Part shown: positions 1 to 64,000 of the stretch, in pieces | Position numbering within the stretch: the stretch's first letter is position 1 | Layout: every line of letters begins with the position of its first letter | Source: Nitrosopumilus sp. | GTDB lineage: Archaea > Thermoproteota > Nitrososphaeria > Nitrososphaerales > Nitrosopumilaceae | Assembly: GCA_965197525.1 (NCBI GenBank) | Contig: OZ240211.1 | Coordinates: forward strand, 960,001-1,024,000 | DNA: 64,000 bases | Reading direction: 5' to 3' | Position numbers and translations under genes: made by a program | Notes under the pieces: model-generated | What the model was told of the DNA's origin: nothing | The model's input: only the letters and a program-made list of their open reading frames with translations | The model's database searches: none

Positions 1-117
1 GGGTTTCTTCTTTTGTGGTTTTAGTATTATCGTCTGCAGGGGTTTCTTCTTTTGTGGTTTTAGTATTATCGTCTGCAGGGGTTTCTTCTTTTGTGGTTTT
101 AGTATTATCGTCTGCAG
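1..117. repeat. Three perfect 39-bp tandem repeats encoding PADDNTKTTKEET in the L31e tail
   Basis: gggtttcttcttttgtggttttagtattatcgtctgcag at 1-39, 40-78 and 79-117; may continue beyond the window. Confidence 0.95.
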
Positions 118-598
118 GGGTCTCTTCGCTCTTGTCTTCTGATGCCTCGTTTTTCTTGTCTTCATCTTGTTCTTCTTCTTGCTCTTCGTCTTGTTCTTCT
201 TCTTGCTCTTCTTCGTCTTTTGTTGTAGCTAGTTTATCATCTGCCGTATCTAGTTCCTCGGTATTTGCTGTAACAGATTCATCTACGGCTGCTTCTTTGT
301 CAGTAGTATCTTTTTCTACAGTTTCATCCAAAACAACATCGTCATCATATCTAGAAACAATGACATGTCCTTCATCAGTTTTTTGCATTCTGACTCTTAC
401 TTTTCGTGGAGGACGTCTAACACCTCTTGCCCAAATTTCATGAGCTAACTCTTCTTCGATTTTAATGGTTTCAACTTTCATATGATGACGAGCAAACTCT
501 CTAATCATGTTAATTGCTCTAACAGCCCTATGTTGAGATTGAGAGATTAAGGCTTTGCCTAAATTAATCGTATAAACTCGTTCGACATCTTCAGACAT
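1..598 (-). CDS. rpl31e: 50S ribosomal protein L31e with a long acidic repetitive C-terminal extension (runs off the window edge)
   Basis: Manual translation (not in ORF track): MSEDVERVYTINLGKALISQSQHRAVRAINMIREFARHHMK...EIWARGVRRPPRKVRVRM, the L31e signature, followed by a D/E/K/T-rich tail; lies downstream of rpl39e. Confidence 0.93.
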   Translation of the reverse strand, partial: MSEDVERVYTINLGKALISQSQHRAVRAINMIREFARHHMKVETIKIEEELAHEIWARGVRRPPRKVRVRMQKTDEGHVIVSRYDDDVVLDETVEKDTTDKEAAVDESVTANTEELDTADDKLATTKDEEEQEEEQDEEQEEEQDEDKKNEASEDKSEETPADDNTKTTKEETPADDNTKTTKEETPADDNTKTTKEET

Positions 599-602
599 AT
601 AA

Positions 603-761
603 CTATCCTACCTCCACGTCAGTTGATCTCCAAGCCCTACGTTTTGGATTAGTTCGAACACCCCTCTTTGTTTTGAGAATAATCCACGCAGGTACAGGCG
701 AGGCTTGTTTGGTTTTTTTAAGTAGACGTATCTTTCTTGAAGAGGGTTTACGTGCAGCCAT
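603..761 (-). CDS. rpl39e: 50S ribosomal protein L39e
   Basis: Manual translation MAARKPSSRKIRLLKKTKQASPVPAWIILKTKRGVRTNPKRRAWRSTDVEVG (52 aa) with the VPAW..KT and RRxWR motifs. Confidence 0.95.
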   Translation of the reverse strand: MAARKPSSRKIRLLKKTKQASPVPAWIILKTKRGVRTNPKRRAWRSTDVEVG

Positions 762-798
762 AAAATTTGAGATGCGAAGAGCTCTTTTTAAATGAATC

Positions 799-1347
799 TC
801 ATGTTTTTAAACGATTTTGAATTTGTTTTAAAATTCTAGCAGAAGCTCCCCAAACAATTTGATGATTATATTCAAAAGTGTACATTTCGTTGATAATGTT
901 ATGGGTAGGATCTAAATCTTGAGTGCCAGTTTTTAAAAAAGATTCCAAAGGAATACGAAAGATGTCTTCAACTTCACAGTTAGCTACAAGTGTTGGAATT
1001 TCATCAATAACTGCAACAAATGGCAAGATCAGAAAACCAGAATTCAGTGTAACCACAGGCTCGAGTTGACCTATCACTTGCTCTTTAGGGATTACAAGTC
1101 CTATCTCTTCACGAGTCTCACGCAATGCAGTCTGCAATAGATCAGAATCTCTAGGATCTAACTTTCCACCCGGAAATGAAATTTCACCTGCATGAAATTT
1201 CATATATTTGGGTTTCTTAGTCATTACAACAAGTGGGTCTTTACCATAAATTATCACCAATACAGATGCCAAACGATATGAATTATCAGTTTTTACTGTT
1301 GGATTAACAGCAGTGGAGAGTACGGATTTTAATTCATCTAATAGCAT
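799..1347 (-). CDS. NUDIX hydrolase, CoA pyrophosphatase (NudL/Pcd1-like)
   Basis: HAGEISFPGGK followed by the Nudix box ALRETREEIG, plus an IVWGASARIL motif. Confidence 0.88.
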   Translation of the reverse strand: MLLDELKSVLSTAVNPTVKTDNSYRLASVLVIIYGKDPLVVMTKKPKYMKFHAGEISFPGGKLDPRDSDLLQTALRETREEIGLVIPKEQVIGQLEPVVTLNSGFLILPFVAVIDEIPTLVANCEVEDIFRIPLESFLKTGTQDLDPTHNIINEMYTFEYNHQIVWGASARILKQIQNRLKT

Positions 1348-1421
1348 GATAGTTCATAGGAATCATTACATATTGGTTTTAGTATTCAAAGGTTTTAACC
1401 AAGGATAAAAGAAATCAAAAT

Positions 1422-2159
1422 ATGACAATTAGATACGAGGCTAATCCACCTAAAATTTTATCTGGTGTTGACACAGATGAATCAATTCAAAAATTTGTAA
1501 AAAGAATACAGACCATTGTAAAAAAATGTGATGCGATACACTTGACTGAAAACGTACTGGGACATCAAAGGGTATCACCCATCAAAGTTGGGGAGATGAT
1601 TAAAAGAGAGATTCCAGATCTGCCGATCACTGTAAGCCTACGAGTCAGAGACAAAGACGAAGATGAGATTGTTAAATTTGTAGAAGAGTGTATTAGAATA
1701 AACTTTTCTGGAATTTTAGTATTGATGGGCGATCCATCACAGACAGGAAAACAAGATTCAGGTCAGATTCCAAGCAGTGTAGTTAAGAGATTGAAAGATA
1801 AAGGTTATGATTCAAAGATTGATCTATATCTATCAATCTCAAACAGACCTAACTTGGAAAAAGCTGCAAAAAAAATAAAAACAAATCCCAAAGGATTCAT
1901 GACACAAGTAGTTCAGAACATACAGCAAGTAAGAGATTTGTCAGAGAATCTCAAAGAGTTCAAAGTGATTCCCATTATACTATTTCCATCTAAAAAGAAT
2001 GAGAGATCAGCAAAATTTTTGAAGTTAGATTTGGACACATACAGTCAAAAATTTGAAGAATTTGTAAAAGAGATACATGATATTACAGGCGATATCATAA
2101 TAACATCGCCTAATGATTTTAGTGGGGTAGATGGATTTTTAGAAAGGCTGTCTATGTAG
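1422..2159 (+). CDS. Methylenetetrahydrofolate reductase-like protein
   Basis: YEANPPK start, LRVRD, ILVLMGDP and GFMTQ motifs of the MTHFR fold; adjacent to methionine synthase genes. Confidence 0.75.
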   Translation: MTIRYEANPPKILSGVDTDESIQKFVKRIQTIVKKCDAIHLTENVLGHQRVSPIKVGEMIKREIPDLPITVSLRVRDKDEDEIVKFVEECIRINFSGILVLMGDPSQTGKQDSGQIPSSVVKRLKDKGYDSKIDLYLSISNRPNLEKAAKKIKTNPKGFMTQVVQNIQQVRDLSENLKEFKVIPIILFPSKKNERSAKFLKLDLDTYSQKFEEFVKEIHDITGDIIITSPNDFSGVDGFLERLSM

Positions 2160-2192
2160 TGATGGCAATGAACTCAGATAATACAAAGACAG

Positions 2193-4703
2193 TTAGATTA
2201 CAAAATATTTGACTAGAGGGTGATGAACTACTATTGCTGCAGTAGACTGTTCAGGAATTATCTGTCCTGATTCGGCCAGTTTCATTCCAGATTTGTCAGG
2301 TTGTAGCAACTTCCACACGAGATGATGCTGTGTTACATCAGGACAGCTAGGAAATCCCCAGCTAAATCGCAGACCTCCTTGGGTTATGTTTAATTCAGAT
2401 TTAATCTTTTGATTTATCCATTCTGCAAGAGCTTCGGCTACCTCAACTGCTAATCCGTGTAGATAATACGCATCTGTATACTTGTCTTCTTTGTTCCATT
2501 GGTCAATAGTGTTAGTTATCTTTGTGCCTACAGTTACAGCCTGGAATGCAACGATGTCATCATCGCCAAAATAATCAGTCAGACATAGATGTTCGGATTT
2601 TGTAGAACGTGGAAACTCCAATTCTACGTCATCACCGAGAGGGTTCTCTACATGGAGTAGTCTGCCTTTGTTATGACATCTGAAATAGCCATAAACAATT
2701 TCAGGCTCAAACAACTCTTCTTGAATAATTCTGAGCTTCCATTCTTTGAGTAACTCTTCATGTTCTGTCTCAAGTTTAGAACCTGCTTTACCCCTCAAGC
2801 CCCAAGATAATTTGAAGAGAGATTTCTTATCAATTAATGTCCATACTTTGTCCATATCGATTTGATCAGATTTGAGACGTATTGGTTTGCCAAGTGTTTG
2901 AGGAGCAGATGAAATTACAGCTGGTTTGATGTCACTCCTAGGAAGAGTATCAGGATCTACTGCAACACTTGATTTATCTTGCCAATTCTCTAATTTCTTT
3001 CTCCAATCATCCAAAAGTGTTTGCCTTTGATCAGATAGCAAGGCATCCATTGTCTTTAAGCCCTCAAACATCGTGTTGCAATAAAACATACCAGATGTGT
3101 ATATTCCATCCTCTTTTGCTATTCTATTGATGTAGTTGCTGTTAATGGCAGCGCCTCCACAGAGAATTGGGATAGTCATCTTGTTGTTTCTTGCATGGTC
3201 TACAAACAGTTTCATCTGTTTTGATGTTACAACCAGTAATGCAGATAGTCCTACAGCATCAGGTTTGACTTGATCAATCTTATCAAGAAATTTCTGTAGT
3301 GGAACTTGTTTTCCCAAATCATAAACAGTGTAACCGTTGTTCTGAAAGATGGTCTTGACGAGATTTTTTCCAATGTCATGCACATCGCCGTAAACGGTAC
3401 CCAGAACAAGTGTTCCTTTGCTTGTTCCTTCCTCTTTTACCAGATACTTTTCTAGTTCACTGACTGCTGCCTTCATACATTCGGCAGATTTTAGGACAAA
3501 TGGCAAGATTAGTTCTCCTGCGCCAAATTTGTCACCTACCTCTTTCATGGCAGGAAGCAAGTCTTCATTGAGTGTTTGAATTGCGCCGTCGTGGGTAGCC
3601 TCGGGAGGAGCATCGATGGACAGGGCACCGTTATTATCATCTTGTACTGCCACATCATTGCCAAGCTTTTCTGCAATGGCTGACACGACATCATTTTCAA
3701 TGCCGTTTTTGAGCCTGTGCACGATTCTATAGTTTGCGCGCTTGCCTGCAGGCAAGGAAGGATCAACATATTCCTTCTTTTTCAAATCAGTTTTATCAGT
3801 AGTAGATGTATTCTCAAAATATGCAATCAAGTCAGATAAAGCATTAGTATGTGTGTTAAAGATCAGATCTTCTGCAAGCTTGCGTTCTTTTTTGTCAATC
3901 TCGCCATAAGGAATAATCTCTTTTGCATTTACAATTGCAGAATCAAGGCCTGATTTGACTGCATGGTACAAAAATGTCGAGTTTATGATTTTTCTAGCAG
4001 GTGGTGTTAGGCCAAAACTAATGTTGCTAAGACCCAATGTAGTAAAACAGTTGGGAAATTTTTCTTTAACGAGTTTGATTCCTTGCAGAGTATTGTTACC
4101 GGCGTCAAGAAATTCTTCTTCTCCTGTAGCTAGAGTAAATGTAAGAACATCAAAGATGAATTGTTCAATCTTTAATCCATATTTTTTTCCAGTCTCATAA
4201 AGAAGCTCGGCAGTTTCTAATTTCTGCTGAGGAGTTTTGGCCATACCATCAGGTCCAATGCATAATGCAATTGCAGGTAAGCCGTATTTTGCCATTAGAG
4301 GAGCTAACTGCGCAAACTTACTGCCGTCTCCTTCAAGATTAATAGAGTTGATTATGGGTCTGCCGGGAATCTGAGTTACAGTAGATCGAATCACCTCAGG
4401 ATCAGTAGAGTCAATTACAAGAGGGGCGCTAATTATCAGACTCAGTTTTTTAACCAGAGTCAACATAAACTCACGCTCATCTGCACGTTCAGTAGTTGCA
4501 ACACAGACATCAAGACAATGAGCACCGTCATCCTCAACTTGAACTCTTGCCAGATCAACTAGTCCGTCATAATCGTCAGCTAAGACTAGGTTCTTTGCCT
4601 TACGGGAGCCTTGGGTATTAAGCCGTTCTCCAATAATTAATGGCGGAGGAATCTGTTTTAGATCAACTGCATTTAATGCAGAACTTACTCGCGGAGTCTT
4701 CAA
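2193..4703 (-). CDS. metH: Cobalamin-dependent methionine synthase, C-terminal part (pterin-binding, cap, B12-binding and reactivation domains)
   Basis: IIGERLN, GDVHDIGKNLV (DxHxxG B12 ligand) and RFSWGFPSCPD motifs. Confidence 0.93.
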   Translation of the reverse strand: MKTPRVSSALNAVDLKQIPPPLIIGERLNTQGSRKAKNLVLADDYDGLVDLARVQVEDDGAHCLDVCVATTERADEREFMLTLVKKLSLIISAPLVIDSTDPEVIRSTVTQIPGRPIINSINLEGDGSKFAQLAPLMAKYGLPAIALCIGPDGMAKTPQQKLETAELLYETGKKYGLKIEQFIFDVLTFTLATGEEEFLDAGNNTLQGIKLVKEKFPNCFTTLGLSNISFGLTPPARKIINSTFLYHAVKSGLDSAIVNAKEIIPYGEIDKKERKLAEDLIFNTHTNALSDLIAYFENTSTTDKTDLKKKEYVDPSLPAGKRANYRIVHRLKNGIENDVVSAIAEKLGNDVAVQDDNNGALSIDAPPEATHDGAIQTLNEDLLPAMKEVGDKFGAGELILPFVLKSAECMKAAVSELEKYLVKEEGTSKGTLVLGTVYGDVHDIGKNLVKTIFQNNGYTVYDLGKQVPLQKFLDKIDQVKPDAVGLSALLVVTSKQMKLFVDHARNNKMTIPILCGGAAINSNYINRIAKEDGIYTSGMFYCNTMFEGLKTMDALLSDQRQTLLDDWRKKLENWQDKSSVAVDPDTLPRSDIKPAVISSAPQTLGKPIRLKSDQIDMDKVWTLIDKKSLFKLSWGLRGKAGSKLETEHEELLKEWKLRIIQEELFEPEIVYGYFRCHNKGRLLHVENPLGDDVELEFPRSTKSEHLCLTDYFGDDDIVAFQAVTVGTKITNTIDQWNKEDKYTDAYYLHGLAVEVAEALAEWINQKIKSELNITQGGLRFSWGFPSCPDVTQHHLVWKLLQPDKSGMKLAESGQIIPEQSTAAIVVHHPLVKYFVI

Positions 4704-4727
4704 TACTATAAAATCACACCCATTCGT

Positions 4728-5708
4728 CTAAATAGTTGACTCTTTAGAGTCAGCGACAGTCTTCTTCTTATCATCAATTACCTGTCTTAAGATTTTGATA
4801 TGTTCAGGATTTGTTCCACAACATCCACCGATAATTCGAATCTTTTTGTAGCCATCAAGAAAATCACCCAGGATAGACCCCATATCAGAGGGAGTCATCT
4901 TGTAGAGGGCTTGTCCACCATCATTTTCAGGCATGCCAGCATTAGGAACTACTAGCAGATTATGATCGTCTTGTTCATCAAGCCATCTAATACTAGGGAT
5001 CATCTCAGTAGGACCAGTAGAACAGTTGAGCCCGAACACGTCAATTCCCATATCAGAGACAGTTGTATATGCAGACTGAATATCAGTACCAAGTAGCATC
5101 TTGCCGTATGGATCCAATGTCGTGTTTGCAATAATTGGAACTTTTTTGCCAGTTTTTGCCATAGCGTTATGACATGCCTCAATGACTAGCTTCACCTCTA
5201 GTATATCCTGGCTAGTCTCAATGAGTAACGCATCAACACCTCCAAGGATCAGCCCTTGTGCTTGTAGCTCAAAGGCCTCCCGTATCTCATCAAGAGGCTT
5301 CGTACCCAGATCAGGATCATCTGAGCTGGGAAGAAAGCCAGACGGTCCCATCGAACCTATAACGTACCTTGGTTTATCAGAGTATTCTAAAGAGACATCA
5401 TGCGCAAGTTGGGCAATTTTTTGGTTAAAACCAACTGTATCATCACCAAAACCGTATTCGTCAAGTTTGATCTTGTTTGAACCAAAGGAGTTTGTCTCAA
5501 TACAGTCAGCGCCTGCATCAAGATAATTTTTATGGATTTGCCTAATCCATTCAGGATGTGTCAACACTAAACCGTCGTTGAACCCATCTTGGTTATTAGG
5601 AAAGTCATCAGGACTTGGGTTGTATCGTTGGATCTCAGTACCCATTGCACCGTCAAAGAGCAGTACCCTATCTTTTAATGCATCAACGAATGGTTGTTTT
5701 TCTGCCAA
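4728..5708 (-). CDS. metH: Homocysteine S-methyltransferase domain (N-terminal part of split MetH)
   Basis: DGAMGTEIQ, GLNCSTGP and IIGGCCGTNPEHI zinc-binding motifs. Confidence 0.93.
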   Translation of the reverse strand: MAEKQPFVDALKDRVLLFDGAMGTEIQRYNPSPDDFPNNQDGFNDGLVLTHPEWIRQIHKNYLDAGADCIETNSFGSNKIKLDEYGFGDDTVGFNQKIAQLAHDVSLEYSDKPRYVIGSMGPSGFLPSSDDPDLGTKPLDEIREAFELQAQGLILGGVDALLIETSQDILEVKLVIEACHNAMAKTGKKVPIIANTTLDPYGKMLLGTDIQSAYTTVSDMGIDVFGLNCSTGPTEMIPSIRWLDEQDDHNLLVVPNAGMPENDGGQALYKMTPSDMGSILGDFLDGYKKIRIIGGCCGTNPEHIKILRQVIDDKKKTVADSKESTI

Positions 5709-5814
5709 TGTAATATTAAGAAGAGGTTAGATAGTTTAACTCTTTTCAGAAAAAACAGCAATTATTGGTAGTGCGCATGAATAACTCATGCTTCTTTGCA
5801 GCTCATAAAAAAAA

Positions 5815-6573
5815 TTATCCCAATCCCCAACGGTACATCACTTTGGACTCTACTCGTTTGAAGATAAGGCCGTCGATTACAAGACCTATCAGCATGATTA
5901 CTAGCATTATTGCGATTACTTGGGATACATCAGTAAGAGAACGCCCTACATTAAGCAAGAATCCCAGTCCTAGGTACGAAAATAACAGCTCTGCCCCAAT
6001 CACACCTCTCCACGCAAATGCCCATCCTTGTTTGAATCCAGAGATCATATATGGAAATGCGGCAGGTATTAGTACAGATGTAATCAGCTGAGTGCCCTTT
6101 GCACCCATATTTCTTGCAGCCTCAATATATTGGGGATGAATATTTTTGACGCCGGTATACGTGTTGATTGTAACTGCGAATACTGCACCAATTGCTGTAA
6201 CAAAGATTATCCCAGCATCAGTCAGACCGAACCAGAGTATTGCAATTGGTACCCAAGCAATAGAAGGAATCGATTGCAGTCCCAATACCAAAGAACCTAC
6301 AGTTTGGTTTACAGCTTCTACTCTTGCCATAAAGATTCCCAAGACAATACCTCCGGTAATTGCAAATGCCAATCCTACTGAGAGTCTCCACATACTAGTT
6401 GCAATACCATAGAACAGACTTCCGTCTGATGCAGTATGCACCAAGTCTCGGGCCACATCATATGGAGAAGGGAAGATGTTCTCAGGCCATATCCCCAACA
6501 TTGCAGTTATCTGCCAAACTGCAACAATCCCGATGTAGAATATTATACGATAAAGCGTAAAATTTTTTGCCAT
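5815..6573 (-). CDS. ABC transporter permease, SsuC/TauC/NrtB family
   Basis: LQSIPSIAW and EAARNMGA (EAA loop) motifs; multiple TM helices. Confidence 0.9.
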   Translation of the reverse strand: MAKNFTLYRIIFYIGIVAVWQITAMLGIWPENIFPSPYDVARDLVHTASDGSLFYGIATSMWRLSVGLAFAITGGIVLGIFMARVEAVNQTVGSLVLGLQSIPSIAWVPIAILWFGLTDAGIIFVTAIGAVFAVTINTYTGVKNIHPQYIEAARNMGAKGTQLITSVLIPAAFPYMISGFKQGWAFAWRGVIGAELLFSYLGLGFLLNVGRSLTDVSQVIAIMLVIMLIGLVIDGLIFKRVESKVMYRWGLG

Positions 6574-6582
6574 GGTTTATCC

Positions 6583-6891
6583 CTATGTTGTTGTTACCTC
6601 TAGTAAAAGTGCATTATTCTTCTTCTTCTTCTCCTCCTTCTTATTCTGAATTAATAATGTCTCAACTGGCAAGAGAACATATACACGCGTCTTAGAGGCT
6701 GTAAACAGTCTTCTAAATCCTGCAACTAGGCATAAAAACGTAGGTCTCTTACAGGCAACATAGATGACCAAGTATGCAGTATCACGTGGTCCAACCAGAG
6801 AATCAGTACCAGATAACACCTCATAGGCGTAAGAGGCATCATAAAGATATTCTGCAGTGTTTTTGACTTCTTCTTCTTCTAATCTGGTCAT
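6583..6891 (-). pseudogene. Decayed ABC ATP-binding subunit remnant
   Basis: Occupies the ATPase slot between the binding protein and the permease; LVGP...CKRPTFLCLVAGF resembles a disrupted Walker A region (LVGPSGCGKSTFLRIVAGL); about 100 aa, with no LSGGQ or Walker B. Confidence 0.6.
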
Positions 6892-7970
6892 TAGGTATCA
6901 CCAGACTCCTCAACTAAATTTGTATCAGAGAAATAAAAGATTTCAGATATATCATACCCGTCTCGTCCAAGATATCCCAACACATCAGCTCGTTGAGCAA
7001 ACGTGTAAATAGATTCCGGTATATAATCGGATGTAATTACAAGATTAGATAAAGCAATGTCAACTACATCATCAGACAGTGATTGGCCAAAATAAGAGTC
7101 TAGGAAATTATTAAAGACGATTCGGGTTTCAAGAGGATTTTGGTTTATCCAATCTGCTGTTGCATTATGTGCATCTAACAGATTTGCAATTAATACTGGA
7201 TGTCGGTTTACATAATCAACATTCCCAATCAAGATAACAGAAGCAAATTCGTTGTTTGGCCACAGTTCTTCTTCATGAAATAAACGTGTGCCGTTTAACT
7301 GAGTCTCCAAAATGGTTGCCCAGGGTTCTGCAACCCACGCCCCATCTATGTCACCCTTTACAAATAACGTATAGATATCAGGATTGGCAATATTATAGAC
7401 TGTGACAGAACCTCCCTTATCAGACGACTGTAGTCCATTCTCAGACAGATAGTTACGCAAGGAAACATCTTGTGTATTGCCAATTGGAAGAGTTGCAATC
7501 TTTTTGCCTGCAAAATCTAAAGCGGAGTTTATCTCAGATGTGGGATGAACTATGAAACTTGCGCCACCACTTGCAGCGCCTGCAAGAATCTGTACATTGT
7601 TATCTTTTGAATTTAAAAAACCAGTTATAGCAGGTCCTGGTCCAACATATGCAAGATCAATCGAGTTAGCAAATAATGCCTCTATTGCCTGAGGTCCGCT
7701 ATCAAATATGCGAGTTTCAATAGGTGTAGCGTGATCAACTATTACAACGCTACCAGTTGCGTTAAAGCCATCAATACCATTTTGAAAGAAACCTTTCTCC
7801 ATTCCCACTATCGGAATAGCGTGACCGATGTTGGGAAAGTATGCGATGCGGATTTTATTATCAGGATACGAACTAGCATTACTGCTACCATTAAAACTAG
7901 ACACAATGCCTAATGTCGATAGCAAAACAACGCCTACAACACTTGTAATAACTATCGTTTTAGTTTTCAT
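6891..7970 (-). CDS. ABC transporter substrate-binding protein, SsuA/TauA/NrtA family
   Basis: IAYFPNIGHA, DLAYVGPGPA, GNTQDVSLR and AWVAEPW motifs; N-terminal signal/anchor. Confidence 0.9.
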   Translation of the reverse strand: MKTKTIVITSVVGVVLLSTLGIVSSFNGSSNASSYPDNKIRIAYFPNIGHAIPIVGMEKGFFQNGIDGFNATGSVVIVDHATPIETRIFDSGPQAIEALFANSIDLAYVGPGPAITGFLNSKDNNVQILAGAASGGASFIVHPTSEINSALDFAGKKIATLPIGNTQDVSLRNYLSENGLQSSDKGGSVTVYNIANPDIYTLFVKGDIDGAWVAEPWATILETQLNGTRLFHEEELWPNNEFASVILIGNVDYVNRHPVLIANLLDAHNATADWINQNPLETRIVFNNFLDSYFGQSLSDDVVDIALSNLVITSDYIPESIYTFAQRADVLGYLGRDGYDISEIFYFSDTNLVEESGDT

Positions 7971-8113
7971 AAAACAGCGTTATATTGGACGGTTAAAAAA
8001 TCATCGAATTTTAGCTCAAGCTAGTAACAGAATTTTGAGGGTAAGACACAATTCAAGCATTAATTCCAATATCACAAAAGATAAATTCTAAAAAAGACCA
8101 GCAAATTTGCATT

Positions 8114-9316
8114 ATGGCTCAAAAAGGAATTCTTGCATTTTCAGGCGGACTTGATACATCAGTTGTGGTAAAATATCTACAAGATGAACACGACATGGAT
8201 GTCATTACAGTTACAGTTGATGTCGGACAGGGAGATAACAACAAAAAGATCGCATCCAAAGCCAAGAAACTAGGTGTGAAAAAACATTACAACATTGATG
8301 CAAAGACAGAGTTTGTTAATGATTACATATTTCCATCTATCAAAGCAAACGCTCTTTATCAAAAGAAGTATTGTCTTGCAACAGCACTTGCGCGACCATT
8401 AATTGCACAAAAAGTTTTAGAGATAGCAAAGAAAGAGAATGTAACAGCACTTGCGCATGGTTGTTCAGGTAAGGGAAATGATCAAGTACGTTTTGATATT
8501 ACGTTACGAGCAGGTTCAGAGTTGCCAATTATAGCACCAATTCGAGATAAAAACTTGGATAGGGTTACAGAATTGGAGTTTGCCAAAAAGCATGGAATTG
8601 AGATTGATGCTGTAGCAAAAAAATTTAGCATTGATCAGAATTTATGGGGACGTGCAATAGAAGGAGGAGTATTAGAGGATCCATACAATGAGCCACCAGA
8701 TGACGCATTCATCTGGGTCAAGACAAAAGACTTGCCAGACAAACCAACATACATGGAAATTACATTTGAGCGAGGTGTGCCAATCAAGGTAGATGACAAG
8801 AAGATGATGGAACCCCAGAAACTAATCCAGTACATTAACAGAAAGGCAGGCAATGCAGGTGTCGGAATAGCTGATCATATTGAGGACAGGGTTGTAGGAA
8901 TAAAATCACGTGAAGTATACGAGACACCTGCTGCAACATGTCTAATTGAGGCACATGCGGATTTGGAGAAGATGGTTCATACAAAACACGAGAACAAGTT
9001 CAAATCACAGATTGATGACGAATGGGCATATCTTGTATATTCAGGACTTTGGCAGGATCCACTAAGGGCAGATCTGGACGGATTCATAGAAGCATCACAA
9101 AAGGCAGTATCAGGAACTGTAAGGCTAAAGATGCACAAAGGAAGCATGAGGGTCGTTGGAAGAAAGTCAGAGAACTCACTTTACAGTCACAGTATTGCCA
9201 CTTATGGTACAGAATCTACATTTGATCAGAGATTAGCTGACGGATTTGTCAAGTTGTGGGGCATGCAGTCAACAGAAGCTAATAAATTACAAAAGAAAAG
9301 GTCAACAAGAATATGA
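8114..9316 (+). CDS. argG: Argininosuccinate synthase
   Basis: LAFSGGLDTS, AHGCSGKGNDQVRF and GIKSREVYETPA motifs. Confidence 0.97.
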   Translation: MAQKGILAFSGGLDTSVVVKYLQDEHDMDVITVTVDVGQGDNNKKIASKAKKLGVKKHYNIDAKTEFVNDYIFPSIKANALYQKKYCLATALARPLIAQKVLEIAKKENVTALAHGCSGKGNDQVRFDITLRAGSELPIIAPIRDKNLDRVTELEFAKKHGIEIDAVAKKFSIDQNLWGRAIEGGVLEDPYNEPPDDAFIWVKTKDLPDKPTYMEITFERGVPIKVDDKKMMEPQKLIQYINRKAGNAGVGIADHIEDRVVGIKSREVYETPAATCLIEAHADLEKMVHTKHENKFKSQIDDEWAYLVYSGLWQDPLRADLDGFIEASQKAVSGTVRLKMHKGSMRVVGRKSENSLYSHSIATYGTESTFDQRLADGFVKLWGMQSTEANKLQKKRSTRI

Positions 9317-9480
9317 ACTGTCCTGAATGTGATGCAACACTAAGTATCCCAGAAGATGCTTCAGTAGGAGAGATTGTCTCCTGTCCTGATTGTGGGGCCG
9401 ACTTTGAGATCGCAAAGAAAGATGGATCAAATGTTGAGCTTAAACAAGCAGAAACTGTAGGCGAAGACTGGGGAGAGTAA
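9313..9480 (+). CDS. lysW: Amino-group carrier protein LysW, copy 1 (C-terminus EDWGE)
   Basis: Manual translation MNCPECDATLSIPEDASVGEIVSCPDCGADFEIAKKDGSNVELKQAETVGEDWGE. Confidence 0.95.
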   Translation: MNCPECDATLSIPEDASVGEIVSCPDCGADFEIAKKDGSNVELKQAETVGEDWGE

Positions 9481-10337
9481 TGTCAAAAATTTCTATCATC
9501 TTTGATCGTCTAAGAGCAGAGGAGAAGATGTTAGAGAAAGAGGCATTAGCGCTAGGTTGCGATATAATATTGCTAGATGCAAAAGATACCGTATTTAGTA
9601 CAGATAGCAACAAAGAAGACTATGACTTTGGAGACGTTGTCCTTGAGAGATGCGTAAGTTATTTTCGAGGACTTCATTTTACTGCGAATTTAGAGTTTCT
9701 GGATATTCCGGTTCTAAACAGATTCGATGTTGCAAAGATTTGTGGAAACAAGATGTTCATGACTCTGCAGTTGAAGAAGAACAACGTACCAACACCCAAG
9801 ACGTATTTTTCATTTTCAAGTCAGAGTGCTGCTGCTAACATAAACGACGTAGGATATCCACTAGTTATCAAACCGGTGATCGGTAGTTGGGGAAGAGGAA
9901 TAATACCAATCACAGACAAGGATACGATGGATGCAGTCTTTGAGATAAGAGACATAACAGATGGACCATATGATAGAACGTATTATCTACAAGAACTAGT
10001 CAAAAGACCCCCAAGGGATATCAGAGTAATCACAGTGAACAATGAACCGATTGCGGCAATGTACAGAAGATCCTCGGGCGGATTTAAGACAAATATTGCA
10101 CTAGGCGCAGATCCTGAGATCTGCGAGATTACAAAGGAGATGGAAGATATTGCAGCAAATGCATCAAAGGCCATGGGCGGAGGAATCTTGGGAGTAGATA
10201 TGATGGAAGATGAAACTAGAGGTCTGGTAGTCCACGAAGTTAACAACACAGTAGAGTTTAAAGGAATATCAAAAGTTACACCGCGAAACATACCAAAAGA
10301 GATCGTAAAGTACGCATTAGATTACGCTAGAAGATAA
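9480..10337 (+). CDS. argX: LysX/ArgX ATP-grasp ligase (LysW:amino acid ligase), probably ArgX given its position after argG
   Basis: KPVIGSWGR, RDIRV and HEVNNTVEF RimK-family motifs; follows lysW. Confidence 0.82.
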   Translation: MSKISIIFDRLRAEEKMLEKEALALGCDIILLDAKDTVFSTDSNKEDYDFGDVVLERCVSYFRGLHFTANLEFLDIPVLNRFDVAKICGNKMFMTLQLKKNNVPTPKTYFSFSSQSAAANINDVGYPLVIKPVIGSWGRGIIPITDKDTMDAVFEIRDITDGPYDRTYYLQELVKRPPRDIRVITVNNEPIAAMYRRSSGGFKTNIALGADPEICEITKEMEDIAANASKAMGGGILGVDMMEDETRGLVVHEVNNTVEFKGISKVTPRNIPKEIVKYALDYARR

Positions 10338-10366
10338 ATTTTGTCTGTTCGGTTTGAGAGTAATAT

Positions 10367-12160
10367 TTACGAATATAGTTTTCCCGGTTTTGCCCGGGAA
10401 ACGGCAACCACTGTAATGATTGAGATCGCAACAATTAAAATTCCAATAACACCGAATTCGGGAACAGATTTGGCAAATTTCATTTTAAGAAAATTACCTT
10501 GTCCCTCTGTTGGATACATAATGTATTGTCCATCAGGGCTGATTATGAAAGGGGTAGGAGGACGGTTGTTGTAAGGCACCAAAACCTCATAAAATGAGCC
10601 ATCGTCAGATGTAATGTGTAATGAGCTGCCCGGCGCGCCTTTGCCACAGGAGTCACGCTCGTAAATAATCAAAGTATCGCCGGGAGACCAAACAAGAGAA
10701 CTACCGCATCCCGGATCGCGGTCTATCTCATATACGGTGCCTTTGGTGTCAAGATACGCCAAAGTGTTATCAGACCACCCATATCCACCATCCAGCGTTC
10801 TTATAAACAAAATTCGTGATCCGTCAGAGTTCAAATCAAAATACGGTGCTTCAAAACCATGCACCATGATCTCCCCATCCCTGACATCGGAAACCAGAGA
10901 ATCAGGAGGGCCTAAATTGATAAGAGAGTAAAGATCAGAATCGGTAGGATTTTCCTCAGACCATGATTCATTGTGTAAAGACGCTATCAAATTAAAATCC
11001 CCCGTATCCAAAGGCAAAAAATCAAAATGTATGATCGGATGCTCTTCATAATATATCACGTGCATCTCGGAAGTATCAATCGAGTATCGCATAAGACGGT
11101 CTTCAACTATTGCAAAAAGATACCTTCCGTCAGGAGAAAATTTTGCGGTATCGACGTGTTCTCCGACGCCAGTCTCCCACAGCTTGACCACATTTTGACC
11201 ATCAGCATCCATCAAGCCTAAAAAAGAAGTCCTGGGATAGTCTCCTTCCAGGATATAACGCATTGCAATGCGTTCTCCGTCAGGACTCCAATCCAAAAGA
11301 GTAAGTAATCCCAAGTTTTCAACAAACACGGAAATTGGCTCAATTTCAGAACCGGAAAAAACAGGCTCAAGAACTGTAATTTCTGTTGTGTCGCCATATA
11401 TCTCACGAACTGACTGCCCGTCATACCATCTGAGCATGATATTCACAGTCCAAATACCAGGTTCGACGGCACGAAATCCGGCATTGTATTCATATCCACA
11501 TTCAACAGTATTGTCGTTTGGTTCTTCAACAACGATTCCGCTTGGGGATACAGTCTTGTAGATAATCAATGCCTGCCCTTCCTTTACTATGCTGCGGGTC
11601 TGAACATCGGCAAATTCTTTGAGAGTAGAAGGATCAATCTGCTGACATACTGTCCATGGCATTGAGGCAAAATCTCCAAACTGTGCGGTAGGTTCGTAAG
11701 GCAGAGTGTTGATTTTGTAGTTCTGTTCGACGCCGTAATCTTTTGGAGTAGGAGGCGGAGACACATACAAAAATCTATGATCCGCTCCGAATTTTCCGTA
11801 TTCGTCGTTGAAAATCTCTACAAAAATTTGATATCGCCCGACTTTGGCATCTGCTGGCAGTTCGACAACATGTTCCGTGTTGCCCTGACTGTCAGAGAGG
11901 ATGGACTCTTTGAAAAAATCCAGACCGTCAGGATCTAATACGGTGATCCGGAACTCGGAATCAGGGGTTACAAAAATCCCGCCCCAGTCTTGATATGCGC
12001 CGGACCAGCCGGAAAGCAAGATGGAATCTCCCTGCCCGAATATGTTGTCACCGTTTGATGACCATGCCTGAACATCTCCATGAAAGTGAATGGAGGGGTC
12101 TTCCTGAGCAAAAGCAGGCAAAAAGACAAACCCAATTAAGAGAAAAATCACCAACCTCAT
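10367..12160 (-). CDS. Secreted TolB/WD40-like beta-propeller protein with a PEFG-CTERM sorting signal
   Basis: Signal peptide, WSPDG/FSPDG/ISPDG repeats, C-terminal VPEFG + TM helix + basic tail. Confidence 0.75.
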   Translation of the reverse strand: MRLVIFLLIGFVFLPAFAQEDPSIHFHGDVQAWSSNGDNIFGQGDSILLSGWSGAYQDWGGIFVTPDSEFRITVLDPDGLDFFKESILSDSQGNTEHVVELPADAKVGRYQIFVEIFNDEYGKFGADHRFLYVSPPPTPKDYGVEQNYKINTLPYEPTAQFGDFASMPWTVCQQIDPSTLKEFADVQTRSIVKEGQALIIYKTVSPSGIVVEEPNDNTVECGYEYNAGFRAVEPGIWTVNIMLRWYDGQSVREIYGDTTEITVLEPVFSGSEIEPISVFVENLGLLTLLDWSPDGERIAMRYILEGDYPRTSFLGLMDADGQNVVKLWETGVGEHVDTAKFSPDGRYLFAIVEDRLMRYSIDTSEMHVIYYEEHPIIHFDFLPLDTGDFNLIASLHNESWSEENPTDSDLYSLINLGPPDSLVSDVRDGEIMVHGFEAPYFDLNSDGSRILFIRTLDGGYGWSDNTLAYLDTKGTVYEIDRDPGCGSSLVWSPGDTLIIYERDSCGKGAPGSSLHITSDDGSFYEVLVPYNNRPPTPFIISPDGQYIMYPTEGQGNFLKMKFAKSVPEFGVIGILIVAISIITVVAVSRAKPGKLYS

Positions 12161-12191
12161 GTACCCGCTTTAGGAATCGTCTACTCATAAA

Positions 12192-12320
12192 TCATCTCAT
12201 TAAACTCTGTTTAAAATGTGAATCAAGGGACTGCCTTGTATAGAGTGGTTTTGTTATGACGTTGTCTAGATTCTTGAATTGTCTGTTGAATATTGGTCTG
12301 CGTGACACATACCAAGTCAT
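12192..12320 (-). pseudogene. Truncated RelE/ParE-like toxin remnant
   Basis: ATG overlaps the TGA of the upstream ORF (ATGA); MTWYVSRRPIFNRQFKNLD resembles RelE N-termini; ends after 42 aa. Confidence 0.4.
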
Positions 12321-12556
12321 TGTTTACGTAATTCTTTTAGGAACTCATCAAGTGTCATAGTCTTCCAATCACAACTGTTTCTTGATTCTATGATATCCAA
12401 TACCTCTTCAGGTATTAGTTCATCTGCATGCAGTGATTTTAGATGCTCTTCAAAACTGTTGGATCTATAGCTTCCTTCCTCAAAATCTTTTCGTATTATC
12501 TCCAGCTTGTATTTTGGGAGATGGTAAAAAGGATTCACAATTTTTGTCTCAGACAT
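12317..12556 (-). CDS. Small protein, putative antitoxin
   Basis: 79 aa, acidic, ending MTLDEFLKELRKQ; translationally coupled to a RelE-like remnant. Confidence 0.45.
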   Translation of the reverse strand: MSETKIVNPFYHLPKYKLEIIRKDFEEGSYRSNSFEEHLKSLHADELIPEEVLDIIESRNSCDWKTMTLDEFLKELRKQ

Positions 12557-12807
12557 GTCTTCTGTGTTATCTGCATCATAAAAAAAGGTTAGTAATCAAG
12601 AATTTTTTTGCAATCATGGCGACAGATGTTAGCTGAAGACAGAGTTTGAGCAGGGCCGATTGTAAGAGGCCAGTACTTTACTGATAAAAATTCAAACGTA
12701 TGTTCGTATGAGGTGTTTTTTCCATTTTGTTATGTATCTATATCTATAAAAGAAAATTTGAGCACTAGGCAGAAATTAAATTATACCCCATTATAAGAGA
12801 ATTCATA

Positions 12808-13854
12808 ATGAACGTAGGAGTAGTTGGCGCGTCAGGTTACGTAGGAGGAGAGACGCTACGACTTTTAGTAAATCATCCCAATGTAGAGATTACAACAGTA
12901 ACATCAAGACAACACGTGGGCGAGTATCTCCACAGAGTACAACCAAGTTTGAAGGGATTCACGGACATGACATTCTCAGAATTAGACTATGACAGACTAA
13001 CTGACAAGTGTGATCTGGTCTTTACAGCTGTGCCACACGGAACTGCAACTGAGATAGTACGGGCACTGTATGATAGAGGTGTCAAGATAATTGACTTGAG
13101 CGCAGATTACAGACTGCACAACCAGGAAGCATACGACAAATGGTACGGATGGACACACTCACACCCTGACTATCTGCAAAAGTCAGTCTTTGGAGTGCCA
13201 GAACTGCACAGGGAGGAGATTAAAAAGTCACAACTAGTCAGTTGCCCCGGATGCATGGCAGTAACATCAATACTTGCACTTGCGCCACTGATTCGAAATG
13301 ACATTATTGATAAAGAGCACATCATAGTTGATTCTAAAATCGGCTCATCAGGTGCAGGTTCAGGTTCAGGGACCGCGCATGCAATGAGAGCTGGAGTGAT
13401 TAGACCATACAAGCCAGCAAAGCACAGGCATACAGGTGAGATTGAACAAGAGCTCAGTGAGATTGCAAAGGAGAAGATCCGGGTCTCTATGAGTCCGCAC
13501 GCAGTAGATGTAGTCCGTGGAATTTTATGTACAAATCATACATTCTTGAAGAAGGATATAGATGAGAAGGAACTGTGGAAGTTGTATCGCCAAGCATATG
13601 GTGATGAACGTTTTGTCAGACTGATCAGAGACAAGAAAGGGTTGTACAAATTCCCAGATCCAAAATTCCTAGTAGGTTCTAATTTTTGTGACATCGGATT
13701 TGATTTAGACCAAGATAACAACAGATTGATTGCATTATCAGCATCAGATAACCTAATGAAAGGAGCTGCAGGATCTGCTATTCAGAACATGAATGTAATG
13801 TGCGGCTTCGATGAGATGGATGGATTAAAATACACACCGTTGACTCCGGTTTAG
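12808..13854 (+). CDS. argC: N-acetyl-gamma-glutamyl-phosphate/LysW-gamma-aminoadipyl-phosphate reductase (ArgC/LysY)
   Basis: GASGYVGGE, IDLSADYR, CPGC and DNLMKGAAG motifs. Confidence 0.95.
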   Translation: MNVGVVGASGYVGGETLRLLVNHPNVEITTVTSRQHVGEYLHRVQPSLKGFTDMTFSELDYDRLTDKCDLVFTAVPHGTATEIVRALYDRGVKIIDLSADYRLHNQEAYDKWYGWTHSHPDYLQKSVFGVPELHREEIKKSQLVSCPGCMAVTSILALAPLIRNDIIDKEHIIVDSKIGSSGAGSGSGTAHAMRAGVIRPYKPAKHRHTGEIEQELSEIAKEKIRVSMSPHAVDVVRGILCTNHTFLKKDIDEKELWKLYRQAYGDERFVRLIRDKKGLYKFPDPKFLVGSNFCDIGFDLDQDNNRLIALSASDNLMKGAAGSAIQNMNVMCGFDEMDGLKYTPLTPV

Positions 13855-13856
13855 AG

Positions 13857-14660
13857 ATGATCACAATTAAAATCGGGGGAAGCGTAGTCGAAGATTTACA
13901 CCCATCCACAATTTCAGATATTAAAAAGACAGCAGAATCAGAAGGGGTGATACTAGTACACGGGGGAGGAAAAGAGGTTACCAAAGTATGCTCACAATTA
14001 GGAAAAGAACCCAAGTTCATAACCTCTCCTAGCGGAATCAAAAGCAGGTACACTGACAAAGAGACTGCAGATATATTCACTATGGTGCTTTCAGGCAGAA
14101 TAAACAAGACAATCGTTCAGATGCTTCAAAAAAACGGCATTAATGCAATAGGTCTGTCAGGTGTTGATGCCAGGATAATCAGGGCAGATAGAAAGAAGAG
14201 ATTGCTAATAGTCAATGAAAAGGGCAGAAAACAGGCAATTGATGGAGGATACACAGGAAAGATAACAGAGATAAATGCCGAATTTATAAAACTGCTGCTA
14301 GAGCAAGGTCTTACACCTGTAATATCACCGATAGCCATCAGTGAAGAGTCAGAATTCCTAAATGTTGACGGAGACAGGGCAGCAGCGTATATAGCAGGAA
14401 AGGTAGGATGCGACAAAGTATTATTTATCACCAATGTGGACGGGTTATTGATGGATGAAAAACTTGTTCCGAAAATGACGCTAGAGTATGCCAAAGAGAT
14501 AAGACCAAAGATAGGTCCGGGCATGGAAAAGAAGATACTTGCATCAACTGAGGCGTTAGACATGGGGGTCAGGGAAGCATTAATTGCAAATGGCCAAAAG
14601 AACAACCCGATATCTGCAGCAATTGCGCATGATAACTGTACGGTAATTGAACATGAGTGA
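13857..14660 (+). CDS. argB: Acetylglutamate/LysW-aminoadipate kinase (ArgB/LysZ)
   Basis: KIGGS, VHGGG and NVDGDRAAA motifs. Confidence 0.94.
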   Translation: MITIKIGGSVVEDLHPSTISDIKKTAESEGVILVHGGGKEVTKVCSQLGKEPKFITSPSGIKSRYTDKETADIFTMVLSGRINKTIVQMLQKNGINAIGLSGVDARIIRADRKKRLLIVNEKGRKQAIDGGYTGKITEINAEFIKLLLEQGLTPVISPIAISEESEFLNVDGDRAAAYIAGKVGCDKVLFITNVDGLLMDEKLVPKMTLEYAKEIRPKIGPGMEKKILASTEALDMGVREALIANGQKNNPISAAIAHDNCTVIEHE

Positions 14661-15837
14661 AGATCAATTTATGGGAAATCTGTATCAAAGATTTCCAGTT
14701 ACAGTAGAGAAAGGAGTTGGCGCCCGTGTGTGGGATACCAATGGAAAAGAGTACATTGATTGTATGGGAGGTTACGGCGTGGCACTAGTAGGCCATAAAA
14801 ACCAAAAAGTTAATAACGCAATAACAGATCAAATAGACAAGATAATTACAGTACACAGTTCGTTATACAATAAAACAAGAGAGGAATTTTTAAAGACATT
14901 AATCGAGTTGGCGCCTGACGGCCTCACACAGGTACATCTAAACAATAGTGGTGCAGAAGCAGTCGAAGCTGCAATGAAGTTTGCAAGAAAGTTTACTGGT
15001 AAAAAGAAGATGATTGCAATGAAGGGATCATATCATGGAAAGTCGTTTGGTGCATTATCAGTAACATTCAGCCCAAAATATAGAAAGGCCTTTGAACCGC
15101 TAGTTCAGAGCGTCTCTTTTGTGTCTTTTGGAGATATCGAGGCATTACAACAGAGTATTGATGATGATACGGCATGTGTAATTTTAGAGCCAATACAAGG
15201 AGAGAGCGGAATCATCGTTGCACCCGATGGATTCTTACAAAAGGTAAGAAAAATTTGTGATGAGAGAAAGATAGTGCTAATATTTGACGAGATACAGGCA
15301 GGATTAGGAAGAACAGGACGATTATGGGCCTGTGATCACTGGAATACGGCACCGGACATCTTGTGTCTTGCAAAAGGAATTGCAGGAGGTGTACCCATGG
15401 GTGCAACACTGGTAAGACCAGATATACTAGCATCAATGAACAAAGGCGAGCACTCGTCAACGTTTGGAGGAAACCCTCTATCGTGTGCTGCAGCAACGGC
15501 TACACTAAAAACATTGACTGATGACGGACTAGTTGAGAACGCAAAAGCTATGGGAGACATATTCAGAGAGGGGCTAGAAAAGATAAAAGAAAAACACAGT
15601 ATAATAAGAGAAATTCGCGGCAAGGGACTGATGATAGGCATAGAGATGAAGTTTGAGATCAGAGACATTTTAATGGCATTAATAGACAGAGGTGTCTTAA
15701 TGCTATACTCTGGAAGAAACATACTGCGAATCCTCCCACCACTAGTAATATCAAAAGAAGACGTAGCAAAAGTTTTAGATATTCTTGATTCTGTAATAAC
15801 TGAAGAGGAGGAGGAGAAGAGAGATGTACAAAGATAA
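14653..15837 (+). CDS. argD: Acetylornithine/LysW-aminoadipate semialdehyde aminotransferase (ArgD/LysJ)
   Basis: NSGAEAVEAAMK, FDEIQAGLGRTG and LAKGIAGG (PLP lysine) motifs; start placed at ATG 14653. Confidence 0.94.
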   Translation: MSEDQFMGNLYQRFPVTVEKGVGARVWDTNGKEYIDCMGGYGVALVGHKNQKVNNAITDQIDKIITVHSSLYNKTREEFLKTLIELAPDGLTQVHLNNSGAEAVEAAMKFARKFTGKKKMIAMKGSYHGKSFGALSVTFSPKYRKAFEPLVQSVSFVSFGDIEALQQSIDDDTACVILEPIQGESGIIVAPDGFLQKVRKICDERKIVLIFDEIQAGLGRTGRLWACDHWNTAPDILCLAKGIAGGVPMGATLVRPDILASMNKGEHSSTFGGNPLSCAAATATLKTLTDDGLVENAKAMGDIFREGLEKIKEKHSIIREIRGKGLMIGIEMKFEIRDILMALIDRGVLMLYSGRNILRILPPLVISKEDVAKVLDILDSVITEEEEEKRDVQR

Positions 15838-16243
15838 AATTGACGAAAAGATCATAGAGCACCTAAAACAAGATTCCAGAGAATCATTTGTAGACATTGG
15901 CAAAAAACTCAAACTATCAGAGTCAGCAATCAGAAGACGTGTAAAAAACCTCACAGACAACAAGACCATAAAAAAATTCACAGTTGAGATTGGAGAAGAC
16001 AATTCGACCAGTGCCATCGTGTTGATCTCAGTAGATTCTGCAACAGATACTGCCAAAGTATCTGCAAAACTCTCTACCCTGCAGGGAATAAAGACAGTGT
16101 ACGAGATTACTGGGCAGTACGACATTACTACAATTATCAGCGCACCAAACATTGCAGAGATTAATGATTGTATTGACGCATTAAGAAAGATTACAGGTGT
16201 AGTGGACACAAACACTGTTATCATCTTGAGAAAAGTGTTGTAA
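15824..16243 (+). CDS. Lrp/AsnC family transcriptional regulator (LysM-like)
   Basis: N-terminal HTH SESAIRRRVKNL and ITGQYD RAM-domain motif; lies inside the lys/arg cluster. Confidence 0.9.
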   Translation: MYKDKIDEKIIEHLKQDSRESFVDIGKKLKLSESAIRRRVKNLTDNKTIKKFTVEIGEDNSTSAIVLISVDSATDTAKVSAKLSTLQGIKTVYEITGQYDITTIISAPNIAEINDCIDALRKITGVVDTNTVIILRKVL

Positions 16244-16359
16244 AAACGAATTTCGCAACATAATTTTAGTTTTTAGCGAAGATAGAAACAATGTATATTG
16301 TTTTTAACGAATAAAGTACGAATATGTTTATATTCCGAGTAATATTAACGATATTAGCA

Positions 16360-17526
16360 ATGAAAGATCCGAATCATTATGCAGATATGTACAATACGTA
16401 CGACAATAGCTCAAAGAAGATAAGAGTTTTGGACAGTACGCTAAGGGAGGGTGAACAACATCCTGGTGTCTCATTTACAGTGAAACAACGAATCCAAATT
16501 GCGTGGATGTTAGATAATTTTGGAGTAGACCAGATTGAGATATCACCTGTGGTATCAGACGATCACAAGCAAGCAACAAAGACGATAATCAAACAGGGAT
16601 TTTCAGCAGACATTGTCTCTCACGGACGAGCATTAAAGCAAGATATCGATGTTTCACTTGACTGCGATGCAGAATGGTGTGCGGCATATTTAGGAATTTC
16701 AGACATACATCTGAAGGATAAACTACGAATCTCAAAAAAAGAGGCCCTAAACAGGGCAATAGAGACAGTAGAATACGCAAAGTCTCATGGCCTTAAGATC
16801 AGATTTACCGTAGAAGATGGAAGCAGGGCAGAACCAGAATTTCTAATCAAGGTCTGCAAGTCCATAGAAAGAGCAGGAGTGGACAGGATTAGTTTGCCTG
16901 ACACCGTTGGAATTTTACGCCCCGTAGGAATGTACAACTTTGTAAAGAAGATCAGAGATGTTGTAGATGTGCCTTTGGATGCGCACGTTCATAATGATAT
17001 AGGTTTTGCAGTAGCTAACGCGTTTGCGGCGTGTGATGCGGGAGTGGATCAGATTCATACTACTATTGATGGGATTGGAGAAAGAACAGGCATACCTGCA
17101 TTAGCCGAAGTAGCAGTTGCATTGACATATCTGTACAAGTCACCAAACGATTTTAGATTAGATATGCTGCAAGACTTGTCAAGATTAATTGAGATGTATA
17201 CAACGATTAAACCATATGACTCAAAACCCATTGTTGGAACAGCAGCGTACAAGCACAAAGCCGGCACACATCTTGCAGCAATACTCAGGAATCCGGCAGC
17301 ATATGAACCAATTCCTCCTAGAGCAGTGGGGAATAGAAGAAGAATAGTGTTCGGAGAGCTAGCAGGAAAGACAGGAGCAGGATATCTGATGTCAGTATTA
17401 GGATTAGAGAAGAATGAAAAAGAAGCAAAGGCAATTGCATCAGGCTTGAAGAATCTCAGAATAGGTGATGTTATGGAGATTCCACTAGATGACAGATTGG
17501 AGAAAAAGATAGCTAATGATAAATAA
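16360..17526 (+). CDS. Homocitrate synthase (LeuA/HCS family)
   Basis: DSTLREGEQ, HVHNDIG and GIGERTG motifs; lysine-cluster context; probable start at ATG 16360. Confidence 0.85.
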   Translation: MKDPNHYADMYNTYDNSSKKIRVLDSTLREGEQHPGVSFTVKQRIQIAWMLDNFGVDQIEISPVVSDDHKQATKTIIKQGFSADIVSHGRALKQDIDVSLDCDAEWCAAYLGISDIHLKDKLRISKKEALNRAIETVEYAKSHGLKIRFTVEDGSRAEPEFLIKVCKSIERAGVDRISLPDTVGILRPVGMYNFVKKIRDVVDVPLDAHVHNDIGFAVANAFAACDAGVDQIHTTIDGIGERTGIPALAEVAVALTYLYKSPNDFRLDMLQDLSRLIEMYTTIKPYDSKPIVGTAAYKHKAGTHLAAILRNPAAYEPIPPRAVGNRRRIVFGELAGKTGAGYLMSVLGLEKNEKEAKAIASGLKNLRIGDVMEIPLDDRLEKKIANDK

Positions 17527-17548
17527 AGAAGGATAACCGATAAGAGAT

Positions 17549-17716
17549 ATGTCAAAATGTGAAGAATGCGATGCAGATATTTCCATACCAAACGACGCAC
17601 TAGTAGGCGAGATTGTAACGTGTCCTGAATGTGGTTCGAGTTTTGAGCTGACAAAAGGTTCAGAGGGTTTTGATCTAAAGCCTACCGTCACAGTCGGTGA
17701 GGACTGGGGACAGTGA
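17549..17716 (+). CDS. lysW: LysW-like carrier protein, copy 2, ending EDWGQ
   Basis: Manual translation MSKCEECDADISIPNDALVGEIVTCPECGSSFELTKGSEGFDLKPTVTVGEDWGQ; stop overlaps the GTG start of lysX. Confidence 0.92.
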   Translation: MSKCEECDADISIPNDALVGEIVTCPECGSSFELTKGSEGFDLKPTVTVGEDWGQ

Positions 17717-18564
17717 ACTCTGAGGTCACAATTCTTTATGATATCATCCGTTGGGAAGAAAAAGCTCTGCTAAAGGCAGCTGAGACAAAGAATGTTAATG
17801 TACAGATGATGGATTGTAAGAAATTGTCAATAGATTTGGATGGCACCTCCAATAATTCAGGGATAGTTGTACAGAGATGTGTAAGCTATTATAGAAACTT
17901 GCATTCTACTGCAGCGCTAGAAGGATTAGGGGTCAGAGTGATCAATCCTTTGAATACTGCAATTTATGCCGGAAATAAATTATTTACACATATGTTGCTA
18001 AGGAAGTTTGATGTGCCAACACCGGATGCAACAGTCGCGTTTTCAAAAGATTCAGCATTAGAGATGTTAGATGCACAAGGGTATCCAAGAGTGATAAAGC
18101 CCACAGTTGGTAGTTGGGGCAGAATGATCTCAAAGCTAAATACAAAAGAGACTGCAGAGGGAATTATCGAGAGCAGGGAGAAGATGTATCCTATATATCA
18201 AGTTCATTATCTAGAAGAGTTTGTAAAGAGACCTCCAAGGGACATCAGAGTAATCATGGTAGGAGATGAGGCAGTTGCGGCAATTTATCGCAGCTCAAAG
18301 GGAGGAAACTGGAAGACGAACATGGCATTAGATGGTGTTGCAACACCTTGTAAAGTTACACAAGAGATGGAAGAGATATGTATAAAAGCAAAACAGGCAG
18401 TAAAAGGGGATATTGTAGGAATAGACCTAATGGAGAGTGAAGATAAGGGATTGGTGGTACACGAAGTAAACAATACAACAGAATACAAGAACACAGTAAA
18501 AGTATGTCAAGTTGATATTCCGTCACTGATTATAGACTATGCATTATCAAAGGTAGCAAAATAA
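17713..18564 (+). CDS. lysX: LysX ATP-grasp ligase
   Basis: KPTVGSWGR, WKTNMA and HEVNNTTEY motifs; follows the second lysW. Confidence 0.85.
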   Translation: MNSEVTILYDIIRWEEKALLKAAETKNVNVQMMDCKKLSIDLDGTSNNSGIVVQRCVSYYRNLHSTAALEGLGVRVINPLNTAIYAGNKLFTHMLLRKFDVPTPDATVAFSKDSALEMLDAQGYPRVIKPTVGSWGRMISKLNTKETAEGIIESREKMYPIYQVHYLEEFVKRPPRDIRVIMVGDEAVAAIYRSSKGGNWKTNMALDGVATPCKVTQEMEEICIKAKQAVKGDIVGIDLMESEDKGLVVHEVNNTTEYKNTVKVCQVDIPSLIIDYALSKVAK

Positions 18565-18566
18565 AA

Positions 18567-19694
18567 TTGGACACTAATTATACGGTAACACCAAGATTTG
18601 CAGTTAAAATGTTAGAAAAAGCATTAAGATTGTACACCCCATCAATGGATGAAAAACCAATGGCAGAATTTTTAGCAGACAAGTGCGATGACTTGGGATT
18701 TGAGGATATTCAAATTGACGAGGTAGGTAATCTGATAGCAAAGAAGGGTTCTGGCGCACCAAAGGTTATGTTGTGTGGACATATGGACGTAGTTCCAGGT
18801 AAGATCAAAGTCAGGAAAGAAGGAGATGCGTTGTACGGGCGCGGAGCATCAGATGCAAAAGCCCCATTAATGGCAATGTTGTTTGCAGCAGCATCAATTG
18901 GCAAGAATGAAGGAACGGTGATTTTTGTGGGTGCAGTAGACGAAGAAGGAAATGCCACGGGAATAAAAAATCTCGTAAAAAAAGATATGGATGTAGATTA
19001 TGCAGTATTTGGAGAGCCAAGTGGAATTAAACAGGTTACAATCGCATACAAAGGTAGATTAGCAATCAATTTAAAAATTAATTTAGACAATAGCTCTCAT
19101 GCAAGTGCGCCATGGCTCTCAAAGAACGCAATCGAGGAGTCGTTGATCTTTGCAAAGGAGCTAAAAGACAGACTAGAGACAGGTCAAGAGGACAAGACTA
19201 AAGGAATGCTGTTAACTGTAACGATGACTGAGATCAAAGGAGGGGCAAGCCACAATATAACTCCAAAAGAGTGCGAGACAACATTTGATATCAGAATTCC
19301 AGTAGATATGAACTGCAAGACAGTTGAACAAAATATCTCAACAATCGTAAAAGAGACATCACAGAAGAGGGACGTAGAGGCGTTTTATTCAATTCTTGAT
19401 GAGACTGAACCATTTGAGGCACCACATAAATCATCAATCGTGCGAGCATTTACGTTAGGGATCATGGATGTAGAGGGGGAAAGACCAACGTTGATTAGAA
19501 AGACAGGTACAGGAGACATGAACGTATTGGGTAATCAATGGGAGATTCCGGTAGTTACATACGGTCCGGGTGACCCACATGAGGCACACACAATTGATGA
19601 AAAGGTATCAATAGAGGAGTACCTCAAAGGAATCGAGATTCACAAAAAGGCACTACAGCATTTAAAAAGACTACATGATAAAAAGATAAAGTAA
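18567..19694 (+). CDS. lysK: LysW-lysine/ornithine hydrolase (LysK/ArgE, M20 peptidase)
   Basis: LCGHMDVV, GRGASDAK, VDEEG and YGPGD..AH motifs. Confidence 0.92.
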   Translation: MDTNYTVTPRFAVKMLEKALRLYTPSMDEKPMAEFLADKCDDLGFEDIQIDEVGNLIAKKGSGAPKVMLCGHMDVVPGKIKVRKEGDALYGRGASDAKAPLMAMLFAAASIGKNEGTVIFVGAVDEEGNATGIKNLVKKDMDVDYAVFGEPSGIKQVTIAYKGRLAINLKINLDNSSHASAPWLSKNAIEESLIFAKELKDRLETGQEDKTKGMLLTVTMTEIKGGASHNITPKECETTFDIRIPVDMNCKTVEQNISTIVKETSQKRDVEAFYSILDETEPFEAPHKSSIVRAFTLGIMDVEGERPTLIRKTGTGDMNVLGNQWEIPVVTYGPGDPHEAHTIDEKVSIEEYLKGIEIHKKALQHLKRLHDKKIK

Positions 19695-20731
19695 TGCTGT
19701 GGTTTGTAGGATTAGGGATATCAGGATTCAAGTCTCTCCCTAATGAGGCACTAGACGTGCTATTACATGCAGACAAAGTATACCTAGAGGAATTTACAAG
19801 CCCTATTGCAAGGTCAGATCTTGAGAAGATCAAAGGTATGATACGCGGAGAGTTTGTACTTGCAAAGAGATGGCAGGTAGAGGACGGATCTCAGATTTTA
19901 GAAGATGCAAAAGACAATAGAGTGGTGTTGCTAGCTTATGGTGACCCATACATTGCAACAACGCATGTCGAATTAAGAGTCAGGGCAACAGAACAGGGCA
20001 TAAAGACGCATTCCATTCACGCATCATCGTCTCTTACCTCTATGATTGGGGAATGCGGCCTGCATTTTTACAAGATAGGAAGAGTCGCTACAATAATGAG
20101 TGATGCAAAATCGCTTACAACACCATACTATGTAATCTATAAAAACATCATAGAAGGTAATCATACCGTATTGTTATTAGAGTACGATCAAGCCAATGAT
20201 TTCTTTTTAGATCCAAAAGAGGCGTTTGACGGACTGCTAAAGACAGAGGATGGTCAGAACAGACATGTAGTTAGTGGATCAACGTTTGGTATAGTTGCAT
20301 CAAGGATTGGCTTTGATGACCAAGAGATTGTCGCAGGCAGCATAACAAGTCTAAAAGAGAGGGATTTTGGTAGACCGCCGCACACAATAATCATTCCTGG
20401 CAGGTTACACTTTACAGAGTCAGACGCTTTGAAGATATTTTGCCAATGCATTGATGAACCAACAAACAATACTGAAAATACACCCAAGATATCTACCCAG
20501 ATGATAAAAAAATACGTGCCAATGGTAAGAGAGGCGTTAGAGGAGGTAAAGCCGTTGTATGATGGTCAAAAAGAGTTCCAGATAATTTTAGAGAATGCTG
20601 AACTGTACGTTGCAGATGCTGAAAAATTTCTACAAGACGATCAAGGGGAGGTGGCAGTACTGAGTATAGGATATGCTGACGGTCTAGTTGATGCATTAAG
20701 ACTAGCAAAAGGTTTGGAACCCAAGATGTAG
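19694..20731 (+). CDS. dph5: Diphthine synthase with C-terminal DUF357 domain
   Basis: LWFVGLG, YGDPYIATTH and PPHTIIIPG motifs; C-terminal ENAELY..DA..FL...GYADGLVDALR. Confidence 0.92.
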   Translation: MLWFVGLGISGFKSLPNEALDVLLHADKVYLEEFTSPIARSDLEKIKGMIRGEFVLAKRWQVEDGSQILEDAKDNRVVLLAYGDPYIATTHVELRVRATEQGIKTHSIHASSSLTSMIGECGLHFYKIGRVATIMSDAKSLTTPYYVIYKNIIEGNHTVLLLEYDQANDFFLDPKEAFDGLLKTEDGQNRHVVSGSTFGIVASRIGFDDQEIVAGSITSLKERDFGRPPHTIIIPGRLHFTESDALKIFCQCIDEPTNNTENTPKISTQMIKKYVPMVREALEEVKPLYDGQKEFQIILENAELYVADAEKFLQDDQGEVAVLSIGYADGLVDALRLAKGLEPKM

Positions 20732-21255
20732 TTTGGGAATAGTAAGGTAAAGGGAATTTTTGAGAATTATGTATGAATTGATGGAATTGGTCCTGACTGT
20801 CAGATATTTGGCTAATTGGGTAAAAAGATGATCCTCAAGACGATAAACCATGTAAAACTCGTCTTCAAGCACCTAATATAACAAAAAAATACCCATAACC
20901 AGCCAAGCGAAATGTACTCCAAATCTGACATCAGGTAGGCGGTTTGGGCTCGCGCATCAGATGTGATTCCACCTGTATCTTAAATGTAAGCATGGTCATG
21001 CTCTGTCGGATAACCCTGCCTAAAATTTCCCAAAACTAGTTGTATGAACAAAATTTGAACTATAACATCACAAAATATGTTCGACGGTCTCAAATAGTAG
21101 GCGTACCCACCCACCTCTAACGTGCATGAAAAAGATGGCAGGCAAACCCAATAACAAAACAGCAACCAGGTTTATCATCTTTCGTAATGCTAATAGAATC
21201 TCACATAGGAGGCTGTATAGCAACGTGCATAAGTTTCTGTACATGACATTTTAGG

Positions 21256-21364
21256 ACTATCAATATGCATAATGCCTATTGTCTGTGGAATAATACCTCA
21301 TATATTCAATCAGACCGGAGATGATCAACTATCAATATGCATAATGCCTATTGTCTGTGGAATA
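21256..21364. repeat. Two perfect 37-bp direct repeats separated by a 35-bp unique spacer (CRISPR-like geometry)
   Basis: ACTATCAATATGCATAATGCCTATTGTCTGTGGAATA at 21256-21292 and 21328-21364. Confidence 0.9.
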
Positions 21365-21489
21365 TACCAAAAACACAAAGTAAAATGCATAGAAAATTAA
21401 AATTCGGATTAATGTGTGGCTATACGTATCACATTGGAAAAAAATACAGGCATCGACATGACACACACAAAAGATCAAACTTCGTACAA

Positions 21490-22581
21490 TCATTGTTTTT
21501 GTGCATGTTTAGACGATACCTGATGTGATACAATGTCCGGATTTGGTGGACCTTCAATCTTTATGAATGGCCGCATGACTCCCTTGGGCGGTTTTCTCTT
21601 CTGGAATTTCTTAAAATCATAATCAAACTTGTGTACTCGGATAAACTCATACACTGCTGCCAGATGTGTATCCTTGTCTGCATAACGTATGGAGTGATTC
21701 ATTGCGCGTTTGAGCACGCTCCATACCTCCTCTACGGGATTCAGATACGGATGTCCGGTAGGATACCACAGGACAACAATGTCGCGATCTGCAAAGAATT
21801 CTTCTGCATCTTTGGATGTATGCCACGGTGCCTTGTCTAGTATCAGGACCATCTTGCCTACCTCCCTGTACACCTTGTCCATATGTTCTAGAAAGGAGAC
21901 GGTGTTGACAGTCTGACAGTGATTAAAAAACTGTCTGCCGTCTTGTGTCATGCTGCATATCATTGAGAATCTATGAAATCCTCCACTCCATAACATGAAT
22001 ATGCGTAGGCATGTTTTTGCCCAATATTTTGCAGACATTACAGCGTCCTTGAAGTGTGATTCATCCTGGGTTACAATTGTATATCCCATCTTTGTGTACC
22101 TTGCAATCTTTTGATACAGGCTGTTCCTCCATTTGTTCACCTCTTCTATTGGTGCTCTATTAACCATGACTGGCTGTGTCTTTTTTCTAGAGTATCCCCA
22201 TTGTATGGTATATCGCCTTATCTGCGACATGCTAAGGCTTTCTCCAGACATCTCTTCTAGTTTGTCGTGCAGTTCTACTAGTGTAAATGCGCGTCCCTTG
22301 CACCAACGCCTTGCCTTGTTTAGAATTTTTCTGTCTATTTTTGGTGGACATCCTGACCGTGGTTTGTCTGAGAGGGCCTGTCGTACCCCCTGAAATGATT
22401 TTGTAGCACATGCAAACCTGCAATACCACAGGGCAACAGTACGACGATCACAATAAGATATTTTGGCAGTATTGGCAAATGTTTTGATTACCATAAATTC
22501 CAACAGCATGGATAACCGACGTGATATACAGCCTACATGCTCTACTTTTTGCACTTGTTTTAGCATTTTACGTTCGTGCAT
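21490..22581 (-). mobile_element. IS630-family DDE transposase
   Basis: N-terminal HTH with KPRSGCPPK; QDESHF, LILDKAPWH and YLNPVEEVW DDE motifs; element ends not resolved. Confidence 0.9.
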
Positions 22582-23261
22582 ATGTACATTTAAAGAAACG
22601 CGTTTTTGACTTTTCCTATTGGGTTAGTAACCGTACGGTTAAATTGACGTTCGTGTGTAATGCTGAGCTAGTCCAAGTCTACAAATTTGTGTAAAAAAAA
22701 ATACGTTGTAGGTATACAGATGCTGTTCGGAATGCAGGAGGCGGTGATTTACACATGATGTGATGGTCAAGGGACGACGATGTCCAGAAATTAGCTGTAC
22801 AGAAACTTATTCACATTGCTATATATGCGTGGGTTGTTTATCATATTGCGGCTCTGTTTGGTTTTTTGTCTCGACAACAAAAATCATCAGGCCGTATCCT
22901 TGTTGATCTGTTTGGATTTTTTTGTCGTATCTGGTCTAAATCAGAGTACATTTCGCTTAGCGGTAGCTGTGTGTATACACACTTGAAACCAGACAATCTT
23001 TAAAAAGATCTCACATAGATACTTTTAGGACAATACAATCTACAATACACAATCTACTGGAATACACAATCTTTTTAAATAGCCCTAAGGGAGTATTATG
23101 TGATAATGGTGAAAATATGATATGAATATATTAAGAATTCATCATATGATGACAGTCATGGCCATTGTGGTAGTGACTGCATCTTTGTTACTTTTCCAGT
23201 ACTATGATGTCAGTTTTGCGTCTGCCTATATGACTGACCCTGTGATCACGATAACTGACAG

Positions 23262-23273
23262 CCCCCCCCCCCC
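23262..23273. repeat. Poly-C12 tract inside the 5' coding region of the surface-protein gene
   Basis: gacag-cccccccccccc-acct, encoding part of SPPPPP. Confidence 0.9.
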
Positions 23274-23682
23274 ACCTGTAACGGTAACTACCTCAGAGAT
23301 ACAGCAGTCGGCAGCCAGTTTTCTGAACCGTGAGTACGGGCGAATCGACGTACTCAACCCGCAGTCCTATCCTGTAGTGGGCGGGGAGTGGACGATAAAC
23401 TTTAGGACATACGGTACCCATAACCTAACAATCTCTGTAATAAACGGCACCACGTTTGGGGACTCTTCTCCTGACGACGTGGGGTTTGTGGGGGTATTGT
23501 GCGGCAACGACTCCATACTGGATGCTACAGCACATGATGGGATCATTACGTTTGAGGACTATCAGTGCGACGGCATCGCAAGCCTCGTGCTATCGGTTCA
23601 CACCCCTGGCATACACGACATACATCTAAGCTTTGGTGTGGGTACTGCGTACGCATCAAACAACGCGTATCCAAACTCCGTA

Positions 23683-24893
23683 GTGGAGATAAACGACTCC
23701 ACTACAAACGGTCCCACGCTATCAAACAATGACCGTTTCGGCGTCTCCGTTACTCCCATAGGCGACCTTGACGGCGACGGGGTGACAGACCTTGCAGTTG
23801 GTGCTTATCGAGACGACGGCGGCGGACTAGACCGCGGCGCCGTACACATAATGTTTATGAATACTGACGGCACGGTAACAGCACAGTAGAGATAAACGAC
23901 TCCACTGCAAACGGTCCCACGCTATTAAGCAATGACTATTTCGGCATCTCCGTTGCTTCCATAGGCGACCTTGACGGCGACGGGGTGACAGACCTTGCAG
24001 TTGGTGCTTATGGAGATGACAACCGCGGATCAAGCCGCGGCGCAGTACACATAATGTTTATGAATACAAACGGTACGGTAAACAACACAGTAGAGATAAA
24101 CGACTCCACTACAAACGGTCCCAGGCTATCAAACAGTGACTATTTCGGCTTCTCCGTTGCTTCCATAGGCGACCTTGACGGCGACGGGGTGACAGACCTT
24201 GCAGTTGGCGCTTATCAAGACGACGGCGGCGGATCAAACCGCGGCGCAGTACACATAATGTTTATGAATGCAAACGGCACGGTAACAGCACAGTAGAGAT
24301 AAACGACTCCACTGCAAACGGTCCCACGATATCAAGCTTTGACAATTTCGGCATCTCCGTTGCTGCCATAGGCGACCTTGACGGCGACGGGGTGACAGAC
24401 CTTGCAGTTGGTGCTTATCGAGATGACGACGGCGGATCAGACCGCGGCGCAGTACACATAATGTTTATGAATATGGACGGTACGGTAGACAGCACAGTAG
24501 AGATAAACGACTCCACTACAAACGGTCCCACGCTATCAAACAATGACCGTTTCGGCGCCTCCGTTACTCCCATAGGCGACCTTGACGGCGACGGGGTGAC
24601 AGACCTTGCAGTTGGTGCTGCTCAAGATGACGACGGCGGATCAAACCGCGGCGCCGTACACATAATGTTTATGAATACAAACGGTACGGTAAACAGCACA
24701 GTAGAGATAAACGACTCCACTACAAACGGTCCCACGCTATCAAACAGTGACTTTTTCGGCGTCTCCGTTGCTTCCATAGGCGACCTTGACGGCGACGGGG
24801 TGACAGACCTTGCAGTTGGCGCTTATCGAGACGACGACGGCGGACCAGACCGCGGCGCCATCAATGTCATATATCTTGACAAGGAAGTAGAGC
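23683..24893 (+). repeat. FG-GAP repeat block 1: six units with a 204-bp period
   Basis: Unit starts at 23683, 23886, 24090, 24293, 24497 and 24701 (203 bp where a base is missing). Confidence 0.93.
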
Positions 24894-24921
24894 AAAACAA
24901 AGATATTGATCCCACCGCCCC

Positions 24922-25615
24922 CACGGTAACAGACACCACTCCGCCCCGCGTTGCCTCCATACTGCGTGGTACCCCTCTAGCTCAATCCACAACTGATACC
25001 ACCTTGGTGTTTGCTGTCACGTTTGATGAACCAGTAACCAATGTGGATGATGCCGATTTTACAGTAACGGGCTCCGGTACAGGTACAATATCTAATGTAT
25101 CAGGTTCCGGTACATCATACCGAGTAACAGTCACAGTAGATAATGTTGGAACCATAGGATTGGATATCGCACAAAACCACGACATACAGGATACTGCAAC
25201 CAACCGTTTGGCCAACCTGACACCTACCGGCTCTGATCAGACCTACACAGTCACGGTAACAGACACCACTCCGCCCCGCGTTGCCTCCATACTGCGTGGT
25301 ACCCCTCTAGCTCAATCCACAACTGATACCACCTTGGTGTTTGCTGTCACGTTTGATGAACCAGTAACCAATGTGGATGATGCCGATTTTACAGTAACGG
25401 GCTCCGGTACAGGTACAATATCTAATGTATCAGGTTCCGGTACATCATACCGAGTAACAGTCACAGTAGATAATGTTGGAACCATAGGATTGGATATCGC
25501 ACAAAACCACGACATACAGGATACTGCAACCAACCGTTTGGCCAACCTGACACCTACCGGCTCTGATCAGACCTACATAGTCACGGTAACAGACACCACT
25601 CCGCCCCGCGTTGCC
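24922..25615 (+). repeat. Two near-perfect 330-bp tandem copies (110-aa Ig-like domain) plus a partial third
   Basis: cacggtaacagacaccactccg recurs at 24922, 25252 and 25582. Confidence 0.93.
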
Positions 25616-25633
25616 TTCATTGTTGACAGGACA

Positions 25634-26843
25634 GTAGAGATAAACAGCTCCACTACAAACGGCCCCACGCTATCAGACACTGACCGTTTCGGCTTCTCCG
25701 TTGCTTCCATAGGCGACCTTGACGGCGACGGGGTGACAGACCTTGCAGTTGGTGCTTATCGAGATGACGACAGCGGATCAAGCCGCGGCGCAGTACACAT
25801 AATGTTTATGAATACTGACGGTACGGTAGACAGCACAGTAGAGATAAACGACTCCACTACAAACGGTCCCACGCTATCAGGCTATGACAGTTTCGGCATC
25901 TCCGTTGCTTCCATAGGCGACCTTGACGGCGACGGGGTGACAGACCTTGCAGTTGGTGCTTATCGAGATGACGACGGCGGATCAAACCGCGGCGCAGTAC
26001 ACATAATGTTTATGAATACAAACGGTACGGTAGACAGCACAGTAGAGATAAACGACTCCACTACAAACGGTCCCACGCTATCAGACTATGACAGTTTCGG
26101 CTTCTCCGTTGCTTCCATAGGCGACCTTGACGGCGACGGGGTGACAGACCTTGCAGTTGGTGCTTTTCTAGATGAGGACGGCGGATCAAACCGCGGCGCA
26201 GTACACATAATGTTTATGAATACAAACGGTACGGTAGACAGCACAGTAGAGATAAACGACTCCACTACAAACGGTCCCACGCTATCAGGCTATGACAGTT
26301 TCGGCATCTCCGTTGCTTCCATAGGCGACCTTGACGGCGACGGGGTGACAGACCTTGCAGTTGGTGCTCATCAAGATGACGACGGCGGATCAAACCGCGG
26401 CGCAGTACACATAATGTTTATGAATACAAACGGTACGGTAGACAGCACAGTAGAGATAAACGACTCCACTACAAACGGTCCCACGCTATCAAACGGTGAC
26501 CGTTTCGGCAGATCCGTTGCTTCCATAGGCGACTTTGACGGCGACGGGGTGACAGACCTTGCAGTTGGTGCTTATCGAGATGACGACGGCGGACAAGACC
26601 GCGGCGCAGTACACATAATGTTTATGAATACAAACGGTACGGTAAACAGCACAGTAGAGATAAACGACTCCACTACAAACGGTCCCACGCTATCAAACAG
26701 TGACTTTTTCGGCGTCTCCGTTGCTTCCATAGGCGACCTTGACGGCGACGGGGTGACAGACCTTGCAGTTGGCGCTTATCGAGACGACGACGGCGGACCA
26801 GACCGCGGCGCCATCAATGTCATATATCTTGACAAGGAGGTAG
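25634..26843 (+). repeat. FG-GAP repeat block 2: six units with a 204-bp period
   Basis: Unit starts at 25634, 25838, 26042, 26246, 26450 and 26654; the last unit is essentially identical to the last unit of block 1. Confidence 0.93.
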
Positions 26844-27360
26844 ACGAGTCAGGCAAACCTTTGGAATCATTTGTTGATGCGGCCATACTGCTCAAGTCCA
26901 AAAAGTCAGGTACCGCACCACCATCTGTGGATACACTTGAGATAAACGGCCAGAGTTACAATGTTCAAAACAGGGTAAACCATCATCCCACGCCGCTAGA
27001 GGTTGCAGTAGACCAACCCATATTCATGAGTTTTACGGCACACGACAGACTTGACATACTCTACTTTGCAGTATACCTGAACCTGCAAGATGATGACATA
27101 TCATACACGAACAGTGATACATACGTGGAATACAACAGAGGCAAGACCAACATAGTTGATCCTCATAACCTGTTCTCAGATGCCTCCATCACTATATCAA
27201 CTGACCCTGATGATCGCAATAAAAAGACAGTCACACTTGATATCACGTTTGCAGATGCGATAGGGAATACCAACATGGTAATCAGAACTTGGAACGCAGA
27301 TCAAAAATCTTCAATCGTCATAATCACTGATGTGTTAAATGTCATACATCTGCAAGTAGG

Positions 27361-27450
27361 CCCAGAGCCCCAAGTAACAGGGGTGGACCCAGAGCCCCAA
27401 GTAACAGGGGTGGATCCAGAGCCCCAAGTAACAGGGGTGGACCCAGAGCC
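27361..27450 (+). repeat. 27-bp tandem repeat x3.3 encoding a PEPQVTGVD linker
   Basis: cccagagccccaagtaacaggggtgga repeated. Confidence 0.92.
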
Positions 27451-27872
27451 ACAGTTACCGGCAGTACCTAATCCGGAACTTGGGACTGAGACTTTTGCAG
27501 ATGACTTTGACTATGACCGTGCATTGCTTGTACTGCGCATGTGGTCTGGATTTGAATCTGAGATAGCAGATGACAATCAACTGCTAGCTGTTATGGGCCT
27601 GACTCACATGGGAACAGACATACCTGCCTGGGTCATGACTGATCTTGCACCACTAGTGGTAAAAGGACTGATAACCCTAGATGAGTTTAGAGTTGCATTA
27701 GAGTACGTGATGGGGAATACCTGAAGAAGCATCTAGTTTTTCAGATACTATTTTAAAAAATCTCATTGATGATTCTTTTTTTACATTTACAAGCGGCGTT
27801 GTCCAAGCTTTGAACCCAAAATCGATGAAAAGCTCAAAGATCAGATCACACGCCGCTTGATGAACAAAAAAC

Positions 27873-28833
27873 GTGATACAAACACGAAACACAGCAAGAG
27901 CAAGAAACGACGCAAAAGCAAGAGCGCCAACGACAAGAAATGGGAACACCACGCCGGATACTACAAGGAATACGAGACATGGAGGAGTGGGGGAGGGAGA
28001 GGGCCACGTAACTAGATTGCAAATCAAGGCCCTCACTGCCATGCTGTATGAAATCTACCCATCTGCCACTCCTCCTAGCAAGGTGCGTATGATCCCATAC
28101 ATGGTATGCCTTACAGACCGGGAGTTCTGCTGCTATTCATACCGTCAACATGTCTCATACCTGCAGACACATCAGGGAACACTGCACATGTATGGATTAA
28201 AAACCATTCCATCAAAATCCTGCCTGCATCATGCGGCCACCATAATGACAGATTATGAGTGGCTACACGAGATAATAGAAAGGCAGACAAGATCCCATGC
28301 ACACGGATCACTACTCGGCGATGCCACAGGGATTGCCATCATCAGGTATGCAGAGTGGGATGATGCCAAAAAGGGTCATCTCTAGGCGTGAATTCGTCAA
28401 ACTGCACATAGTTACCGATGTAAAGGGAAGAAAAATCGTATCCTGCGTAGTTACCCCCGGACGGGCGCATGACTCGCCAGTGTTCCGGGATATGATCAAA
28501 AAGGTTCCTGACGGCACAGGATGCGTGATGCTTGATGCAGGATATGACGCACACAAGAACTACAAGATGATTCGTAATACTGGCAGGAAGCCTGTGATCT
28601 GTACCCGCAAGAACCATGTGGTAAAAGGATTCGGTCCAAGGGCAGAGATGCTCAGGTGGCAGGAGAGGAATCCCAAGGAGTTTGAAGATACGTACCACCA
28701 GCGTAGTATAGTGGAATCGGTGTTCTCATCATTCAAGCACAGGTTTACTGCGGTTGTTCGTGCAAAGAAGAAGATGGCAACGCAGAGACTGCAGCTGCTC
28801 CTCCGGTGCATCTGTTACAACCTGCTGTCATAG
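27873..28833 (+). mobile_element. IS5-family (DDE_Tnp_1) transposase, frameshifted
   Basis: GDATG in the first ORF; KLHIVTD, HDSPVF, LDAGYD and RSIVESVFSSFK in the second ORF; frame break near 28370-28380; true start uncertain. Confidence 0.82.
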
Positions 28834-28979
28834 TGGAACGGCGTAAAAAACACGTGTTGTGTGTCTAGCGTATGCTGTACAACCATGCAACGTTTTGGTG
28901 CAAGATGCACCCCATCATATCCTGCTGCTAGAAAATTCCGCCACATACAGGGAATCAAAAGCAATAAAGTGCAGATAAA

Positions 28980-29363
28980 ATGACATCTAATAGACTTGAA
29001 AAAATAAGATTTGGACAACGCTCCGTAGATGGAAAAACTCTTAAGAATTCTGCCATTCAATACAATATCAAACTAGATAAAAAAGGATCTCAAATTTTAG
29101 AAGAGTTGGAACAAAAACAAGATTCAGACAAAGATGACATTGACGATGCCATATATTTTGCTTATAATTTGTTAAATGGAAAAACTCCACGTGAAATGGA
29201 GATTATATCTTCAGTTCATTACATACACTCATATTATAATTCTATAACTGCTGAAAGAATTTGGGAAACAATTAACATGTTAAAGCCTACTGCAAATTTT
29301 AAACAAGTTGACGTTGAATATGCATTAAAAAAATTACGTGCAAAGAAGATAATTAAACATTAA
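28980..29363 (+). CDS. Hypothetical protein, possibly the C-terminal half of a YwgA/SocA-like winged-helix antitoxin
   Basis: TPREMEIISSVHYI resembles the LELxATVH motif; AT-rich; directly follows the IS5 element. Confidence 0.4.
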   Translation: MTSNRLEKIRFGQRSVDGKTLKNSAIQYNIKLDKKGSQILEELEQKQDSDKDDIDDAIYFAYNLLNGKTPREMEIISSVHYIHSYYNSITAERIWETINMLKPTANFKQVDVEYALKKLRAKKIIKH

Positions 29364-29539
29364 ATGAATTTCTTCCCAGATAACTATATGTAAGGAATAC
29401 GAAAAGCAATTATTTCGGTATTTGACATTAATATCTCGGGTGCTTGTGTTTCAAGTTACCATAGACACTAACAAAAACTAGAGATTGCAATCTCGTATAT
29501 CTTAACCGTCCACTCGAAGATCAAAAAGAATACAAAAAA

Positions 29540-30235
29540 TCAATCCACAGAATCAGAGTTAACCTGTATCTTAATTGATACTCTTGAACCGTCTCGTAAT
29601 TTTGCAGTATCCCTCAGACAGACATCAGATATTAACTCCACGATGGTATCATCATGATGTGTGCGCTCAAGTATGATCAGCTGACATCCTACCGTATCAT
29701 TGAGACGGGCATTAAAACATTTGACCCAACCATATGTACGCTTTCCATCAGAGAAGCTCTTGATTTTAATACCGTCAAGGATATCAAACTGTCTTACTGC
29801 CTCTTGGTGAATTTTTTGAGTTAGTTTAACATTAAGGGTCCCAGGGAATGGAACGTATCCAATCTTTGATTTGAATTGTTTGGTATACCCACTTAATCCC
29901 ATATAGTATGCACCTTCACCCATTCCAGAAACTAGTGTGCCTTTCAGTTCTACGACAGATGGCGCAGAGTCCAGACTTTTTTGTAAAATAGACGAGAGTT
30001 TGACCATCTCAGATAACCCCTTTGGTGTAATTTTGACAGATATGTGTCGTCCGGTAATTATTCGCTCTATGAACTTGTTTTGCTCTAATTCAAGAAGATG
30101 TTTTGATACTGCCTGCTGTGATTTGGAGATATTTTTTCCGATAATAGAGGTGGTAGTATTAACATAGTTGTATTTTGCACCTTGAGACAGTAGGTAGGAT
30201 AGAGTTAGAATGTGCTGAATCTTCAGTTCAGTCAT
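29540..30235 (-). CDS. ribK: CTP-dependent riboflavin kinase with N-terminal HTH (RbkR/RibK)
   Basis: SQQAVSKHLLELE HTH; GTLVSGMGEGAYY, PFPGTLN and ERTHH motifs. Confidence 0.93.
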   Translation of the reverse strand: MTELKIQHILTLSYLLSQGAKYNYVNTTTSIIGKNISKSQQAVSKHLLELEQNKFIERIITGRHISVKITPKGLSEMVKLSSILQKSLDSAPSVVELKGTLVSGMGEGAYYMGLSGYTKQFKSKIGYVPFPGTLNVKLTQKIHQEAVRQFDILDGIKIKSFSDGKRTYGWVKCFNARLNDTVGCQLIILERTHHDDTIVELISDVCLRDTAKLRDGSRVSIKIQVNSDSVD

Positions 30236-30244
30236 TTATACACT

Positions 30245-31387
30245 CTAAGATATGCCAAGATCGGTGAATGTTTTAAGTGTCAGCCCATCAGAGTTTGATA
30301 GTTTAGCAATTCTATGCCCAACGACATATTCGATATCAGCATTTCGTGCGCCTTCTAACAGTCTTTGAGTGATAATACCGTCTAGTAACAAGTATTTGAT
30401 GCCAGATTGTGTGGATAATTTGCTAACGACTTCACTGATTGGGACTTTAAAGATCTCAGTTTGATCACTGTCTAATGCAACCGCCTCTAGTGTTTCATTG
30501 AGAGCCGGGAAGACTTTGTTTGCCATATCTGCAAGAGACTGGTCGTCTGCATTCTGTAACACAGGTGAAGGTTTCCCATCTCTGATCTCATCTGCAACGG
30601 GTCTTAAGATTTCATCAATTCTCTGAGGAGTTAATTCCTCGACTTCTACACCTGTATCTGCTTGTAATTCATAGTCTAGGGTTACAACAGACTTTAGCTC
30701 CTTGAGAATAAATCCACCTGCTCTGTCACCATCAAGAAATGCAACAACCGTATCCTTAGAGTTACACAACTCTTTGATAGATTCATCTATCTTTGCGCCC
30801 TCGATTGCAAGTACGTTATCATATCCAGCTCGTAAGAGATTGATAACATCAGCTCTTCCTTCAACTAGTATTACCCAGTTTGAATCAAAGACGCCGGAAC
30901 TACAAGTTAATTTTGATGGGCCGTATGTAGATAGTTTCCCAGTATCGCCTTGATGAACGTCATTTAACATGCTCTCGCCTTCACTAACAGTTTTAGTTGC
31001 CCATTTTTGCTTGATCTCTTTTGCACGTTTTACAATCTCATCTTTCTTTGCAGCGCGTACATCATCGATAGCATCTAATTGGAATTTGCAATCAAATGGG
31101 CCTACTTTGTCAATGCTCTCAATTCCTGCAGCAATTAATGCACATGTATCAATATCGGTGCTCATTGGAATTAACGCATCACCGTTAGTAGTGTTAGATG
31201 TAGATCGAGTATTGACTTCGATACGACCTACTTTGGACACTCTCTGAAGCTCATTAAGATTCATCTCTGGGCCTAACAGTCCTTCTGTTTGACCAAAGAT
31301 GGCTCCGATTATGTCTGCTCGTTCAACGAGTCCATCAACGTCATAGGAAAGTTTAACATGATATTTGACAATTCCTGATTGAGGCAT
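30245..31387 (-). CDS. dnaG: Archaeal DnaG-type primase (exosome-associated)
   Basis: DIIGAIFGQTEGLLG, ILVEGRADV and FLDGDRAG TOPRIM motifs. Confidence 0.95.
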   Translation of the reverse strand: MPQSGIVKYHVKLSYDVDGLVERADIIGAIFGQTEGLLGPEMNLNELQRVSKVGRIEVNTRSTSNTTNGDALIPMSTDIDTCALIAAGIESIDKVGPFDCKFQLDAIDDVRAAKKDEIVKRAKEIKQKWATKTVSEGESMLNDVHQGDTGKLSTYGPSKLTCSSGVFDSNWVILVEGRADVINLLRAGYDNVLAIEGAKIDESIKELCNSKDTVVAFLDGDRAGGFILKELKSVVTLDYELQADTGVEVEELTPQRIDEILRPVADEIRDGKPSPVLQNADDQSLADMANKVFPALNETLEAVALDSDQTEIFKVPISEVVSKLSTQSGIKYLLLDGIITQRLLEGARNADIEYVVGHRIAKLSNSDGLTLKTFTDLGIS

Positions 31388-31534
31388 AAATTCTTCATCT
31401 CCTTTATCATTATACAGTTAGTCACTTTTCTGGATATATGAGGGTATCGCATTAGTTTGTCTAAAATTAAAAATTTTTTGAAAAATGCAGTAAAAAGTAG
31501 AAGTATAGAAAAATGAAAAATAGCGATTTTGTGA

Positions 31535-31885
31535 TTATTCAGTACTAAAAGAGTGACCGCATGAACAGGACTTTGTAACATTTGGATTGTTAATCTTAAA
31601 TCCAGAGCCCATAAGGCTTTCAATATAGTCTACGCTTGCACCTTGTAGATGATCAACACTGTAGCTGTCGACGAGTAGCTTCACTCCGTTCTCTTCCATG
31701 ACTATGTCATCATCTTCTGGTGCTTTCTCAAAGCCCATTCCATAAGATAGACCGGAACAGCCGCCACCTTGTACGTACACTCTAAGGTACTCTGGAGATT
31801 CGGCTTCTTCCTTCATAAACTCATGAATCTTTTCAGCTGCTTTGGCAGTGACTGTGATCATTTTTTGTGTTTGCTCAGTTGCCAT
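31535..31885 (-). CDS. A-type Fe-S cluster carrier (IscA/ErpA/HesB)
   Basis: GGGCSGLSY and CSCGHSF motifs. Confidence 0.94.
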   Translation of the reverse strand: MATEQTQKMITVTAKAAEKIHEFMKEEAESPEYLRVYVQGGGCSGLSYGMGFEKAPEDDDIVMEENGVKLLVDSYSVDHLQGASVDYIESLMGSGFKINNPNVTKSCSCGHSFSTE

Positions 31886-32251
31886 TATAAGTAAAAATAG
31901 CGATTTAAATTATAATAATCTTTTCCTACGAGGTAGGCGGTGTAAATGTAGCGTAGAGCAAGACGTGATCTGTGCTCAAAGTCGCACGCTCAGATCATGG
32001 TTTGAGAAATTACAGTAGACGATTGCTTTATACTGCCAATATGAGCAGACTGCCAAACTAGAGTACATGGATAACTCCAACGAGAACCACAGATACAGCA
32101 ACAATAACAAAAAAACCTACTGCTCCTACAAGGATTGACTATAAAGAAAAAAACATTGTGTATAGACGAATCATAATTTTTGATGGATTTAAGACTGAGT
32201 CGTAAAGAGATTTATTGATTTTACAATAGGATTATAAACATTATTTCTTAT

Positions 32252-33531
32252 GGTTCTGTCGGGTTAACGGGTGCTGAGCAATAAATAATTAACCTTGCAT
32301 TCTATACTACGTGTTGAAGGCACACAAGTCAATAGCACAAAAACATACTCCAAACTCCGACCTAATGGACATGATGGTTACATTCACAAAGATGGTCAAC
32401 CACTGCATCAGGATCGGGTTAAGGGAAGATACCCACAACATGAAGCGGATGTCTATATTATGTTACCACGAACTCAGAAACTACGACATTTTATCTTCGT
32501 ACAAACTCAATGCAATATCAAGAGCTGCCGGCATCCTGGCAAATAGAGATCAATCAGTCAAACGTGGCATCAAAGTTAGGTACCCAGTCGTAAAAAATCC
32601 GTTTATCACAAACTGTTACGGCATAAAACATAATGGTGCTCTGTTGACAATCCCGTACAAGAACAGAAACCCTATCAACATCTTGCTGAACGAACACACT
32701 CAAAAAATACTGTCCGATCCCGCCTTGACGGTATGCTCATTTTCATTGACTGCCTTCAACATCAGTCTTTGTATTTCGAAAGAAGTACGAGAGATAGAGT
32801 GTACCAAGACAGTGGGAATAGACAGAAATCTTAGAAATGTAACCTGTGGAAATTACGAAGAGGTGACATTCTACAAAACCAACAAGTTGTTATCCATCAA
32901 AGAGAACACAATACATGCTAGAACTGGTTTTCGCAGAAATGACCGAAGAAAGAAAGGTCAATTCTACAAAGAAAGGCAACGAAGAATGTCCAACAGAACG
33001 AAACAATACCTGCACAGAATCTCAAAAAGCATAGTGGATAACGCTGTCAAGAAGAAGACTGTCATCGTACTTGAGAATCTGAAAGGAATTAGAAAACTGT
33101 ACAAAAAAGGAAACGGTCAAGGTAACAAATACAGGCGTAGAATGAATGGATGGCAATTCTTTGAACTACAACGCCAAATAGAATACAAAGCCCAATGGGT
33201 CGGGCTCCCAATCAAATTTGTAGACCCAAAACGCACGAGCACGCAATGTCCAAGATGCGGAAAGAAACTCCAAGAGGACATGCAACACAGTCGTAAAATG
33301 TCGTGTAATAATTGCGGATTATACATGGATAGAGATATCATCGCTGCCATGAACATATCACGCAAACTGTCCCCTAGGTTTAGGGATAGTAGAGATGGCA
33401 TACATGAAGCGCAGTCTGGCATTTTTGAGCCAGCAATGATGGAATCCAGTACACCGGTAATCCAGATAGTCGATATGTCAAAGTCGGGTAGTCGGTGCGT
33501 TACTTGAAGCACCCGTTAACCCGACAGAACC
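32252..33531 (+). mobile_element. Non-autonomous tnpB element with 24-bp perfect terminal inverted repeats and an 8-bp target-site duplication
   Basis: Left TIR GGTTCTGTCGGGTTAACGGGTGCT (32252-32275); right TIR AGCACCCGTTAACCCGACAGAACC (33508-33531); TTTCTTAT at 32244-32251 and 33532-33539. Confidence 0.93.
32311..33507 (+). CDS. tnpB: TnpB RNA-guided endonuclease (IS200/IS605 OrfB, Cas12f-like)
   Basis: RuvC-I VGIDRNL, RuvC-II VLENLKGI, TSTQCPRCG...CNNCG zinc finger and RuvC-III DRDIIAAMNI. Confidence 0.95.
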   Translation: MLKAHKSIAQKHTPNSDLMDMMVTFTKMVNHCIRIGLREDTHNMKRMSILCYHELRNYDILSSYKLNAISRAAGILANRDQSVKRGIKVRYPVVKNPFITNCYGIKHNGALLTIPYKNRNPINILLNEHTQKILSDPALTVCSFSLTAFNISLCISKEVREIECTKTVGIDRNLRNVTCGNYEEVTFYKTNKLLSIKENTIHARTGFRRNDRRKKGQFYKERQRRMSNRTKQYLHRISKSIVDNAVKKKTVIVLENLKGIRKLYKKGNGQGNKYRRRMNGWQFFELQRQIEYKAQWVGLPIKFVDPKRTSTQCPRCGKKLQEDMQHSRKMSCNNCGLYMDRDIIAAMNISRKLSPRFRDSRDGIHEAQSGIFEPAMMESSTPVIQIVDMSKSGSRCVT

Positions 33532-33700
33532 TTTCTTATATACATCCAATATGTCTATCAGATATTACGTGGATAACCATTTGAAAATTCGTAACAGATA
33601 TTGTATAATTTGTACATTTTAACCGATATGTTTATCGTGTTGTCAACATACGGTACGATTTACACTTGTGCAGATTTACAAAATTTTAAAGACCTGTTTT

Positions 33701-33730
33701 CTTCTTCTTCTTCTTCTTCTTCTTCTTCTT
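33701..33730. repeat. (CTT)10 intergenic microsatellite
   Basis: Direct read of the sequence. Confidence 0.95.
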
Positions 33731-33835
33731 GATCAATCTTGATATGTAATGGAATAACAAATACTGTAATCACATCCAGCTTCTAATCTCAACAATGTAA
33801 GATTAGCTAATAAAAATAAAAGAATGAAAAATCGA

Positions 33836-34597
33836 CTATTTCTTTGATTTGTTAACAAAGGCAGTCATACGTTCTTCTCTGTCAGGATGAGTAAAGCAGT
33901 TTCTCCAAGCAAGTAGTTCTATTGAAAGACCTGTATCAAGATCAGCGTTTCTTCCTTTGTTGATTGCAACCTTGGACATTTGAACACCCATTAGAGAGTT
34001 TTTAGCTATCGCTTGTGCCATCTTGAGGGTCTCTTCTTGCAATGATTCAAGAGGGACTACATGATTTACAAGACCAATCTCTTTGGCTTCTTGGGCTTTG
34101 ATTAGTTTACCAGTGTAAACGAGCTCTTTTGCCTTTGCAATGCCTACAATTCTCATCAATCTTTGTGTTCCACCCCATCCGGGAGGAATACCTATAGTAA
34201 CTTCTGGCTGGCCTAGTCGTGCGGTCTCAGATGCGATTCTAATATCACAAGACATTGCAAGTTCGCATCCTCCTCCTAGTGCAAAGCCATTAACTGCTGC
34301 AATAGTCGGCTGTTTGACCAATTCTACAGTCGCAGTAACTAGCTGACCAATCTTTGCATACTCTACTGACTCATCAGCAGATATCTTTGACATGTATTCA
34401 ATATCAGCACCTGCTGAAAATGCTTTTTGACCCTCACCAGTTAGGATAATAACTTTGACACTATCATCATGATTTAATGCTTCAAAAGTTTTGATTAGTT
34501 CTTTTGCAACATCAATATTCATGGCATTGAGTTTCTCTGGTCTGTTAATAGTAGCAGTGCATATCCCATCAGAAGTAGATGTTAAAACTAGCGACAT
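33836..34597 (-). CDS. Enoyl-CoA hydratase, likely the 3-hydroxypropionyl-CoA dehydratase/crotonyl-CoA hydratase of the 3HP/4HB cycle
   Basis: [15 protein letters not shown] and [17 protein letters not shown] crotonase motifs; adjacent to an ADP-forming CoA ligase as in thaumarchaeal 3HP/4HB loci. Confidence 0.88.
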
Positions 34598-34636
34598 GAT
34601 AGACCTCCGAGTAATGAGAAACTTAAATGTTATCTA

Positions 34637-36754
34637 TTATTTTAGGTGTTTTCCCCATTGGTAGAGTGCAGAAGCTGCGGCACACCAATCTCTAAGATCA
34701 GAGTATACAGGAATTCCTCTCTCTTCGATGAGTTTTGAGACTTTTTCAGTATACGGACCACCATTGCCACCAACAAGAAGAGGTTTGGTTCTCTTCTTTG
34801 AGAATGCTGTCAGATAATCGACTATTATCTCATCGAGTGGATCGTCTTGAAATACAAACCAAGGCATAAGAATATCAACTCCTGGATCATCCATGTGAGA
34901 TTTGATTGTAAATTGGTAGTCCTCAGCAGTAGCACCACCAGTTACATCAGCAGGATTTCCACTGCCAATAACATATGTGGGTGGGAAATGTTTTAGCATC
35001 TTGTTCTTTGTTTTTTCAGAGACAGTAGCAAGTGAGAGATTTAGTCTATCAAATTGATCAATGGCTCCAATCATGGGTCCTGCACCGTTACTGCACAGGG
35101 CAGCCCTATTTCCTTTGGCAGCTGGCTGCCATGCAAGAGCCTTTGTTACTGCAACTAGTTCTTGATAACTGTCAACTGAGATGAGTCCTGCTTGTTTAAA
35201 TGCCCCCATAATAATTGCGTTAGAACCGCCAAGGGAACCAGTATGGGATGCGGCTTGTTTTGCACCTAGTTCAGTTCGCCCGCTCTTCCAAATTACAATA
35301 GGCTTCTTCTTCTCTTTCATAACTTTTTTAGCGGTGTTGATGAATTTTCTTCCATCTCCAAAACCCTCTACATACAATGCAATTACTTTGCTTTGAGGAT
35401 CATTTGCAAGATACCATATCATATCAGCCTCATCAACATCAGAACGATTGCCATAACTTACCATCTTTGACAATCCAAAAGAGTCAGCACTCTCCAAGAA
35501 ACTAATGCCCATAGTTCCGCTCTGTGACAAGAGGGCTACATTACCCAACTTTGCTCTAACCATCCTTTCTTGACCTTGGAATGCACAATCCAATCGATTT
35601 GCGGCATTAAACATTCCAATACAGTTAGGGCCAATAATTCTAATCTTGTGTTTTTCAGACAATTTTTTTACTTCAGCCTCGTATCCTGCTCGTTGACCTC
35701 CTAACTCTTTACCCCCGCCAGAGACTATCACAACACTATGAACTCCCTTCTTTGCACAATCCTCCAAGACAGGAGCTGTAATTGAGAGATCAACTGATAC
35801 TATAACAAGATCAACACGCCCAGGAATTGATGCAACGGAGGGATAACACTTTTGCCCAAATATTTTAGAGGCTTTTGGATTAATTGGATACACCTTACCC
35901 TTGAAATCATAATTTACAAGACTGTCCAATATAGAATTGCCAATCTTTCCCAGAGTTGATGACGCACCAACTAGGGCAACAGACTTTGGAGTAAAGAAAC
36001 TCTCCATAGATTCTTTGTTTGGTTTTGCTTTAGAGATCGAGTTTTTCCTTACTTTGTCATTTAAGATAATTTTGGCATCAACAATAAAATGAGATTTTGG
36101 ATATACTACAACCGGATTAAAGTCGATACTATTGATATAATCGGCATTATCTACACCTAGTTGTCCTATCTGCTTTAACATGGTGGCAACCATGTTAAGA
36201 TTAATGGGTTCGCTGCCTCTGAAACCTTTGAGAAGTTTTGAGCCCTTGAGCTCGTTTATCATGGATTTAGCATCAGCAGTTGTTATGGGAAGCATTCTAA
36301 AGGCAACGTCTTTCATTACTTCAGTCATTATTCCCCCTAGCCCCACCATTATGATAGGACCAAATTGAGGATCGTTTTGAATGCCTACAATTAGTTCAAC
36401 GCCTTTTGGAACCATCTTTTCAAGAAGAATTCCTTTGACATCAACGCCCCTCTTCTTAGATAGTCTGCCATGCATGTCCTCAAATGTTCTTTTTACATCA
36501 GCCACATTTTCTAGTCCAACCTTTACACCACCAACATCAGTTTTATGTAGAATTTGTGGGGATACTACCTTCATTACAAGAGGAAACCCAATTTTTTTGG
36601 CCTCTCTGGCTGCTTCTTTGGCAGAAGTTACTAGTGCAAATGGAGGAACTTGGAGACCATAATTTTTGAGAATAGATTTTGACAGCTCTTCAGTGATGAC
36701 CTTGTGGTCAGTTTGAATAGTATCTTCAAAAATTTTATTCCCAGATGAAATCAT
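34637..36754 (-). CDS. ADP-forming acyl-CoA synthetase, likely 3-hydroxypropionyl-CoA synthetase
   Basis: N-terminal ATP-grasp ([14 protein letters not shown]) fused to CoA-binding and ligase domains (GPNCIG, ASHTGSL). Confidence 0.88.
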
Positions 36755-36925
36755 TCAATCGGTGAAATTAAAACTAAGTATATTAAACTTCTTAATTGAA
36801 TTTTTTAGACGTTTTAAACATAGTCAAGGGCTAGCAAAGCAGTAGCTTGTATTATAAAGAAGATTGCGTCCATTTTAGAAACGGTTTATCATATCAACTA
36901 TTTTGATTAGTTTTGACAGATGATG

Positions 36926-36948
36926 ATTATTATTATTATTATTATTAT
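36926..36948. repeat. (ATT)7 intergenic microsatellite
   Basis: Direct read of the sequence. Confidence 0.9.
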
Positions 36949-37951
36949 CTAAACCCATTATCATATAGTCAAAAACCAGATACGTCATAACCTAATAACA
37001 GCATAACAAAAACAAAAAACCAAGCACTTATTTGAAAAAATGATAGTATTAATTACACATACTATAATGGCATGAAAAATATAAAAAATTTTGAAATGAT
37101 TATTTCAAACTCTTTCGCAATACATCGTTTAACACAGCTGAAAAGCTGTACGATCTGCTTTGCTTTTTTATGATATCTGCTTGTTTAGACCTAAGCTTAC
37201 GGTCATTATCATCGTCTATCATGATGGTTACTCGTTTTGGCATATTAGTATATTAATACGATATTATATAAATTAAATTACTATTACAGTAAATATAGGA
37301 AATTAAATGTATTATTGCATCTTATCTAATATAATGAACACAAGTACATACAAAAGGAATTTAAAATAAAAATAGATATCGTAGCAAGAATAAAATGTAC
37401 AGTAGAGAGAATAACTGGAATATGTACAAGTGTAAGATAATCTTTCCTAAAAGTAGGAGAGACAGAAGAGAATAACGTGCAAGAATAAGCAAAAAATGCA
37501 GAATTTGCATATAATTAATCTTTAAAATAAAAATTAAATCAAGATTGTAAACAAAGTAACGACGATAAAAACAATCATATAAAAATATGTAGATCAGTAA
37601 TCTTAGTCTAGGTTTAGATGTATTGTGCCCACATAATAAATACAACTTGTATTACATATTCATATTGGAATAAGAATAGATGTACAGATCATATAACATC
37701 TAAGCTGATTTGATACAATCACAGTTTTTGGATATATGCCATCTATTCGTATCCATATTCAGTTGTGCCATTAATAGATGAAAGTGACAAATCATAACAA
37801 ATTCAAAGACGGATTATGCCACGCATTCATATAAAGGGCAAGATAGTAATTTGAGCATTAATTCATGGGATATGAGTATCAGGAGCAGTAAGATTAGAAC
37901 GATAACAAGTAACTTGCCAGAGAACGACTGCTAGCCTGGATAATATTTGAT

Positions 37952-39232
37952 CTAAGGCCAGATACCACGCAGCTCAAATGCTTCAACTACGCGTTTTACT
38001 GCAATAGCCATACAGGCTCTTCTCATATCAATTTTCTTGGTTTGAGCCATCTTAAAGGAGTCGTTGAATCCCTGAACGATATGAGCCTCCATAAGGTTTG
38101 CCACATGATCAAATTCCCAATACTGACCAGTGTTATTCTGAACCCATTCATAGTATGAGATTACCACGCCGCCTGCGTTTGCTAGAATATCTGGAATTAC
38201 AACAACATTGTTCTTAAACAATATTGGATCTGCCTTTGGTAGTGTAGGACCATTTGCAGCCTCACCAATAATCTTACACTGAATATTTTTTGCAATGTCT
38301 GTATCTATTTGATTCTCCAAAGCAGCAGGAATCAGAATATCACATTCGGTAGTTAGTAGCTCTTCTGTAGTTTTTTTCTTACTGCCGGGGAATCGTGCAA
38401 CAGATCCAGTTTTACGCTTCCATCTTTCAAGATCTCTCATCTTCATTCCTTTAGGATTAACGATACTGCCTTTTGAATCAGAGGCACCGATTACAACACA
38501 TCCCATCTTTTCTAAATACTTGCCAGCAAACGTTGCTGCATTTCCAAACCCTTGAAGAACAACTGTAGCGCCAGATAATGACAAATCGATTTGTTTGGCC
38601 GCTTCTCTAACACAATAAGCAGTTCCTAAACCAGTTGCAACGTTTCTTGCAAGTGAACCGCCCATTGGAATTGGTTTACCTGTAATCACGGCAGGTTGAT
38701 GAGTTACGCCATTGAGTTTTCCAAAAGTATCCATGATTTGTGTCATCTCAACGCCGGTTGTGTAGACGTCAGGTGCAGGAATATCCTTTTGTGGTCCTAT
38801 AATTTCAGAAATCATAAAAGCAAATCTTCGTGTCAAGCGAGCTAGTTCATCTTTACTAAGTTTCTCTGTTTTTGGATTGACATAGATAGCACCTTTTCCA
38901 CCGCCTAGGGGAACGCCTGCTATTGCAGTCTTCCAAGTCATCCACGCAGAGAGTGCCATAACCTCACGTTCCATGTACTCCACACCGCCTTCAGGATCAA
39001 AGTATCTAATCCCTCCCTTGTACGGTCCACGATCATTGTTGTGCTGACTTCTAAATCCAGTAAATACACGAATCTTACCATTATCAAGTTTTACGGGAAT
39101 TTTGACCCTCAGCATCTTATTTGGCATTTCAAGATACTTGCGCAGTCCTTCATCTCTAATTCCCAAGACATCACATGCATCATGGAGTTGTTTTGTAGCG
39201 TTTGCAAACGGATCTAGGCTAATCGTTGCCAT
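37952..39232 (-). CDS. gdhA: Glu/Leu/Phe/Val dehydrogenase (glutamate dehydrogenase)
   Basis: GPYKGGIRY, GGGKG, DIPAPDV, QGFGNAA and ANAGGV motifs. Confidence 0.93.
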   Translation of the reverse strand: MATISLDPFANATKQLHDACDVLGIRDEGLRKYLEMPNKMLRVKIPVKLDNGKIRVFTGFRSQHNNDRGPYKGGIRYFDPEGGVEYMEREVMALSAWMTWKTAIAGVPLGGGKGAIYVNPKTEKLSKDELARLTRRFAFMISEIIGPQKDIPAPDVYTTGVEMTQIMDTFGKLNGVTHQPAVITGKPIPMGGSLARNVATGLGTAYCVREAAKQIDLSLSGATVVLQGFGNAATFAGKYLEKMGCVVIGASDSKGSIVNPKGMKMRDLERWKRKTGSVARFPGSKKKTTEELLTTECDILIPAALENQIDTDIAKNIQCKIIGEAANGPTLPKADPILFKNNVVVIPDILANAGGVVISYYEWVQNNTGQYWEFDHVANLMEAHIVQGFNDSFKMAQTKKIDMRRACMAIAVKRVVEAFELRGIWP

Positions 39233-39904
39233 ATCAATTATATTCAGTTAAATATTGTTTATTTAAGTATGTTTCTTCTCATCCAACCTTCACAAATATC
39301 TCAAAAACATCCCAAATCTTGGCTTGAACATTACTAGAATCACGTCTCTAATACCACTACAGGCAAATACAAGATTATAATATGATAATCATATAGAATA
39401 TGAGACTAGTTGCCAGTCTTACTGTTTTTTTTTTTTGCTAATCAATCTTGCCATTTTAGATAAAATCAGCTTTGAGATGTTTTACGTATTCACAAACATA
39501 TCTTGTAGACAGGACAAGAGTACTGTCAAGTTAACATGGTGTTGTAAATTAAGAACAATAAAACCAAAAGATAAACTTGCAATTCCAAATATGATTTGCC
39601 AGTATGTAATATGCCAACATGACTAGATCATAGATAAAATGACTGCAAAATAATTTTGCAGGAAGGATTTTTCATAGTCAACATTAATACCGTAAATAAA
39701 TCATCATCATTGAATTTGTATTATAGTCACAAGAATCAATGAAAATACATACAAACACTAAGCGTTCAATGAATTTGATAAATTATGCAAAATATAAAAT
39801 GATTTTGTAATACCATACAAAAAAAATATCAGTTAGAGTATTGTATCAGATACTATCATGTATCAACGATGAGCTAAAAGCGTTGTAAAGATTGAATGCT
39901 TTAA

Positions 39905-40123
39905 TCAAAGTTTACCGTCAACAAAATCTTGTTTCAGCTCTTCAAGAAATTCAGCTGTTTCATCACGTGTATCTGACAAGTCAACACCGCTGTCACTATC
40001 ATTACTATCAATGCTGTCTTGAACGATCTGGCGCAATGCGCCGTTCTTGTGTGTCACAGTGTAGATATGAGTGACCCAGTCAGATTCTGCCACCTCAAGA
40101 TTACATACATTGCATTGTATCAT
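39905..40123 (-). CDS. Small C2H2-type zinc-finger protein
   Basis: MIQCNVC...WVTHIYTVTH; start taken at the internal ATG. Confidence 0.6.
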   Translation of the reverse strand: MIQCNVCNLEVAESDWVTHIYTVTHKNGALRQIVQDSIDSNDSDSGVDLSDTRDETAEFLEELKQDFVDGKL

Positions 40124-40166
40124 TTTAGAGTTATTTACAAAGATCATTAAAATAGTTTGGGCAGTG

Positions 40167-40556
40167 TTATTTTATATAGACTTTTTTGTAATTCATTTTT
40201 CGATCAAGGACATCAATTGCATCCACAAGTGCGTTGATATTCATTTCAAGGAAGTTTGAGAGATGGAATATTGCACCGTATCTATCACCAATCTTTGAGA
40301 CAATGTTGTTTCTTTCAAGAACTTTCATGTGATGTTGGACTGCTTTGTAATCAAGATCAAGTTTCTTGGATAATTGGTGGGTATTGTATGGTTGCTCCAA
40401 TAATTCTACAACTATTCGCAGACGGGTAAATCCACCTCTAGTACTTGTAAACAGGTAGAGTAACAGTTGTTTTGTATGCTTGTCAGGCGTCCTTGGTGTA
40501 GTAGATGATTGTTTTGACCTAAGGATCTCTTTGAATTCTAGTAACTGACTAGTCAT
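40167..40556 (-). CDS. ArsR-family winged-helix regulator
   Basis: STRGGFTRLRI and LDYKAVQHHMKVLE motifs. Confidence 0.85.
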   Translation of the reverse strand: MTSQLLEFKEILRSKQSSTTPRTPDKHTKQLLLYLFTSTRGGFTRLRIVVELLEQPYNTHQLSKKLDLDYKAVQHHMKVLERNNIVSKIGDRYGAIFHLSNFLEMNINALVDAIDVLDRKMNYKKVYIK

Positions 40557-40661
40557 TATATTAGCAATGGATTATAACCCTTAAAACTTTATTGCCATAT
40601 CTGCACCATATTGAAACAAGATAATTACCCTTAAATTGACTGAGATTAGACTTGTAATATT

Positions 40662-41387
40662 ATGATGGCATCACGTGGTTATGATATGACACCTACCATG
40701 TATTCTCCAGATGGTAGGATATACCAAGTCGAGTATGCTATAGAGACAGTAAAAAGAGGAACTTTAGCTATAGGAATCAAAAGTAAGCAGGGAATCATCA
40801 TGGCAGTAGAAGAGAAACCAAGAACGTTGCAGACTAGGGACGTTACACAGAAGATCTTTCAAGTTGACTATCATATTGGAGTTGCAGCAGCAGGATACAT
40901 TCCTGATGCACGCGTCCAAGTAGACAATGCCAGACTCTTTGCACAAGGAAATAGATTGACATATGATGAGTCAGTAGAGGTAGCAACAGTTGCCAAGCAT
41001 TTAGCAGACCAGGCTCATCAGTTTACACAATATGGAGGTGTACGCCCAAATGGGGTATCCATGATAATTGCAGGAATCGATCAAAAAGGAGAGTCAATTT
41101 ACATAACTGATCCTAGTGGAACGTATGTTCAATTTGCAGCCATTGCAATAGGAGCTGGTTCTGATGACGTAAACGCATTTCTCGAAGAACACTACAAAGA
41201 AGACATGAGTATAGATGATGCAGCATCGTTAGCTATAGCGGCAATTAATCTGAAAGTAGATACCAAGGATGAAGTAAATCACATAAAAATGGCAAAGATT
41301 ACAGCACAAGATAAAATATTTGAGAAGATTCCAGAGTCTGATTTGGAGAATTATTCCAAAAATGTTTCAAAATTTGCTGCATCATAG
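40662..41387 (+). CDS. psmA: Proteasome alpha subunit
   Basis: YDMTPTMYSPDGRIYQVEYA signature. Confidence 0.96.
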   Translation: MMASRGYDMTPTMYSPDGRIYQVEYAIETVKRGTLAIGIKSKQGIIMAVEEKPRTLQTRDVTQKIFQVDYHIGVAAAGYIPDARVQVDNARLFAQGNRLTYDESVEVATVAKHLADQAHQFTQYGGVRPNGVSMIIAGIDQKGESIYITDPSGTYVQFAAIAIGAGSDDVNAFLEEHYKEDMSIDDAASLAIAAINLKVDTKDEVNHIKMAKITAQDKIFEKIPESDLENYSKNVSKFAAS

Positions 41388-41432
41388 AAATTTAAATTTG
41401 AGAATCATTATTTTTGTAGGTATACAGATACT

Positions 41433-42128
41433 ATGACTGAGGGTTTGGGAAATTATTGGGGAGAGGTAATAAAGGTACTAGAAGAGATAATCCCAGTATA
41501 CGATAAAGTCAATTCAATTATATCGTTAGGTAAAGATAAAAAACACCGGGATCGTGGAATTTCACAAAGGGTAGTTCCAGGTAACAAGATTCTTGATGCA
41601 GGTTCGGGTTTTGGGAATATGTCAAAGACTGCAATGAGATTAACTGATGGTAAAATTTCAGTTACACTCTATGATCCACTAGTACCCATGCTAAAAAATA
41701 CCAGCACGTATTTTGACAAGGCCCCAGATATGGCAAACGGGGTTTTTGAACACATTCCATTTAGGGAAGGGGAATTTGATGCAGTGTTGTGTGGATACTC
41801 TTTGAGGGATGCAATAGATCTGAAAAGTGCAATATCCGAAATTCACAGAGTGTTAAAAAAAGGGGGAAGGTTTGTGATTGTGGATTTAGGCAAACCGGAT
41901 GAGGTGTTTTTTAGAGCAGGTGTATCATTTTATTTGAGATGTATATTACCTATACTGGCATTTGCTGCAGGGGGTAGATTGGGTTTGAAGTTTGGAACAT
42001 TGTATGGCACGTACAAAAGATGGCCTCAAAACAAGAGATTGGAGAAGATGATACTGGAAAAATTTTCAAGAATAGAGTTTGAAAAAGACCTCATGGGTGG
42101 TGCAATAATGGTTGCAGCATACAAATGA
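41433..42128 (+). CDS. Class I SAM-dependent methyltransferase (UbiE/MenG-like)
   Basis: ILDAGSGFG and HRVLKKGGRFVIVD motifs. Confidence 0.85.
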   Translation: MTEGLGNYWGEVIKVLEEIIPVYDKVNSIISLGKDKKHRDRGISQRVVPGNKILDAGSGFGNMSKTAMRLTDGKISVTLYDPLVPMLKNTSTYFDKAPDMANGVFEHIPFREGEFDAVLCGYSLRDAIDLKSAISEIHRVLKKGGRFVIVDLGKPDEVFFRAGVSFYLRCILPILAFAAGGRLGLKFGTLYGTYKRWPQNKRLEKMILEKFSRIEFEKDLMGGAIMVAAYK

Positions 42129-43288
42129 ATCGAATCCTACTCGTAGTCAATTTGACTGGACTAATCATAGGAATATCCTATGGACTGCATGCACCGGTTC
42201 TACCGTTATTTGCACAAGATGTAATTGATGCAACATACTATGATCTAGGGTTAATCGGATTAGCAACATTTGTTCCTTACATAATCATTCCACTCTTTGT
42301 TGGAATCTTTCTTGATAGAATCAATAACTGGCATCTACTCTCCATAGGCACCATAATTAACTCGACATCAGTCTATCTGTTATCTGTAGCACAGTCAGTT
42401 CCAGAAGTCATAGGACTACGAGTGATGCTAGGAGTTGCTCATGCGTTTTTTTGGCCACCGTGTGAATCAATCATATCGTATGAGAGTACCCAGAAAGACA
42501 GGGTACAGAATATATCTCAATTTACAATGTTTTTTGTAACGGGTTTTATGATAGGACCTTTGATTGGCACAATACTATTAGAGAATCTTGACATTACCTA
42601 TAGAATTTTGTTTGAGATTTCAGGATTTGTTCTTGCAGCTGCAATAATTTTCTCACTTTCAGCCTCACGAAAGAATGTACGTGATCATCAAAGCAAGTTT
42701 TCACTTTCGTCAATCAAAGAGATGAAGCGATTTCCCGAAGTTATAGTGCTAGTAATCTTTTGTACAATTTCATTTGGAATTATCATCACAATCTATCCTG
42801 CATTCCTACATGATAACGGAATGAGTGCAGGAGATGTTTTGCTACTGTATTTTGTTTTCGGAATAGCACGCATAGGATCACTGATATTGATGAGAAAATT
42901 TGCAATCAGAACAAGCCAGACTTTGATTGCAGTAACCATTGCAATATCAATCGGGTTGGCAGTAACCGTAGTTGCAGATTCAATTATCACGTTTGGGGTT
43001 GCTTTGGTATTAATGGGATTCGGAGTTGCTGTATTCGGACCGCTAACGTTGGAAATAATTTTGAGAAAGACACACAAATCAATATCAGGAAAGATGATTG
43101 GTGCATACGAGGCAATCTTTGGGCTTGGTTGGGCCATTGGACCAATAGTTGGCGGTCCTATAGCACAGATATTTGGAAATAAAGCACCATACATTGTATT
43201 TTGTCTCATAGGAGTAGGAGTGGTGGTATTGGCCGTAGTTTCAAGAAATAAACTAGAGCTGGAGAACATCAGAGAAGATAAACAGTAG
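42125..43288 (+). CDS. MFS transporter
   Basis: About 12 TM helices; GPLIG and GPIVGG motifs. Confidence 0.88.
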   Translation: MNRILLVVNLTGLIIGISYGLHAPVLPLFAQDVIDATYYDLGLIGLATFVPYIIIPLFVGIFLDRINNWHLLSIGTIINSTSVYLLSVAQSVPEVIGLRVMLGVAHAFFWPPCESIISYESTQKDRVQNISQFTMFFVTGFMIGPLIGTILLENLDITYRILFEISGFVLAAAIIFSLSASRKNVRDHQSKFSLSSIKEMKRFPEVIVLVIFCTISFGIIITIYPAFLHDNGMSAGDVLLLYFVFGIARIGSLILMRKFAIRTSQTLIAVTIAISIGLAVTVVADSIITFGVALVLMGFGVAVFGPLTLEIILRKTHKSISGKMIGAYEAIFGLGWAIGPIVGGPIAQIFGNKAPYIVFCLIGVGVVVLAVVSRNKLELENIREDKQ

Positions 43289-43478
43289 TAGCGGTAGGAG
43301 TAGTAAGAGCATTATTCATTGTTTGTACATATTGTCTTGAATCATGACTGTCAGAGAATGGCAAAGAACGTCTTTAGATTTATTGAAATTAACATATCCT
43401 AGATAAACGAATAGTGATAGTCGTTTGAGCGTGAATTTAAAACATTAAGTTTAATTTTCAATAGAAGGATTGTAAAAC

Positions 43479-43874
43479 ATGACACTATCTGCGAACTTGC
43501 TAAACATTGGTGGAAGTGAATGGATGATTATAATCTTCGTTGCACTGATCTTGATTTTAGGGACAGGGAAACTTCCAGGAGCTGCAAAAAAGATGGGAAA
43601 GATGGTCAGTGAATACAACAAGGCAAAAAATGAGATCAAAGAATCAATAGACACTGAAGCTAAAAACTCGCCCAACATAGCAGGTCCCGTTGAGACAGAA
43701 CGAGAAAAGTTGGAGATGATTGCAAAATCAATAGGAGTCAAAACAGAAGAGAGAACAGATGAAGAGATAAGAGAGAGCATAGCAGCAAAGATGGGTCAAA
43801 AAAGAGTAAAAGAATCTGGGAGTGACAACAAACCAGACGATAGCAACAGTGAAAATAATAAAAAGATAACATAG
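43479..43874 (+). CDS. tatA: Twin-arginine translocase TatA/E subunit
   Basis: IGGSEW, TM helix, GTGKLP..AKKMGK amphipathic helix. Confidence 0.85.
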   Translation: MTLSANLLNIGGSEWMIIIFVALILILGTGKLPGAAKKMGKMVSEYNKAKNEIKESIDTEAKNSPNIAGPVETEREKLEMIAKSIGVKTEERTDEEIRESIAAKMGQKRVKESGSDNKPDDSNSENNKKIT

Positions 43875-43996
43875 GCTACACATAATGACTGAATTGCATA
43901 TTACAGATTTGTTCTAAACAAATATACGAACATGGATAGATAGTTTGATGATTTACCAGAACGTCATTAGAATACGTTATGGTTTTAATGTTGAGA

Positions 43997-44422
43997 CTAG
44001 ACTGCCAAGAGATTTGTTTTTTTCAAAAGTGTAAATGAGACAAGACCGGCAACACCACCTAGAATAACTCCCAAAACTGGACCGATGACTTGACTTATTG
44101 GAAGTATTATAATTTGAGCAGTCAAAATAGAAAACAAAACACCTGTAACTGTGAGATTTTTAAAAAGAATACAAAGTGCAACAAACAACATCAAAGAAGT
44201 GCATATTCCTAAAGCAAGTACAATGTACACACTCATTGCAATCCCATCAATGGATAACATAGTATCGCCAGAATAACTAGCAAGATCAACTAAAGGAATT
44301 GGAATCAGACCAATTATAACAACTACAAAAATGAGAGAAAGGGTTATTTTTGGTTTGGAGGCAGATAGCGTCATCACAAAAATAGATAGTGTGCTGTTTA
44401 TAACATTTGATCGAAGATACAA
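43997..44422 (-). CDS. Hypothetical membrane protein
   Basis: Four hydrophobic segments; start uncertain. Confidence 0.5.
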   Translation of the reverse strand: MYLRSNVINSTLSIFVMTLSASKPKITLSLIFVVVIIGLIPIPLVDLASYSGDTMLSIDGIAMSVYIVLALGICTSLMLFVALCILFKNLTVTGVLFSILTAQIIILPISQVIGPVLGVILGGVAGLVSFTLLKKTNLLAV

Positions 44423-44549
44423 TTACAATAGTAAGTGAGGGTTTGTTTGATTTTTGTGGCTGCCTGAACAGATAAAACTGGCATACCAAAAAGATTCTTT
44501 ATTAAAACAGTATCAAATAACAGAATAGTAATTACATCCATCACCGGAG

Positions 44550-45320
44550 CTATTTTCTTATTTGATATGTGTTCGTATCAAGTCGTTTTTTAGCAAATTG
44601 ATAATAGTCTGGAACTATTTCAAAGCCAAGAAACTTTCTTTTCAATAATTTGCTAACTACTGCAACTTGTCCTGAACCAAGAAATGGATCCAATACGACA
44701 TCGCGTTCTTCACTAGAGTATTGTAGTATTTTTTTGATGATTTCAGATGGAAGTTTGGTTGGTGTTTTTTCAGATCCGTTCCAATACTCTCTTTTGATAG
44801 TCCATACATCTTCTTTGTCCATATAATGAAGACTTTTTCCGGTTGTAGTCTTTTCGTCTTTATCAAATCTAGAGAAGGGGAAAAATTTGCGTTCTTTGTT
44901 GTCTTTGCAAACGTAGAGACAGTGATAATGCGAAGTGACAAATTTTTTTCTAGTAACAACACCGAACTGATATTTCCAGATAAGATGGTTAATAGTAATA
45001 AAACCTACATCGTCTAGAGCTTGCAGGATATCTTTAAGGTGATTCCATCCCGAAAAAACATACATACTGCCAGAGTTTTTCAGGATTCGAAATACCTCAC
45101 TCATCCATCTAAATGTAAAATCATAGTAATTTGCAGGCCTAATCTCATTATATCCAGATATCACTCTTGATGAAATTCTGTTATAATTTGGCTTATTTGC
45201 TTTAAAGTCTATAGCAAACGGAGGATCAGTGACAACAAGATCGATTCTATTTTCAGGAATTGACTTCATTCCTTCGATACAATCTTGATTGTAAATGCTG
45301 TTAATTTTTACAGTCTTCAT
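44550..45320 (-). CDS. Orphan N4/N6 DNA methyltransferase (beta class)
   Basis: TDPPF catalytic motif precedes the VLDPFLGSG SAM-binding motif; PTKLP. Confidence 0.9.
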   Translation of the reverse strand: MKTVKINSIYNQDCIEGMKSIPENRIDLVVTDPPFAIDFKANKPNYNRISSRVISGYNEIRPANYYDFTFRWMSEVFRILKNSGSMYVFSGWNHLKDILQALDDVGFITINHLIWKYQFGVVTRKKFVTSHYHCLYVCKDNKERKFFPFSRFDKDEKTTTGKSLHYMDKEDVWTIKREYWNGSEKTPTKLPSEIIKKILQYSSEERDVVLDPFLGSGQVAVVSKLLKRKFLGFEIVPDYYQFAKKRLDTNTYQIRK

Positions 45321-45578
45321 TTTAAATTAAAATTAAATTAAATTCTTTGTTTATAATTCATACAACATTATCAAGATGCTAACATCATATCATTATCATC
45401 GCATAAAACACTGAAACACACAAAACAAGATTCTGATCTTGAACCCGCAACCTAACAACAACCAAATTTTATACAGATTTTTGTAAAGCAGATAAGAGAA
45501 AACGACACATAATCACTTAAAAATACTGAAAAACTATAAAAGCACTATTAAATAGGGCTTTCAAAGGTTTTACACTAC

Positions 45579-45878
45579 ATGGCAACTAAAAAATCTCATG
45601 GGCGTTCACACGGTTTCAAACACAAATCAAGATCTGTTATGAAGAAGAAAGCCCCTAGAGGAGTATCATTTCTACTACGTGAATACCAGCAAGGCCAGCA
45701 AGCACTAGTAATTATTGATCCTAGACAGCATAAAGGACTGCCACATAGGAGATACCACGGCAAAGTGGGTGTCATTACGGAGGTAGGCAGACGTGCAATC
45801 ACGCTTGATGTAAAACTAGGCAACAAATCGAAAACCTTAATCACTAGGTTAGATCACATAAAACCATTCGGTGTATGA
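45579..45878 (+). CDS. rpl21e: 50S ribosomal protein L21e
   Basis: HKGLPHRRYHGKVG motif. Confidence 0.96.
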   Translation: MATKKSHGRSHGFKHKSRSVMKKKAPRGVSFLLREYQQGQQALVIIDPRQHKGLPHRRYHGKVGVITEVGRRAITLDVKLGNKSKTLITRLDHIKPFGV

Positions 45879-45879
45879 T

Positions 45880-46206
45880 ATGGAAGAAGTAAAAAAGAAA
45901 CAAGCAATTTCCCTTTCAGAAGTAAAAGAAATTTTAGGTAAAGTAGATGTTGAAGAGATGGATCAGATTCAACGATGGACGTATGATTATGTTTCAAAGT
46001 TTGTGACAACAGAAGCAAAACAAGCAAAAGAGATGAAGAAACGGCTAATCAAGGAATGTGAACTAGCAGAGCATGAGGCAGTAGAGATAGTTAACATTAG
46101 ACCTACCAGTTTGGCAGAATTACGCTCATTTACATTTGGTTGGAAGAAACTGATTCTTGCTGAAACTCTAGAAAAGATGCTCAAGATAATCAAGGAGTAT
46201 TCATAA
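45880..46206 (+). CDS. rpoF: RNA polymerase subunit F (Rpo4)
   Basis: EAVEIVNIRPTSLAELR motif; rpl21e-rpoF-DUF655-ksgA synteny. Confidence 0.9.
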   Translation: MEEVKKKQAISLSEVKEILGKVDVEEMDQIQRWTYDYVSKFVTTEAKQAKEMKKRLIKECELAEHEAVEIVNIRPTSLAELRSFTFGWKKLILAETLEKMLKIIKEYS

Positions 46207-46224
46207 ACATAGAGGTATTTTATT

Positions 46225-46791
46225 TTGGACAGGGCACAACAGCCACCAAGAAAGTATGAAGAGCATGCATACGTCTTAGATTTTACTGCTAGAACCAAAT
46301 CATCTACCGTACGAGGCAGAGAAGGAATTATTGTTACAACTGTAGGAGAAGATAGATTGACACTTTTGGAAATTCTTGCAGTTCCAAACTCTACATTTGA
46401 TATAGGTGAGAAAGTGCATATTGGGAAAGAGGGACGGACCAAAGTTTTGGCGGTGTTAGGAAAGATGGAGTATGCAAGAATTTCTCAAGCTGCACAAAAT
46501 GAGTTAGAGCCAGTAGTAGAGAAGATTGTAACGGTAAACGAGGAAAAATTTGTAAAGTATCTAAACAATGCGCAAGCACTAACACCAAGAATACACACAC
46601 TCGAACTAATTCCAGGGATTGGAAAGACGTACATGAAGACAATGTTAGAAGAAAGAGAGAGGCAAAAATTTGAGAGTTATGATGATCTACAAGAACGTGT
46701 AGGATTCAAAGAACCAATTAAACATATTACAGAACGAATAATGTACGAAATAACAGGTCAGAGTAGAATAAACATATTTGTCAAGAAATGA
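46225..46791 (+). CDS. DUF655 family putative RNA-binding protein
   Basis: YEEHAYVLDF and HTLELIPGIGK (HhH) motifs. Confidence 0.9.
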   Translation: MDRAQQPPRKYEEHAYVLDFTARTKSSTVRGREGIIVTTVGEDRLTLLEILAVPNSTFDIGEKVHIGKEGRTKVLAVLGKMEYARISQAAQNELEPVVEKIVTVNEEKFVKYLNNAQALTPRIHTLELIPGIGKTYMKTMLEERERQKFESYDDLQERVGFKEPIKHITERIMYEITGQSRINIFVKK

Positions 46792-47525
46792 CCGATAATA
46801 TACGACGACTGCAAAAAAGACAACAACAGCAATTAGGGCAACACTTCCTCAACTCAAAGACGATAGCTGAGATTATAGTCTCAAAGGCAGATATCACAAA
46901 AAACGATATAGTATTTGAGGTTGGGACAGGACTAGGCATTCTGACTCCATTATTATGCCAAAAAGCATGCAAAGTGATTTCAGTGGATGTAGACGAGGAA
47001 CTGGTTAAAAGAGCAACATCAGAAATGTCTCATATTGACAACCTAGTCCTAGAGTCAGGCGACGGTTTTAAGAGAGATGACACATTCTCGATATTTGTAT
47101 CAAACTTACCATACTCGAGGAGCAAAGATGCAATTGAGTGGCTTGCCCAAACAGAATTCTCGCATGGTGTAATCATGGTACAAAAAGAGTTTGCAGACAA
47201 ACTGCTGTTTGTAGAAGCATCAAAGGCAAGAAGAGCGATAACAGTTATTGCAAATTTTGCATTTAATATTACAATTATCTCCAAAGTTGGCAAGAACAAT
47301 TTTCAGCCGCCGCCAAAAATTGACTCTGTTATTTTAAAGATAGTCAAGAGAAATAATCTAACAAAAGATATGATTCATGTAATTAACAGAATTTTTTCAT
47401 ACAGAAGAAAGACGGTTAAAAATATTCTAAAACAGTTCAACAAAGAGACAACAAGTGATAAACGGGTAGATGACTTGTCAGTAGGAGAGATAGTAGATAT
47501 TGCAATCAAGATACTTGAGAGATAA
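46788..47525 (+). CDS. ksgA: 16S rRNA dimethyladenosine transferase
   Basis: LGQHFL, EVGTGLG, SNLPY and FQPPPKIDS motifs. Confidence 0.93.
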   Translation: MTDNIRRLQKRQQQQLGQHFLNSKTIAEIIVSKADITKNDIVFEVGTGLGILTPLLCQKACKVISVDVDEELVKRATSEMSHIDNLVLESGDGFKRDDTFSIFVSNLPYSRSKDAIEWLAQTEFSHGVIMVQKEFADKLLFVEASKARRAITVIANFAFNITIISKVGKNNFQPPPKIDSVILKIVKRNNLTKDMIHVINRIFSYRRKTVKNILKQFNKETTSDKRVDDLSVGEIVDIAIKILER

Positions 47526-48042
47526 TAAAGAAGAATACACCCCTGCAGAAGATACGTTCTTTATAGTCGATAATATCAAAGACAAGAAAGGCGATTTTGC
47601 TTTAGATGTTGGGAGTGGTTCCGGATATTTGACAAAGCTGCTAGCTGAGAATTTTTCATTTGTGGTTGGAACTGATGTCAATTACAGTGTATTAAAAGGG
47701 CAGACTACCTACAAGACAGAAAACCTCGTATGTTGTAACGGTTCAGATGCATTGGCAATGAAATTCGATCTTATTGTGTGTAATCTCCCTTATCTTGCAA
47801 CAGATGAAATACAAGATATTGCAACAGATGGCGGTAAAGAAGGATTTGAGGTGCCTAAAAAGATATTTGATTCGGTCATAGATAACATGGCCCAAGATGG
47901 CAAATTTATTTTTGTAACATCGTCACTATCAAACTATCAAAAGTTGATAAAATACACCCATATACTGGGCTTGAAGACCAGAATAATTGCAAGAAAAAAG
48001 TTATTTTTTGAAGAGCTAATCCTAGTAGAATCGGTAAAATAG
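47500..48042 (+). CDS. HemK2/Mtq2-like protein methyltransferase
   Basis: YTPAEDTF, LDVGSGSG, CNLPY and DGGKEG motifs. Confidence 0.88.
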   Translation: MQSRYLRDNKEEYTPAEDTFFIVDNIKDKKGDFALDVGSGSGYLTKLLAENFSFVVGTDVNYSVLKGQTTYKTENLVCCNGSDALAMKFDLIVCNLPYLATDEIQDIATDGGKEGFEVPKKIFDSVIDNMAQDGKFIFVTSSLSNYQKLIKYTHILGLKTRIIARKKLFFEELILVESVK

Positions 48043-48052
48043 CAAGATGCGG

Positions 48053-49093
48053 TTATCTTCGCAATATGCCTTTAGCACATCTAATAATTTCATCAGTCAT
48101 CTGTGTGGTAGAAGCAGTACCTCCAATATCCCATGTTACCGTCTTGCCTTCGTTAATGACTTGTTCGGTTGCAGTAAAGATTGCATCTCGGATATCCGTC
48201 TCGCCTAAATATTGTGCCATCCAAGCGCCAGACAAAACTGTTGCAGTAGGATTCACTTTATTCTGTCCTGCAAACTGTGGTGCACTTCCATGCGCTGCCT
48301 CAAACATTGCAAAGTCATCACCCATGTTTGCAGAATAAATCAGGCCAATAGATCCAACCAATCCAGAGGCCAACTCTGAGATAATATCCATAAACAAGTT
48401 GGTACTGGCAAGAACCGCTCCGTTGAACTGTTCGGGGGCCACTATCATCTGTTGGGCCATATTATCGATGTAAATCTCAGATAGCGTTACATCTGTTCCG
48501 TCTACTGCCCTCTGTGCAGAATCCCAGAATATGCCATCTGTCTGTTTTAAGATATTTCTTTTAGTTATTGCAACCATCTTTTTCATGCTGTGCTGGTCTG
48601 CCCACTTCATTGCAGAACCAAAAAATCGGTCACATCCTTGTTTTGTTATCTTTCTAATCGCGATTGCTGAATCATCAGTAATCTTTGTCTCAATGCCGGC
48701 ATACAACCCTTCAGTTGCTTCTCTAAAACATACACAGTCAAGTCGTTTGTCTGGTGTGAGCCTATCAAAAGTTTTAGTAGGTCTAATGTTAGCGTATAAC
48801 TCAAACTTTTGCCTCAATGTGACTGCAACGCTTTTTGGGGATTCAGGGACCGGAATTGTTGTGGTAGGACCTTTAAAGCACGCATCTGATTCATCTAGGA
48901 TGCGGATAGTCTCGTCTGGAATATAGGATTTGTCTCGTCTTCCGTTTTTATCCCATTGCTCAGAACCTGCCTCACAAAGAATAATCTCTGACTGGATGCC
49001 ACATTCGTTTAACACACAAAGCATGGAATCCACAACTTCTGGCCCAATACCATCACCTTTCATGACTGCTGCTACTTTTTTACCCAATATCAC
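48053..49093 (-). CDS. Isocitrate/isopropylmalate/homoisocitrate dehydrogenase family protein
   Basis: GDGIGPEV, FREATEGLY, FEAAHGSAP and NPTAT motifs; substrate not assignable by eye. Confidence 0.9.
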   Translation of the reverse strand: MILGKKVAAVMKGDGIGPEVVDSMLCVLNECGIQSEIILCEAGSEQWDKNGRRDKSYIPDETIRILDESDACFKGPTTTIPVPESPKSVAVTLRQKFELYANIRPTKTFDRLTPDKRLDCVCFREATEGLYAGIETKITDDSAIAIRKITKQGCDRFFGSAMKWADQHSMKKMVAITKRNILKQTDGIFWDSAQRAVDGTDVTLSEIYIDNMAQQMIVAPEQFNGAVLASTNLFMDIISELASGLVGSIGLIYSANMGDDFAMFEAAHGSAPQFAGQNKVNPTATVLSGAWMAQYLGETDIRDAIFTATEQVINEGKTVTWDIGGTASTTQMTDEIIRCAKGILRR

Positions 49094-49194
49094 AAAATTT
49101 TGAGATTTTATTATTTAATCCTACCCTTTCTTCAAATGTTGTCTATTTATTTTCTATAGTGATGATTTAATATGTAACAACATCAAGCGTATGT

Positions 49195-49941
49195 ATGCAG
49201 ATAGTTCAGATCTCGGATTTACATGTAGGTTCTCAGTTTCTGCAAGAGAAATTCGACATTCTAGTAAAAGAAGTAAACGAGTTAAATCCAGATGTCGTCC
49301 TAGTTACAGGAGACCTGACAAACGAGGGATTAACCAAAGAGTACGAAAAATGTAAATCGTTGCTAAGTCAGTTTCGTACAAAAAAGATTATCACGCTGAG
49401 TGGAAATCATGATTATAGAAATACAGGCTACCTGTTGTTTAAACAATTTTTTCCATTTGAAACTGTCAATCATCTAAGTGACGACGTTGTCCTAGTTACA
49501 ATCGGTACTGCTAGACCTGATAGGAACGAAGGAGAGGTAGGACACAGACAGAACGTGTGGTTGGAAAATACCATGAAAAAATACAAAGATCACGTAAAAA
49601 TTGTGGCAATGCATCATCACCTAATTGCAATTCCAGATACCGGATCTGATCAGTTGACAGTTGTTGATGCAGGAGACGTGCTACGTACAGTCATGGATTC
49701 AAATGTTGATATCGTACTGTGTGGGCACAAGCACAGACCATGGTTATGGAATTTCAAATCATTAATTGTCGCTAATGCAGGGACAGCAACATCTGAGCGC
49801 GTTCGGGGATTCTTTGAGAACACCTACAACATTATCACTGTATCAGATAAAAAAATTCATGTGGACCTTAAGATAGTAGGAGGAAGACGACTCCCGATGA
49901 ATGAGATAGTCGAAAATTATAGCAAGTTTGACGATAAATGA
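49195..49941 (+). CDS. Calcineurin-like metallophosphoesterase
   Basis: SDLH, GDLT, GNHD and GHKH motifs. Confidence 0.92.
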   Translation: MQIVQISDLHVGSQFLQEKFDILVKEVNELNPDVVLVTGDLTNEGLTKEYEKCKSLLSQFRTKKIITLSGNHDYRNTGYLLFKQFFPFETVNHLSDDVVLVTIGTARPDRNEGEVGHRQNVWLENTMKKYKDHVKIVAMHHHLIAIPDTGSDQLTVVDAGDVLRTVMDSNVDIVLCGHKHRPWLWNFKSLIVANAGTATSERVRGFFENTYNIITVSDKKIHVDLKIVGGRRLPMNEIVENYSKFDDK

Positions 49942-49973
49942 ATTTATTTACAGATAATTTTTAGAATCTGTAT

Positions 49974-50060
49974 GCGGGGATCGCCTAGCCTGGTAGGGCG
50001 TAGGATTGCTAATCCTATGTCCGCAAGGACACGGGGGTTCAAATCCCCCTCCCCGCGCCA
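49974..50060 (+). tRNA. tRNA-Ser(GCT), CCA encoded
   Basis: GCGGGGA/TCCCCGC acceptor stem, TAGGA-TTGCTAA-TCCTA anticodon arm, long variable arm, GTTCAAATC. Confidence 0.96.
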
Positions 50061-50095
50061 TTAAAACTTAATAGACCGTTAAAGTAAGTCTGACT

Positions 50096-50257
50096 ATGGG
50101 AAGACGAAAGACCCAAAAGATTATTCGTACCAGTCCAAAAAACGCAGCAACCGGAATGTGCCCTCTATGCAAAACAATCGGAAAGATATTCTTGCTAGGA
50201 GCCCCCGGCGAGGAGAGGGCAAAGTGTGAAAAGTGCCGACAAGAATTTGAATTATAA
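50096..50257 (+). CDS. Small basic zinc-ribbon protein (Elf1-like layout)
   Basis: Manual translation MGRRKTQKIIRTSPKNAATGMCPLCKTIGKIFLLGAPGEERAKCEKCRQEFEL with two CxxC. Confidence 0.7.
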   Translation: MGRRKTQKIIRTSPKNAATGMCPLCKTIGKIFLLGAPGEERAKCEKCRQEFEL

Positions 50258-50330
50258 AGTAACCAAAAACAATAATCAAGTGTCACCAGTAACCAATAAC
50301 TTTTTAACAGAATATCTATTTTAGATGATT

Positions 50331-50501
50331 ATGAGTGCAGAAGTTGAGACCATTTATGAACGTGTATCAAAACTTGAAGATGAAATAGCACTACTTCGAA
50401 ACGAAATTGACGTCATCAAACATACACTAAAAAATAGGATTATGCGTTATGAGATAGATAAAGTAAAGAACGGAGAGAACATAGACTCGATTATGGGCTA
50501 G
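50331..50501 (+). CDS. Small coiled-coil hypothetical protein
   Basis: Manual translation MSAEVETIYERVSKLEDEIALLRNEIDVIKHTLKNRIMRYEIDKVKNGENIDSIMG. Confidence 0.65.
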   Translation: MSAEVETIYERVSKLEDEIALLRNEIDVIKHTLKNRIMRYEIDKVKNGENIDSIMG

Positions 50502-51343
50502 TAGTTGTTTGTTTTAGTATTCTGATTAATTTTTTGTTTTAGTATTCTGATTAACTCCAAAATGAGATCCACATCCTCAGCATTCGGACTGATCTCCAAA
50601 TAACGGGTCAGGTATTCTAAAGCAGTTTCGTAATGTTGTAGCCTATCCTCCAAGATTCCCTTGTCCCTTATATCATCAGGGGATTCGGGTGCAATGGCTA
50701 GGATCATATCAATACAACGCAATGCCTTGTCGTAGACAAATGATTGAGCATAGGAGTTCTTCAAGTTACGCGCTAGTCTAACTAGTATATGAGTAGCGGT
50801 TATAGCATCAAGGTAGTGAGGTTGGAACTCTAGCTGCCCACCAAAATTAGCGTCCAAGATACTCTGCAGATCATCAATGTCTAGCAACCGTCCATCAGAG
50901 AACGGATCCAATATGGTCTCCTCGTTATACTTTACCAGTACGTGACCCGGGAACCCAATTACTTGAAGATCCAATTCGATAAACTTTGCAATCTCGACAT
51001 AAAGAATTGACAAGGTAATTGGAATGCCAGATCTCTTATCAATAACGTTGTTTAGAAAATTATTATTTGGATTATAATAGTCAGTGTCGTCTTTACTGAA
51101 ACCCAAATTCTGGAATAGATGCTCGTTTAGTATGGAGATCAAGTATGTGGGATTTTTAACATCACCGACTGATTCTTTGAGTGATTTACCGATTCGATTT
51201 ATTTTTTGGATATACTCATTGACATCTAAATCTGGATACTCTAAAAGCTGTGCAAATTTCAAAGATTTTTCAGCTAGGTTAAAGTTTGGATTTTTTACAA
51301 ATGCAAGCCATTCGGCAACAAATGGATCAAAGTCTTTGTCCAA
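50498..51343 (-). CDS. SirB1-family protein (transglutaminase-like domain plus TPR)
   Basis: RSGIPITLSILY, GFPGHVLV and DPFSDG motifs; C-terminal TPR. Confidence 0.88.
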   Translation of the reverse strand: MDKDFDPFVAEWLAFVKNPNFNLAEKSLKFAQLLEYPDLDVNEYIQKINRIGKSLKESVGDVKNPTYLISILNEHLFQNLGFSKDDTDYYNPNNNFLNNVIDKRSGIPITLSILYVEIAKFIELDLQVIGFPGHVLVKYNEETILDPFSDGRLLDIDDLQSILDANFGGQLEFQPHYLDAITATHILVRLARNLKNSYAQSFVYDKALRCIDMILAIAPESPDDIRDKGILEDRLQHYETALEYLTRYLEISPNAEDVDLILELIRILKQKINQNTKTNNY

Positions 51344-51346
51344 TTA

Positions 51347-52543
51347 TCACAAACTCAATCTATTCAGGTACAGCTGCGGATCCTTGAGCTCTCGTGTGCT
51401 GGGAGGCACATCTATCATTTTCTTAAAGGCATATTTGCCTAATTTTTCGTAGATTGTGCGTGTAAAGTCATTACCCATGCTCTTTCTTACTTGGTATGAC
51501 GAGAGATCAGTTCCCATAAACGTGGTAAGGTAGTTTTGAAAATCGATATCATCTTTTAGGATACGCTTGACTGCAAATTCTGCCATACCCTCCATAACGG
51601 TAAATGCTGCATGATGACGTTGTATAGGAGCAAGCCATCGCTTGTAAATATCCAACAATTCAGGAATTGATTCAGAAATTTTGGGATCCATCTCGACATG
51701 TGTAAATGTCATTACGTCAGGTCCAATCTGTTCGATTAAAAAGTGATCGGGATTCAAGAAAAAGAACAGGTTGGCCCTTTTTGCAAACGGAAAGTCGTCA
51801 GGAACTGTCTGCAACTGGCAATAGTCAGACAGATGGTTAACAACTGTGATATCAAGGGATAAGATTATCTTGGCTAATTCCTCGTTAATTTGGTTAACCT
51901 GCATGGCAGCATCCCGATTTATCTCTTGTAAATTTTGCTGGGTAGAATGAACTAATTCTTCAAGGACTGTCATCTTGATAGCTCCAAGATATCCTGAATT
52001 TACATTTGGAAATCGCGACTCAAATGGCGGACCTTGTTTATGCAAAATTATCTTCGGATATCGTGACAAAATGAATTTGTTCAAGCAGATTACTGGATCA
52101 AGATAGTCACCGTATGTAGTTGTGATTTTAGAGATATATTGAATGGCATATGTAGAGTATACCAGGTATTTAGCGGTGTCTTGCTGCATTAATTCTGCAA
52201 TCTTTTTTGAATGCTGTTTTGCAACAGCATTAAATAACTCGGCGACGAATTCAGTCGATTGTGAGTCGGCAAATACCTTTTTGCCCTTTAATCTCTTTAA
52301 TTCTTCAAGCTCTGGGAATTTTAGCTGTAGGTTATCAGGAACTTTAACTCCCAAAAACTCTTCAACCTTTGTTTTAGAATCAGGCAGTATATCATGGGCA
52401 ATATCTTCTAATTCTTTGAATTGTACGCTATCTGCAATGTCATCTTGTGCCTTGACTGCCAACTCTGCAATCTCGCTCTCCTCTGAAATTTCAACTGATA
52501 ATTGTCCAAATAACGCCTCTACAAACTCTTGAAATTCTCCCAA
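51347..52543 (-). CDS. Conserved hypothetical protein, zincin-like fold possible
   Basis: VLEELVHSTQ and VMEGMAEF resemble a degenerate HExxH...E zincin arrangement. Confidence 0.6.
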   Translation of the reverse strand: MGEFQEFVEALFGQLSVEISEESEIAELAVKAQDDIADSVQFKELEDIAHDILPDSKTKVEEFLGVKVPDNLQLKFPELEELKRLKGKKVFADSQSTEFVAELFNAVAKQHSKKIAELMQQDTAKYLVYSTYAIQYISKITTTYGDYLDPVICLNKFILSRYPKIILHKQGPPFESRFPNVNSGYLGAIKMTVLEELVHSTQQNLQEINRDAAMQVNQINEELAKIILSLDITVVNHLSDYCQLQTVPDDFPFAKRANLFFFLNPDHFLIEQIGPDVMTFTHVEMDPKISESIPELLDIYKRWLAPIQRHHAAFTVMEGMAEFAVKRILKDDIDFQNYLTTFMGTDLSSYQVRKSMGNDFTRTIYEKLGKYAFKKMIDVPPSTRELKDPQLYLNRLSL

Positions 52544-52638
52544 TTTGGATAAAATTTGAGGAATACTACATTTAAGATTATCTTGAATAGATGCAGCAAA
52601 GAAATTATTAGTTTGACGTTGACAAAAATTATCAGAAT

Positions 52639-53544
52639 ATGCTTGAATCTACTCTCGAATTTTTAAGATGTGTTAGATGTAGTAATTCAAGATTAGAGTT
52701 AGATGCATTCAAAGTGGAAAAAGAGATCAAAGAAGGAATTTTAGAATGCAGCAAATGTCATGCAATATATCCGGTTGTCGAAAAGATCCCAATTCTTTGG
52801 AATGAGCTGTCAGAGTATTTTGCATCTCGTAAGATTTTAGGTGGACAGTTATACCAACTAGTTCAAACAAGGGAGTTAAAACAACTCATAAAATCATCAT
52901 TGTTGAATACAGGACAAATAAAATATGAAGACGATAAAAAGATAGAAGAGAAAGAAGATAGAACCATAATTGAAAAACGATGGGCTACAATATATCAAAA
53001 CAACAAGTCATCCAAATTCTATTTTACAATAATGGACAATATCAAAAACATAAAGCGAAAAAATTTAGTTTTAGAGTATGGATGCTCGATTGGAATTACA
53101 GCTGCATCACTTGCCAAATCACATGACATGGTATTTGGTATCGATAGATCATTTACTGCGTTACAATATGCAAAAAAATTATACAAAAATAATCTAGATT
53201 ATGTCACAGCTGATCTACTATCTCCAGTATTTGGGAATTTACAGTTTGAACTTGTTCTTGCTTTGAATGTCCTAGATTTGGTAGAACCCAAAGAGCTACT
53301 AAATTGCATATCAAGACAAGTATCAAACGGATATGTCATATTGGCAGACCCTTACGATTTTGACAGAGGAGTAAACTCTGTAAAAAAATCAGTTGATGAG
53401 ACAACGCTACGTAAAAGTTTGACTGATTTGGGATTTAAGATATCAGCAGAAACACGGCACCCGTCCTTTATTCCCTGGAATTTAAAACTAAATCCACGCG
53501 CCACACTAAACTACAAAGTTGATCTTGTGATGGGAAAGAGATGA
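52639..53544 (+). CDS. Trm112-like zinc ribbon fused to a SAM-dependent methyltransferase
   Basis: LRCVRC...CSKCHAIYPV..IP; VLEYGCSIG. Confidence 0.8.
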   Translation: MLESTLEFLRCVRCSNSRLELDAFKVEKEIKEGILECSKCHAIYPVVEKIPILWNELSEYFASRKILGGQLYQLVQTRELKQLIKSSLLNTGQIKYEDDKKIEEKEDRTIIEKRWATIYQNNKSSKFYFTIMDNIKNIKRKNLVLEYGCSIGITAASLAKSHDMVFGIDRSFTALQYAKKLYKNNLDYVTADLLSPVFGNLQFELVLALNVLDLVEPKELLNCISRQVSNGYVILADPYDFDRGVNSVKKSVDETTLRKSLTDLGFKISAETRHPSFIPWNLKLNPRATLNYKVDLVMGKR

Positions 53545-53755
53545 AATTTTTGATTTTATAGAATGTTTTTTGAACTAGGCGACTCTTGTTTTGCCATACA
53601 ATGTAAGACCAATATACAAGACTGCCTAAAATTAATGAAGATGAGATGAGAATCTACAAAATCAACGTAATCTGACTGTCTAAATTATACTATCATGCCT
53701 AGAACTCGAAAAAAAATAGAATAACAAAGAAATACTGAAAAGAACTAGAATAGTT

Positions 53756-54067
53756 ATGGCAACAGCTGTGATCATAATACCTATCATTATTGTTACAATT
53801 GTAGGGTTGGCAGGATATCTCTTGTATCGATTGGTAATTTATGATTGGTCCTGCAAGAGAACAGTCAACCAATCGCTTCAGAGATACAATATCAAAGAGA
53901 CGCCATCACAGATAATCAAAAAATATTATGATAAAAAAGGGGAATCCATTTCGCCTAAAGAGATTCAAGACTTGGAAAAAAATTACAGACAGAAAGAGCC
54001 AGAACAATTTCTAGCAATGTATGATGCAATAATGGACAATAACCAAAAGAATAGAAAAGAAGATTAG
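53756..54067 (+). CDS. Hypothetical single-TM protein
   Basis: N-terminal TM helix and soluble tail. Confidence 0.65.
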   Translation: MATAVIIIPIIIVTIVGLAGYLLYRLVIYDWSCKRTVNQSLQRYNIKETPSQIIKKYYDKKGESISPKEIQDLEKNYRQKEPEQFLAMYDAIMDNNQKNRKED

Positions 54068-54237
54068 AGTTTTTTCTTGTAATTCAAGTGACAAAGCAAA
54101 TTAGAGATAACGCAGTTAGAAGGCATCTTATTCAAATAGAATTACACAATCACTGTTATAATAGGAAACTTGAGAATCAAAGTGCTATATCTAATTGATA
54201 CAAATAGATATACAATCATTTACAAAATTTTAAAAGT

Positions 54238-55113
54238 CTAAGGATTGACAGGTATTGAGATGAATGGCGTGCCACCCTCGCCTACAACTAGTGGTAATTC
54301 ACCATCCCAAGCTTGTGTCTTTAACCATTCCAGGTAATTTGGATTACTAGCTAATGCATCATTAATAATAGAAATTGCTTCTGCCTCACCCTTGGCTTCG
54401 GCAATGTTTGCGTTTGCTATACCGATTGCTTGGGCTTCGTGCTGTTTAGCTTCAACTTCGATTCTTCTCAAGTCATTTTCTGCTTTTAGGGCTTTTTGTT
54501 CGGCTTCTACTTTTGACTCAATGGCTTGAGAAAACAAAGGTGAAAACTCAAAATCAGTAATAGATATGACCTCAGTTACAATATTAAATTGAGACAGTCT
54601 CTCACTGATTGACGCTTCAATATCTGATTTAACTAGAGGTCTTTTGGTAATAAGTTCCTCAGCATTATAATTTGCAGTTACTTGTTTAACAGTCTCTTCT
54701 ATAGCTGGTTCAATTACTCTATTCTCATAATCAAGACCTAGATTCTTGTATAGTCTATGTACAGACTCTCGGTCAGGATAATAGTTGACTGTCACTGTAG
54801 TCTCCACTGTTTGAAGATCTTTTGATGCACTTCTAGCCTCACTTGCATACTTTAAGGTACGTACCTCGATATTGACTACCTCATCTTGGAATGGAACAAC
54901 AAAGTGTATTCCCTCAACTAATGGGGGTTGTGTAGTATCAACTGCGTTCCAGTGTAATAGTACGCCTCTGTGACCTGCATCTACTATCTTGACTGAAGAT
55001 GATGCCACGACTCCTACCAGAGCAAGAACGATTATACAAACTAGAACTATTTTTGCTGCGTTAAGATTAACTTTTGGGGACTGATACCTTGACAATTCTA
55101 CCATGTATAGCAT
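54238..55113 (-). CDS. SPFH/prohibitin (band 7) family protein
   Basis: IVDAGHRGV, SKDLQ and FSQAIESKVEAEQ motifs. Confidence 0.92.
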   Translation of the reverse strand: MLYMVELSRYQSPKVNLNAAKIVLVCIIVLALVGVVASSSVKIVDAGHRGVLLHWNAVDTTQPPLVEGIHFVVPFQDEVVNIEVRTLKYASEARSASKDLQTVETTVTVNYYPDRESVHRLYKNLGLDYENRVIEPAIEETVKQVTANYNAEELITKRPLVKSDIEASISERLSQFNIVTEVISITDFEFSPLFSQAIESKVEAEQKALKAENDLRRIEVEAKQHEAQAIGIANANIAEAKGEAEAISIINDALASNPNYLEWLKTQAWDGELPLVVGEGGTPFISIPVNP

Positions 55114-55199
55114 TTATCATTATATTAACCATACAGTAAGCGCGGTAGCAGAGCACACATGTCTCAACAAATTTATGCTATACAAGATATGAGGTTATA

Positions 55200-55691
55200 A
55201 TGGAACATGACTTTACATGGATTTATTTACTGATCTTTCTAGCGATTCCACTAGCAAGAATAATCCCCAGATTGTTAGCAAAAGCTGGAATTAGTAGTGG
55301 CTATATCGGTGGCAGAATGAGAGATAATATGAATACGAGCAGTGATTACAGAGATGCAGTACGTGCAGAGGAAGAAAAACAGTTCAAAGTAGAACGTAAT
55401 GATTATTCAAAGAAACAAGTACCAGAACCTAAACCTGCGACAAAATCCAAACCTACGATTGAGGATAAACCCCAAACAAAGAACAATCTTGTGTTAGGAG
55501 CCTTAAACAGAGGATCAAAAACATTTGCGAGCCTTCAAAAAAATACAGGATTGAATAGTGATGAGCTTGATTCAGTGTTGGGAGATTTAGAAAAGAAAGG
55601 CATGGTAAAAGTAGTAAAGAAACAAGGATTGTTTGGTACCAAGACTGAACTATACCCCACAGATAAAGGATTTCAAGCGTATTACTCCTAA
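55200..55691 (+). CDS. Hypothetical membrane-anchored protein with C-terminal winged helix
   Basis: N-terminal TM; LQKNTGLNSDELDSVLGDLEKKGMV...TDKG. Confidence 0.7.
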   Translation: MEHDFTWIYLLIFLAIPLARIIPRLLAKAGISSGYIGGRMRDNMNTSSDYRDAVRAEEEKQFKVERNDYSKKQVPEPKPATKSKPTIEDKPQTKNNLVLGALNRGSKTFASLQKNTGLNSDELDSVLGDLEKKGMVKVVKKQGLFGTKTELYPTDKGFQAYYS

Positions 55692-56302
55692 ATGTATGTA
55701 TTCAGATGCATGTCTAAAATTTTACAATCTTGGCAGATGAATCATATGCAGTTGGGCCAAAACGAGATTGGCTAGAACGTACAAATGACAGTATAACCAT
55801 AAAGATTTTGATTGCATCTACAAGCGACAACTTGGAGGATATATTCAAATGGATAAAATGCTAACAGCTGACATATCTGATGTTTAGGATATAAAAAAAA
55901 TATGCATAATTTAGATCTTGTGAATGCGTGTATGGCAAAACAAAACATTGTGAATTATTTACTGATATTATCAAAATATGCTTTGCAAAATCAAGATTTT
56001 ATTTTTATAATGGAATAAAAATCATCCAAGGTTTACAGTAGTTAGTCGGCACAGATGTAATCAAAAAATAAAAAAATATCCAAAGATAAATCGTATCGAT
56101 AGGATAAATGATCGATGCCGGTAACGCAGAAATATACAAATATGCGTCAGACAGTATCGTATAATTTATCAGACATAAAGCAATCAGTTACGGTATCATC
56201 GCTACAAATACAGTTACCTAACTAACGCAAAATCACGTATTGAAGTGACAGACAGATTCCAATCTGAAACGAGTACGGTAAATTAACAAGATGTTTAGTG
56301 TG

Positions 56303-56417
56303 TGCCGGGGGCGAGTTTCGAACTCGCGACCTCCAGATTATGAGTATTGCCTTTGTTGGAGAACCGTTAGAGATTACCAATTCAACTGGCACTCTAACCA
56401 GGCTGAGCTACCCCGGC
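56303..56417 (-). tRNA. tRNA-Met(CAT), elongator type, with a 40-nt non-canonical intron at position 30/31
   Basis: GCCGGGG acceptor stem; CCAG|intron 56346-56385|ACTCATAATCTGG; bulge-helix-bulge with central helix TGCC/GGCA. Confidence 0.92.
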
Positions 56418-56454
56418 ATAATCTTTGCATAAAAATTTGAGAAATTAAATGATT

Positions 56455-58308
56455 CTAATTGGATTTAAATGTCTGCCAGTCTACATCTTCATCCTTGACC
56501 CAAGTGAACTTTTTTTGCAACGCTGGAGTATACAGTTTCTCCCATTCTAAACCAACTTTGCTGGTCCAAGCCTTAAAAACACGAGGATCTATATAATTTC
56601 TCAATGAAGTCCCAATGTTATAGTCTTTTGTAGCCTTTGCTAGGTCAATCTGTGATTGTAATTTCTCGATTCTTGCATCATGTCTTGTTTTTTGATTGTT
56701 GATCTGGTCTTTGAGTGTCTTGATTCGCTTGGTTCTATTGGTTTTTTGTTTACGTGTCTTTGCTTTAGATGCCTTTTTCTTTTTTAGAAGAACTTCTGAG
56801 CGTTTCCAAGGCTTTTCACTCTTCAGAGTTTCAAGCCTCTCTCGTTTCTTTTCTAATGATTCGAAAAACGTCTTTGGAATAGTTCTTTTGTGATTACACA
56901 TCTTGGCAGCCTCCAAATTAGCTTGTTTGCCATGATAGATCTTTTTATTCTCTGTTTCGTCAGATATATCATCGTGTTCCAAGAGATATTCTTGAACTTT
57001 GTTTGTTGCAAGATAGGTTCTGAACACTTTAGCAGATAATCCCTTTATGATACTAGAATAGTATTGATTGACGTGTCGTGATCGAATCGAGTCAAAAATA
57101 TCATCATTTGGTTTCTTTTTTGCGATTATCTGTTTTAGATTCTCACGGAACTGTAGATCATCACCTGTAGCGGATATTGTCTCTTGCCATCTAATACTAT
57201 CTTTTCCCAGAAAATCAAATTTAATTGCATCATCAGTGATTTCGATATGTTCCTTTCTAAGAGTTGTAGCGCCTACAGTATCTGCCTCTTCAGGATCTTT
57301 TTCATCACCTACCCTCATTGCAGTTCTATAAATCAAGTAACAGGCTGTAGATATCTTGCGTTTTTTTGGATCTCTGCTTTTCATATCACTGATTATCTTC
57401 TTTTTGACTTTGTCAATGAGTTTTGCAAGGTTTACTGCTTTTTCGTATTTTTCCTTGTCCTTGTCTTGTTTTAATCCAGCAGTATCTGCAAGCCAGACAT
57501 ACTTTGTCTTACCAGTAAGAAAATCTTCCCAGCTTGCCAACCATGTAGCTTCATGGTTATGGACGATTTTGCCCCAGTCACCAGGTGGTCGGATAGCTTT
57601 TTTATCAAGATTAAGTATAACATCTTTTGGAGTAATTCGAGGTTTCCATCTACCACGAAGAGGGTGTTCTCCCCGTCCAATGAATATTCCAGGAGGTTCT
57701 GCCATATAGTTTCCCACTTCAACTGACTCACCGTCCACAGTGGCAAATCCATACTTTGCCTTGATTTTATCTTTTAGAGCCTTCTTCTTTGCAGCCTCTG
57801 ATCTCATTTTGACATCAAGATCGTCAACTGATTTGTATAAAGCATCTAAATCTGTTGATTGTTCTCTGCTCTTACCAGATTTTTCCATCTTTTTAATCTC
57901 TAGCTTTAATCGCTTTTTCTCATCCCGCATCTCTGCTCGTTTGAGTTTAGCCTGTTCTTTCTCTTTTTCCTTCTTCGCCTTTTCTTTGTCCACTATGGCA
58001 TAAACATCTGAAAAATCGATATCATCGTATGGTGTTTTTTTAAACGGGCTGCTGCCAAAAGTTTTGAGAAAATCCTTGGTGAAGTTTTTTTGAAATACTC
58101 TATCTTGTACGTACGGTGTGTCTTTCTTTTTTGCCCATTGATATGCCATCTCTTCCTGATTTGAAGTGAGTTTGGCAGTCTCACCTTTGATCTTGATGGT
58201 AAATCCACGAACATCATATTCTGGAGGAAAAATAATTCCTTTATGTTGCAGTGTCTTCCACTTTTTACTTTTTTTGACTTTGCGCTTCTTTTTTTTACTA
58301 GTTGACAT
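56455..58308 (-). CDS. DNA topoisomerase IB (eukaryote-like, thaumarchaeal)
   Basis: KWKTLQHKG, EPPGIFIGRGEHP, AMRVGDEK, GKDSI, AKVFRT and TSLRNYIDPR (catalytic Tyr) motifs. Confidence 0.96.
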   Translation of the reverse strand: MSTSKKKKRKVKKSKKWKTLQHKGIIFPPEYDVRGFTIKIKGETAKLTSNQEEMAYQWAKKKDTPYVQDRVFQKNFTKDFLKTFGSSPFKKTPYDDIDFSDVYAIVDKEKAKKEKEKEQAKLKRAEMRDEKKRLKLEIKKMEKSGKSREQSTDLDALYKSVDDLDVKMRSEAAKKKALKDKIKAKYGFATVDGESVEVGNYMAEPPGIFIGRGEHPLRGRWKPRITPKDVILNLDKKAIRPPGDWGKIVHNHEATWLASWEDFLTGKTKYVWLADTAGLKQDKDKEKYEKAVNLAKLIDKVKKKIISDMKSRDPKKRKISTACYLIYRTAMRVGDEKDPEEADTVGATTLRKEHIEITDDAIKFDFLGKDSIRWQETISATGDDLQFRENLKQIIAKKKPNDDIFDSIRSRHVNQYYSSIIKGLSAKVFRTYLATNKVQEYLLEHDDISDETENKKIYHGKQANLEAAKMCNHKRTIPKTFFESLEKKRERLETLKSEKPWKRSEVLLKKKKASKAKTRKQKTNRTKRIKTLKDQINNQKTRHDARIEKLQSQIDLAKATKDYNIGTSLRNYIDPRVFKAWTSKVGLEWEKLYTPALQKKFTWVKDEDVDWQTFKSN

Positions 58309-58365
58309 TGCAAACGTTGATGATTACACTAAAAAATATGTATATCAATTTAACTAAATATGGTA

Positions 58366-59208
58366 TTATTGAGGAAATAGTTCTTTACTCATGTATTTTT
58401 CAAATTCTATATCCGTTTTTGTGCTTTTTGCCTCTAAAAACATTGCAGCGTCTGTTCCAACAATGTATCGTGGTAAGATCTCATCATCATAAATTGCCTT
58501 TAAAACAGTATCTGCAACTTGAGAGGGAGGGGTTCCCATCTCTACCATCATTTTAAGCCCGGCAAGAATATTACTAGTCAGTGTCGTATATTTGGGATCC
58601 GTCTTGGAATCGGGTATCTTCATGGAGTTAAAAAAGTTCGTCTTGATGACGCCTGGTTCAATTATAACAATTTTGATACCAAACTGGCCCAACTCATACC
58701 GTAAACATTCACTCAATCCCTCTAACGCAAACTTGGAACTGATGTATGCAGATGACCCAGGCAGTCCCATCCTACCTGCAACAGAACTGATATTTACAAT
58801 AATGCCTGACTGTTGAGCCCTCATGATTGGAGATACTTTTTGAATAATGTTTACGATACTAAAAAAATTGGTCTCAAATTGTTCTTTGAACTCATCAAGA
58901 GTAACATCCTCTGTACATCCAAACTGTCCGTATCCAGCGTTATTTACTAGGACATCGATTTGTTCAGAGTCCGAGATAACTTGGTTAATAGCAGAATCAA
59001 CGGATTTGTCATCATTTACATCAAGACGTATCGCCGTAACTGACAAATTCTCTTTTTTAGCAGCATTTTCTAGCTCTCCTGCTTTTGTAGTGTCTCGCAT
59101 GCTAGCAAAGGTACGATAACCATCCCTTGCCAAGGCCAACGCAGTCTCTAATCCAATCCCGGATGAACTGCCTGTAACGAGTGCGACCTTCTTCCTCTTG
59201 TCATTCAT
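58366..59208 (-). CDS. Short-chain dehydrogenase/reductase
   Basis: TGSSSGIG, NNAGY and YISSK motifs. Confidence 0.93.
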   Translation of the reverse strand: MNDKRKKVALVTGSSSGIGLETALALARDGYRTFASMRDTTKAGELENAAKKENLSVTAIRLDVNDDKSVDSAINQVISDSEQIDVLVNNAGYGQFGCTEDVTLDEFKEQFETNFFSIVNIIQKVSPIMRAQQSGIIVNISSVAGRMGLPGSSAYISSKFALEGLSECLRYELGQFGIKIVIIEPGVIKTNFFNSMKIPDSKTDPKYTTLTSNILAGLKMMVEMGTPPSQVADTVLKAIYDDEILPRYIVGTDAAMFLEAKSTKTDIEFEKYMSKELFPQ

Positions 59209-59250
59209 GACTTTGTATGATTACAGGCATATTTATCCCATTTTATTTAT

Positions 59251-61764
59251 TCATACTAGGGTTTTCTCACCTTGGATGGGTTCAATCAGCTCAGTCTCCT
59301 CACCATTATTGATTCTTGTAAGAATCTCCAATGCCGAATGCTTGTGTAAAAATTCATTATTGTTGCCACAGCGATATGAAAATGTACATCTAGGGCATCC
59401 TGATTCATGCTTGCATGGGCATTCTTTTACAATGTACATGCTCCTCTCAAGGGCTTTCTCAAACCTATCATACAACGCCTTACTAGCACCACTTCCGCCT
59501 ATTGCCCCATCATATATGAAGATCAAGCCAGAAGTTCCCATGGATATTCCACCCAGATCTTGAGATACCCCGCCTGTTATCATATTACTGCCTTCAATAA
59601 CTACATGTTCAGTTGCATGATATCCACTTCCTTCAACATACGATTCGTTGTCAGATTTTGCAATAATATCCAAAGGTCTCGGAGCATGAAACACAATTCC
59701 TTTTGTGACAAAATCATATTCTAGTGGCACATCGAGTTGGTTTTTTTCTCCTTGGGCAACATCCTGACCTAACTCTATGTTGACATAGCCGTACACCGTT
59801 TTTTGAATATGTAGCTTGCAAAATGCAACATTGACCCCATACACTCGTCTCTGTTCAAAGATAGTTTCTATTGTAGGCCATTCATCAGTTAATGCCTTTG
59901 TATAGTAGGGGTGATCCCGAGGGATCTTCTTTAGTACAGCATAATTTTTTTTGGGATACTCAAACTCTGCGACCCGATAACGGGTACCTGCCAAAAAGTA
60001 TATTGCGTCTTTGTGCAATTCCTCTAATGCAATGGGCAATACTCGATCACCAATCTTTTTGGTCGCAAGACGAATGTCAATGGATTGACCAATTCCGCGT
60101 ATGCTGTAATTGTTTAGCAGCGGGTTTATCTTGGCAAAGTTCGGGATAATTCTATTTTTAGATACTAGCAGATTGTTGTTAGCTATGTGGGTTTGAATGG
60201 TGTCACGATGTTCCTGCAACTCGTGTTTAGATAATGGCCTGTCACAGGCCATTGCCAAGATTTGAAACTCTTCAACGAACGGATTTTGTGGATCAATGTA
60301 GGTCTTTTCAATATCCTCAAAGTAATCGTCAGGGTGATTCTTGTAATACTGGGATATGGGATCATTGCCTAATGCCAAAAAAGCGTATCCGCGCTGCCCT
60401 TTTCGTGCAGCCCTGCCTATTCTCTGAATTAGACGGTTCACGGGGATGGTAGACGAGATTACACAGTCAACATCGCCCACGTCAATACCTAACTCAAGCG
60501 TAGGAGTGCATGATACGGCAGATAGCATGTCATTTTTGAACTTGCGCTCTACACTGGTTCGATAATTTGCCATCAGACCAGCCCTATGAACCTCGATGTT
60601 GACCTTTTGTCGTTTAGCTTGAATTGCCAATAACTCGGAATTTAGATGAGAGTTGTTAAACACCATGGTCTTGTGATTTTTCAGAGTCATCTTTTTTGTC
60701 AATTCTACCATTAACTTTCGTTGGGTTCGAAGTGATGGAAACAACATTACAAAATCCGTGTTGCCTTTCCTTCCTGAACCGTGGATTGTAATCATATTCT
60801 CCTCCCCAAACAGCGTCTGACAAAATGATTTTGCATCATCTAACGTGGCAGAAGCTGCAACAAACTGTAACTTGTTGGTACAAATTCGTTTTAACCGTTT
60901 GACTATATAATGAACGTTTGAACCAAATATTCCAGAATATACATGAGCTTCATCAATGATCATAATTCGGATAGATGTTAAAATTGACGCAAATCTAGTT
61001 TGATGCCATAAATGATAGTGTAATGTATCAAAGTTTGTAATCAAGATACGTGGAGGATCATCAAGTACTCTGTTTTTATCATGCCGTGACGTATCACCAT
61101 CAAAAATATTTACATCTATTCCAAGGTTTTGCGTAAATTTTAGAATTTTCGGATATTGATCCCTTGATAATGCTTTTGTAGGATACACAAATACGGCAGA
61201 CACAACTCCAGGGTTGGATTCATTTTTTATTCTTTGGAGCGCTGGAATTAGAAATGCCTCAGTCTTCCCAGACGCAGTAGGGGATTCTATGACAACATTA
61301 TTCCCAAACATAATCTCATATATTGACTCTTCTTGAAATTTGTAGAACTGCTTGATGCCCAGCTCGTCAAGACGTTGCAATATGGCAGGCTCTAACCCCA
61401 GCTCGTCAACGTGGCAGCCCATTTCAGGCTCGGGATTCTTTAAGATTTTGTATTGTGAGATATAGTCTTTTTTGGATGATAGGATGTTTTGGATGATCTT
61501 ATTTGGTTTATTCTTGCCTATCATCTCTGCGATTTCTTCTGCACTTCTGATGATCCCTTCGTCTTGTAGGCTCTCTGAGAGCTTTTTAACAGTAACAAGT
61601 CCCTTGTCAAATCTTGTCAGAAATTCAAGAAATACCTCGTCTGGATTGCTTGAAAATTCCAATATATCTTCAATCCCACACGCATCGCACGAGACATGCA
61701 TTTTTTTGTTGAATGTTTTTTGAATATCTATTTTAGATCTGCATTTTGGACATCGAAACGCCAT
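59251..61764 (-). CDS. DEAH-box helicase with DUF1998 (Hrq1/MrfA-like) and N-terminal zinc ribbon
   Basis: PTASGKT, DEAH, TLELGIDVG and QRIGRAAR motifs; C-terminal CPC...GCPRC. Confidence 0.92.
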   Translation of the reverse strand: MAFRCPKCRSKIDIQKTFNKKMHVSCDACGIEDILEFSSNPDEVFLEFLTRFDKGLVTVKKLSESLQDEGIIRSAEEIAEMIGKNKPNKIIQNILSSKKDYISQYKILKNPEPEMGCHVDELGLEPAILQRLDELGIKQFYKFQEESIYEIMFGNNVVIESPTASGKTEAFLIPALQRIKNESNPGVVSAVFVYPTKALSRDQYPKILKFTQNLGIDVNIFDGDTSRHDKNRVLDDPPRILITNFDTLHYHLWHQTRFASILTSIRIMIIDEAHVYSGIFGSNVHYIVKRLKRICTNKLQFVAASATLDDAKSFCQTLFGEENMITIHGSGRKGNTDFVMLFPSLRTQRKLMVELTKKMTLKNHKTMVFNNSHLNSELLAIQAKRQKVNIEVHRAGLMANYRTSVERKFKNDMLSAVSCTPTLELGIDVGDVDCVISSTIPVNRLIQRIGRAARKGQRGYAFLALGNDPISQYYKNHPDDYFEDIEKTYIDPQNPFVEEFQILAMACDRPLSKHELQEHRDTIQTHIANNNLLVSKNRIIPNFAKINPLLNNYSIRGIGQSIDIRLATKKIGDRVLPIALEELHKDAIYFLAGTRYRVAEFEYPKKNYAVLKKIPRDHPYYTKALTDEWPTIETIFEQRRVYGVNVAFCKLHIQKTVYGYVNIELGQDVAQGEKNQLDVPLEYDFVTKGIVFHAPRPLDIIAKSDNESYVEGSGYHATEHVVIEGSNMITGGVSQDLGGISMGTSGLIFIYDGAIGGSGASKALYDRFEKALERSMYIVKECPCKHESGCPRCTFSYRCGNNNEFLHKHSALEILTRINNGEETELIEPIQGEKTLV

Positions 61765-61828
61765 TCTACTGTAAATGAGAATGGTTTGAGGATTTATTGT
61801 TTGAGATTTTTACCAATCAAGTAGAACT

Positions 61829-63433
61829 TCATTTTATCAATCTTGTAATAGTCTTCTTCCTTGTTATCCGTGCTTTGAGTTTCCAGACGATAGTTGCAGG
61901 AACTATAACATACATGCCAACGTTGAGCATTATTACCAAACTTCCCAACCCCAGAGTATGAACCTCAGAGCCATTGTCAGCTAGAGCCATTACATTCAAC
62001 GAATAGATCATAGGAGCAATCGCATGTTTGATCATATGACGAACAGCAGGGATCTCCCTCTCAAAGTCTGCTACTGTAGGCGAAAATGTATAGTATATAG
62101 AATTAAACACAGACATAAAGGATGTACCTGATTCAGTAGAGAGCAGACGCTCATCTCTTATCTCACGCAAGAGTTGCACTTGTGGTGCAAGCTCTGTACC
62201 ATAAGCAGCAGTAGCGATTAGACATCCACCACCATCATCATCATCAGAGATATCGTTTGATCTCCCCATGGCATCGACATCACCTGCAATAGATGCAACA
62301 GCAGGTAGAATTCTATATATGTTATTATCCACATGACTTGCAAGATACAAGTATCCATCAGGACCGTTGACCATTCCGGTTATACAGCCAAACTCCTTGC
62401 CAATTATTATCTCATCCATAGAATCACCACTGTCTACTAGTAGGTCCTGAAGAGCAGGATCACTGAATACAAATCCGTCGCGTTCGGAGTTTAGTTGAAA
62501 TCTGTACAGATTGCTGTTGTTACAATCGCCAACAAAGAGCGAGTCGTTGTATGCATCAGTCTCCTTAAAGTCGATAAAACTCAAGGCCGCAGGTGCAACC
62601 GTGCGCAACCAGCTGAATTTGGGATCTTGGTATGTATAGTCCTCATATCCGATAAAACTCTCCAATTCTGCAGCTGTTGCAGGACCCATGATATGTGACC
62701 ATCCACTGTTAAAGCCTGCAGGTACTTGGTTAATCTCATCAAAATCATCATCTCCGTTTTCAGTAATCCACATAATGCCAGTTTGCGGATCTATGGCAAG
62801 ACCAAAACTGTTTCGAATGCCTACGGCATGATATGGTCCTTGTGGCTCTATCTGCAAAACTGCACTAGTGTCCAGATAATCAGTAATTCCGGGAGGATAC
62901 AGAGTCTCTAGAGATTTATTTTGAAGTGGTCCGTATCTGCCAGTGTCACCTATTATTGCATACACCTTACCGTCTAGTCCCGTTACCATTACGCCACTAT
63001 TATGATACAGATTTGCAGGTAACTCTTTAACCAGGACAGGATCAATTAACGATTGACCGTCCCATGTATACTTGGTAATTTTGTTGAGCATGATGTCTTC
63101 ATTGCTTGTATTGTCTGTATGATAAATGTATACAGTAGAATCCACAGATGTAATTCCAAGCAAGCCGGTTTCACGAATGGGATTGGTATCCACAATTAGA
63201 ACAGATTCAGATTGTAGCACTCCATCATGAATCAATCTAACATGGCCGTTTTTTTGTAAAACAAGTAAATTATCCTCATCAACAAAGTTCATAGTTGTCA
63301 CACCACAGCAAAGTCCAGTGACATACTTTTCTAAGATAAGGTTATCATCAACTAAGAATGGCTCAGCATATGCACTATGAAACGAGATTGCGATAAATAG
63401 TACAGAGACAACGGATATTGGTAATAAAATCAT
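61829..63433 (-). CDS. PQQ-dependent glucose/sorbosone dehydrogenase-like secreted protein with CFI-box-CTERM domain
   Basis: GIRNSFGLAIDP, DEIN...GFNSGW and GPDGYLY motifs; GGGCLIATAAYGTELAPQVQLLRE. Confidence 0.88.
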   Translation of the reverse strand: MILLPISVVSVLFIAISFHSAYAEPFLVDDNLILEKYVTGLCCGVTTMNFVDEDNLLVLQKNGHVRLIHDGVLQSESVLIVDTNPIRETGLLGITSVDSTVYIYHTDNTSNEDIMLNKITKYTWDGQSLIDPVLVKELPANLYHNSGVMVTGLDGKVYAIIGDTGRYGPLQNKSLETLYPPGITDYLDTSAVLQIEPQGPYHAVGIRNSFGLAIDPQTGIMWITENGDDDFDEINQVPAGFNSGWSHIMGPATAAELESFIGYEDYTYQDPKFSWLRTVAPAALSFIDFKETDAYNDSLFVGDCNNSNLYRFQLNSERDGFVFSDPALQDLLVDSGDSMDEIIIGKEFGCITGMVNGPDGYLYLASHVDNNIYRILPAVASIAGDVDAMGRSNDISDDDDGGGCLIATAAYGTELAPQVQLLREIRDERLLSTESGTSFMSVFNSIYYTFSPTVADFEREIPAVRHMIKHAIAPMIYSLNVMALADNGSEVHTLGLGSLVIMLNVGMYVIVPATIVWKLKARITRKKTITRLIK

Positions 63434-63545
63434 AATTAAAGGAATTAAAAAAACAATATACCTGTTGTGTTTGATTAGATTTATCTAGAATACTGTAAAT
63501 ATTTACAAATTATTTTAGAATTTGCTGGGGTTTAGTAAAAATCAG

Positions 63546-63728
63546 CTAACGTCGTTTTCTTCTTTGTCCAGGCTTGTTTTGACCTGGAAATCGACCTAGT
63601 ACAAATCGTTTCTTAAAGTTGCTCTTGTTACGAAGACTAGAACTAGTACCTACAATCTTACGTCCTTCAACTTTGGGCGTTTGTCCCCGTACTTTACCTG
63701 CTTTGGTAAGCGAACCGTGAGTTGCCAT
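63546..63728 (-). CDS. rps30e: 30S ribosomal protein S30e
   Basis: HGSLTKAGKVRGQTPKV motif. Confidence 0.96.
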   Translation of the reverse strand: MATHGSLTKAGKVRGQTPKVEGRKIVGTSSSLRNKSNFKKRFVLGRFPGQNKPGQRRKRR

Positions 63729-64000
63729 AGCATAATACCAGAATTAGTAAATTTATGTATTTTGATTGTCTATTGGTGTGGTGTTGTATGAAAAACAGTT
63801 CGTCATTTTTGCGTGTCATTAGACCGTATTGTGTGTAACCCCTAGATAATGACGCACCCCCTACATCCACATGAATGGGCAGCAAAAGCTTTAGACCGGC
63901 AAAGATAAAATGGAATCATTCCTAAATTCTGCTATGGACGCATCTGTTTCTAGGCTCCGCAAATACGTCTCAGACCTTCTAACATACAAGATGAACGAAC

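What the first reader, a model, noticed from the sequence alone, without database searches (positions are those of the whole stretch)
32244..33539. TnpB nuclease packaged in IS6-like terminal inverted repeats with an 8-bp target-site duplication
Seen: a tnpB with all three RuvC acidic motifs and the zinc finger is bounded by perfect 24-bp TIRs (GGTTCTGTCGGGTTAACGGGTGCT) and an exact TTTCTTAT duplication, with no transposase inside. Established: IS200/IS605 (HUH TnpA) and IS607 (serine recombinase) elements, the usual tnpB carriers, have neither TIRs nor TSDs. GGTTCTGT is the terminus of IS6-family elements such as IS257/IS431 and IS1216, and IS6 elements make 8-bp duplications. Inference: this is a non-autonomous unit moved in trans by a DDE (IS6-type) transposase while carrying an RNA-guided nuclease. 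That would be a prokaryotic TnpB-DDE partnership analogous to Fanzors in eukaryotic TIR transposons. I cannot confirm from the sequence that it is undescribed.
Basis: partly seen in the sequence, partly recalled or inferred. Interest (0 to 1): 0.9.

Follow-up and report, generated by a model that had tools for sequence, protein, structure and literature searches.

The report
TnpB guide-RNA module in IS6-like ends
A small mobile element in a sponge-associated Nitrosopumilus genome carries only the RNA-guided nuclease TnpB and its guide RNA but has the ends and 8-bp target duplications of an IS6-like transposon, so a transposase encoded elsewhere in the genome probably moves it.

Summary
In detail: perfect 24-bp inverted ends, an exact TTTCTTAT duplication, and one intact tnpB with no transposase inside.

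The element belongs to a large family. The 2.2-Mb genome holds 49 tnpB-like loci and 51 guide-RNA cores. Twenty-five copies carry distinct perfect 8-bp duplications, and some are miniature copies that keep only the guide-RNA part.

The same genome has seven IS240/IS6-type DDE transposase genes. Those whose ends could be traced lie in GGTTCTGT-ended elements, three of them with 8-bp duplications. It has no Y1 TnpA and no serine recombinase.

Altae-Tran et al. 2023 already describe TnpBs linked to DDE transposases, with inverted repeats and solo copies moved in trans. I found no paper naming an IS6-type partner. This scan has met the family before, in this genome and in others.

New here:
- The right inverted repeat forms the last hairpin of a covariation-supported guide-RNA scaffold.
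- The two bases just 5' of the left duplication are T then purine in 47 of 47 duplication-flanked copies across several Nitrososphaeria genera. The figure is 4 of 30 flanks for transposase-carrying relatives.

This looks like a TAM, with the duplication plus right flank serving as the guide. That step is inferred, not shown.

The parts
32241..32243 (+). TTA directly 5' of the left target duplication: candidate TAM (family consensus T/T/purine)
   Evidence: T 26/35, T 33/35 and purine 34/35 at these three positions, with nothing on the mirrored side. T-purine in 25/25 and 22/22 duplication-flanked copies. Its function as a TAM is inferred.
32244..32251 (.). Left copy of the 8-bp target-site duplication TTTCTTAT
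32252..32275 (+). Left terminal inverted repeat, IS6-like (GG tip, CTGT motif)
   Evidence: IS6 family repeat consensus as given in PMC7986276.
32276..32310 (+). A/T-rich leader with a TATA-like box (AATAAATAATTAA); likely the element's own promoter
   Evidence: Read from the sequence. The miniature copies keep a comparable A/T-rich stretch after the left repeat. Promoter function is inferred.
32311..33507 (+). tnpB, 398 aa, RuvC D-E-D triad and C4 zinc finger intact
   Evidence: Median dN/dS is 0.12 among 24 intact paralogues.
33366..33485 (+). Conserved structured core of the candidate guide-RNA (omega RNA) scaffold, overlapping the last 47 codons of tnpB
   Evidence: 36 pairs, 98.9% of cells paired against 25-39% when slid, 7 pairs with compensatory changes; its 30-mer is found in 51 genome copies and is exact or nearly exact in most; dS drops to 0.33 here.
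33483..33525 (+). Terminal hairpin: GTCGGGT...GGTGC pairs with GCACC...ACCCGAC. The 3' arm is the right inverted repeat.
   Evidence: the same hairpin forms in most subfamilies, and the 5' arm changes along with each subfamily's repeat sequence.
33508..33531 (-). Right terminal inverted repeat. Its last bases, AGAACC, stay unpaired, and the final ACC is not T-purine, so the occupied site would not be cut.
33532..33539 (.). Right copy of the target-site duplication TTTCTTAT
33532..33551 (+). Candidate guide (duplication plus right flank), if transcription reads through the right repeat
   Evidence: Inferred from the TAM-like motif and by analogy with IS605 TnpB and Fanzor RNAs (PMC10530073). 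Neither the read-through nor the guide length was shown.

Best explanation
This is a non-autonomous transposon of about 1.28 kb. It consists of IS6-like inverted ends around one cargo: a TnpB nuclease gene with its own promoter and its guide-RNA scaffold.

Shown:
- It belongs to a family that has inserted many times, making 8-bp duplications.
- TnpB is under purifying selection.
- A structured RNA overlaps the 3' end of tnpB.
- Transposases of IS240/IS6 type with the same kind of ends are encoded elsewhere in the genome and across the genus. They were never found within 2.5 kb of the 80 tnpB loci sampled in public genomes.

Inferred:
- Those transposases bind the shared end pattern (GGTTCTGT, 4 variable nt, then TTNNCG) and move the element in trans.
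- The guide RNA is transcribed through the right inverted repeat, which forms its last hairpin, into the flank. The guide is then the 8-bp duplication plus the following host bases.
- TnpB uses the T-T-purine that lies just 5' of the duplication in the empty site as its TAM. The empty allele (TAM, single duplication, right flank) is cut and repaired from an occupied copy, as in IS605-type restorative homing.
- The occupied site escapes cutting. The right junction is preceded by ACC, and the left junction matches the guide for only 8 nt.
- Miniature copies that keep only the promoter region, scaffold and ends would supply extra guides.
For: Family and mobility:
- The genome holds 49 tnpB-like loci.
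- 25 guide-RNA-bearing copies have distinct perfect 8-bp duplications.
- Within subfamilies, copies are 98.4-99.5% identical at different sites.

Partner transposase:
- There are 7 PF13610 (IS240/IS6-type) genes in the genome, and 5 have open frames of about 380 aa.
- Those whose ends could be traced lie between GGTTCTGT repeats. Three of them have an exact 8-bp duplication.
- One of the two IS1595-type genes is nested in a remnant of such an element.
- 15 such autonomous elements with duplications were found in the genus, and none carries tnpB.
- Seven of 8 tnpB-positive genus genomes also have this transposase, against 24 of 73 tnpB-negative ones. Related genomes are not independent.
- No Y1 TnpA or serine recombinase is present.

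Nuclease and RNA:
- Catalytic residues are invariant.
- Median dN/dS is 0.12.
- The scaffold is supported by covariation.
- A terminal hairpin built from the repeat forms in most subfamilies.
- Ten miniature copies keep the scaffold.

TAM-like motif:
- T-purine just 5' of the duplication occurs in 47/47 duplication-flanked copies, against 8/47 on the mirrored side and 4/30 flanks of autonomous elements. Fisher p is about 1e-16.
- It holds across several repeat subfamilies and several genera: Nitrosopumilus, Nitrosotenuis, Nitrosotalea.
Against: - No transposase in this genome has a repeat identical to the focal copy's beyond the shared pattern. The focal copy is a singleton, 84% identical to its nearest relative.
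- IS6-family elements are thought to move by copy-in cointegrate formation without excision (PMC7986276). That leaves less need for restorative homing.
- Autonomous elements also show an orientation-specific T-rich flank (TTT in 8/15, on the side distal to the transposase start). Part of the motif may therefore be a target preference of the transposase.
- The conserved scaffold ends 22-95 nt before the element end, and the linker varies in length. This is unusual for a TnpB scaffold.
- No RNA evidence shows read-through into the flank.
Confidence: 0.75

Rival explanations
1. The T-T-purine next to the duplication is not a TAM. It is an asymmetric target-site preference of the transposase that moves these elements, and TnpB plays no part in where copies are found.
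For: Autonomous IS240-type elements without tnpB also carry an orientation-specific T-rich triplet at the same position. TTT occurs in 8/15 on one side. Positions -11 and -10 may therefore reflect the enzyme.
Against: The third position differs sharply. It is a purine in 34/35 tnpB elements and T in 1/35. In autonomous elements it is mostly T, and T-purine occurs in only 1/15 and 3/15 flanks. The motif follows the orientation of the guide-RNA module across at least six repeat subfamilies and several genera.
Confidence: 0.3
2. The guide lies inside the element, directly after the conserved GTCAAAGTC, and is fixed cargo rather than flank-derived. The nuclease would then target a fixed sequence such as the element's own ends.
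For: Conservation among copies stops at GTCAAAGTC. What follows resembles each copy's own repeat. Earlier first-reader notes proposed this reading.
Against: The 16-mers after GTCAAAGTC have no consistent second target in the genome. They match the left repeat for only about 7 nt before indels. They fold onto the right repeat as a hairpin. This reading does not explain the flank motif in 47/47 copies.
Confidence: 0.12
3. The elements are moved by a DDE transposase of another family (IS1595-type or unknown), and the IS240-type genes only share similar termini.
For: Two IS1595-type genes lie next to GGTTCTGT-like ends. No IS240-type element has the focal repeat exactly.
Against: One IS1595-type gene lies beside a 171-bp repeat pair rather than inside it. 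The other appears nested in an IS-B-like remnant, because its first 9 residues copy the IS-B transposase start. Fifteen complete elements with a duplication and GGTTCTGT-type ends (two start AGTTCTGC or GGTGCTGT) enclose IS240-type genes.
Confidence: 0.08
4. It is an ordinary tnpB-only (IS1341-type) member of IS200/IS605, moved by a Y1 TnpA, and the repeats and duplication are incidental.
For: The cargo (tnpB plus a 3' scaffold and a hairpin near the right end) is that of IS1341-type elements, and NCBIfam places the protein in the TnpB family.
Against: 47 copies carry different perfect or near-perfect 8-bp duplications and matched inverted repeats. No PF01797 or PF00239 gene is present in a 99%-complete single-contig genome.
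Confidence: 0.02

Closest known systems
DDE-transposase-associated TnpB branches (DDE-1 to DDE-6) and solo TnpBs with matching ends, Altae-Tran et al. 2023 (PMC10691335)
   Same: A prokaryotic TnpB sits inside inverted terminal repeats. The 3' end of tnpB lies close to the transposon end. Solo tnpB copies are flanked by the ends of a DDE transposon and are taken to be moved in trans.
   Different: A 2026 review (PMC13565253) names the partner families as ISL2, IS630 and IS1031, not IS6. I could not read the supplement. Those branches were defined by a transposase gene next to tnpB. Here, none of 80 loci has one within 2.5 kb. That paper also notes that TnpB lacks clusters of more than 30 copies, whereas this genome has about 49 loci.
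IS6 / IS26 family insertion sequences (Varani et al. 2021, PMC7986276)
   Same: The repeats have a GG tip and a CTGT motif, duplications are 8 bp, and the partner elements carry a DDE_Tnp_IS240 catalytic domain.
   Different: The focal element has no transposase. The partner transposases are about 380 aa, with N-terminal SWIM and IS1/IS1595-like zinc domains, and score just below NCBIfam's IS6 cut-off. Only one ISfinder IS6 member is reported to carry a passenger gene.
IS1341-type tnpB-only elements of IS200/IS605, and the restorative homing of ISDra2-type TnpB
   Same: The element carries tnpB, a scaffold overlapping its 3' end, a hairpin near the right end, and a short T-rich motif 5' of the left end. 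The logic that the occupied site is immune also fits.
   Different: This element has inverted repeats and duplications, the genome has no Y1 TnpA, and the duplication would form the first 8 nt of the guide.
Fanzor nucleases in eukaryotic TIR transposons (PMC3627910, PMC10530073)
   Same: A TnpB-type nuclease is carried by DDE-type transposons. The guide RNA overlaps the terminal inverted repeat. In some cases the TAM agrees with the insertion site.
   Different: This case is archaeal. The TnpB is small and typical (DRDxN motif), has no introns or NLS, and is never co-encoded with the transposase in the sample.

Membership tests
TnpB (OMEGA effector) | RuvC-like nuclease with a D-E-D triad and a TNB zinc ribbon, scoring above family thresholds | tested here: met
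   NCBIfam guided_TnpB scores 133 bits (cut-off 100). Pfam PF07282 scores 74.8 bits (cut-off 26.3). D171, E255 and D342 and four Cys are invariant.
TnpB (OMEGA effector) | A structured guide-RNA scaffold overlapping the 3' end of the gene | tested here: met
   Covariation-supported structure. The 30-mer core is conserved in 51 copies. Synonymous divergence drops in this region. No Rfam family matched.
TnpB (OMEGA effector) | RNA-guided, TAM-dependent DNA cleavage | not testable with these tools
   There is only indirect evidence: the T-T-purine flank motif.
IS6 family (partner elements and the ends of the focal element) | Short inverted repeats with a GG tip and a cTGTt motif | tested here: met
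   GGTTCTGT is present at both ends. The consensus is quoted in PMC7986276.
IS6 family (partner elements and the ends of the focal element) | 8-bp direct target repeats | tested here: met
IS6 family (partner elements and the ends of the focal element) | An IS6-type DDE transposase encoded in the element | tested here: not met
   The focal element has no transposase. Partner elements have PF13610 above its cut-off, but NCBIfam IS6 scores 103-121 bits against a cut-off of 125. I therefore call the focal element 'IS6-like, non-autonomous' and not an IS6 member.
IS6 family (partner elements and the ends of the focal element) | Copy-in transposition through cointegrates | not testable with these tools
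   Copies with swapped duplication halves occur, for example L056 and L059 in OZ245003.1. These fit recombination between copies but do not prove the pathway.
IS200/IS605 (IS1341 group) | No inverted repeats and no target duplication | tested here: not met
   Both are present.
IS200/IS605 (IS1341 group) | A Y1 HUH TnpA available in the genome | tested here: not met
   PF01797 gave 0 matches in a 99%-complete genome, while control genomes gave matches.

The most novel reading that the evidence does not exclude
A whole clade of TnpB guide-RNA modules across Nitrososphaeria lives only as a hitch-hiker in IS6-like ends. It has built the transposon's inverted repeat into its guide RNA, and it uses the target duplication plus flank as guide with T-T-purine as TAM. 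A DDE-moved element would then run IS605-style homing. This would show how an RNA-guided nuclease copes with a transposase that duplicates variable targets.
Probability: 0.45. Interest if true: 0.75.

Novelty: new variant of a known kind. Interest (0 to 1): 0.6.

Why it matters
TnpB is thought to pay its way in IS605 and IS607 elements by cutting the scar-less empty site and forcing repair from an occupied copy. Reviews treat DDE transposons as a poor fit, because they make duplications at variable targets, and they note that such pairings are rare in prokaryotes (PMC13565253).

This family is abundant, spread across several genera, and under purifying selection. It therefore offers a natural test case. 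The flank motif predicts a TAM and a guide that begins with the duplication. Both predictions can be checked with standard TAM-depletion and RNA-end mapping.

It also gives a compact (398 aa) archaeal TnpB with a defined scaffold, and a candidate transposase-plus-ends pair for transposition assays.

Tried and rejected
- **Nucleotide-level empty site for this copy.** Relatives are at most 87% identical in the neighbouring gene, and the intergenic DNA does not align. Only synteny-level absence of tnpB was seen, in G017, G005 and G009.
- **RNA evidence.** Contigs from sponge metatranscriptome runs X4 and X5 cover parts of tnpB and the scaffold. One 104-nt contig of another subfamily runs about 72 nt past GTCAAAGTC. 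Contigs cannot show RNA ends or strand, and DNA can be present in such libraries, so I draw nothing from this. A TIR-to-TIR joint in X1 has only a 24-nt side and may be an assembly effect.
- **Rfam.** No family matched the element at E up to 1.
- **Internal-guide idea.** No consistent genomic targets were found.
- **A composite element with both transposase and tnpB.** None was found in 30 transposase loci or in 80 tnpB loci.
- **A second batch of 20 more distant transposase loci.** Only one more element with a duplication turned up.
- **Supplement of Altae-Tran 2023.** It is not held, so I could not see whether one of DDE-1 to DDE-5 is this clade.
- **ISfinder.** It could not be queried.

Full report
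**Observation**

The window holds GGTTCTGTCGGGTTAACGGGTGCT at 32252-32275 and its exact reverse complement at 33508-33531. TTTCTTAT lies directly outside both, at 32244-32251 and 33532-33539. Shuffled sequence gave no match to the 24-mer.

The only long ORF between the repeats is 32311-33507 (+), 398 aa, and its stop codon abuts the right repeat. It is a TnpB:
- NCBIfam guided_TnpB scores 133 bits against a cut-off of 100.
- Pfam Cas12f1-like TNB scores 74.8 bits against 26.3.
- The RuvC residues D171, E255 and D342 and the four zinc-finger cysteines are invariant in an alignment reaching 35% identity.

**The family in this genome**

The window is 960001-1024000 of a single-contig genome of 2.21 Mb, 39.6% G+C and 99% completeness. 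Its DNA is found in sponge metagenomes. A close relative of the element family sits in a Nitrosopumilus MAG.

- The genome holds 49 tnpB-like loci and 51 copies of a strongly conserved 30-mer from the 3' region.
- Thirty-five loci have both exact ends. Twenty-five are full length and 10 are miniature copies of 259-655 bp.
- With one mismatch allowed in the terminal octamer, 29 elements have a perfect 8-bp duplication, each different. Twenty-five of these carry the 3' RNA module.
- Within subfamilies, copies are 98.4-99.5% identical at different sites, so transposition has been fairly recent.
- The focal copy is a singleton, 84% identical to its nearest full-length relative.
- Twenty-four of 25 full-length copies keep an open frame of about 400 codons. 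Median pairwise dN/dS is 0.12 at a median dS of 0.87. The protein is therefore under purifying selection across old paralogues.

**The partner transposase**

The genome has no Y1 TnpA (PF01797) and no serine recombinase (PF00239), although control genomes gave matches in the same searches.

It has seven genes with the IS240/IS6-type DDE domain above Pfam's cut-off. Those whose ends could be traced lie inside elements that begin GGTTCTGT:
- An intact 1970-bp IS at 746475-748444 has 30-bp perfect repeats, the duplication CTATTGTG, and a 378-aa transposase.
- A 3190-bp element at 699962-703151 adds a DNA methyltransferase gene.
- Several decayed copies also exist.

NCBIfam's best hit for these proteins is IS6, at 103-121 bits against a cut-off of 125. 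They also carry N-terminal SWIM and IS1/IS1595-like zinc domains. I therefore call them IS6-like rather than IS6.

The repeat of the 1970-bp IS shares its first 19 nt with one tnpB subfamily. All repeats, autonomous or not, fit the pattern GGTTCTGT, four variable bases, then TTNNCG.

In the genus, 31 of 81 genomes have this transposase and 8 of 81 have this TnpB. Seven of those eight have both, but related genomes are not independent. Fifteen autonomous elements with 8-bp duplications were recovered, and none contains tnpB. Conversely, none of 80 tnpB loci from many Nitrososphaeria has a full transposase within 2.5 kb.

Two IS1595-type genes lie near GGTTCTGT-like ends. One sits beside a small repeat pair, and the other seems nested in a remnant of the methylase-type element. 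I take these as bystanders, with some doubt.

**The RNA module**

The last 120 nt or so before GTCAAAGTC (window 33366-33485) fold into a conserved structure. Thirty-six pairs were counted, with 98.9% of cells paired against 25-39% when the partners are slid. Seven pairs and 32 cells show compensatory changes. The sequences are paralogues, so the shuffle control overstates the support. The slid control is the fairer one.

Synonymous divergence falls from 0.74-1.04 to 0.33 in this part of the gene.

Downstream, a linker of variable length folds back on the right inverted repeat in most subfamilies. The 5' arm changes as the repeat changes:
- focal copy: GUCGGGU with ACCCGAC
- 1288-bp type: AAGUUAU with AUAACUU
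- IS-A-like type: GUAAUC with GAUUAC

In every case the tail AGAACC is left free. No such fold-back lies at the left end, which favours an RNA-level role.

The miniature copies are internal deletions. They keep the left repeat, an A/T-rich stretch, the last 260-340 nt, and the right repeat. They are scaffold-only elements of the kind known for OMEGA systems.

**The flank motif**

When elements are oriented in the tnpB sense, the three bases just 5' of the left duplication are T (26/35), T (33/35) and purine (34/35). The mirrored position beyond the right duplication shows nothing.

| Set | T-purine on tnpB-upstream side | T-purine on mirrored side |
|---|---|---|
| This genome, perfect duplication | 25/25 | 5/25 |
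| Other Nitrosopumilus, Nitrosotenuis, Nitrosotalea and unclassified genomes, duplication at least 7/8 | 22/22 | 3/22 |
| Autonomous IS240-type elements with duplications | 3/15 | 1/15 |

The genome-wide frequency of T-purine is 0.146. Autonomous elements instead show TTT in 8/15 on the side distal to the transposase start.

The purine therefore follows the nuclease module and not the repeat type or the host.

In an empty site the order would be T-T-purine, single duplication, right flank. This is the TAM-then-target arrangement, if the guide is what lies beyond the right repeat. The occupied site would be immune for two reasons. The right junction is preceded by ACC, and the left junction matches the guide for only 8 nt.

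The alternative of an internal fixed guide found no consistent genomic target.

I rate the TAM reading at roughly even odds. The T-rich flank of autonomous elements shows that the transposase may set part of the motif. As with IS605, a TAM that mirrors the transposase's own target preference is what one would expect.

**Comparison with what is known**

Altae-Tran et al. 2023 describe six TnpB branches associated with DDE transposases, all with inverted terminal repeats. They also describe solo TnpBs whose ends match those of transposase-carrying relatives, and they conclude that some are moved in trans. A 2026 review names the partners as ISL2, IS630 and IS1031.

Full-text searches for TnpB together with IS6 found no paper linking the two. 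The IS6 family review reports a passenger gene in only one member. Fanzor RNAs likewise overlap the inverted repeat, and some Fanzor TAMs agree with the insertion site.

The kind of system is therefore known. The IS6-like partner, the strict separation of cargo and transposase, the high copy number, the repeat-built hairpin, and the motif next to the duplication are what this case adds.

Earlier notes of this scan had already found the family in this genome and in at least five others. One follow-up reached the same closest-known family, and a later check lowered its bolder reading. I could not see which part failed.

**Verdict**

The claim of a first prokaryotic TnpB-DDE partnership does not stand. 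The TAM and guide reading is a testable inference.

Noticed in passing
Own genome 699962-703151 (L020), outside the window: An IS6-like element with 30-bp perfect GGTTCTGTTAAC repeats carries, besides its 383-aa transposase, an N6/N4 DNA methyltransferase gene (Pfam PF01555, 147 bits). This is a cargo-carrying IS of a family said to have almost no passenger genes. Its two flanks do not match, so it has probably recombined.
   Followed up: partly
L056 and L059 (OZ245003.1, Nitrosopumilus MAG): Two identical 1291-bp tnpB elements have swapped duplication halves. One has TAGAAACT on the left and TTATGTTA on the right, and the other has the reverse. This is a footprint of recombination between copies, or of cointegrate resolution. 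It explains the copies that lack a duplication.
   Followed up: partly
Genus loci L068, L081, L082, L088, L089, L098, L104, L235: Autonomous IS240-type elements have TTT or TTTT directly next to the duplication on the side distal to the transposase start (8/15). This is an orientation-specific flank bias in a DDE element without tnpB. Three of them share similar duplications (TGTTTTAG, TGTTCTAG, TGTTTGAC).
   Followed up: partly
L127 and L129 (genome G033): A second TnpB clade, only 35% identical, sits in the same kind of GGTTCTGTCAAGTTATAG ends with 8-bp duplications. It has TAT, not T-T-purine, 5' of the duplication in both copies. If this holds in more copies, the motif changes with the nuclease clade.
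   Followed up: no
Own genome 291139-291164 (L001): A solo copy of the focal element's repeat, 26 nt identical, is followed by unrelated sequence. It is an orphan end left by a deletion or rearrangement.
   Followed up: partly
Own genome 614180-616697 (L234): An IS1595-type transposase gene begins with the same nine residues (MNARQTRGQ) as the IS6-like transposase of the methylase element. It lies behind a GGTTCTGTTAAC end. It is probably an IS1595 nested in an IS6-like remnant, itself abutted by a tnpB element.
   Followed up: partly
Window 33693-33731: A run of TTC/CTT triplets (about 12 units) lies in the intergenic DNA about 160 nt to the right of the element. Contigs of public runs break there.
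   Followed up: no
Own genome 883991-884841: An 851-bp element has perfect 24-bp GGTTCTGTAACATTATCG repeats, the duplication TATTACTG, and only a 96-aa ORF. No guide-RNA core was detected, yet CTTA lies next to the duplication on one side.
   Followed up: no

Follow-up and report, generated by a model that had tools for sequence, protein, structure and literature searches.

A tnpB-only, IS6-like element in Nitrosopumilus whose predicted omegaRNA appears to fold the right terminal repeat into a hairpin

A tnpB-only element with IS6-like ends

The window analysed here, a stretch of 64,000 nt of contig OZ240211.1 of the ammonia-oxidising archaeon Nitrosopumilus sp., carries at 32252-33531 (~1.3 kb) a non-autonomous transposon whose sole gene is tnpB and whose ends are IS6-like; all features below are given on the + strand. 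The element is bounded by 24-bp IS6-like inverted repeats that match perfectly: the left repeat (GGTTCTGTCGGGTTAACGGGTGCT, 32252-32275) has the IS6-type tip, with GG at bases 1-2 and G at base 7, and the right repeat (33508-33531) is 100% complementary to it. Directly outside lies an 8-bp target-site duplication, TTTCTTAT, at 32244-32251 on the left and with the same letters at 33532-33539 on the right, and the reconstructed empty site reads ...CATTA TTTCTTAT ATACATCC.... The perfect 24-bp inverted repeat together with the 8-bp duplication excludes an IS200/IS605 (IS1341) identity. Elements of that group have asymmetric subterminal hairpins at both ends, and this element has a hairpin at the right end only.

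The tnpB open reading frame (32311-33507) starts with GTG, ends with a TGA stop codon at 33505-33507 and encodes a protein of 398 aa with RuvC D/E/D motifs and a zinc ribbon. Its product matches the Pfam family Cas12f1-like_TNB (6e-21), and a phmmer search against the PDB returns TnpB and Cas12f chains, with which the GIDRN, VLENL and DRD motifs and two CxxC motifs align. The element ends 24 nt past the tnpB stop, inside the distance of <250 bp used as a criterion for DDE-associated TnpB.

This copy is one of ~50 related copies in its own genome (2.2 Mb), all of which begin with the tip GGTTCTGT or with the 1-2-base variants GGCTCTGT, GGGTCTGT and GATTCTGT. Clean duplications flank 27 of them, and these 27 show both the GGTTCTG tip and the 8-bp duplications by which IS6-like elements are recognised (PMC6807381). 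Another 16 copies in the genome have no matching duplication; reciprocal swapping of duplications between copies was considered as the explanation for these 16, and no such pairs were found. Full-length, intact tnpB paralogues number 32. The genome holds 51 scaffold anchors, each followed 47-113 nt downstream by ACAGAACC, with a 19-nt block (33467-33485) unchanged in 47 of the 51, and deletion derivatives of the family retain the right (scaffold) end. In all, ~60 relatives from this genome and 14 others were compared; those in other genomes were recovered through the protein and not through scaffold DNA, a search for which in 150 genomes of the family returned nothing but a short coding motif.

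The same genome contains an autonomous IS6-like element (G000:C1:746475-748444) with a 29-bp perfect repeat, an 8-bp duplication (CTATTGTG) and a DDE_Tnp_IS240 open reading frame of 378 aa, the product of which has an N-terminal zinc-finger-like region. The first 18 nt of its repeat are those of one TnpB subfamily, and the first 8 are those of the copy at 32252-33531. In the loci examined, tnpB was absent from the longer DDE elements, and tnpB and transposase never occur in one element. Judging from the common repeat tips and the 8-bp duplications, the tnpB element most likely depends for its movement on an IS6-like DDE transposase whose gene lies elsewhere in this genome.

The last tnpB codons and the right repeat form a co-evolving hairpin

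The last codons of tnpB are complementary to the right repeat. An earlier note on this DNA had proposed that GTCGGGT (33483-33489) pairs with ACCCGAC (33519-33525) and GGTGC (33494-33498) with GCACC (33509-33513); both pairs of strings are present at these positions, and they define a terminal hairpin at 33483-33525 that crosses the stop codon. The last tnpB codons supply its 5' arm and right-repeat bases 7-23 its 3' arm, with the stop codon in the loop between them; the tip of the repeat, AGAACC (33526-33531), lies outside the hairpin and stays single-stranded in almost every minimum-energy fold computed for the tails. The view that the last codons are a degenerate copy of the terminal repeat was also borne out: GTCGGGTAGTCGGTGC repeats, in degenerate form and in direct orientation, bases 7-23 of the left repeat (GTCGGGTTAACGGGTGC).

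The 57-nt tail at 33475-33531 folds to this hairpin with -20.6 kcal/mol (z -3.68; none of 200 shuffles as good), whereas the mirror-image stretch at the left end reaches -5.0 kcal/mol (z +0.30) and has no such hairpin. A wider stretch of 221 nt, folded whole, is unexceptional (z -1.06), with only local hairpins standing out, and the case that the hairpin exceeds chance therefore rests on the local structure and on its relatives. In 42 of 43 distinct tails, the 20 nt directly after the AAGU anchor pair with bases 7-18 of the repeat, compared with 11 of 43 left ends, and the mean pairing energy is -13.9 kcal for the right tails against -6.2 kcal for the left ends.

Repeats vary among subfamilies and across the 14 other genomes, and the last codons remain complementary to their own right repeat. 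Across 16 repeat classes, matched arms pair at -10.3 kcal and mismatched arms at -7.2 kcal (p=5e-6), an advantage that persists when the two invariant closing pairs are left out (p=8.5e-5). Covariation of the stem among homologous copies, a check named in the earlier note, was assessed in 22 sequences from this and the 14 other genomes, and the 7-bp stem covaries: in four pairs both partners have changed, the covariation score reaches 0.331 where shuffling gives 0.202 (0/500), and pairing holds in 81% of cells, compared with 27-45% in a slid register. RNAalifold run on the gapped alignment did not predict the terminal stem, which was then tested as a named structure. Within the home genome the signal is modest (70.9% paired versus 68.9% shuffled, with 2 of 500 shuffles reaching the score), a control that is weak because most copies have similar repeats. 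One subfamily (GTCGAGT/ACCCAAC) retains just five of the seven closing pairs.

These data bear on two other explanations for the complementarity. It may be a feature of the DNA end, such as a third, subterminal transposase-binding repeat or a single-stranded DNA hairpin, with the guide RNA ending upstream. The origin of the 5' arm as a degenerate left-repeat copy speaks for this, as do some A-C oppositions and the fact that all stem pairs in the copy at 32252-33531 are Watson-Crick, so that the opposite strand folds equally well. We nevertheless hold such a DNA-level role to be very unlikely: the complementarity is confined to right ends (the 42 and 11 of 43 above), autonomous IS6-like elements with the same type of transposase show little or none of it at their ends (-5.4 versus -11.7 kcal), the pairing register is kept while the sequence varies, and a one-sided TAM-like motif of the kind described below would be expected only if RNA were read through the end. 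Over the sequences compared, G-U oppositions in the stem (23) also outnumber A-C ones (8), an excess that favours an RNA of the + strand.

Alternatively, the hairpin may serve the mRNA, by stabilising its 3' end, terminating transcription or acting on translation around the stop, with no part in a guide. Here and in several subfamilies it does cross the stop codon. Relative to the stem, however, the stop shifts between 32 nt before the end of the element and 37 nt inside, while the distance from the end of the 3' arm to the boundary is 6 nt in every case, which points to the boundary, and not to the stop, as the reference of the hairpin. Downstream there is no U-tract, and the host DNA found there is different for every copy. 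A terminator is ruled out by the missing U-tract and by the reference to the element boundary, and an mRNA element of any of these kinds is in our judgement highly improbable. The claim that the terminal repeat has been co-opted as the terminal stem of an omegaRNA thus draws support from the covariation of the stem and from the fit of each arm to its own repeat (p=5e-6), and we take it up below as the favoured, sequence-based reading.

A predicted omegaRNA scaffold, its guide and a one-sided motif at target sites

The final 220-300 nt of the element are predicted to encode the TnpB omegaRNA scaffold on the + strand. We place it at 33312-33531, with a 5' limit that is approximate and may lie upstream, at ~33180-33230; its consensus fold contains eight compensatory pairs. 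In the tnpB paralogues, synonymous-codon identity rises from 0.45-0.70 to 0.76-0.91 past codon 290, and this apparent suppression of synonymous change in the final ~110 codons fits an overlapping structured RNA. Covarying helices and suppressed synonymous change together suggest that such an RNA overlaps the 3' end of tnpB and extends to the right end, and we infer that it is transcribed and processed. An Rfam search of 31900-33900 with E up to 1 gave no match.

A second hairpin noted earlier (CTGTCCCCTAGGTTTAGGGATAG, 33367-33389) proved real (-10.8 kcal/mol, z -2.43) and belongs to the scaffold: compensatory change between genomes is seen at six of its seven pairs, and pairing holds in 91.6% of cells. 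Its loop carries AGGUUU, invariant in the scaffold, and 14 of 15 relatives retain the form AGGUU(U/C) though their stems differ. Another scaffold stem, CUGGC/GCCAG (33416-33433, alignment columns 120-137), has four covarying pairs; for each of them, 3 to 9 sequences carry a change of the kind CG to UA or GC to AU.

The 24-bp repeat is needed by a DDE transposase at the very end of the element and would sit between scaffold and guide. Pairing of repeat bases 7-23 with the last tnpB codons would remove it into the hairpin at 33483-33525 and leave only the tip AGAACC free. Within this tip, GAACC (33527-33531) is complementary to GGUUU (33377-33381) in the loop of the hairpin at 33367-33389, and the two strands probably form a guide-proximal pseudoknot of the kind common to TnpB and Cas12 guide RNAs, with GGUUU as its proposed 5' strand. 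In 22 sequences 99.1% of cells are paired; the changes are one-sided or none, without compensatory change, because both strands are almost invariant. In the ISDra2 pseudoknot, positions -5..-3 pair with -103..-105 (PMC10097598).

The guide would be the DNA just outside the element, that is, the 8-bp duplication and the flank beyond it (TTTCTTATATACATCC...). For this copy the predicted guide (33532-33551) consists of the right duplication TTTCTTAT and the flank ATACATCCAATA, with an assumed length of ~16-20 nt. In the empty site the same sequence is preceded by TTA (32241-32243, immediately 5' of the left duplication), which fits the motif W-T-R and is the predicted TAM. Of the copies in this genome, all 27 whose duplication is clean have W-T-R at positions -3..-1 (p=9e-15 for T at -2), and none of these 27 has its mirror on the right side; W-T-R also precedes the left duplication in 12 of 15 relatives from other genomes. 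A control for target preference had to be drawn from other genomes, because the home genome offers just two scaffold-free elements, the autonomous element and one of 851 bp. In transposase-only IS6-like elements, a small control set (n=7), the motif was found on 1 of 14 sides. The motif is thus one-sided and accompanies the TnpB cargo, a pattern that fits a guide taken from flanking DNA with the TAM beside the left end. It agrees with the claim that the guide begins at the target-site duplication and that the preceding bases serve as the TAM.

TTA precedes the target in the empty site, and TnpB would therefore cut the empty and not the occupied allele. The idea that the occupied allele is spared indeed follows from its letters: the right junction is preceded by ACC and not by W-T-R, and the left junction matches just eight guide bases. 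ISDra2 TnpB does not tolerate double mismatches in positions 1-12 (PMC10097598). The predicted 20-mer guide is unique in the genome, its sole copy being preceded by AGAACC, and no TAM-flanked self-target exists. An empty allele was sought in 70 genomes of the genus and none was found; only the adjoining coding region is conserved. Through recombination between the cut site and an occupied copy, the insertion would be restored or would spread.

The same motif could arise if TnpB, by binding the TAM, helped the DDE transposase to choose or orient its target, with scaffold and guide as described and neither homing nor survival involved. In all 27 copies W-T-R abuts the duplication, and it does so on a single side; this would suit directed insertion, and such completeness is easier to reach in this way than via survival; the absence of the motif from transposase-only elements points in the same direction. 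Exact adjacency is, however, equally demanded by guide and TAM geometry under homing, and tnpB and transposase never share an element in the loci examined. TnpB is not known to associate physically with an IS6-like transposase, and we regard directed insertion as unlikely.

The reading that we favour, and consider likely on these sequence patterns, is that of a non-autonomous IS6-like element whose omegaRNA would hide the right repeat in a hairpin, with a guide made of duplication and flank and aimed at the empty site.

Relation to known systems and significance

The system is comparable to DDE-linked TnpB and to Fanzor. With the ISDra2-type TnpB of IS200/IS605 (Karvelis 2021; Altae-Tran 2021; Nakagawa 2023, PMC10097598) it shares a compact RuvC nuclease with a zinc ribbon, a predicted scaffold that overlaps the tnpB 3' end up to the right end, a predicted guide from flanking DNA, a predicted T-rich TAM beside the left end and last pre-guide bases that are probably in a pseudoknot. 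IS200/IS605 elements have asymmetric hairpin ends and no duplication, whereas this element has 24-bp inverted repeats and 8-bp duplications, lacks a Y1 TnpA and has a duplication between TAM and left end; that duplication would form guide positions 1-8, and the right repeat would be folded away by co-evolving codons.

The DDE-1 to DDE-6 TnpB branches and solo TnpBs (Altae-Tran 2023, PMC10691335) are alike in having tnpB inside inverted repeats with its 3' end within 250 bp, and solo tnpB genes there also bear the ends of a transposase-bearing element. In the accessible portion of these accounts the DDE partners named are ISL2, IS630 and IS1031 (PMC13565253); the archaeal IS6-like partner (DDE_Tnp_IS240) is not among them, and that portion describes neither the repeat hairpin nor the TAM-duplication-guide geometry. 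Fanzor proteins, TnpB homologues that occur in inverted-repeat transposons of eukaryotes and viruses (Bao and Jurka 2013, PMC3627910; PMC10530073), have a guide RNA that overlaps the inverted repeat and a TAM that can agree with the insertion site, but this element resides in an archaeon and encodes a small, typical TnpB with a DRD motif. Where the duplication of a Fanzor element is fixed (TA, TTAA), it is counted towards the TAM (PMC13565253), whereas the variable 8-bp duplication here would be read as guide. With IS6/IS26 and the archaeal elements filed there (Harmer and Hall 2019, PMC6807381) the element shares the GG start, the G at base 7, the 8-bp duplication and the DDE_Tnp_IS240 partner; it differs in having tnpB as cargo and no transposase, and the partner transposase is long (378 aa). 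Membership of archaeal "IS6" elements in the family has been questioned (PMC6807381), and a copy-in (cointegrate) mechanism would be putative for them.

Because bacterial IS6/IS26 elements move by copying and never excise, the usual benefit of TnpB, restoration of an excised copy, is not obvious here. A recent review considers OMEGA systems of little benefit to DDE transposons, on the grounds that DDE excision already leaves a double-strand break, and of no benefit to elements that never excise (PMC13565253). It is possible, and we suggest it only tentatively, that TnpB, as the cargo of a DDE transposon whose bacterial counterparts copy themselves and never excise, nonetheless decides which insertions persist or where they land, acting as a homing drive or a TAM-reading targeting factor and not in the repair of excision.

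On this view, the insertions found are only those with W-T-R right before the duplication, the duplication would supply the first eight guide bases and the repeat would be neutralised in the RNA by co-evolving codons. On the favoured reading, the element shows how a TnpB guide RNA can fit a transposon that needs a long repeat at the joint of scaffold and guide. The one-sided W-T-R at every clean insertion, missing in transposase-only relatives, is genomic evidence of a nuclease shaping the insertion landscape of a DDE transposon. The family describes a compact archaeal TnpB with a short predicted TAM, and its ~16 natural repeat and arm variants, together with the predicted TAM and scaffold, make these questions directly testable.

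Anatomy of the element and its terminal hairpin

The window copy (32252-33531) is a 1280-bp tnpB-only transposon bounded by perfect 24-bp terminal inverted repeats (TIRs; 32252-32275 and 33508-33531), with the 8-bp direct repeat TTTCTTAT on both sides. Its only long open reading frame (ORF), tnpB (32311-33507), encodes an intact 398-aa nuclease with a Cas12f1-like TNB domain; when aligned to solved TnpB and Cas12f chains, the RuvC motifs GIDRN, VLENL and DRD and two CxxC pairs are in place. The host genome, a single contig of 2.21 Mb with 39.6% G+C, carries an archaeal amoA gene and therefore belongs to an ammonia-oxidising archaeon.

The earlier note proposed that the 3' end of tnpB pairs with the right TIR, forming a hairpin across the stop codon, and this holds in detail: GTCGGGT (33483-33489) faces ACCCGAC (33519-33525), GGTGC (33494-33498) faces GCACC (33509-33513), the TGA (33505-33507) lies in the loop and the right TIR holds the 3' arm. 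Folding of the 57-nt tail (33475-33531) yields precisely this hairpin (-20.6 kcal/mol, z -3.68, 0/200 shuffles as good); the corresponding stretch of the left end, taken as a mirror image, reaches just -5.0 kcal/mol (z +0.30). A second proposed hairpin, CTGTCCCCTAGGTTTAGGGATAG, is likewise present at 33367-33389 and folds locally (-10.8 kcal/mol, z -2.43). Folded as a whole, the 221-nt region is not exceptional on its own (z -1.06), and the element's region had no match in Rfam.

Within the 5' part of tnpB, TCGGGTTAAGGG (32414-32425) equals bases 8-19 of the left repeat at 11/12 positions and is therefore also complementary to the right repeat, a likeness that may be due to chance. An intergenic (TTC)n microsatellite of ~11 units lies 170 bp past the element (33698-33731), with weakly matching runs elsewhere in the genome.

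Co-evolution of codons and repeat, and a predicted guide-RNA scaffold

The host genome contains ~35 full-length relatives and ~15 with internal deletions (identity 77-85%). The window copy is the sole member of its subfamily, of which a solo 27-nt left repeat at G000:C1:291139-291165 (host contig), followed by unrelated sequence, is the relic of a second copy. All copies start with GGTTCTGT or a 1-2-base variant and nearly all end with ACAGAACC, clean 8-bp duplications are common, and the inner repeat parts differ among at least six subfamilies. The 19-nt block TAGTCGATATGTCAAAGTC (33467-33485 in the window copy) occurs 51 times, 47 of them identical, with ACAGAACC following 47-113 nt further on. 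These ~50 scaffold-bearing elements make up roughly 2% of the 2.2-Mb genome; TnpB families with >30 copies have been described as lacking (PMC10691335). A DNA search for the scaffold in 150 other genomes of the host's family found it in none. Mini-elements of 208-497 bp (for example G000:C1:1385894-1386101, 143852-144348, 803351-803738 and 870887-871264) are deletion derivatives that have lost tnpB but retain the two repeats as well as the 3' scaffold, and likewise adjoin TTA.

In minimum-free-energy folds of nearly all distinct tails, from the host genome and from relatives with protein identities as low as 43%, the bases directly after the conserved AAGU anchor pair with the inner part of the element's own right repeat; pairing stops two bases inside the common ACAGAACC, leaving AGAACC free. 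Repeat bases 7-18 and the first 20 nt past the anchor are paired in 42/43 tails, compared with 11/43 left-end controls (mean -13.9 versus -6.2 kcal/mol), and folding is weak at the ends of IS6-like elements that carry only a transposase (-5.4 versus -11.7 kcal/mol). When arms were swapped between single representatives of 16 repeat classes, the 5' arm paired better with its own repeat than with foreign ones (mean -10.3 versus -7.2 kcal/mol; permutation p=5e-6, or p=8.5e-5 once the two invariant closing pairs are left out). Two substitutions in the window copy raise its stem from the 5/7 pairs of the nearest subfamily to 7/7. Across genomes, this 7-bp stem is 81% paired, versus 27-45% with the partner slid, and shows changes on both sides in four pairs, its covariation score of 0.331 being reached by 0/500 shuffles (0.202 +/- 0.031); the signal is weaker in the host genome alone. 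There are 23 G-U pairs against 8 A-C oppositions (cells not independent), which favours pairing in plus-strand RNA. The proposal that the TIR serves as the terminal omegaRNA stem thus gains comparative support, including the covariation among homologous copies.

The consensus fold of 31 distinct 3' ends from the host genome has eight compensatory pairs. Among these are pairs of the second hairpin (UA/CG, 14 sequences; CG/UA, six) and four covarying pairs of a stem at 33416-33433. In 22 sequences from the host and 14 other genomes, compensatory change affects six of the seven base pairs in hairpin 33367-33389. Among 32 intact paralogues, synonymous-codon identity rises from 0.45-0.70 up to codon 290 to 0.76-0.91 thereafter without a parallel rise in amino-acid identity, which argues that the last ~330 nt of tnpB are under a second, RNA-level constraint.

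The AGGUUU loop of hairpin 33367-33389 and the free repeat tip GAACC are complementary. The loop's GGUU(U/C) is kept in 14/15 relatives although the stems differ, and 99% of loop/tip cells in the 22 sequences are paired; where a pair changes, it does so on one side alone (two U-G to C-G, one G-C to G-U). The ISDra2 guide RNA has a pseudoknot, said to be common to all Cas12 guide RNAs, in which positions -103 to -105 pair with bases -5 to -3 ahead of the guide (PMC10097598), and by analogy a pseudoknot between GGUUU and GAACC is likely.

A one-sided motif and the predicted target

If the RNA runs through the right repeat, its guide starts with the right duplication, and the empty site would present the bases preceding the left duplication just before the guide match. 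In 27/27 own-genome copies with a clean duplication these are W-T-R at -3 to -1 (T at -2, p=9e-15; genome-wide NTR frequency 0.146), TTA at 32241-32243 in the window copy; no mirror motif was found past their right duplications. W-T-R also precedes 12/15 relatives in other genomes, and occurs on 1/14 sides of seven transposase-only IS6-like elements whose repeats are of this type and whose duplications are clean. The motif therefore tracks the TnpB/RNA cargo and the orientation of that cargo, not the transposase, in keeping with the suggestion that the guide derives from the duplication and the preceding bases serve as TAM. Sixteen TnpB elements have good inverted repeats without a matching 8-bp duplication (for example at G000:C1 183546, 297834, 600180 and 616794); in 11 of these, T-R (for the most part TTA/TTG) still stands 8 bp ahead of the left end. 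No pair of copies showed reciprocally exchanged duplications.

The genome holds a single copy of the predicted 20-nt guide, preceded by AGAACC, and the left junction offers TTA followed by only 8 matching bases. Since ISDra2 TnpB no longer cleaves when positions 1-12 hold a double mismatch (PMC10097598), the occupied allele is predicted to be spared, as the earlier note anticipated.

An IS6-like carrier and possible benefits of TnpB

An IS200/IS605 (IS1341) carrier is excluded by the inverted repeats and duplications. The elements share with IS6/IS26-type elements a GG tip with G at position 7 and an 8-bp duplication (PMC6807381), and the host genome encodes DDE_Tnp_IS240 proteins. One autonomous element of 1970 bp (G000:C1:746475-748444; L036:413-2382) has a perfect 29-bp repeat, whose first 18 bases are those of one TnpB subfamily, the duplication CTATTGTG, a 378-aa DDE_Tnp_IS240 ORF with a CxC...H zinc-finger-like N-terminus, and ~400 bp of extra DNA on either side of the gene, including an opposite-strand 81-aa ORF. 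Six or seven further DDE_Tnp_IS240 ORFs lack recognisable GGTTCTGT repeats. An 851-bp element (G000:C1:883991-884841; duplication TATTACTG) has 51-nt inverted repeats starting GGTTCTGT and a 96-aa ORF but no TnpB scaffold, a different cargo on the same type of transposon. At 29 DDE loci of other genomes, the transposase had no tnpB next to it. Given the agreement of tip, duplication and the autonomous partner's repeat, the TnpB elements are best read as non-autonomous passengers that IS6-like transposases would mobilise in trans.

The predicted mode of working resembles that of ISDra2-type TnpB-omegaRNA, although the window element, unlike ISDra2, falls outside IS200/IS605. The family fits the DDE-associated TnpBs (PMC10691335), a class that has inverted repeats and includes solo copies whose ends are those of elements encoding a transposase. 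It is IS6-like, however, and the partners named in the texts consulted are ISL2, IS630 and IS1031 (PMC13565253), not IS6. As in Fanzor (PMC10530073), the guide RNA would overlap the inverted repeat; in Fanzor elements, however, a fixed duplication counts towards the TAM, whereas here the variable 8-bp duplication would be guide.

Sequence analysis demonstrates the element's anatomy, codons and repeat that evolve together, covariation within the scaffold, a one-sided motif tied to the cargo, and nuclease genes that are intact. The comparative evidence supports the interpretation first drawn from the window, and we regard the overall mechanism as probable: the RNA would be transcribed and processed, the pseudoknot would form within it, TnpB would cut empty sites, and recombination would restore or spread the insertion. 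Bacterial IS6/IS26 elements copy themselves without excision. OMEGA systems have been argued to benefit DDE transposons little, because a double-strand break is left by their excision anyway, and to give no benefit to elements that never excise (PMC13565253). The archaeal elements may excise, TnpB may drive fresh insertions onto sister or incoming chromosomes, or insertion itself may be coupled to the reading of the TAM.
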